From a virus: a stretch of 16,211 nucleotides of DNA. The notes beneath the pieces were generated by a model that saw nothing but the letters and a program-made list of their open reading frames with translations, searched no databases and was not told where the DNA came from. Positions 1 to 16,211 of the stretch are shown one piece after another. The stretch is from the UHGV virus genome UHGV-0116392, one strand, 5' to 3'. Position numbers and translations under genes: made by a program. How positions within the stretch are numbered: position 1 is the stretch's first letter; each line of letters opens with the position of its first letter.

Positions 1-14
1 CTATTCACACATGG

Positions 15-137
15 TTACGTTTTGGGGAAATTATGAGGGGATCTCTCAGTGCTGAGTATCGTCTGATAATCAGGCGCACTGATCCCCTCCGCGGTTACCT
101 TTGCAGATAAACCGAGAGAATCAAGGTTCAGAGCCAT
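15..137 (-). pseudogene. Possible truncated baseplate J-like gene start (40 codons, then TAA)
   Basis: Minus-strand ATG at 137-135 overlaps the TAA of the upstream gene (TAATG coupling). It translates MALNLDSLGLSAKVTAEGISAPDYQTILSTERSPHNFPKT and stops at 17-15. This is the position where a baseplate J gene follows a gp25/W-like gene in contractile-tail clusters. Identity is inferred from position only. Confidence 0.3.
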
Positions 138-490
138 TACGCCTCCGATGTAACAGTCGTTATTCCATAGAGAGTGTCGATTTCAGCGGAAAACATGACA
201 CGTCGGGTCGTGGTATCCACCGTCGTATTGAAAGAGAGGATTGATTTAACGCCCTGCGTTTCCAGAATGCGTTTTCTGATCGCTAGGTTGTAAGTTTCCG
301 GTTTTTGCCTGCCCAGCACAGACTGGAACCACGGAGTCCCTTCGGTAGTGTCGAGAAACCATTGCCCATACCACAATTCGAATCGCGTTTTCACAGCCTG
401 TGCCACGGCCTCAGGCGAGTTAATCAGCCAGGTGTCATCACCGCTGCCAAAGGTGTAATCGCCATCGGCGTCTTCACGTCTGTATCGCAT
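137..490 (-). CDS. Small baseplate protein (gp25/W-like or DUF2634-like position), 117 aa
   Basis: ORF with ATG at 490 overlapping the stop of the spike gene. Size and placement between spike and J-like gene fit a baseplate wedge protein. No motif confirmed. Confidence 0.5.
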   Translation of the reverse strand: MRYRREDADGDYTFGSGDDTWLINSPEAVAQAVKTRFELWYGQWFLDTTEGTPWFQSVLGRQKPETYNLAIRKRILETQGVKSILSFNTTVDTTTRRVMFSAEIDTLYGITTVTSEA

Positions 491-1242
491 CAGTTTACCC
501 CGTCGGTACTGCTTCCACCGCGCTGAACACCGCCATGAGTGTGCGTATCATCGATTGGCTTGCCGTTAGCCTTAACGCTCCCCAAGAACTCAACAGCACC
601 AGTGATTTTTGAAGCCACGCCAGAAACAACAGACCCCACCATGCCTCCCATCCAGGTTAACAGGCCATGAATGGTTACTTTCTCAGAAAAATCAGCCAGA
701 GGGGCAACCACATCAAGGCCCCCCGGAGCGACAATTTTAATTTTCCTGGTATCAGGATTAAGCTCAAAATAGGTGCTGCCGTCATCACTACGCAACTGTG
801 TGGCACTGGTATTAATACCGCTAATCTTCCTTGCCTGCGACTGGGGACCGACAATACAAAACGCATCCGATAAATCATGCATTCTGTCATCGACCGGCTC
901 CTGTATCCCGCCACTCTGCCACCAGAAATCAATACAACGATCGGCAAAAATCACCAAACATTCATCACCGGCTTTAACTGGAAACGTTAGCGTACAGCCT
1001 CCGCCACGCGGGAATACCACTGGCACATCCACCAGCAATGGGTAATTTTTGGTAATGCGGTTGCCGTCGTTATCAATTTCAACGTAACGGATAGCAGGCT
1101 GTACAACCGCCGTCACCGCATCAGGAGCGAATGACTGAACAATGCCAGGCAAGGCGACACGGATCTGGTTCTTTGTTGTTTCCCGTTCAGATTTAAATGT
1201 TTCGGCAAGGTCGCCGCTGCGGGTCTGGTCAGATACTGCCAT
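490..1242 (-). CDS. Baseplate central spike protein (gpV/Mu gp45-like), 250 aa
   Basis: ATG at 1242 with GGAG upstream. The C-terminal HTHGG motif is consistent with a metal-binding spike tip. Assignment is by family resemblance and position in the baseplate cluster. Confidence 0.6.
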   Translation of the reverse strand: MAVSDQTRSGDLAETFKSERETTKNQIRVALPGIVQSFAPDAVTAVVQPAIRYVEIDNDGNRITKNYPLLVDVPVVFPRGGGCTLTFPVKAGDECLVIFADRCIDFWWQSGGIQEPVDDRMHDLSDAFCIVGPQSQARKISGINTSATQLRSDDGSTYFELNPDTRKIKIVAPGGLDVVAPLADFSEKVTIHGLLTWMGGMVGSVVSGVASKITGAVEFLGSVKANGKPIDDTHTHGGVQRGGSSTDGVN

Positions 1243-1261
1243 TTAGTAGGCTCCAGAAAGC

Positions 1262-1293
1262 AAAAAACCCGCCAAGTGGCGGGTTTGAATTTT
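1262..1293 (-). terminator. Rho-independent terminator downstream of the inserted two-gene cassette
   Basis: Plus strand reads aaaaaacccgcc-aagt-ggcgggttt. On the minus strand a perfect 6-bp GC stem (ggcggg/cccgcc, extendable with A:T pairs) is followed by TTTTTT. A-run and T-run on both sides make it potentially bidirectional. Confidence 0.7.
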
Positions 1294-1306
1294 GAGAAAT
1301 TTCAGC

Positions 1307-1735
1307 TTATGCAGTTAACGAGTCATCACCAATCTTCAGTAATTGATTAACGATTGCATCGACCTCTTCCGCATCCAGAATTACACTTCTCGCGGTAATC
1401 CGGTTGATTTTCCGCTCAAGCTTGTAATCAGAATTAACACGTTGGGCATGCGTCATTTTCAGTTTAACGCCGATTTTCTTTACTGCGTTAACATCAACAT
1501 CGTTAAGTGCAGCTGCCTCACCACTACAAAAGGCCGTATAGACTCGCATGTGAACTCCACCTTTTAGTTTTTCACCATCTTGTGTAGCGGTCGGTACCAG
1601 ATTGTTGGTGATCCGTAAGGCGGAATGGTACATACCATAGTATGCTCGGCTAATAGCATTTCTCGTCCACATCTCACCGTTTAGAGCCAGGGAATGCTTA
1701 GCCAATTCAAGAAAACAGGTATGCTCAACCGACAT
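1307..1735 (-). CDS. Hypothetical protein, 142 aa (cassette gene B; weak HEPN-like R-x6-H signature)
   Basis: ATG at 1735 overlaps the TAA of gene A (TAATG coupling). Sequence ...SRAYYGMYH... gives an R-x6-H spacing. About 43-45% GC by eye, lower than flanking tail genes. No family confidently recognised. Confidence 0.6.
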   Translation of the reverse strand: MSVEHTCFLELAKHSLALNGEMWTRNAISRAYYGMYHSALRITNNLVPTATQDGEKLKGGVHMRVYTAFCSGEAAALNDVDVNAVKKIGVKLKMTHAQRVNSDYKLERKINRITARSVILDAEEVDAIVNQLLKIGDDSLTA

Positions 1736-2466
1736 TAGAGTTCCCCGGCTTCAAAGCATCCGACGCATTCTGAATCCGCAAGCCCCGCAATAATAATCTC
1801 ATCAGCCAAGGCATTATTCATCTGCGAAAGAAGCACTGGATCGTCTGTTTTGACTTCAACGAACAGCGTATCAAGTTCTGACATTACATAAAAAACATGA
1901 GCGCCAGCAAGACGAGCGCGGTACTTTTCTGCAACGTTCATCATGAGCCGCCCAATAGTTTTTAGCTCCTGAGCATGATCTTTTTGGGTATGCAGATAAT
2001 TGAGCGTGTCATACCATTTGCCCATATCTTCAGGGCGCGGTACTTCCATTGCAGTTAGCATCGGCATCACCTTTTCAAGCAAATCGATATCAACCCAGTA
2101 TGCAGAAATTGTAGCAACCTCAGCCAATATCGTTGGATTAAGTGAATCAGATGCTTTCTGAATCATCACATACTGGCGAGCATGCAAACCTAAGTTACGC
2201 AGCGCAATCGTATAGTTACAAAAAGAAACTGGATCGTTAGGCGCTATTCTCAACCCCCGCTCACAGAGTGAACATCCTTCATCTATTTCACCAAGAACAA
2301 GCTTAGCTAAGCCTTCAATTGATAGCCCCTGATAACGTTCAGGTAGTTTCTTCGCTTCACGAATGATTCGATGGATTTCAAACTCACTCAGAAGGTTTTC
2401 ACCCTTAGTTAATGAAGGAGTCAGAAGATCTAACAGTTCTCCTGATTTTGGCTGCGCTAAACTCAT
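1735..2466 (-). CDS. Hypothetical protein, 243 aa (cassette gene A; two CxxC pairs)
   Basis: ATG at 2466 after a 150-bp intergenic gap. Contains CSLC near the N-terminus and CVGC at the extreme C-terminus. Lower GC than neighbours. No family recognised. Confidence 0.6.
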   Translation of the reverse strand: MSLAQPKSGELLDLLTPSLTKGENLLSEFEIHRIIREAKKLPERYQGLSIEGLAKLVLGEIDEGCSLCERGLRIAPNDPVSFCNYTIALRNLGLHARQYVMIQKASDSLNPTILAEVATISAYWVDIDLLEKVMPMLTAMEVPRPEDMGKWYDTLNYLHTQKDHAQELKTIGRLMMNVAEKYRARLAGAHVFYVMSELDTLFVEVKTDDPVLLSQMNNALADEIIIAGLADSECVGCFEAGEL

Positions 2467-2615
2467 GTTTTAGTTATTCCTGGCTTTAATGAAGTAGCAT
2501 ATCGATGGCAATCCACCATCAAAAAGTCAGTGCAGTGTAATCGCTCGTCTCAAAAAACAACAGTTTTTAGAGCACATTTTGTTGTTTTTCAGGCGTTACG
2601 AATTTCAGGTTACCT

Positions 2616-2948
2616 TCACCCAGCCACTTTTTTACAAGGGAAAGATCCTATGATTTTCGGCGCATCCATGCTGTTCTGCAGAAGCTGGACATTCAGGAAA
2701 GCTTTTCCGTTACGTTTCACAAACTCAAAGCCGTAATTGTTACCATCACGGGAAGGCATCAGGCCCATGTCCATTTTTATGTTTGAATAGTCACCATCTT
2801 TTCCCAGAAATTTTATCTTCTGTGATGTGACAGTTTCACCGTTAATAACAGTCATTCCGTCACCGGTCATCGTGTAGTTGCCGCACTGAATTGCAGCCAT
2901 CGCCGGAGCAGTAACCATCATAACTAACGCCAAACATAACCGTTTCAT
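2616..2948 (-). CDS. Small secreted/periplasmic protein, ~110 aa, with cleavable signal peptide
   Basis: ATG at 2948-2946 overlaps the TAA of the hub gene (TAATG), with AGAGGG Shine-Dalgarno upstream. N-terminus MKRLCLALVMMVTAPAMA-AIQ has a positive n-region, hydrophobic core and AxA site. The mature protein has two Cys. The six-frame track's start at 3026 is an upstream in-frame extension inside the hub gene. Confidence 0.6.
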   Translation of the reverse strand: MKRLCLALVMMVTAPAMAAIQCGNYTMTGDGMTVINGETVTSQKIKFLGKDGDYSNIKMDMGLMPSRDGNNYGFEFVKRNGKAFLNVQLLQNSMDAPKIIGSFPCKKVAG

Positions 2949-4012
2949 TAAAGCCCTCTTTCCCTCGCTGATGAGGAAACAAGATCCGCCGCGCCACGCG
3001 CTTCGCACATCATATCCATGTACCACGCCTGGCCCCTTGTATCGCCAGTGTACATAATCCCGCGCACAATATAAACGCCATCCGTTGCGATGCTGGCAGG
3101 TTGTGCTGTGGTGCCGCTGAGTGTGATATTTCCGTCCGTGTTCTGGTCGGTGCTCTGCCCACCAGCCATCGCAATATCATTGTTCGACAGCGCGGTGCGG
3201 TACACGGAAGCCTGATCCAGCTGAATAAGCCCGTTAACCCGGATGTTCGGATTAATAAGCGCGCGGACGTTTACGCCGTTACCGATAGTCTGCTGCGGCA
3301 TGCCAATAAGCCCGGTAGCGCTGTTGAGCACAATCGCTTCATGAACATATTCGTTATTCGCCACCATCTGGCGCTGACCGTCCACGAATTGCCATGTTGC
3401 GCCACATTGCCCGGCTACGTTATCCATTAGATGCCGCGTCATGCCAAAGAGTACCCGCCCCCGGGGGAATACAGTAGCAGGCATTTCAGGCGTCAGGCCT
3501 TCGGTCGCGCCTTTGGCCTCAAAGTCTTTCATCAGCGCACGGTTTACATCAGCGACCGTGTAACCGGCAGCCAGCGTCTGTGAGGTTATACTGGTGGCAA
3601 AAGCCAGATCAGTATCGGCTGCCTGAATCAGGACGTAGGAATCAACCGGGCTGTCTTTTCCTGTGACCGAGTAGCGAATTTCACCGCTGAAAATCAGTCC
3701 GTAGTTGCGGCCATCACTCTGGCCCACGTCCGCCGCATCAACCTCCCGCACGGTCCCGACATCGCTTGCCGACACCTCCGGCGCGATACCGTCGTAACCC
3801 GCAATCAGACGCACTTTCGAAAACTCCTGCCCGGTAATTCGGTTCACAGTATCTGCCGAGAGGTTATAAATTTTGATAGTCCCTACCCGGGACGCGCTGC
3901 TGATGTTGAACCAGTCGATCGTAAAGGTGACTTTGAAATCACTTAGCTCAATTCCCTGACCGTTCCCGTCCACAAGCTGCAGCTCGAAATGTCTCATCCA
4001 GTTCTGTGTCAT
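2948..4012 (-). CDS. Baseplate hub protein (gp27/gpD/XkdQ-like position), 354 aa
   Basis: ATG at 4012 with GGAG at about -10. Size and placement after the tape measure and two small genes fit a hub. Family not confirmed by motif. Confidence 0.5.
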   Translation of the reverse strand: MTQNWMRHFELQLVDGNGQGIELSDFKVTFTIDWFNISSASRVGTIKIYNLSADTVNRITGQEFSKVRLIAGYDGIAPEVSASDVGTVREVDAADVGQSDGRNYGLIFSGEIRYSVTGKDSPVDSYVLIQAADTDLAFATSITSQTLAAGYTVADVNRALMKDFEAKGATEGLTPEMPATVFPRGRVLFGMTRHLMDNVAGQCGATWQFVDGQRQMVANNEYVHEAIVLNSATGLIGMPQQTIGNGVNVRALINPNIRVNGLIQLDQASVYRTALSNNDIAMAGGQSTDQNTDGNITLSGTTAQPASIATDGVYIVRGIMYTGDTRGQAWYMDMMCEARGAADLVSSSARERGL

Positions 4013-4014
4013 GC

Positions 4015-4317
4015 TTACTCCGTTGATACCAGTAAATGACTGCGCCCGCCCAGGTCAGTTTTCGTGGGATAATCCTGTGTGTTGTCATCGCAGACCACCA
4101 ACAGCTTAAAACCAAGTCCCATACAGGCGTACTGCGCCAGCAGGTCGGCACCAGTGACGAGAGGAATACCGGAGATTACCGGCTCCCCTCTGTCGTTCTG
4201 CAGGTCCATAATCCAGTACAGATCGCGCCATATGATGCTAATCCGCCAGGTAACACCACCTAAGACGATGCTGAACTGCTGGTTGTCCGCTGTCAGCGGA
4301 ATTTCCTGAATTGTCAT
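4015..4317 (-). CDS. Tail/baseplate assembly protein, 100 aa (uncharacterised)
   Basis: ATG at 4317 abutting the stop of the upstream gene; tightly packed within the tail operon. Confidence 0.5.
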   Translation of the reverse strand: MTIQEIPLTADNQQFSIVLGGVTWRISIIWRDLYWIMDLQNDRGEPVISGIPLVTGADLLAQYACMGLGFKLLVVCDDNTQDYPTKTDLGGRSHLLVSTE

Positions 4318-4856
4318 TAGCCGCCCCCCAGTAATGACGCCACGTTACCCGTGATGCTTTTCAGCAGTGAAGTATCTGGAGGCTTTGTGGTTTTGTTGCC
4401 GCTATTCTGTACCGCCGACGTGCTGGCCCCTTCCTTCATGTTGGTTTTATCCGCGACGGTAATCTGCTGTGTCCGGGAGATAAGGACCTCCCTCAGGGTG
4501 AGGACGGCAGACAGGACGTTTTCGGTTGTCTTGTCCGTCGTCACTTCCAGCGCCCGGATCAACATGTTGCTGTACAGTCGTTTACCGGTTACCACATCGA
4601 AGGGGATACGGCTTTCCTGCAGATCCAGTAGCTCCTGATACGTCTGCTGAGGACTCAGGCCGAGCAGGCTGGTAGCCGTCAGATTACTGGCAAAATCCAG
4701 CAATGCGCCGCCACCGGCGAAACCAACCTCCATCACCACTTCTGACGGTTTTTTATAGGCATGATCAGCGACAGCGGCCCCAACCTCTACCGGATGCTCT
4801 GTTATTTCAAGCATATCTGTATGCTTCTCTGAAATAACAACACTGGGAACAATCAT
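4317..4856 (-). CDS. Tail protein downstream of tape measure, ~179 aa (uncharacterised)
   Basis: The track ORF begins at a GTG at 4904 overlapping the tape-measure stop. An internal ATG at 4856 is preceded by AGGA at -7 and is preferred as the start. Confidence 0.5.
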   Translation of the reverse strand: MIVPSVVISEKHTDMLEITEHPVEVGAAVADHAYKKPSEVVMEVGFAGGGALLDFASNLTATSLLGLSPQQTYQELLDLQESRIPFDVVTGKRLYSNMLIRALEVTTDKTTENVLSAVLTLREVLISRTQQITVADKTNMKEGASTSAVQNSGNKTTKPPDTSLLKSITGNVASLLGGG

Positions 4857-4903
4857 TCCTATTTTTCTGCTCTGCTGATGAAAAAGTGTAGAGAGAATAT
4901 CCA

Positions 4904-6892
4904 CTAACCCACCCTCACCTGATTACTTCGCATGACCTGAGCATTTGCAGACTGTTGCCGACGTGCAACCTCATTACCGACAGCGTGCGGATCTCCGCCA
5001 CCGTAAATGTGGTAGGTATTTTGCTGGTTAACCTCTGTCACTTTGCCACTAATTCCCGCCACGGCAGCCTTATTAATCAGCTCTCGAGAATAGATATTTC
5101 TTCCATTCTCATGCTGGATAATGCTGCTCATCAATGCTGACATGGTTTGCGGATCGCTCATATTCAGGGCAGCCCGGGGATCCACTCCCAGTCGTTGCGA
5201 TACAGCCCTGATATACGCAGTTGTGTTGTTATTATCAGACGCAGGTGCCCAGGTAGAGATAATTTTCTCCACACTGTTTATTCCCCGTCCGGCGTACAGC
5301 ATTAACTGACGAGCAAGAGCCCGTAATCCATCAAAGGCAGTTTCAAATCTGGCAAATCGCCCGCCCGGGCGTTCAAGAGAAGCCCCTGCCTGACCAGCAA
5401 AATTAAGGTTTCCCGGATTGTTATTCCGTTCTCCTCGTTTCGTAGCCTGTGCATGTTGTTCCGGCTCATCATCACCAAACCAGCCGCGTACCGTCCGGCC
5501 CACACTGCGGGGATCAAATCCCCAGTGCTCTTTAATCCAGTCGGCAGTACTGTTAGCGCTGTCTGTAACCATCGGCATCGCTGACGGATTTTCGCTGCCC
5601 TGATTAAGTATCTGTTTGCCGATGCTGACGGCATCAGCCCAGCGGCCATCTTTGATAGCGTTGAGCAGGTCGGCGATCATGTTCAGCATTTTGCTGAATT
5701 CGCCCATCTGGTCGATGAAGTTGCTGAAATCCCACTTCAGGGACCATGATTTGGGGTCAATATTGAGCAGTTTCGCCAGCGCTTTCACCAGGTCGTTAAC
5801 GGTCGTTTTAAGGTCACGAACCATCTTCAGCGCGGCATCAACCTCCGGTTTCCACTTGCCCCAGTCAATCAGGCTGTCGCCGCCTTCCTTCCAGGTCTGA
5901 TAGTCCTCCCACAGGAGGGCAATCCCCGCCGCCAGCGCGGTAATGAGGCCAATCGGCGACATCCAGAACGTACTGTTCAGAATGCGCAGCGCAATCGTCA
6001 GTGCGCCAAACAGCGAGATCAACTCCCGCGTTTGCTTATCCAGCGATTGCCACCAGGTGATGAGGCCTGATGTCCCCTCAATCAGTCTGAAGAACAGCCG
6101 CCCGATAATATCCCCGAGCGCCAGAATGCCTTTTATGGCTTTCGTCAGGGTCTGCTCGATACGCGGGAAGTTGTCCAGGATATGGCGGCGCAGTGTGTCC
6201 AGCGAACCCGCAAGCCCACCCGCAAGATTAGAGCCGATTTTGTCACGGGCCATGCCTGCCATCGCGCCAAACTCACGCAGGGAGGTCATAAATTTGTTGG
6301 AGCTTCTGGCCGCCTCGTCAGCATTGAAGCCGATAGCTTTCGCCATTGCGCTGTACTGCCCGGAGAAGCCACCCACACCGCGACGCATAGCCAACAGGGT
6401 ATTTTCGTCAATGCCCAGCATCTGCGCATACTGGTTAGCACGGTAATACGGCATGTCGCTGAGCTTCTGGCCTACCCCTGTAAAAATAGCGGCCATGTCA
6501 CGCATGTTACCGCTGGCATCCCGTGTCTGTACCCCCAGACGATTCAGAAATCCCTCCGCCCCGGGATTATTACGAATAAACCGGGAGAGGTTTTCCAGAG
6601 AAGATCGCGCAGCGTCCACGCTGCCGCCAACCTGCGAAACCGCATAGCCAATAGACTGAATTCCCTGGACTGTCGCGCCGGTGCGCTGTGACGCCCAGTA
6701 AAGATTATCCAGGCCGGAGGCGATCTTAGCCGTGAAGGCCACCACGGACAGCGCCGCTCCTTCGACGGCCAGCCCCATTTTGATGACATTTGCAGTTGTA
6801 CCGGCGAGGACAGAACCGAATTTTTTCGCTCCTGCATCATCCACACTGAAGCCAAGCGAGACAAGGAAATCTTTAATAGTCTCGGCGTTCAT
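4904..6892 (-). CDS. Tail tape measure protein, ~662 aa
   Basis: Largest ORF, directly downstream of the chaperone gene. ATG at 6892 is preceded by GGAGAGAGGA; the track's start at 6913 is an upstream TTG. The protein is Ala/Gly/Leu-rich with a hydrophobic segment (LISLFGALTIALRIL...LITALAAGIALLW) and a distinct C-terminal region. Confidence 0.8.
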   Translation of the reverse strand: MNAETIKDFLVSLGFSVDDAGAKKFGSVLAGTTANVIKMGLAVEGAALSVVAFTAKIASGLDNLYWASQRTGATVQGIQSIGYAVSQVGGSVDAARSSLENLSRFIRNNPGAEGFLNRLGVQTRDASGNMRDMAAIFTGVGQKLSDMPYYRANQYAQMLGIDENTLLAMRRGVGGFSGQYSAMAKAIGFNADEAARSSNKFMTSLREFGAMAGMARDKIGSNLAGGLAGSLDTLRRHILDNFPRIEQTLTKAIKGILALGDIIGRLFFRLIEGTSGLITWWQSLDKQTRELISLFGALTIALRILNSTFWMSPIGLITALAAGIALLWEDYQTWKEGGDSLIDWGKWKPEVDAALKMVRDLKTTVNDLVKALAKLLNIDPKSWSLKWDFSNFIDQMGEFSKMLNMIADLLNAIKDGRWADAVSIGKQILNQGSENPSAMPMVTDSANSTADWIKEHWGFDPRSVGRTVRGWFGDDEPEQHAQATKRGERNNNPGNLNFAGQAGASLERPGGRFARFETAFDGLRALARQLMLYAGRGINSVEKIISTWAPASDNNNTTAYIRAVSQRLGVDPRAALNMSDPQTMSALMSSIIQHENGRNIYSRELINKAAVAGISGKVTEVNQQNTYHIYGGGDPHAVGNEVARRQQSANAQVMRSNQVRVG

Positions 6893-7124
6893 TATCCTCT
6901 CTCCATTTCTCAATGCGCCGCTGGTTATCCGCTTTTACCGCCAGATGGTCATTCAAGAGAGCAATGTCGTACAAATCGACAGAGCCATCTTTAAGTGCTG
7001 TATAAGGAATTAACCCGGCGTCAACCGGATTGAGAAGGTAGGACAGCCCGTCCGGCAGGCTGTTAAACGTCAGCCCTGTTGCAGGCTCTGCGTCGTGCTG
7101 GTAAGGGGTGTAGGCAAAAAATTT
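6873..7124 (-). other. Programmed -1 frameshift extension of the tail assembly chaperone (lambda G/GT analogue)
   Basis: Slippery heptamer A_AAT_TTT at 7124-7118 in the chaperone frame (codons GGA AAT TTT TTG). The -1 frame is open without stops from there to TAA at 6875-6873, checked codon by codon. It runs past the chaperone stop and overlaps the tape-measure start. Confidence 0.7.
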
Positions 7125-7522
7125 CCCAGCGAATCGGCGACCACCCGCGCCACCAGCTGCAGCATGACCAGCAGGTCAATATCATCAAACATCAGTTCGC
7201 CCTGGGTAAATACCGGCACCCATCCGTCCATATGACGCCGCGATACCACCGCAAGACAGGGATGAATAATCGCATCGGTGTCATCTTCGGTCAGGGAAGA
7301 CAGTTCCTCAGCGATACGCGGGAGCATGGTTTCAAACACCGGTTTTAACTGCTCGAATTTCACGGTGTCGATTTTGCCGTCAGCAGGCAAACGGGAGCGA
7401 ATGCTCCCGAAATCTGACATCATTCCCGCCAGTACCGGCAGAAGTTTGCGGGTCACTTTCAGCTGGTCAAAAACGCTGAGTTTTGCCACGCGATATTTCA
7501 CGCCTTTGATTTCGAATTCCAT
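7070..7522 (-). CDS. Tail assembly chaperone, 150 aa
   Basis: Lies between the tube and tape-measure genes, with ATG at 7522 and GGGGAG upstream. It contains the frameshift site near its 3' end. Confidence 0.7.
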   Translation of the reverse strand: MEFEIKGVKYRVAKLSVFDQLKVTRKLLPVLAGMMSDFGSIRSRLPADGKIDTVKFEQLKPVFETMLPRIAEELSSLTEDDTDAIIHPCLAVVSRRHMDGWVPVFTQGELMFDDIDLLVMLQLVARVVADSLGNFLPTPLTSTTQSLQQG

Positions 7523-7525
7523 GTA

Positions 7526-7966
7526 TTAAAACTCCCCGAGAACCTGGTCAATCTTGCCGCAGTCAAACACCCACGGCATCGTATTACCGGTTTTAGCGTT
7601 GGCATTATCCGGTTGTTTCTGGAACGCAACACTGCGTGCCGTGATGATGTCGCCGCTGACCTTGTTGCGGATCACGATAACGTTATTCCCCCATGTGGCA
7701 GAAGACTGGCTCTGTGCGTTATACGCCAGCGACAATTTTTTATTTGTCGGTGATGTCTTCAGAAGGTTAACGGTAATCGTCCCGCTTTTATCTGCATGGA
7801 GGCTGTGCATCACTTCACCATCAGCACCGATGGTCATGGTGTTTTTAGGACCGCCCATCGCAACCACAATCCCCTCTTCAGAACTTGCAGAACCGTACCC
7901 GAGGTCAATCGAACCGGTCGGGCCGGTCAGCGTCGCAGTGACATCCATAAAAGAATAGGTAGACAT
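7526..7966 (-). CDS. Tail tube protein (DUF3277-like), 146 aa
   Basis: Immediately downstream of the sheath gene. N-terminus MSTYSF and size fit the tube of DUF3383-sheath-type contractile tails. Confidence 0.7.
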   Translation of the reverse strand: MSTYSFMDVTATLTGPTGSIDLGYGSASSEEGIVVAMGGPKNTMTIGADGEVMHSLHADKSGTITVNLLKTSPTNKKLSLAYNAQSQSSATWGNNVIVIRNKVSGDIITARSVAFQKQPDNANAKTGNTMPWVFDCGKIDQVLGEF

Positions 7967-7976
7967 TCACTTCCCC

Positions 7977-9122
7977 TTAGCGAACAACGTTAATCTGTAC
8001 GTCAGCGTAATGAACCGCGCCTGCAAGTTTTATTGCAGCCTGAATCACCGGAGCCTTACGGGCTTCACGTTCTGATTGTGCCTGTTCATCCAGCGGCTGG
8101 GCGTATACGTAATAACCTTTGGGCAGTGTGTCACCTGATGACAACTGACCAAGGTCGCCCCCGTTCCATACGCCCGGAGCAATCAGTCCATTCTGAACGG
8201 CCTGATCCAGTGATTTTTCAACATTTGATAACAGTCGGGTAATACCGGCTTCAGTCTGGGGAACTTTCGTGGTGCTGGTATAAAGCAGGTTATAGAGGTT
8301 GGTCTGCACATAATTCTGTAACCAGTCCAGGCCGTGGCGTTCATCAAAGAAATCGCCGTTAGCCATCACTCCCTGCTGGAGGATAGCCGTATCATTCTGG
8401 TAGTACACGAATACATTGCAGTTTTTTGCATCAAGTGCCGATGCCTGGCTGACTGTCAGTGTTTCATACCCGACACCCGGCTCCTGCTTAAACTTGAGCG
8501 TAATCGCGGTATTACTGCCATTGAAATTAACCGTGAATACCCGGCCAAATGCAGATAACGCAGCGTATTTATTACCCGATGAATACTGAATAAAACTGCG
8601 TGAATATCCGGCGGTTTTCAGTTTTGATGCCAAATCATCGCTGGATGCAGTCTGCAGGCATTTATCATCGCTTGTCGTAATCGCCAGAATACGGCTTACA
8701 GAAGAGGATTCGATCGCCGCAGCCACTTTCAGCCAGTCTGCATCCGGAATATCTTCATCGTCTGCAATCCCCAGCCCATACCATGAAGTATAATCGAGCA
8801 TGGCATTCACAGCCTGCTCCAGCGTCTCAGGCGTGGCCTGTTCGCTGTCACCCTTCGTTTTCACCCAACGACCAACAAAAACCTCCTGAGGTTTCGGTGA
8901 TTGTGAGAAAAACACCTGCGCAGCCTTATATTCTGGTGATTCCACGCCAAAATCTTTTCCAATATCTTCCGCGGCAGAATAACGGCGAATGCGCTCACTT
9001 ACCGGAATGATTGTGGACGGGCCGAGAATGAGTAATGCACCAAAATTTCGCCCTGATGCTGCACGCGGCGACATGATCACATCAACATTAACAACGTTTG
9101 ATACAGGCAAGCCCTGTGCCAT
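7977..9122 (-). CDS. Tail sheath protein (small DUF3383-type), 381 aa
   Basis: Size and sequence character fit the short sheath family, followed by tube and chaperone genes. ATG at 9122 with GGAG at about -10, only 3 bp after the terL stop. Confidence 0.7.
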
Positions 9123-9125
9123 AGC

Positions 9126-10406
9126 TTAATCTCCGAAAAAGATGACTGGTGCTTCCACCAGCGATTTAATACCGTACTCGCGCACAACCTTCCGGCGCAG
9201 GCGCACCGTCATATCGTAGCGGCGGACCCATTGCTGATTAATAAATTCAGGGAAGGGGGTCAGACCTGTGTAATCGCCAAGAGACAGCCCCAGCGCATTC
9301 AGTGCTGCATTGTTCTGCGGTACAGATATACCGTCACGAAACCGGGACGCATACACCATCCCCGCCGGACCATAAAACGAAGCCATACACTCAATCGTTT
9401 CATGCCGCCAGAGCTTAGAGCCATCATCGGTCTGTCTGGTGAATGCCGGACTGTCATCACCTGACCATCCGATACCCAGTTTGATATGCGCATCAACGGC
9501 AGCCTGTACCCATTCGGATGGAATCAGGACGCCTTCCGCTGATGCGCTGTAGTTCAGATCAAGTTCCTGTGCCACCACCACCGGATTATCGATTTTCTCG
9601 CATTCCCTGCGATACCACTCTTCATCCTTGCGAGGATCATCCCGCCAGTGGAATGTGAATACCGGTATCTTCCCGCCATGACGCTTCTGAGCGAACGGGT
9701 TAGCCATGCCGTTAACTGAACTCAGGTCGATACGGCAACGCGTCGTTTGTGACAACGCCGCATCAATCAGCAGAGGACGCTGAAGGAATGCAGCCTCATC
9801 AACCAGATAAAGCGTGGTACGGTCACCACGACCAATATTATCGCCAGCCTCGCCTTTGATAACGGCACCAGTTTCAGGAAACTCAACACGCATATATGGC
9901 GCGTGCTTCTTCTCACTCCACGAACCGCGAAACTCTACAGGTAGCGTTTCCACGAACTTGCGCGCCTTCCAGAACAATGCTTTCGGGTCACCAGTGCTGT
10001 CGACGTATTCCTCTTTACGGGAGCCAAAACCGATAACCATTTCTTTGTTGAAGAGACAAAGCGAGCATGCCAGTCCGATCGCGGTCCAACTGAGCCCCAT
10101 TTCACGGGATTTTTCGGTAATACCATTCTCCCGATTGCTCCAGCGTTCCATAATCCAGTGGATCCACTCCTCCTGCTTAGGGAAGAGTAAAAACGGAATG
10201 GTCACCGGCAGGCCATAATCAATATTACGCGGGTCCGTTGTCATGCCCCAGTCGATGATGAACTGAGCCGGATTGGTTCGGTAAAACTGTTTTAGTGCAG
10301 GCAATATTTCAGGATTCTGGCGAATGCGCTGTAGGCGTTCCATCCGCCATTCAAAAACCATCTGGTAATCAGGATGTTTAAAATCGAAGGGGAATGGTAA
10401 CGGCAT
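9126..10406 (-). CDS. Terminase large subunit, 426 aa
   Basis: Deviant P-loop KSREMGLS (lambda gpA-like KSxxxGxS pattern) around residues 95-105 and Walker [10 protein letters not shown] around residue 200, followed by a C-terminal domain of nuclease-domain size. Lies 2 bp downstream of terS. Confidence 0.8.
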
Positions 10407-10408
10407 AC

Positions 10409-10960
10409 TTAGCCCATCATTTTTCTATACGCTTCTGCAACCTGCTCCGGCGTTAAGTTGGTAATTTCTGTTCTGACTGGTCCTCCGTCAGCACCAGTCA
10501 CTTCATTTTTGACATTGTCTTTAAACGCCTGAACAGAAACATGACGCCCGAGCAACTCAAGGTTTTTAACCTTATCAGGCCATTTGATTTTCTTCAGAAG
10601 TGCGGCGCTATCTGCGGATGCCATCTCCACGACATCCATTCCTGATAACGTTGTGCGCCATACCTTAGGCCAGTCTTTAATGGGTTTTAGCTCACCGTTT
10701 TGCAGGAGAATGTCAAGCACATCCATCTGGTCGATTTCAATAAGGCGATTAAGTACATATTCTGCATTAATACCAACAAGATCATTGCGTTGCGCTTTCA
10801 GTTCGGCGATTCTTAACTTGATGTCAGGTTTTGACAGGTTTTCGGATGCGGTACGGTTGGCTGTTTTTGCGCTGTACCCCGCCCGAATAGCCGCTTGCGT
10901 GGCGTTTAAATCGATGAGGTACTCGCGACAGAACATCTCTTGCTTGTCTGTGAGTGCCAT
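10409..10960 (-). CDS. Terminase small subunit (Terminase_2/P27-type), 183 aa
   Basis: N-terminus [30 protein letters not shown] is the characteristic HTH start of this family. Immediately upstream of terL. Confidence 0.85.
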
Positions 10961-10980
10961 TTTTTCTCAAAGGTGAATTT

Positions 10981-11412
10981 ATGAGCTCATTAACGTTTAT
11001 CGGATTGTCACAGTTACTTTCTAGGAAAGGTGAGTTATTACAGCAAAATACGAATGATTTATTAGAACGTGTTAACACCGCATGGAATAACAAACGAGAC
11101 CTTAATAAGCAAATTTCCATAGAGCTAAATGATGGAGAGCTTGAGGTTTCAATTCCACAGCTACGCTTTAAGTGTTTTACAGAAAGTAAGCTTTCACTTC
11201 ACGAAGGCTCATTAATTGGGGTTATTACTTTTTACACATCGCGAGATGGAAAAAAACAGGAGTTTCATAAAATTTTTCTTGATTGGAACAATTGCATGCA
11301 TTTTGGGGCGCTTGACTCAACAGCTCCAATAGACATCGACTATACCGAAGATGTTGAGTATCTCTTTATGAACGCTCTAATCGATTCTGCTTATCGAAAT
11401 AATTTAATCTAA
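10981..11412 (+). CDS. Hypothetical protein, ~143 aa; AT-rich orphan gene divergent from terS
   Basis: The only convincing plus-strand gene. ATG at 10981 is preceded by AAGGTGA; the track's start at 10954 is an upstream GTG. GC is visibly much lower than the rest of the window. No family recognised. Confidence 0.6.
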   Translation: MSSLTFIGLSQLLSRKGELLQQNTNDLLERVNTAWNNKRDLNKQISIELNDGELEVSIPQLRFKCFTESKLSLHEGSLIGVITFYTSRDGKKQEFHKIFLDWNNCMHFGALDSTAPIDIDYTEDVEYLFMNALIDSAYRNNLI

Positions 11413-11759
11413 TTGATGTTGGTGGTGAACTTTTGCCACCCAGTTAATCACTCTTAGCAGGATATAAGCCATTGTCGAGACCACTCATTGAATGGTCTCT
11501 GCAATAACCGATGTCTTTCCATCAGTCCGCCACCACAAAGAATCTTTTTTGCCATAAGGCAGGAGGTTCATCTTTCAGTGGCTGCCAGTGTTACTTCCCC
11601 ACTTTCTGGCTTGGGTTGTTTCGCTGTACTGCCGTAACTGGTGGTGCACAGATTTAGTTAAATCTGTTCTCGCCTGAACTATCTTTTACATACCCGGATT
11701 GTGGGGATGTAAATCACGGTTTCATTATCAAGCCCACCCGTAGATGGGCTTTGGAATGG

Positions 11760-12278
11760 TCACTTTGGCAGTCCGGGGATCGATATTTGCGCCTGCTGCT
11801 CAAGCCTTTCGATTCTTGCTATGAGTTGAGGTTTTTTGATCCTGCCCCAGCGGTTCAGCAAGCGTCCTGACATACTGGCAACATCCTTTTCCTTCATGAA
11901 CTCCAGCATTAACTCGTTGTGCTCTCTTTGGTATGAGTGAGCCATCTCCATCAGTCTGTCACGCATCCAATTAAATGCTTTGATAAACGCCTCTTTGATG
12001 GCGGCAGCTTTTTTGCCGGTAAACGACATGATGATGTACATCGCACCGTCTTTGGAAATTTCATATTCAACATACTGATTACCCTTGTGTTCATAGGTAA
12101 CCCGCGAAAAGTTGCTGGTTAGAAATTCATCCGAACAGTCTAGCTTTTCGATTTTCTGAATGATGTGGTGATGCTGCTTGTCGAAGTAAGCTGCTACCTT
12201 GCGGGAGGTTGTGATCACGCGATCACCAGAAACAACCACCATGTCCCGGAAATCGAGATTAGCCAATTGATGATTCAT
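11760..12278 (-). CDS. rha: Rha-family phage regulatory protein, ~172 aa
   Basis: N-terminal region MNHQLANLDFRDMVVVSGDRVITTSRKVAAYFDKQHHHIIQKI matches the Rha family pattern. Its position between lysis cassette and terS is as in P22. The track starts at a GTG at 12314; ATG at 12278 is preferred. Confidence 0.75.
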   Translation of the reverse strand: MNHQLANLDFRDMVVVSGDRVITTSRKVAAYFDKQHHHIIQKIEKLDCSDEFLTSNFSRVTYEHKGNQYVEYEISKDGAMYIIMSFTGKKAAAIKEAFIKAFNWMRDRLMEMAHSYQREHNELMLEFMKEKDVASMSGRLLNRWGRIKKPQLIARIERLEQQAQISIPGLPK

Positions 12279-12389
12279 AGCGTCTTTACCTTTTAGAAAG
12301 TGAGCCTGTCTCACAGAAAAGCCGCCCCGAGATGGTCGCCACCATATACGGCAGTTCTCAGGCTCAACTTTCTGAAAGGCTCGGGTGAT

Positions 12390-12418
12390 GTAATATGCGC
12401 GTGAGATGCGCTGTGAAA
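12390..12418 (-). promoter_or_regulatory. Candidate sigma70 promoter for rha
   Basis: Minus-strand TTCACA (-35, 5/6 consensus), a 16-17 nt spacer, then TATTAC (-10), located between the post-Rz terminator and rha. Confidence 0.3.
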
Positions 12419-12426
12419 TTCAGATG

Positions 12427-12450
12427 TAAAAAATCCCCGCATCGCGAGGC
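12427..12450 (-). terminator. Rho-independent terminator downstream of Rz
   Basis: Minus strand reads cctcgcg-atg-cgggg followed by ATTTTTT (plus strand aaaaaatccccgcatcgcgagg). Confidence 0.55.
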
Positions 12451-12482
12451 TCATTAAATGGACTTTGTGATTTGCAAAAAAA

Positions 12483-12920
12483 TTATTTCAGGCACTGAGT
12501 CCTGATGTACTCCTGCAGGTAGTTAACCTGCGCGGTTATCCTGTCGATTCCGCTTCGTAGACGGTAATAATTGAGTTCAGCATCTGCTGTAAGTCTTGGG
12601 CTTTCTCCATCGCCCATGCTGCTGGCTCCGGTCGTTGACTTTGCACAGGTGGCGGCGACTTGCAGGCGCTTACGCCCAGCAGAAACATCAGCACGGAGAC
12701 TTTCGATAGTCGCGTTAGCATCAGCAAGCTCCTTTGTGTATCTGGCGTCGAGTTCTGCTATATCACGTTGACGCTTCTGCATGTCAGCGATGATGGATGC
12801 GGCTTTGTCGCGCTGCTCTTTGTAGGCGATGGCGTTATCACGGTAATGATTAACAGCCCATAACAGGCAGACGATGATGCAGATAACCAGAGCGGAAATA
12901 ATCGCGGTTACTCTGCTCAT
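12483..12920 (-). CDS. Rz: Rz i-spanin, 145 aa
   Basis: [40 protein letters not shown] matches lambda Rz: N-terminal TM anchor then coiled-coil periplasmic domain. ATGA overlap with R. Confidence 0.9.
12536..12727 (-). CDS. Rz1: Rz1 o-spanin lipoprotein embedded in Rz (+1 frame), ~63 aa
   Basis: ORF wholly inside Rz in another frame. It has a signal peptide with lipobox (LLGVSAC) and a Pro-rich mature region ([16 protein letters not shown]), the architecture of lambda Rz1. Confidence 0.8.
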
Positions 12921-13393
12921 ACCTCAATCTCTCTGACCGTTCCGCCTGCTTCTTTGAATTTTGCAATCAGGCTGTCAACTTTATGCTCGAACTGACCATA
13001 ACCAGCGCCCGGCAGTGAAGCCCATATATTGCTGCAACGATCGATAGCCTGACGGATATCACCGCGATCAATCATCGGCAAAGCGCCACGCTCCTTAATC
13101 TGCTGCAATGCCACAGCGTCCTGGCTTTTCGGAGAGAAATCTTTCAGGCCAAGCTGCTTACGATAGGCATCCCACCAACGGGAAAGAAGCTGGTAACGGC
13201 CTGCAGCTGTTGATTTGAGTTTGGGGTTTAGCGTGACAAGTTTGCGAGGGTGATCTGAGTAATCAGTGAATAGCTCTCCGCCAACAATGACGTCATAACC
13301 ATGATTTCTGGTTTTCTGACGTCCGTTATCAGTTCCCTCTGACCACGCCAGCATATCGAGGAACGCCTTACGTTGATTATTGATTTCCACCAT
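12917..13393 (-). CDS. R: Endolysin R (lambda-type lytic transglycosylase), 158 aa
   Basis: [39 protein letters not shown] matches lambda R with only a few substitutions; 17-nt overlap with S as in lambda. Confidence 0.95.
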
Positions 13394-13700
13394 CTTCTAC
13401 TCCGGCTTTTTTAGCAGCGAAGCGTTTGATAAGCGAACCAATCGAGTCAGTACCGATGTAGCCGATGAACACGCTCGTTATATAAGCGAGATTGCTACTT
13501 AGTCCGGCGAAGTCGAGAAGGTCACGAATGAACCAGGCGATAATGGCGCACATCGTTGCGTCGATTACTGTTTTTGTAAACGCACCGCCATTATATCTGC
13601 CGCGAAGGTACGCCATTGCAAACGCAAGGATTGCCCCGATGCCTTGTTCCTTTGCCGCGAGAATGGCGGCTAACAGGTCATGTTTTTCTGGCATCTTCAT
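13377..13700 (-). CDS. S: Holin S (class I), 107 aa, with dual-start motif
   Basis: [39 protein letters not shown] matches lambda S; Met1-Lys2-Met3 at 13700/13694 is the S107/S105 dual start. Confidence 0.95.
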
Positions 13701-14230
13701 GTCTTACCCCCAATAAGGGGATTTGCTCTATTTAATTAGGAATAAGGTCGATTACTGATAGAACAAATCCAGGCTACTGTGTTTAGTAATCAGATTTGTT
13801 CGTGACCGATATGCACGGGCAAAACGGCATGAGGTTGTTAGCGCGACCTCCTGCCACCCGCTTTCACGAAGATCATGTGTAGAAGGCCGCAGCATAACTA
13901 TCACTGATGAATTCAGGATAGCCAGTGGCTACGGCTCAGTTTGGGTTGTGCTGTTGCTGGGCGGCGATGACGCCTGTACGCATTTGGTGATCCGGTTCTG
14001 CTTCCGGCATTCGCTTAATTCAGCACAACGGAAAGAGCATTTATGGCTCGCATCGCGGGAAAAAGCCCACGGTAGAGAGTCGAACTCTACAAATACTCTT
14101 ACCTGTTGTGCGCTCCGTTTCGTGGAGCTAACGGCGACGCTAGTACCGGTCTATGCGTCGCACCCTTGAGGGATTTACTAAGGCGACATGCCCGTTGTTA
14201 CCCACTCAATTGGACCCTCCCCGTCGCCAT

Positions 14231-14258
14231 CTGGGTCTAGTCAGGAATCGAACCTGCC
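14231..14258 (-). other. tRNA-like 3' fragment (T-arm plus acceptor-like tail), not a complete tRNA
   Basis: Minus strand reads cAGGTTCGATTCCTgactagaccca, i.e. the conserved GGTTCGATTCC T-arm followed by an acceptor-like tail. No matching 5' acceptor or D-arm within ~90 nt; the only partial complement (gggtctt) is 108 nt upstream. Confidence 0.35.
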
Positions 14259-14532
14259 GAGGGTACATTTGAATGGGTGCCCATTATTAATCACACCGGG
14301 CCAGTGCGCCGAATTTGGTAGCTGGGAGTCGGAAGACCCAGTGATTTTGGTTTCTTAGGCCGCCATCAACATCAAATCATCGTTTGCATTTATCTTTGTG
14401 GTCAGTTTCTAAAAACCCGCAAAGTCGCCAACTCTGACGAAAACTATCGTTGTGCTGCCACAACGATAAGAGCACTCGGTGCATTTAAGCCAAGCCCCAT
14501 AAGGGAGAATGCTCTTACCTGTTGTGCAAACG

Positions 14533-14564
14533 CAAAAAGCCCCGAGCTATTAACTCAGGGCTTT
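14533..14564 (-). terminator. tR'-like rho-independent terminator downstream of pR'
   Basis: Minus strand reads aaagccctgag-ttaatag-ctcggggcttttt, a roughly 10-bp stem with one G:U-type mismatch plus a U-tract, about 30-60 nt downstream of the pR' -10. Confidence 0.7.
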
Positions 14565-14597
14565 ATTTAACGAGTGCATTTATCCATCGTTGGGTCA

Positions 14598-14626
14598 AAT
14601 TTACCCAACTTTATTCAAAAAGTCAA
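14598..14626 (-). promoter_or_regulatory. Late promoter pR' (Q-dependent antitermination/qut region)
   Basis: Minus strand TTGACT (-35, plus 14621-14626), 17-nt spacer ttttgaataaagttggg, then TAAATT (-10, plus 14598-14603). This is near-identical to the lambda pR' sequence as I recall it and lies directly downstream of Q. Confidence 0.85.
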
Positions 14627-14668
14627 TATCATGCCGTTAATATGTTGCCATTCGTGGCAATCATGCTG

Positions 14669-15292
14669 CTAACGTGTGACCGCATTCAAAATGTTGTCTG
14701 CGATTGACTCTTCTTTGTGGCATTGCACCACCAGAGCGTCATACAGCGGCTTAACAGTGCGTGACCAGGTGGGTTGAGTAAGGTTTGGGATTAGCATCGT
14801 TACAGCGCGATATGCGGCGCTTGCTGGCATTCTTGAATAGCCGACACCTTTGCATCTTCCGCACTCTTTCTCAACAACTCTCCCCCACTGCTCCGTTTTG
14901 GCTATATCAACCGCACGGCCTGTACCGTGGCAATCTCTGCATCTTGCGCCCGGCGTCGCGGCACTACGGCAATAATCCGCATAAGCGAATGTTGCGAGCA
15001 CTTGCAGTACCTTTGCCTTAGTATTTCCTTCAAGCTTTGCCACACCACGGTATTTCCCCGATACCTTGTGTGCAAATTGCATCAGATAGTTGATAGCCTT
15101 TTGTTTGTCGTTCTGGCTGAGTTCGTGCTTACCACAGAATGCAGCCATTCCGAATCCGGCTTGTGATTGCGCCATCCCCATAGCAGCCATCACATCAGTA
15201 CCGGAAAGAGAGTCAGAAGCCGTGGCCCGTGGTGAGTCACTCATCATCGGGCTTTTTGGCGAATGAAATTTAGCTACGCTTTCGAGTCTCAT
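14669..15292 (-). CDS. Q: Late antiterminator Q, 207 aa
   Basis: [44 protein letters not shown] matches lambda Q. ATGA overlap with ninI. Confidence 0.95.
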
Positions 15293-15954
15293 GCGCCTTC
15301 TCCCTGTACCTGAATCAATGTGAGGTTTCCGCAGAACACTGCGCCGGTATCGATATACATCTGGTTGGCAAATTTGAGTGGTTTCACTGCTGGCGTATGA
15401 CCAAAGATGAACGTGTCCGCGCCTTTGATTTCTTTCACGATCCCGTCTTGTGAGTTGCTGATTCGTTCGCGGTTCCAGATTACCTGCTGATGATCAACTG
15501 GCTTTCCAAACTCGTATTCGTCACAAGGATAATCGGCGTGGCAGATGACATATTTTTTTCCTTTACTCACCAGTTCGATGATTAACGGAAGTTCATCTGC
15601 TTTATGGGAAAGAGCTTTAGCCAGAATTTCTTTGTCGTAATCGAGATTAAAGAACCAGCCACCGCCATTAAGTAGCCAGTGATTGACGTTTCCACGCTCT
15701 GATAAGCCATCAATCATCATTTGCTCATGGTTTCCACGTACAGCTCTGAACCAGGGGAATGTGATTAATTCCAGGCATTCGACGTTCTCTGCACCGCGAT
15801 CGACCAAATCGCCAACCGAGATAAGCAGGTCTTTTTGGGTGTCGAATCCTATCGTCTCCAGTTTTTTCATCAGGTTCGTGTAGCATCCGTGCAGATCGCC
15901 AACTACCAAAATATTTCGGTATTTGCTGCCATCAATTCTTTCGTAATAGCGCAT
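15289..15954 (-). CDS. ninI: Ser/Thr protein phosphatase (lambda PPase, NinI), 221 aa
   Basis: From [28 protein letters not shown] the protein carries the metallophosphatase motifs GDLHG, GDLVDRG and GNHE and matches lambda NinI. The track's start at 16029 is an upstream ATG that would overlap ninH by about 100 nt; 15954 is preferred. Confidence 0.9.
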
Positions 15955-16138
15955 CTCTTTCACTCCATCCGCGATGAACCATGAGAACGTCGTTGACGAT
16001 GGCGTGCATTTTCCCGTCTTTATCATCAACGTATTTTCTGACCGTACCGCGACTACATTTCAGTCTGCGTGCTACTTCTGTCTGGTTTCCGTATGCTTCA
16101 ACAAGCATGTCTGGAATGGTTTTTACTGAGAACGTCAT
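15932..16138 (-). CDS. ninH: NinH, 68 aa
   Basis: [37 protein letters not shown] matches lambda NinH; GAGG Shine-Dalgarno upstream. Confidence 0.9.
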
Positions 16139-16211
16139 GCGGCCTCACTTCTGCTATTTCGCAGGTCTTTGAGTTTCTGCTGATACTCCGCCTTGATGGC
16201 CCTGCACTCTT
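16135..16211 (-). CDS. ninG: 3' end of ninG-like gene (partial, runs off the window)
   Basis: The minus-strand frame ending ...[24 protein letters not shown] is open to the window edge, and its TGA overlaps the ninH ATG (ATGA). Assignment is by synteny with the lambda nin region. Confidence 0.55.
   Translation of the reverse strand, partial: ECRAIKAEYQQKLKDLRNSRSEAA

Follow-up and report, generated by a model that had tools for sequence, protein, structure and literature searches.

A mobile two-gene cassette encoding a predicted HEPN-fold protein and a helical-repeat partner in a variable slot of SEN34-like prophage tail clusters

MNT-HEPN modules (type VII; PADLOC PDC-M05) consist of a gene for a small standalone HEPN protein, preceded by an overlapping gene for its partner, a minimal nucleotidyltransferase by which the HEPN toxin is AMPylated. 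Classical modules of this type are mostly archaeal or chromosomal. The lactococcal HEPN protein AbiV is a proven anti-phage abortive-infection effector; it is a single-gene system and is not known to have a TPR partner. Tha, from prophages of S. aureus, is a tail-activated HEPN effector with a canonical RX4H that is expressed in lysogeny and acts by abortive infection; it is a single protein of 301 aa with an antisense-encoded inhibitor, and its prophage must avoid autoimmunity. Anantharaman et al. (2013) have described HEPN families coupled to TPR or Sel1 repeat genes (LA2681; AbiU2 with Sel1), for which a role in defence or conflict was predicted. An AF0298-like HEPN variant with a proposed alternative active site has also been described, and some HEPN domains are reported to be inactive binding modules (PMC3710099). 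In this variant, HEPN-T (UPF0332/PF05168 clade; PDB 2hsb), the arginine is kept, an aspartate stands in place of the histidine, and an alternative histidine lies in the insert that separates helix 2 from helix 3. The gp15 moron of HK97, present as extra DNA in the tail operon of some relatives, has a deviant GC content and a terminator downstream, and encodes a small membrane protein for superinfection exclusion.

The locus reported here lies in a stretch of 16,211 nucleotides (hereafter the window) of the virus genome UHGV-0116392 and consists of two genes, A and B. Like the MNT-HEPN modules, it has a small standalone HEPN-type gene (B) downstream of an overlapping partner (A). Unlike them, it has as partner a TPR-like protein of 243 aa whose C-terminal domain is novel, B does not reach the threshold of Pfam HEPN, and the pair is carried by temperate phages of Gammaproteobacteria. 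When B was scanned against PADLOC-DB v2.0.0 with an E-value limit of 1, the sole match was HEPN_IX (E=0.0094, not significant) and AbiV was not matched. LA2681 and AbiU2 belong to different HEPN clades from B and keep the canonical Rx4-6H, and their likeness to A, the helical-repeat partner, is by description. Tha, also compared by description, resembles the pair as a prophage-encoded HEPN effector, although it occupies another genome location. DefensePredictor DS-28, an HEPN nuclease with a hypothetical protein, was set apart by description, as its gene order and accessions differ. The HK97 moron shares its general setting with A-B and is not an HEPN pair; the slot that holds A-B also differs from classical tail morons in that its terminator is owned by the backbone and that many alternative cargos are exchanged at one fixed site. 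Literature and supplements searched by accession number yielded no paper on the A/B family.

Both genes are real open reading frames, and the features of the region are collected in Table 1. The preliminary description had placed two translationally coupled genes of 243 and 142 aa between the hub-associated genes and the spike gene, and this arrangement was borne out: A is upstream of B, the two overlap by one base (TAATG), the hub gene and orf115 lie on one side and the spike gene on the other. The RefSeq label for the product of the latter is membrane-puncturing spike protein. By its translation, orf115 encodes a small protein that starts with a signal peptide; the gene is annotated in all relatives, and a homologue was found in SEN34. 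The GC content of positions 1262-2615 is 0.432 vs 0.522 for the tail genes, and GC3 is 0.38-0.41 in the cassette genes vs about 0.6 in the tail genes, in agreement with the lower GC noted earlier.

Table 1. Coordinates of the cassette, its slot and associated features in the window
Feature	Position	Strand	Remarks
Variable cargo slot	1287..2620	minus	delimited by homology break-points between prophages with different cargos
Gene A	1735..2466	minus	243 aa; real ORF
Gene B	1307..1735	minus	142 aa; real ORF
Cargo-specific intergenic region	2467..2615	minus	149 bp; precedes A; presumed promoter/regulatory
Intrinsic terminator	1256..1286	minus	directly upstream of the ribosome-binding site of the spike gene; backbone element
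Spike gene, P2 gpV-like	490..1242	minus	backbone; downstream of slot; TIGR01644, 4e-08
orf115, conserved backbone gene	2616..2963	minus	upstream slot boundary
Hub gene	2948..4012		beside orf115, on the upstream side of the cassette
Q-type antiterminator	14669..15292	minus	same prophage; Pfam Antiterm PF03589, 1.3e-57

Alignments of prophages with different cargos show sharp break-points: homology is lost within the final codons of orf115 (~2620) and returns with the terminator hairpin (~1287). The tail module is present in 353 complete E. coli genomes, of which 32-33 carry the cassette in exactly this slot, and about 90% of closely related tail modules are without A and B. At least eight alternative cargos were found, including DUF4282, DUF2335, a YafO-family toxin pair and a 170-aa protein; the span and coverage of the slot were tabulated for 60 evenly sampled E. 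coli prophages. Divergent A/B pairs (243+140, 256+131 and 257+131 aa) fill the slot in other E. coli and in Rahnella, Yersinia and Edwardsiella, so that several highly divergent alleles occupy one locus; such alleles are present in a derivative of EPEC E2348/69 and in UPEC F11. PADLOC recognised no defence system among the other cargos of the slot and gave no matches to the F11-type pair. Guilt by association therefore rests mainly on the YafO toxin pair and on a case in a P2-like hotspot described below.

These comparisons support the view that the region is a horizontally mobile accessory cassette, or moron, in a fixed slot of the SEN34/Brunovirus-like prophage tail cluster. Of the features that mark a moron (PMC3594210), variable presence among relatives and a GC content unlike that of the flanks were both found. 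The self-contained accessory cassette suspected earlier is thus upheld by its variable presence at this position in related prophages, its mobility as a unit and the lack of any structural-family match. That A and B are encoded among the baseplate genes, on the strand of the late genes, could suggest that they are structural or assembly parts (baseplate chaperones or hub accessories, for example) rather than cargo. This is highly improbable and is effectively refuted by the comparative data: the pair is missing from most related tail modules, is replaced in the slot by unrelated small membrane proteins or toxin pairs, has an atypical GC content, and occurs in phage Chronis, where it lies in the early region, as well as in a replication/portal hotspot of P2-like phages. 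Neither universal conservation at this position nor homology to baseplate components, the two outcomes that the preliminary description had named as contradicting an accessory cassette, was observed.

The pair is also found far beyond this slot. In all loci examined, A and B were neighbours that overlapped or almost did so; elsewhere than here their junctions extend from overlaps (1-17 nt) to a gap of 3 nt, except for one variant call in one locus (L020). This is the generic layout of toxin-antitoxin modules, in which two small, co-transcribed and overlapping genes are always inherited together. In Citrobacter and Pseudocitrobacter the pair occupies the same slot, and at two further loci (L008 and L010) it lies in another myovirus-type tail cluster. 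Yokenella (L013) carries the pair with none of the tail proteins of this window nearby. Other settings include a lambda-like siphovirus, with the pair between the tape measure and the tail-tip genes, a Mu-like tail in Aeromonas, the early region of Klebsiella phage Chronis, and a P2-like Vibrio phage, with the pair between portal/ogr and gpA. The gpA-portal position of P2-like phages has been defined as a defence hotspot (PMC9122126). The pair was found on viral contigs as well, where two distant relatives of B gave no matches. The exact sequence of B is present on at least 1000 contigs, and a scan of genome contigs gave three species representatives only. Overall, A-B moves as one unit between unrelated phage backbones. 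A bias toward tape-measure or baseplate neighbours was seen to recur in unrelated tails.

The hairpin after B (1286..1265) has a stem of 9 bp, six of them GC pairs, followed by a T-run (AAACCCGCC-ACTT-GGCGGGTTT, then TTTGCTTTCT) and folds at -17.1 kcal/mol (z=-3.7 vs shuffles). The strong terminator reported after the cassette is thus present. It is, however, not the cassette's own, as had been supposed: the same hairpin stands ahead of the spike gene in all related prophages irrespective of their cargo, and was seen downstream of six other cargos, including that of Salmonella phage SEN34. As an element of the phage backbone, the terminator closes the variable slot on its downstream side; a terminator of its own, which is another mark of a moron (PMC3594210), is therefore not carried by this cassette. 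The prophage also encodes a Q-type antiterminator, and this protein would likely explain how the late operon reads through the terminator at 1265-1286 in lytic growth. The read-through is suggested by the behaviour of lambdoid Q proteins.

Upstream of A, the intergenic region of about 150 bp and the weak Shine-Dalgarno of the preliminary description were confirmed, the latter as AGGA at 2481..2478, 11 nt before the ATG. Its promoter-like hexamers fared less well, being below consensus. A scan of 1100-2800 for the sigma-70 consensus returned no promoter (shuffles give 3.3), and the best candidate picked by hand, TTGATG (2522..2517) and TATGCT (2501..2496) with a 15-nt spacer, is poor. The region is unrelated in sequence to the equivalent position in prophages with other cargos, is kept together with the cassette in Citrobacter and Pseudocitrobacter, and exceeds 100 nt in those loci in which both gene calls were available. 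With respect to the own promoter expected of a moron (PMC3594210), a cargo-specific upstream region travels with the genes and carries no consensus sigma-70 site. Independent expression of A-B in the lysogen, from this region, is left as an inference because a consensus promoter was undetectable. Alignment of the upstream regions of distant cassettes showed one TA(a/c)ACT-like patch in common, too weak to call. Rfam searches of 1100-2800 gave sub-threshold matches only, driven by the terminator hairpin. An AT-rich 10-bp inverted repeat (~2546-2582) was considered as a structured element and dropped, as it folds no better than shuffles (z=-0.48) and has a non-compensated change in Citrobacter.

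The structure model of B (pLDDT 91.7) has the four-helix up-down arrangement of the HEPN fold. Among 57 relatives of 25-47% identity, E21, R25, Y32, Y33, R99, D103 and Y104 are invariant and H62 is near-invariant (at least 90% of sequences); R30 and H37 are also conserved. The earlier hint of an HEPN protein agrees with the fold of the model and with the conserved residues. The R-x6-H spacing on which it drew does exist, as the conserved R30-x6-H37, and lies in helix 2 of the model, not at the end of helix 3 where the canonical HEPN site is placed. The latter position reads R99-V-N-S-D103-Y104, with no histidine of an Rx4-6H motif. H62 sits between helix 2 (21-43) and helix 3 (82-104), within the insert that joins them, and the invariant R99, the invariant D103 in place of histidine and H62 as an alternative histidine together reproduce the features of AF0298-like HEPN-T. 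At the level of profiles, B itself had no match in Pfam at E<=1, and the profile of its family reached the 2hsb sequence at E=0.11. The Pfam HEPN model PF05168 was matched by 18 of the 57 profile-linked relatives (best 1.4e-07), and relatives also match PADLOC PDC-M05B, the HEPN of MNT-HEPN modules. From the model and the residue pattern, B is assigned as a predicted HEPN-fold protein of the AF0298-like subtype (HEPN-T, PF05168-related), and an RNase-type effector or toxin is proposed as its role. To our knowledge, the RNase activity of AF0298-like HEPN proteins is itself a proposal only.

B could alternatively be a non-catalytic HEPN domain that binds a ligand, either RNA or protein, in which case the pair would serve counter-defence, the regulation of lysogeny or of late genes, or some other lysogenic conversion. 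The absent histidine of the canonical Rx4-6H, the existence of inactive HEPN binding modules (PMC3710099), the lack of a significant match to any PADLOC defence model and the repeated position of the pair beside tape-measure or baseplate genes in unrelated tails are all consistent with such a role. However, the polar set E21, R25, R99, D103, Y104 and H62 persists to 25% identity, such a set marks an alternative active site and not an inactive domain according to PMC3710099, and the pair occurs outside tail clusters too. A binding role is therefore considered unlikely.

The model of A consists of TPR-like helical repeats (~7-181) followed by a small conserved C-terminal beta-beta-alpha-beta domain (186-240). 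No enzyme signature or catalytic motif was found in A, Foldseek against the PDB gave nothing at E<=0.001, and searches of Pfam, NCBIfam and PADLOC gave no nucleotidyltransferase match. The sole match of A in PADLOC-DB v2.0.0 was PDC-M71B (E=0.037, not significant). Direct searches of both A and B against Pfam, NCBIfam, PADLOC and PHROGs returned no informative family. A diverges faster than B, with identities of 38-40% vs 48-58% in matched pairs and of 26% vs 49% in the Chronis pair. It is also without a DNA-binding domain; autoregulation through such a domain is typical of type II antitoxins. A is proposed to be a regulator, sensor or antitoxin partner of B.

The CxxC pairs noted at both ends of A are present in this copy as CSLC (65-68) and CVGC (234-237), and a zinc-binding (CxxC...CxxC) regulator that binds nucleic acids could be read from them. 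The pairs are not conserved: among 25 close homologues only C234 is invariant while the other three cysteines (C65, C68 and C237) vary, and C234 is itself lost in distant members. The two pairs also fall in separate elements of the model, the first in a TPR helix and the second in the last beta-strand. Zinc binding by A is very improbable.

The explanation that fits best, and which is probably correct, is a mobile cassette that pairs an HEPN effector, B, with a TPR regulator, A, as a toxin-antitoxin-like or abortive-infection module and not as a part of the tail. A toxin-like or anti-phage role is plausible on these grounds. The same layout, an overlapping gene pair in which the HEPN gene comes second, the YafO-family toxin pair in the same slot of other prophages and the match of distant relatives of B to the HEPN of MNT-HEPN modules would also suit a plain addiction module, with B as toxin and A as antitoxin, that stabilises the prophage or persists selfishly without any anti-phage function. 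Such a module appears quite unlikely. At 243 aa A is large, it has neither a DNA-binding nor a nucleotidyltransferase domain, and it changes faster than B, all of which suits a sensor more than a simple antitoxin; one relative lies in the P2 gpA-portal defence hotspot, and several highly divergent alleles occur at one locus. Many divergent alleles at one locus are usually linked to conflict with phages, and many toxin-antitoxin modules double as defence systems.

If the cassette is an effector-regulator module of this kind, the pair would be transcribed in the lysogen from its own upstream region, and transcription would stop at the backbone terminator. A, whose gene stands where classical MNT-HEPN modules have that of the MNT antitoxin, would hold B inactive, sense a trigger, or both. 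On infection by another phage, A may be titrated, displaced or degraded, and the freed B would then cleave RNA and abort the infection, in a toxin-antitoxin-like mode. During lytic growth of the prophage itself, Q-modified polymerase would pass the terminator into the spike gene. In this scheme we infer the RNase activity of B, the interaction of A with B and the anti-phage role. A more specific reading, put forward here as a tentative possibility, is that A/B represents an unrecognised and widespread family of phage-borne abortive-infection systems, in which an HEPN domain whose active site is non-canonical (R99/H62, lacking the motif histidine) is controlled, in place of a nucleotidyltransferase, by a fast-evolving TPR sensor of a protein of the incoming phage. 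The sensed protein would possibly be a tail or baseplate component, because the pair often adjoins tape-measure and baseplate genes. If this reading is true, it would give the first functional demonstration of AF0298-like HEPN domains as nucleases in immunity.

The A/B family is common, with the exact B on at least 1000 contigs and divergent alleles in well-studied strains. No test was found of the 2013 proposal that AF0298-like HEPN proteins are catalytic. If A-B is an anti-phage or toxin module, it would extend the range of HEPN toxins by a new type of partner, in which TPR is combined with a novel alpha/beta domain, and would provide a tractable E. coli system with which to probe catalysis by a histidine-less AF0298-like HEPN. 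The fixed exchange slot of SEN34-like prophage tails, which runs from orf115 to the terminator ahead of the spike gene, could then be mined for further accessory and defence genes, as has been the case for the P2 and P4 hotspots.

The preliminary description placed two coupled genes between the hub-associated genes and the spike gene, and this layout proved correct after transfer to the minus strand, which encodes every gene in this region. Gene A (TPR-like protein) and gene B (HEPN-fold protein) meet at a TAATG junction, in which one base is common to the TAA stop of A and the ATG of B. The lower GC described for the cassette was likewise confirmed (0.432 in 1262-2615 vs 0.522 in the tail genes), and its GC3 was 0.38–0.41 vs about 0.6 in the tail genes. 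Sequence comparisons indicate that the cassette is cargo. The 3.7-kb hub-to-spike segment was matched in 353 complete E. coli genomes and the cassette in 32 of these, so that the variable presence in related prophages proposed as a check was indeed observed. With 1200-2700 (cassette and immediate flanks) as the query, 252 genomes were matched, 33 of them over at least 80% of the query. Other E. coli carry in the same slot a DUF4282 protein, a DUF2335 protein, a 190-aa protein with a YafO-family toxin, a 170-aa protein, a 184-aa protein with a 56-aa protein, a 241-aa protein, or divergent pairs of the A/B kind, and the slot of Salmonella phage SEN34 holds an unrelated protein of 138 aa whose N-terminal segment is hydrophobic. 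In alignments of the slot edges, homology is lost in the last codons of orf115 (~2620) and returns exactly at the terminator hairpin (~1287), and the non-coding region upstream of A is therefore part of the cargo; in Citrobacter and Pseudocitrobacter it is conserved alongside the cassette. A signal peptide (MKRLCLALVMMVTAPAMA) is clearly recognisable in the product of orf115, the mature part of which has two further cysteines; the gene is low in GC (0.443), its protein matched no family, and its SEN34 homologue is annotated too short.

Features of the cassette, its flanks and the wider prophage
Feature	Position	Strand	Details
Spike gene	1242..490	minus	P2 gpV-like; start ~20 nt past terminator
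Intrinsic terminator	hairpin 1286..1265 within 1256-1286	minus	AAACCCGCC-ACTT-GGCGGGTTT, then T-run
Gene B	1735..1307	minus	142 aa
Gene A	2466..1735	minus	243 aa
Non-coding stretch 5' of gene A	2467-2615	minus	149 bp
orf115	2616-2963	minus	small conserved backbone gene between hub gene and cargo slot
Hub-type gene	2948-4012	minus	354 aa; overlapped by orf115
TerL/neck fusion ORF	9126..10406	minus	426 aa
Small terminase gene	10409-10960	minus	
Probable second variable slot	10960-11760		GC 0.37-0.41
Q-type antiterminator gene	14669-15292	minus	

The strong terminator reported after the cassette is present (-17.1 kcal/mol, z=-3.7), but it is an element of the phage backbone and not of the cargo, as the same terminator was found 3' of every cargo examined, including that of SEN34. 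It sits immediately before the spike ribosome-binding site, inside the late tail operon, and is conserved in the related prophages L002-L007. This conservation implies antitermination-dependent late transcription, which fits the Q-type antiterminator gene detected by Pfam in the same prophage. During lytic growth, Q-modified polymerase would pass the terminator before the spike gene; in the lysogen, the terminator would shield the spike gene from cargo transcription. The promoter-like hexamers reported upstream of A fared less well, since a consensus promoter scan of the cassette region detected none and the best candidate for A/B, TTGATG-N15-TATGCT, is weak.

The prophage in the window is SEN34/Brunovirus-like; tRNA-Arg, yfdC and intS adjoin the prophage of the E. 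coli relative examined, strain PEC122. On the minus strand, Pfam gives the gene order Q antiterminator, holin, Rz, Rha, small terminase, sheath (DUF3383), tube, chaperone, tape measure, Dit-like, plug, hub, orf115, cassette and spike. The 426-aa ORF joins the N-terminal ATPase part of TerL to a neck terminator C-terminus (C-terminal ~115 aa, PF23961) at a junction near 9477, and portal, capsid and head-completion genes are absent between the small terminase and the tail genes. The intact PEC122 prophage is collinear with the window only up to 9477, and a 3.4-kb segment across this junction was covered to at least 80% in no complete E. coli genome of the collection. The head genes of the prophage have been lost, and what is left, Q with the lysis and tail genes, is arranged as in a defective prophage or a tailocin. 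Between the small terminase and Rha lies a low-GC region with ORFs lacking a Pfam match; at the equivalent position in related prophages there is an HNH endonuclease gene or other hypothetical genes, and the region is thus probably a second variable slot.

The product of gene B is confidently modelled as a HEPN domain (pLDDT 91.7). An exhaustive profile search recovered 1137 relatives, each 115-150 aa long. Alignment of 57 of these (identity to B 25-47%, plus one close homologue with 72%) showed E21, R25, Y32, Y33, R99, D103 and Y104 to be invariant and R30, H37 and H62 nearly so; 18 of the 57 matched Pfam HEPN, 24 matched PADLOC HEPN_IX, and a few matched PDC-M05B, the HEPN half of nucleotidyltransferase-HEPN modules. 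The HEPN hint of the preliminary description was right in fold but wrong in its stated reason, as the cited R-x6-H (R30...H37), though conserved, is located in helix 2. The canonical motif site, at the end of helix 3, reads R99-x3-D103-Y104 in B. Anantharaman et al. (PMC3710099) have reported the replacement of H by D in the HEPN motif of the AF0298-like HEPN-T group and AbiV, and have proposed that an alternative conserved His in the helix 2-3 insert rebuilds the active site. B has the same motif variant, and its H62 fits the alternative His.

The predicted structure of A is also confident (pLDDT 90.2), with a helical-repeat region (residues ~7-181) and, C-terminal to it, a beta-beta-alpha-beta domain (186-240). 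Searches with Pfam, PADLOC and NCBIfam detected neither a nucleotidyltransferase nor an HTH nor any other catalytic signature. The CxxC pairs noted earlier are present but not conserved among homologues, which excludes the alternative that A is a zinc-binding regulator. Family members are standalone proteins of 243-261 aa from Enterobacterales, Aeromonas and Vibrio, with no fusion to another domain and no functional name; the family is without a Pfam, NCBIfam or PADLOC model, and its PHROGs entry is of unknown function. In matched pairs A diverges more quickly than B. The most variable stretch of A is residues 141-200, and what remains recognisable in its most distant homologues is the C-terminal domain.

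Homologues of A and B were adjacent in every locus found, overlapping or nearly so, in unrelated backbones and positions; the pair is a mobile unit. Citrobacter and Pseudocitrobacter have it in the slot that it occupies here. At other sites it was found in a different myovirus-type tail cluster (L008, L010), in a lambda-like siphovirus between the genes for tape measure and tail tip (L009), in a Mu-like tail of Aeromonas, in a Klebsiella ST405 phage 5' of the tape measure (B disrupted), in Klebsiella phage Chronis (early region, gp57 and gp58), in two viral contigs, and in a Yokenella locus (L013) with none of the window's tail proteins found nearby. In a P2-like Vibrio phage it lies between portal/ogr and replication gene A, a locus defined as a P2 anti-phage hotspot (PMC9122126). 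Variable presence and the occurrences outside tail clusters effectively exclude the reading of A and B as structural components. Divergent pairs (243+140, 256+131 and 257+131 aa) were found in the same slot in E. coli F11, an EPEC E2348/69 derivative, PEC209 and 96_1414P, and in Rahnella, Yersinia and Edwardsiella; in profile searches the small proteins matched B at 1e-27 to 1e-44 and the large ones A at 1e-26 and better. Roughly 16 of 60 evenly spaced sampled prophages carry some A/B-type pair, a figure extrapolated via span and coverage classes from few inspected loci. The 131-aa B-family gene of F11 (NZ_CP076123.1; L003 1201-1596, minus) has no RefSeq annotation; it overlaps the end of the annotated 257-aa partner gene and matches the B family with an hhalign probability of 99.3%. 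One 90%-identity protein cluster contains both the 142-aa and the 243-aa proteins, which suggests that somewhere in the collection A and B were called as one fused or read-through gene. Tape-measure or baseplate-hub genes repeatedly adjoin the pair in unrelated tails, Mu-like, lambda-like and other myoviruses (L017, L009, L008/L010, L016, L018-L022). This placement leaves room for a rival reading, in which B is a non-catalytic HEPN with some other role.

A toxin-antitoxin-like, abortive-infection module is the favoured reading by analogy with known HEPN modules and effectors. MNT-HEPN modules likewise have the HEPN gene second, overlapping its partner, although that partner is a nucleotidyltransferase and here a TPR-type protein; operons linking HEPN with TPR or Sel1 proteins have been catalogued for other HEPN clades (Anantharaman et al. 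2013); and Tha is a known prophage HEPN effector that aborts infection, the mode proposed for A/B. A pure addiction module is a rival to this reading. A moron in a tail operon, a HEPN toxin-like pair and a prophage hotspot are all known kinds; an AF0298-like HEPN with a TPR-type partner replacing the MNT is, as far as Pfam, NCBIfam, PADLOC, PHROGs and the searchable literature show, an uncharacterised pairing. Under the favoured abortive-infection reading, the pair would be transcribed during lysogeny from its own 5' region, A would contact and restrain B and probably serve as sensor, and B would act as an RNase-type effector, through which the pair may protect against phage.

Follow-up and report, generated by a model that had tools for sequence, protein, structure and literature searches.

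Probable microhomology deletion of the head module in a defective Escherichia coli prophage with a contractile tail

The window analysed here, a 16,211-nt stretch of viral DNA (UHGV virus genome UHGV-0116392), raises the question of how a phage late region can pass from terminase genes straight to a contractile tail sheath gene. All genuine genes of the window lie on the minus strand, and the two that pose the question are the adjoining ORFs 9126-10406 (426 aa) and 7977-9122 (381 aa). A sequence-only reading had taken the first of these for a terminase large subunit (TerL), had noted that portal, scaffold, capsid and connector genes were missing, and had proposed a defective prophage with a precise deletion, head genes located elsewhere, or a tailocin-like particle that retains terminase genes. 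The missing genes were rightly reported, since profile and ORF searches of the whole 16,211 nt found no portal, scaffold, capsid or connector gene. We consider it highly probable (roughly 0.92) that the window is a prophage late region, from a defective E. coli element that has lost its head module to one microhomology deletion. The prophage would belong to a family that combines lambdoid early and lysis genes with an E217/Pam3-type contractile tail, and a single illegitimate recombination at a 4-bp TATC would have removed ~7.2 kb, from terL codon 313 to codon 68 of the neck/tail terminator gene. What the locus presents is ordinary prophage decay and no new kind of tail-only particle.

Composition of the ORF upstream of the sheath gene

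Judged from its sequence, ORF 9126-10406 (identical to WP_001130786.1 / EHN87173.1 of E. coli H494) is a chimera of TerL and a neck/tail terminator and no terminase large subunit; the earlier identification applies to residues 1-312 only, residues 313-426 being those of the terminator. A PHROGs profile search matched residues about 33-333 to phrog_2 (TerL, E=1.6e-19), and residues 1-312 are 99% identical, with three differences, to the same residues of TerL (540 aa) in L001, an intact prophage of E. coli QA-1986 630 (NZ_CP101920.1). The corresponding DNA (9471..10406, codons 1-312) comprises the ATPase part of the gene and shares 97.6-99.9% identity with the 5′ portion of the full-length terL (540 aa) in L001 and in the further relatives L021-L038, the match always stopping at 9471/9472. 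The N-terminal ASCE ATPase domain is present, with a readable Walker-B-like LYLVDE. Pfam is blind even to the intact 540-aa TerL, and the TerL identity is accordingly drawn from PHROGs, PDB homology and how relatives are annotated.

The remainder of the ORF (9126..9470) holds terminator codons 69-182 and the stop. Residues 311-424 match positions 36-150 of the 153 in the terminator model PF23961 (E=2.3e-24), compared with positions 2-150 for intact relatives, in which residues 24-180 are aligned, and residues 311-426 match positions 66-180 of 181 in phrog_1973 (E=1.2e-52). Fusion residues 313-426 equal the C-terminal 114 residues of the terminator (69-182), the joint residue being common to both parts (TerL Ile312, terminator Ile68). 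The first 68 of 182 terminator residues (37%) are lost, corresponding to Pfam positions 1-35 of 153, or 23% of the conserved model. These 114 residues therefore resemble terminators of the Pam3 gp12 / E217 type (PF23961, E=2e-24), whereas the absence of the N-terminal docking loop and of the first 35 model positions makes the ORF a fragment and an incomplete member of that family. The protein is deposited under the name ‘phage neck terminator protein’ and forms a single-member cluster. In a PDB sequence search with the intact terminator, matches to WD40 proteins (FBXW7) were spurious and that to Pam3 gp12 was weak (E=0.32); neither adds to the Pfam assignment.

At the other end of the ORF, the native terminator-sheath intergenic junction (9123..9134) places the stop TAA at 9128-9126, a GCT spacer at 9125-9123 and the sheath ATG at 9122-9120, with a GGAG at 9134-9131, 8 nt before the ATG and within the final codons of the upstream ORF. 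These base positions agree with the sequence-only reading, which had described a 3-bp gap with the sheath Shine-Dalgarno inside the 3′ end of the upstream gene. The 3-bp spacing recurs in intact L001 (stop 14353, ATG 14357) and in every other relative compared, and the tight junction has a native look, being simply the terminator-sheath boundary of the intact phages; its stop, Shine-Dalgarno and spacing came to the fusion ORF from the terminator gene. The impression of native gene packing without a scar is thus correct for the stop-ATG junction but not for the ORF itself, which contains a scar at 9471-9477; lying 350 bp upstream, the scar escapes notice because the fusion is in frame. In the same way, the proposal of a defective prophage with a precise deletion can be retained, although not the placing of that event at the stop-ATG junction.

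The genes on both sides are those of a phage late region. The intact sheath gene (7977..9122) encodes a 381-aa contractile sheath of the DUF3383 / E217_gp31 type (PF11863, E=7e-101; phrog_205) and is followed by genes for the tail tube (7526..7966, 146 aa; PF11681, E=9e-61), a tail assembly chaperone (7070..7522, 150 aa; PF21822; phrog_1688) and a tape measure protein (4904..6913, 662-669 aa; phrog_2276, E=9e-283) whose C-terminus is muralytic-like (phrog_873 and phrog_7182 over residues about 481-657). The baseplate block (137..4904), recognized from profile searches and from the H494 neighbourhood, comprises a Dit-like tube initiator (4317-4904), plug (4015-4317), hub (2948-4012), spike (490-1242) and sheath initiator (137-490), with a cargo slot of three ORFs (1307-3026) inside it. 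PADLOC made no defence-system call on the fusion ORF or the cargo ORFs and gave one marginal HEPN_IX match. Upstream lies an intact terS gene (10409..10960) for a terminase small subunit of 183 aa (PF03592, E=7e-40; phrog_51) and, further on, the late regulatory and lysis genes (12483..15292), assigned from the annotation of their L001 homologues: the Q antiterminator (14669-15292), holin (13377-13700), endolysin (12917-13393) and Rz (12483-12920). A tRNA search of the window found none.

The breakpoint in intact relatives

In L001 the genes run in the order terS (183 aa), terL (540 aa), portal, MuF-like, DUF2213 scaffold-like, cement and major capsid, followed by four small head-completion/neck genes, the terminator (182 aa) and, after a gap of 3 bp, the sheath. 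Against L001, the window matches 5286-6776 and then 14002-20860. Nine complete genes lie between the two breakpoints, and the missing length ranges from 7232 bp (against L001) to 7378 bp (against L034). The event carried away the TerL nuclease domain, the portal, the MuF-like head morphogenesis protein, the scaffold-like, cement and major capsid proteins, the four small neck-region genes, one of which encodes an E217_gp27-type adaptor, and the N-terminus of the terminator. The intact gene order is also found in the deposited phage genome vB_EcoM-611R5 and in all 20 further loci retrieved through the exact sheath and terS proteins (among them L036, with fragmented calls for terL and portal, and three others with an alternative terminase pair), giving more than 20 intact relatives overall. 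In the public collection, 1345 blocks encode the exact terS protein and 758 the exact sheath protein. At the ten terS places shown, an intact 540-aa terL comes next in nine, L036 with its fragments being the tenth, and a head module is present in all ten.

The sequence-only reading had pointed to related intact prophages as the place to look for a deletion breakpoint, and the comparison locates it at 9471-9477. A 3.1-kb BLAST query over the locus split sharply at query positions 1524-1530, equivalent to window 9477-9471, and none of the 41 phage records and 457 complete E. coli genomes matched by BLAST spans both halves contiguously. In every comparison, including those with L021-L038, the terL-side match ends at window 9471/9472 and the terminator-side match at 9477; a breakpoint shared by more than 20 independent relatives is no chance pattern. 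To define the junction (9471..9477), three sequences were aligned together: the window, the terL flank (L034 11441-11531) and the terminator flank (L012, L010, L016 and L034). Base by base, the terL side reads ...AAACTGGGTATC|CAGCC, the terminator side ...TTTGGGGTTATC|GGATGG and the window across the junction ...AAACTGGGTATCGGATGG. The two sides share an exact microhomology of 4 bp, TATC, at 9474-9471 on the minus strand, within an imperfect extended homology (GGGTATC versus GGGTTATC), and the base-by-base comparison places the crossover within the TATC. The deleted length is 2 mod 3, which exactly offsets the frame difference between terL and terminator; the frames would have matched by chance (1 in 3), leaving a continuous 426-aa ORF. 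Synteny and high identity on either side of the gap, the loss of essential genes and a defined breakpoint are together the features of a defective prophage, and none of the observations speaks against the deletion itself.

Carriers and age of the deletion

The exact 426-aa protein is encoded on 22 contigs, among them an 853-kb scaffold of E. coli H494 (GCA_000242035.1), the isolate assembly GCA_014636555.1, Logan assemblies of two SRA runs, ENA metagenomes and one IMG/VR prophage contig. Since independent assemblies carry the exact fusion protein, the junction is a real allele. Over 10.4 kb the carriers do not differ from the window (100% identity), and the intact prophages L010, L012 and L016 match window 9477-49, from the breakpoint through the tail module, with no mismatch over 9.4 kb. 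This zero divergence from intact prophages makes the deletion very young, and its youth in turn allows no inference on selection for or against the tail genes. The deletion is also rare. The junction is absent from all 5426 of 5426 complete E. coli genomes, and exact 28-mer junction scans gave no hit in GTDB species-representative genomes or in JGI metagenomes and one prophage contig in IMG/VR.

The H494 copy allows the flanks of the locus to be followed beyond the window. Its 10 kb upstream contain exo/bet/gam, kil, cIII, sieB, N and cI, then Q, the lysis genes and terS, and its downstream sequence is readable for ~18 kb from the fusion ORF, or ~9 kb past the left edge of the window, through tail and baseplate genes, baseplate J, wedge, fibre, tail-fibre assembly and invertase genes into non-phage genes. 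No head genes were found within the 10 kb upstream or the ~9 kb beyond the left edge, so that the suggestion of head genes located elsewhere finds no support in these flanks. Neither of the two observations that were to speak against a headless locus was made: no head genes were found directly beyond the window, and no plaque-forming phage was found to share the junction. In H494 the SOS-type cI repressor (S24-peptidase) is intact and a fibre segment is invertible.

Comparison of H494 with the relative L032 reveals a second microhomology deletion, in which cII, O, P and ninB-F are lost and cro(1-32) is left joined to ninG(about 61-203). The reading frame is kept in this deletion as in the first, and a second loss of this kind marks a prophage in progressive decay. 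The window and the H494-type copies have different Q/lysis cassettes upstream of about position 11642 of the window. This two-cassette pattern reflects either recombination with another lambdoid prophage after the deletion or a chimeric metagenome contig; a shared region of 2 kb, 99.8% identical, is where the window contig could be chimeric.

Consequences for the particle and competing readings

The sequence-only reading had proposed examining TerL for its nuclease residues, and these prove to be missing. In the intact TerL, residues 293-523 align to solved nuclease domains (8dkr_B, E=3e-33; Sf6 gp2, 5c12 and 4idh). With this domain at about 295-523 and the TerL part of the fusion ending at 312, ~18 nuclease residues are kept: the RNase-H-like nuclease domain is gone, and the DVADEGRD segment, which aligns to the Sf6 active-site region, is absent. 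As for the terminator, the Pam3 tail uses one such protein to cap the tube as well as the sheath, with an N-terminal loop that docks the head connector, a β2-β3-β8 protrusion that stops the tube and a C-terminal β9 that stops the sheath (PMC9942802). On the evidence of domain coverage, on which the loss of terminator function rests, a truncated terminator carrying 312 foreign residues would not be able to form the hexameric cap, and with no such cap the tails made on induction would be unfinished or unstable. We infer that the element can neither package DNA nor build heads, the loss of portal, capsid and TerL nuclease leaving no heads, no packaging and no infectious particles. On induction the Q-dependent late operon would still be expected to express lysis and tail genes, the tails lacking a proper terminator cap and the fusion protein itself presumably being functionless.

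An assembly error, with the junction misjoined in a metagenome contig of low coverage, can be set aside with near certainty. The window does derive from a ~6x contig (NODE_1348, ENA ERZ1755928) and differs from the deposited contig at four bases, but the same junction and 426-aa protein occur in the independent isolate assemblies of H494 and GCA_014636555.1, as well as in two SRA runs assembled by Logan, other ENA metagenomes and the IMG/VR prophage, and a microhomology of 4 bp is too short to cause an assembler misjoin. Slightly more plausible, yet still very improbable, is a helper-dependent mobilizable element that would obtain heads and TerL in trans from an intact relative and be packaged through its own terS/pac region. 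terS is intact and its protein is shared without change by a very common family of intact prophages, and the occurrence of the same deletion with two upstream cassettes suggests exchange between prophages. However, no carrier genome is known to contain a helper, at 100% identity the carriers form a clone, the H494 copy lacks replication genes and the dedicated hijacking genes of satellites are absent; moreover, the window-type context comes from the ~6x contig, which may be chimeric over the 2-kb region of 99.8% identity.

The sequence-only reading had also allowed for a tailocin-like particle retaining terminase genes, and here the question becomes whether the headless remnant, which in H494 is also replication-less, is a nascent tailocin, producing SOS-inducible bactericidal contractile tails released by its own lysis genes. 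We regard this as unlikely, if somewhat less so than a helper-dependent element. The genes for sheath, tube, chaperone, tape measure, baseplate, spike and fibres form a complete set that does not differ from that of intact phages; Q and the holin, endolysin and Rz genes are kept; H494 retains the S24-peptidase cI and the invertible fibre segment; and both its deletions, being in frame, still allow translation to continue into the genes that follow. Temperate phages, furthermore, become tailocins when their portal or capsid genes are deleted by engineering (PMC10670071). Of the tail set, however, the terminator alone is truncated and fused, the other tail genes being intact, and this sole terminator lacks 68 of 182 residues, or 23% of the Pfam model, behind a foreign N-terminus of 312 residues. 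Head genes are absent, as are the replication genes of H494, but an intact terS and the TerL remnant, useless to a tailocin, are still there. The locus, moreover, is represented by one protein sequence on 22 contigs that are 100% identical, its zero divergence from intact prophages gives no sign of selective retention, and the variant is rare: 22 contigs against 758 (sheath) and 1345 (terS) blocks, with none among 5426 complete E. coli genomes, GTDB representative genomes or JGI metagenomes. With its terminator truncated, its deletion too young for selection to show and its carriers few, the tailocin option is disfavoured. It is correspondingly doubtful that the locus is a snapshot of tailocin birth, headless, lysis-competent and SOS-inducible, in which the C-terminal part of the fusion, with the sheath and tube contacts that it keeps, would have to cap the tails.

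A one-step deletion in a decaying prophage has well-known counterparts among the defective (cryptic) prophages of E. coli, such as the cryptic lambdoid prophages of K-12, which were formed by internal deletion. Like these, the present element is lambdoid, has lost essential morphogenesis genes (and in H494 replication genes too) through short-homology deletions, and is left with fused or truncated ORFs among otherwise intact neighbours. Unlike them, it is much younger, with no substitutions over 9.4 kb and with tail and lysis modules still identical to those of functional phages. Its intact relatives are the Escherichia phages vB_EcoM-611R5, -606R2, -689R2 and -683R1 (ON470588 and others) and the QA-1986 630 prophage, with Brunovirus SEN34 more distant (~87% identical in the terS-terL region to the prophage family of the window); a literature search on the vB_EcoM-6xxR phages found no paper. 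These relatives share the gene order, 96-99.9% DNA identity on either side of the breakpoint and the 3-bp terminator-sheath spacer, but still possess the head module of 7.2 kb, together with complete TerL (540 aa) and terminator (182-187 aa) proteins. With R-type (R-pyocin-like) and engineered tailocins (PMC10670071) the element has in common a contractile tail cluster, a lysis cassette, a regulator and the absence of head genes, and it is formally the product of the first step in the supposed origin of tailocins. It differs from them in its truncated and fused terminator and in the terS and TerL fragment that remain, and, whereas natural tailocins are fixed, conserved loci, it bears no sign of conservation, selection or activity.

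The kind of event described here is well known and the sequence was already public, and the main value of the analysis is one of correction: the RefSeq ‘phage neck terminator protein’ WP_001130786.1, which from its sequence had been read as terL, is a deletion scar. It offers a clean, datable and exactly mapped case of the loss of a head module in one step through a 4-bp microhomology, in which an in-frame fusion can conceal the scar from gene callers. If active tails did come from the remnant, it would exemplify how tailocin evolution begins, but the truncated terminator makes such activity unlikely. The whole tail module, the lysis cassette, Q and, in H494, cI are intact, which leaves room for a functional role.

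The boundary upstream of terS

A mosaic boundary separates the window from the carriers of the head-gene deletion that resemble the prophage of E. coli H494 (JH590606.1) at about position 11642–11660. Downstream of it the two are nearly the same, with five mismatches and one gap that all fall within 10491–11652, and from 10490 to 49 they agree without any difference. Upstream of the boundary the cassettes differ. That of the window encodes a Rha-like regulator and Rz together with an endolysin of 158 aa, a holin of the holin_3_1 type and a 207-aa Q protein (PF03589), whereas in H494 the Q protein has 162 aa, the holin is of the holin_2_1 type and the lysozyme belongs to PF00959. The boundary reflects either recombination that followed the deletion or chimeric assembly of the metagenome.

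The window also departs from its own deposited contig (ERZ1755928 NODE_1348) at four bases, 11561, 11565, 11594 and 11605, all of them intergenic and lying between the Rha-like gene and a plus-strand ORF of 143 aa. At 11561 and 11565 the window has the bases of the intact relatives, unlike the other deletion carriers, while its bases at 11594 and 11605 are unlike those of all related loci examined. The ORF itself (10954–11412, 143–152 aa) is the sole convincing plus-strand gene of the window, lies immediately upstream of terS and divergent to it, and is conserved among numerous relatives, in which its called length is 143 aa; its product had no match in Pfam, PHROG or PADLOC. In the gap between Q and holin (13701–14668) the window has no tRNA genes, in contrast to the intact prophage of E. 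coli QA-1986 630 (NZ_CP101920.1), which encodes tRNA-Asn and tRNA-Thr at the equivalent position.

Terminase exchange and a second deletion among relatives

Three related loci (L019, L020 and L026) present an alternative terminase pair at 989–3107, a 249-aa protein and a 467-aa Terminase_3 protein, ahead of the portal, head and tail module that they share with the other relatives. These prophages are otherwise near-identical, and the alternative terminases are a module swap inside the prophage family. Comparison of the H494 prophage with the related locus L032 (1968–6447) defined a second deletion, of about 3.95 kb in total, in which cII, O, P, ren and ninB–F have been lost and residues 1–32 of Cro are fused in frame to residues about 61–203 of NinG (5966–6487 of the H494 locus). 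The deletion lies at a short homology, and both deletions of the H494 prophage have an in-frame fusion as their outcome.

Variable cargo and the tape measure protein

The interval between hub and spike in the baseplate module is a variable cargo slot, which in the window occupies 1307–3026 on the minus strand. It holds three minus-strand ORFs, one of 110–136 aa (2616–3026) with a signal-peptide-like N-terminus and two, of 243 aa (1735–2466) and 142 aa (1307–1735), that are translationally coupled. The 142-aa protein contains an Rx6H motif (RAYYGMYH) and has a marginal match to HEPN_IX (PADLOC, E=0.009). In the relatives compared (L001 20532–21166, L019 16176–17418 and L021 16178–16903) the same slot is filled by DUF4282, DUF2335 or a 241-aa ORF. 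The cargo of the window may be a moron, a defence cassette or a toxin–antitoxin cassette.

The C-terminal residues ~481–657 of the tape measure protein (4904–6913) match endolysin and tail-injection transglycosylase PHROGs, and the protein is probably a muralytic tape measure.

What the first reader, a model, noticed from the sequence alone, without database searches (positions are those of the whole stretch)
10954..11412. AT-rich orphan gene divergent from terS, starting 21 bp from its start codon
This is the only plus-strand gene in a 16-kb minus-strand operon, and its GC content is far below the surrounding sequence. It has a good Shine-Dalgarno (AAGGTGA), and its promoter must lie inside the 5' end of terS. 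That is the classic signature of a horizontally acquired moron, possibly expressed from the prophage. No recognisable domain.
Basis: seen in the sequence. Interest (0 to 1): 0.6.

Follow-up and report, generated by a model that had tools for sequence, protein, structure and literature searches.

The report
Prophage accessory gene beside small terminase
This is a real, selected but uncharacterised 143-residue prophage accessory gene that sits in the same swap-in slot as the known phage P22 gene pid; it is probably transcribed from a weak promoter hidden inside the neighbouring packaging gene, which makes it an ordinary kind of element carrying a new, function-unknown protein.

Summary
A 143-aa gene (ATG 10981 to stop 11412, + strand) starts 20 nt from the start codon of a minus-strand Terminase_2 terS. 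It is the only + strand gene in the window, and at 35.9% GC (window 49.5%) it is the most AT-rich stretch. It is a real gene: dN/dS is 0.07-0.18, every homologue is 143-147 aa, and the AlphaFold model has pLDDT 91.

The moron reading is supported and can be made specific. The cassette (10961-11462) occupies the phage P22 pid moron slot. The left flank is the terS 5' end; P22 carries a decayed copy of it that holds the experimentally mapped pid promoter and 174-nt leader. The right flank is the conserved stretch next to rha. By homology, the promoter here is TTGCGT (10785-10790) / GATTCT (10808-10813), with a start near 10820.

Five unrelated cargoes use the same slot. The family has stayed head-to-head with terS, 20-21 nt apart, down to 28% identity. 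The protein's function is unknown; I infer a small binding modulator. Verdict: a new member of a known kind.

The parts
10981..11412 (+). Cargo gene 'orfX': 143 aa plus stop. Soluble, pI 5.0. Predicted layout: helix 6-36, six beta strands, helix 125-139.
   Evidence: Translation. RefSeq WP_000097127.1 in relatives. dN/dS 0.07-0.18. AF2 pLDDT 91.4, pTM 0.86. No family hit.
10970..10976 (+). Shine-Dalgarno AAGGTGA, 4 nt before the ATG.
   Evidence: Sequence. AAGGAGG or GGAG sits at the same place in homologues.
10961..10980 (.). 20-nt spacer between the two divergent start codons. It carries both ribosome-binding sites back to back.
   Evidence: The spacer is 20-21 nt in every locus of the 143-aa clade.
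10871..10960 (.). Ultraconserved 90-nt block. It is terS codons 1-30 on the minus strand and the 3' part of the predicted orfX mRNA leader on the + strand.
   Evidence: The block stays 87-97% identical where terS nt 91-270 fall to 41-72%. Third-codon-position identity is 25-26/30 here against 7-11/30 in codons 121-150. It is kept at 91% in the P22 terS fossil and 82% in the L011 fossil.
10785..10813 (+). Predicted weak promoter, homologous to P22 Ppid: -35 TTGCGT (10785-10790), 17-nt spacer, -10 GATTCT (10808-10813). The predicted start is near 10820, giving a leader of about 161 nt.
   Evidence: Column-by-column alignment with P22 (TTGCTT-17-AATCCT). The P22 -10 box and start site were mapped by mutation and dRNA-seq (PMC8835761). 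Here this is inferred by homology only.
10831..10857 (+). Alternative or second promoter candidate: perfect -35 TTGACA, 15-nt spacer, -10 TACGGT.
   Evidence: PWM score in the 99.98th percentile of the window. The -35 recurs in P22, L011, L019 and L032, but it is also imposed by the terS motif LSKPD. Unverified.
11421..11440 (+). Hairpin 9 nt after the stop codon (8-bp stem, no U-tract). A weak counterpart of the terminators that follow other cargoes.
   Evidence: z-score -0.26 in the window. Homologous or analogous hairpins are stronger in L019, L002, L032 and L027, and P22 pid has a canonical terminator.
10961..11462 (+). The exchangeable cassette: spacer, orfX and 3' hairpin. 36% GC.
   Evidence: Homology with alternative-cargo loci and with P22 stops at 10960-10968 on the left and resumes at 11457-11463 on the right. 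GC.
11463..11760 (.). Right flank of the slot: a conserved non-coding stretch between the cassette and the rha stop codon.
   Evidence: 93-98% identical in more than 160 P22-like phage records. No ORF of 50 aa or more. No Rfam hit.
10409..10960 (-). terS, small terminase (Terminase_2), 183 aa. It is the left flank of the slot and the host of the cargo promoter.
   Evidence: PF03592 E 7e-40. phrog_51.
11760..12314 (-). rha-family regulator gene, the late-operon gene upstream of the slot.
   Evidence: PF09669 and PF10549.

Best explanation
The ORF is a functional protein-coding moron. It is one of several unrelated cargo genes that can occupy a fixed slot between the lysis/rha module and the small-terminase gene of lambdoid and P22-like prophages, read against the late operon. 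This is the slot known from phage P22 as the pid locus.

Shown here:
- The gene is under purifying selection.
- It is the most AT-rich stretch of the window.
- Its two flanks are homologous to the flanks of P22 pid and of four other cargoes.
- The left flank is the 5' end of terS.

Inferred by homology to the mapped P22 promoter: transcription starts at a weak sigma-70 promoter embedded in terS codons about 49-59 (-35 at 10785-10790, -10 at 10808-10813, start near 10820). The mRNA then has a leader of about 160 nt that is antisense to the terS ribosome-binding site and its first 47 codons. It runs through orfX and ends near the hairpin at 11421-11440.

Inferred from the orientation and from pid: expression is low and constitutive in the lysogen, rises with phage genome copy number, and is opposed by head-on late transcription during lytic growth.

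Inferred from the protein: it is a small, soluble, mildly acidic alpha/beta sandwich whose conserved positions are almost all hydrophobic core. It therefore most likely acts by binding a host or phage protein, not by catalysis. It would then be a host-modulating or phage-interference factor in the manner of Pid. Its target is unknown.
For: Real gene:
- dN/dS 0.07-0.18.
- All 25 aligned family members are 143-147 aa.
- AF2 pLDDT 91.4, with all five models at 89 or above.
- The ORF is intact in 7 E. coli genomes and 9 IMG/VR contigs.

Slot identity:
- Window 10710-10964 matches P22 just upstream of pid: 73.7% overall, and 92.6% over the 81-nt match that ends one base short of the terS start codon.
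- Window 11463-11635 matches P22 next to rha at 93.7%.
- P22 pid is antisense to the late operon and was described as a moron whose site holds other inserts in related phages (PMC3573128).
- Relative to HK620, the P22 insertion is 631 bp: terS fossil plus pid plus terminator.

Other cargoes on the same terS start 19-26 nt from its ATG. All are AT-rich, 37-42% GC.

Promoter:
- The P22 -10 AATCCT and the start site 174 nt upstream of pid were mapped by up-mutations and dRNA-seq.
- They align to window GATTCT 10808-10813 and about 10820.
- The TTGC of the -35 and the A, T, C, T of the -10 are invariant in all six aligned loci, including two where terS is a pseudogene.

Protein:
- No TM segment or signal sequence; pI 4.9-5.8.
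- Positions conserved at 80% or more are mostly hydrophobic, plus T5, P59, C65, T86, D118 and E126.
Against: - No transcript, start-site or protein data exist for this gene.
- The strict consensus scan finds no promoter at 9/12 or better in 10400-12400. The homologous promoter scores only about the 98th percentile in my PWM scan.
- In P22, a fragment ending 244 nt upstream of pid was inactive even though it contains the -35 and -10 boxes. The promoter therefore needs further upstream sequence whose counterpart here is untested.
- The invariant promoter bases are also dictated by the terS motifs QRN and RIAEL. Their conservation in intact terS genes is therefore not independent evidence.
- The 3' hairpin is weak and lacks a U-tract.
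- P22 lysogens show almost no pid expression, so expression from the prophage is not guaranteed.
Confidence: 0.7

Rival explanations
1. orfX is a dedicated partner of the small terminase. It would regulate terS expression or pac recognition, or bind TerS, rather than being a free-standing accessory gene.
For: - In all 26 loci of the 143-aa clade, the gene lies head-to-head with a Terminase_2 terS start 20-21 nt away, even at 28-38% protein identity.
- The first 30 TerS residues are nearly invariant across these loci.
- The predicted leader is antisense to the terS translation-initiation region.
Against: - The same terS works with five unrelated cargoes in the slot.
- 195 of the 202 E. coli genomes that carry the terS block lack orfX.
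- orfX alleles are shuffled relative to the terS body: Spearman 0.11 over 91 pairs. For example, L027 and L028 have orfX at 85% identity and terS body at 27%.
- Distant family members occur without an adjacent terS: L008 has a Terminase_4 phage, and in L006 the family member is the second gene in the slot.
- orfX relatives persist beside decayed terS in L011, and the window's own prophage has lost its head genes and part of terL.
Confidence: 0.1
2. orfX is specifically an anti-phage defence or superinfection-exclusion protein. It would be expressed from the prophage to block competing phages.
For: - It occupies a prophage accessory slot and runs antisense to the late genes, like other lysogen-expressed exclusion genes.
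- A 24%-identical relative lies beside an rnlA-rnlB-like toxin-antitoxin pair and a RES/HEPN gene in L011.
- The surface evolves fast over a conserved core.
Against: - No PADLOC hit for the protein, for four divergent relatives, or for neighbouring + strand genes.
- It is a single small protein with no nuclease, NTPase, membrane or sensor domain.
- The one characterised cargo of this slot, Pid, modulates host metabolism rather than defending.
- The L011 neighbourhood is a single case in a rearranged prophage remnant.
Confidence: 0.2
3. The functional product is the RNA: an antisense transcript that silences terS or the late operon. The ORF would be incidental.
For: - The predicted leader is fully complementary to the terS ribosome-binding site and first 47 codons.
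- The 90-nt block is conserved at synonymous sites, and it is also conserved in two loci where terS is a pseudogene.
- In P22, the 5' end of a second pid mRNA species maps inside this block (my inference from the band sizes).
Against: - Strong purifying selection acts on the protein (dN/dS 0.07-0.18).
- Length is conserved and the fold is confidently predicted.
- The block is retained in P22, where there is no Terminase_2 terS to silence.
- The leader shows no exceptional RNA structure (z -1.0 and -0.65).
- At most this is an additional role of the leader, not a replacement for the protein.
Confidence: 0.05

Closest known systems
Phage P22 / BTP1 pid moron locus (Cenens 2013, PMC3573128; Wolput 2022, PMC8835761)
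   Same: The slot and both flanks are the same: the terS-5'-derived sequence upstream and the conserved stretch next to rha downstream. The orientation is the same, antisense to the late operon. The composition is AT-rich. The cargo is a small ORFan. The promoter position and long leader are homologous. A hairpin follows the ORF.
   Different: The proteins are unrelated: Pid is 86 aa and gives no BLASTP alignment at E<=100. In P22 the terS piece is a dead fossil (stops, a frameshift, ATG changed to GTG) and pid starts 38 nt beyond it (pid ATG at L042 1019). Here terS is intact and the cargo starts 20 nt from its ATG. The pid terminator is canonical; this one is weak. Pid's effect, dgo derepression, cannot be assumed for orfX.
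Lambda bor and other morons of lambdoid phages, such as HK97 gp15 (from my own knowledge of Juhala et al. 2000 and Cumby et al. 2012)
   Same: It is a small AT-rich gene inserted between late-region genes. For bor, it also lies just after the lysis genes, on the strand opposite the late operon, and is expressed from the prophage.
   Different: bor encodes a lipoprotein and gp15 a membrane protein. orfX has no signal sequence or TM segment. There is no sequence relationship. The promoter here lies inside an essential neighbouring gene instead of being carried within the insert.
Frataxin / CyaY fold
Type III secretion chaperones (CesT/SycE-like), YbjN/DUF2170-like proteins
   Different: The scores are lower than for frataxin. 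There is no Pfam hit and no secretion-system context. The middle helix of the chaperone fold is absent from the predicted topology.
Burkholderia phage Mana uncharacterised protein A0A873WDE3
   Same: It is the only significant viral structural match: Foldseek E 1.5e-5, TM 0.75/0.71 over the full length, 151 aa.
   Different: Identity is 10%. Its function is unknown, and its genomic context was not examined.

Membership tests
Moron (Juhala et al. 2000 criteria, as applied to pid by Cenens 2013) | Lies between sequences that are adjacent, or hold a different insert, in related phages | tested here: met
   The same terS start and the same rha-side flank enclose YodC+DUF6953, a 78-aa ORF, a 90-aa ORF or orfX. 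The same terS start also faces a 182-aa ORF. In P22 the same two flanks enclose pid. HK620 has 27 bp where P22 has the 631-bp insertion.
Moron (Juhala et al. 2000 criteria, as applied to pid by Cenens 2013) | Nucleotide composition distinct from the surrounding genome | tested here: met
   35.9% GC against 49.5% for the window, and the lowest of all 432-nt windows. Homologues are 35-43% GC in loci of 47-54%.
Moron (Juhala et al. 2000 criteria, as applied to pid by Cenens 2013) | Own promoter, independent of the surrounding operon | tested here: inconclusive
   The opposite strand and the 20-nt spacer force a promoter inside terS. The homologue of the mapped Ppid is present, but it is weak and no transcript data exist for this gene.
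Moron (Juhala et al. 2000 criteria, as applied to pid by Cenens 2013) | Own factor-independent terminator | tested here: inconclusive
   There is a hairpin at 11421-11440, but it has no U-tract and a z-score of -0.26. Clear terminators follow the gene in L002 and follow P22 pid.
P22 pid locus (the slot) | Upstream flank homologous to the pid promoter/leader region, and downstream flank homologous to the orf25/rha side | tested here: met
   Window 10710-10964 matches L042 735-985. Window 11463-11635 matches L042 1371-1545. The 81-nt core is 92.6% identical.
Pid protein family | Sequence similarity to the 86-aa Pid protein | tested here: not met
   BLASTP gives no alignment at E<=100. orfX is therefore not a pid gene, only a tenant of the same slot.
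Frataxin/CyaY (PF01491) | Significant profile match | tested here: not met
   No Pfam hit for any of the 25 members at E<=5. A PDB sequence-profile search gives only spurious LRR hits.
Frataxin/CyaY (PF01491) | Acidic ridge on helix 1 and strand 1 used for iron and IscS binding | tested here: not met
   Helix 1 (residues 6-36) carries only E18, D26 and E29, along with K16, R15, R30, K38 and R39. These residues are not conserved across the family.
Known anti-phage defence systems (PADLOC-DB 2.0) | Match to any defence-protein model | tested here: not met
   No hits at E<=1 for orfX. No hits at E<=0.1 for P0017, P0020, P0023 or P0025.
Terminase_2 small terminase (the neighbouring gene) | PF03592 profile match over the full domain | tested here: met
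   E 7.1e-40, residues 3-154, against profile positions 1-139 of 141.

The most novel reading that the evidence does not exclude
The first roughly 180 nt of this terS family may double as a portable expression-and-exchange platform for accessory genes. On this reading:
- A weak promoter written into terS codons 49-59, plus an ultraconserved 90-nt leader (terS codons 1-30), drive whatever gene lands opposite terS.
- The block serves as the homologous-recombination anchor that swaps cargoes between phages.
- Because the leader is antisense to the terS ribosome-binding site, cargo transcription is coupled to silencing of terminase in lysogens or carrier cells.
- The platform is also what moved into P22. 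That would explain the 'exceptionally long 5' UTR' of pid as a terS fossil, a connection that neither of the two pid papers I read makes.
Probability: 0.25. Interest if true: 0.6.

Novelty: new member of a known kind. Interest (0 to 1): 0.4.

Why it matters
On its own, the gene is one more function-unknown prophage accessory gene, and a rare one. It is in 7 of 5,426 complete E. coli genomes and in none of 50,697 deposited phage genomes.

Its value lies in context. It shows that the P22 pid locus is one instance of a general cargo slot facing a Terminase_2 terS. That terS block is present in 202 of 5,426 E. coli genomes, including BL21 and EPEC E2348/69, and at least six unrelated cargoes use the slot.

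It also gives an evolutionary origin for the unusually long pid leader and its eroded promoter: they are terS coding sequence read backwards. And it points to a 90-nt stretch of terS that is conserved at synonymous sites and survives when terS itself decays.

Together this makes the slot a defined place to look for lysogen- or carrier-state-expressed host modulators. It also makes a concrete question testable: does cargo transcription regulate terminase?

Tried and rejected
- Sequence families. Pfam, PHROGs, NCBIfam and PADLOC gave nothing on the protein and on all 25 family members. A PDB sequence-profile search gave only spurious LRR-kinase hits to a leucine-rich stretch.
- Frataxin and T3SS-chaperone membership: rejected (see the membership tests).
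- Loci scans. The GTDB representative-genome scan found no relative. The alignment with distant members was too divergent for a loci scan. P0019 gave no viral locus.
- Deposited phages. tblastn against 50,697 phage records found no match.
- RNA. There is no Rfam family or tRNA anywhere in the window. Folding the predicted leader on either strand shows no exceptional stability.
- Promoter next to the gene. No convincing -10/-35 pair lies in the 110 nt upstream of the ATG. This agrees with the finding in P22 that the promoter lies far upstream.
- Paralogy or relatedness of the other slot cargoes to orfX: rejected for the BL21 182-aa protein (hhalign probability 0.1%) and for Pid.
- orfX-TerS co-evolution: rejected (Spearman 0.11).
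- pac-site reading of the conserved block: considered, by analogy with SPP1-type Terminase_2 phages (my own knowledge). It is neither testable here nor able to explain why the block is retained in the P22 and L011 fossils.
- Literature. The LF82/Gally paper had nothing on this slot.
Full report
**1. What is there**

The window is the late region of a lambdoid E. coli prophage, read on the minus strand. In order it holds NinG, Q antiterminator, holin, endolysin, Rz, rha, small terminase and tail genes.

A + strand ORF runs from 10954 to 11412. Its true start is ATG 10981, for three reasons:
- It follows AAGGTGA at 10970-10976.
- Every homologue begins MS.LTF at this codon.
- RefSeq annotates the identical 143-aa protein, WP_000097127.1, in relatives.

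The terS start codon is at 10958-10960 on the other strand, so 20 nt separate the two starts. terS is a Terminase_2 protein (PF03592, E 7e-40).

The ORF has 35.9% GC and 33% GC3, against 49.5% for the window. The most AT-rich of all 15,780 overlapping 432-nt windows starts at 10989. In the closest complete relative, PGAP annotates 35 features and only this gene is on the + strand.

**2. It is a real gene with a small family**

A word-indexed search of 5.8 billion proteins found 15 clusters at 68-99% identity. All are 143 aa, from E. coli, Citrobacter, Enterobacter and Klebsiella. An exhaustive HMMER scan of 1.84 billion representatives found 11 proteins at E<=0.001: six full-length clusters at 22-35% identity and 143-147 aa, besides the 84%-identical P0006, two short fragments and two others. 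A profile search raised the total to 25.

Nei-Gojobori dN/dS is 0.07-0.09 against the 87% homologues and 0.18 between the two 68-69% homologues. Synonymous sites are saturated between the window and those two. Every homologue is AT-rich, at 35-43% GC in loci of 47-54%. Low GC is thus a long-standing property of the family and not a sign of very recent arrival.

The gene is rare. It is in 7 of 5,426 complete E. coli genomes, all at 99.8% identity or above. It is in 9 IMG/VR contigs. It is in none of 50,697 deposited phage genomes by tblastn.

**3. The protein**

No Pfam, PHROG, NCBIfam or PADLOC model matches it or any family member.

With a 16-sequence alignment, AlphaFold gave pLDDT 78. With 25 diverse sequences it gave pLDDT 91.4 and pTM 0.86, and all five models scored 89 or above. 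The layout is helix 6-36, six antiparallel strands, then helix 125-139.

The protein is soluble and mildly acidic (pI 5.0; family range 4.9-5.8). The positions conserved at 80% or more are nearly all hydrophobic core residues. I therefore treat it as a non-enzymatic binding module. It is not a frataxin: there is no profile match and no acidic ridge.

**4. The surroundings identify the slot**

Other E. coli prophages have the same terS and the same rha-side flank but different + strand genes between them. These are YodC/DUF2158 plus DUF6953, a 78-aa ORF and a 90-aa ORF. Each starts 24-26 nt from the terS ATG. BL21 and EPEC E2348/69 carry a 182-aa ORF 19 nt from it, and that ORF is unrelated to orfX.

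Homology between these loci and the window stops at 10960-10968 and resumes at 11457-11463. The exchangeable cassette is therefore 10961-11462.

A 100-nt probe from the terS 5' end unexpectedly hit phage P22 and BTP1 (81 nt at 92.6%), in a region that P22 leaves unannotated and BTP1 labels pid. P22 packages with an unrelated small terminase, gene 3. What it carries here is a fossil of a Terminase_2 terS. Codons 1-89 are recognisable, with in-frame stops, a frameshift, and ATG changed to GTG.

pid lies immediately beyond the fossil on the opposite strand, and the window's right flank matches P22 up to rha at 93.7%. Relative to HK620, P22 has a 631-bp insertion made up of fossil, pid and terminator.

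pid is a published moron. [quoted passage not shown] It derepresses the host dgo operon in phage-carrier cells (PMC3573128). orfX is thus a different tenant of the pid slot. Pid and orfX share no similarity.

**5. How it is probably expressed**

Wolput et al. (PMC8835761) mapped the pid promoter by up-mutations in an eroded -10 box (AATCCT, 181-186 nt upstream of the ATG). Using dRNA-seq from BTP1 lysogens, they placed the start 174 nt upstream (P22 nt 40,880). They also showed a secondary, shorter mRNA species that depends on the leader, and a terminator needed for transcript stability.

In my alignment the P22 promoter TTGCTT-17-AATCCT lines up with window TTGCGT (10785-10790)-17-GATTCT (10808-10813). 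The start aligns to about 10820. The predicted leader is about 161 nt and is antisense to the terS ribosome-binding site and first 47 codons.

This is inference by homology, and several points weaken it:
- The site is weak. It has no 9/12 consensus match and scores about the 98th percentile in a PWM scan.
- Its invariant bases are also imposed by the terS motifs QRN and RIAEL.
- In P22, a fragment reaching only 244 nt upstream was inactive, so further upstream sequence matters.
- A second candidate exists here, TTGACA-15-TACGGT at 10831-10857 (99.98th percentile). Its P22 counterpart showed no activity.

After the stop codon there is an 8-bp hairpin (11421-11440) with no U-tract. Relatives and P22 pid have clearer terminators at the same place.

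On expression state: pid is transcribed at TPM>100 in BTP1 lysogens (PMC7067206) but only leakily in P22 lysogens. Prophage expression of orfX is therefore plausible but unproven.

**6. An unusually conserved piece of terS**

All 26 loci of the 143-aa clade keep a 20-21-nt head-to-head spacing with a Terminase_2 terS start. In 25 of them terS is full length. In L026 only its first 25 codons are recognisable. This holds even where orfX identity is 28-38%.

In the 19 loci measured, the first 90 nt of terS stay 87-97% identical to the window, while nt 91-270 fall to 41-72%. Third-codon-position identity is 25-26/30 in codons 1-30. It is only 7-11/30 in codons 121-150, even though the protein there is 77-90% conserved.

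The block also survives where terS is dead:
- In P22 it is 91% identical, against 59-68% for the rest of the fossil.
- In L011 a 24%-identical orfX relative sits next to a terS pseudogene with no start codon and several stops.

orfX alleles and terS bodies are freely re-assorted (Spearman 0.11). The unit that travels is therefore cargo plus block, not cargo plus terminase.

The block is the 3' part of the cargo leader. From the band sizes, I infer that the 5' end of the secondary pid mRNA falls inside it. It shows no exceptional RNA structure.

What the block does is unresolved. It could be a leader or processing signal, an antisense partner of the terS initiation region, a recombination anchor, or a pac-related site. 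Neither pid paper mentions terminase, so the terS origin of the pid promoter and leader appears not to have been noted in them.

**7. Function and rivals**

The best-supported account is a moron in the pid-type slot, weakly and constitutively transcribed from a terS-embedded promoter, that encodes a small protein-binding modulator of a host or phage target. My confidence is about 0.85 for the anatomy, 0.6 for the promoter assignment and 0.4 for the binding-protein mechanism.

- A dedicated terminase partner is unlikely. Five other cargoes serve the same terS. Alleles are shuffled. Distant members occur away from terS (L006, L008). The gene persists beside dead terS genes and in this window's defective prophage.
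- A specific anti-phage role is possible but unsupported. There are no PADLOC hits, and the only defence-gene neighbourhood is L011.
- An RNA-only role is contradicted by the purifying selection on the protein.

**8. Verdict**

The element is a new, uncharacterised cargo family in a known kind of locus: a new member of a known kind. Interest is moderate. The gene itself is an ordinary function-unknown moron. The terS-embedded promoter, the ultraconserved leader block and the link to P22 pid add a testable evolutionary and regulatory angle.

Noticed in passing
window 9126-10406 (junction at 9471-9477): The 426-aa 'terL' ORF is an in-frame fusion of the N-terminal part of TerL with the C-terminal part of a neck-terminator protein (PF23961). 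Relative to the E. coli F1267 prophage, 7.2 kb are missing (L043 9641-16861: the rest of terL, portal, head morphogenesis, scaffold and capsid genes), with a 7-nt overlap at the junction. The window's prophage therefore cannot make heads, yet terS and orfX are intact.
   Followed up: yes
window 11459-11760: A stretch of about 300 nt between the cargo slot and the rha stop codon is 93-98% identical in more than 160 P22-like phage records. It has no ORF of 50 aa or more and no Rfam hit. It contains a 7-bp inverted repeat, GAGACCA...TGGTCTC, near 11470-11492. Its function is unknown.
   Followed up: partly
L042 (P22 NC_002371.2, record positions about 40744-41006) and L041 (BTP1): P22 and BTP1 carry a decayed Terminase_2 terS 5' end (codons 1-89, with stops, a frameshift and ATG changed to GTG), although they package with an unrelated terS (gene 3). 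The experimentally mapped pid promoter and its 174-nt leader lie inside this fossil. The two pid papers I read do not mention terminase.
   Followed up: yes
L044 2620-3168 (E. coli BL21) and L045 2120-2668 (EPEC E2348/69): The same slot, 19 nt from the same terS start, holds an unrelated 182-aa + strand hypothetical protein (WP_000762846.1) in these two well-studied strains. It has no Pfam hit. The terS block occurs in 202 of 5,426 E. coli genomes.
   Followed up: partly
L011 1681-6444: A 24%-identical orfX relative lies beside a terS pseudogene. Directly next to these are an rnlA-like toxin gene (357 aa), an uncalled 118-aa ORF in the rnlB position, and a RES/HEPN gene, all within a rearranged prophage remnant.
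   Followed up: partly
window 14598-14626, minus strand: The best sigma-70-like site in the whole window (-35 TTGACT, 17-nt spacer, -10 TAAATT) lies just downstream of the Q antiterminator gene (14669-15292). It is probably the late promoter pR'. It is followed by about 900 nt with no long ORF before the holin gene.
   Followed up: no
L026 4905-4979: In one IMG/VR contig the orfX-family gene faces a terS of which only the first 25 codons are recognisable by tblastn. This may be a third case where the 5' block is kept while the rest of terS is replaced or lost.
   Followed up: no
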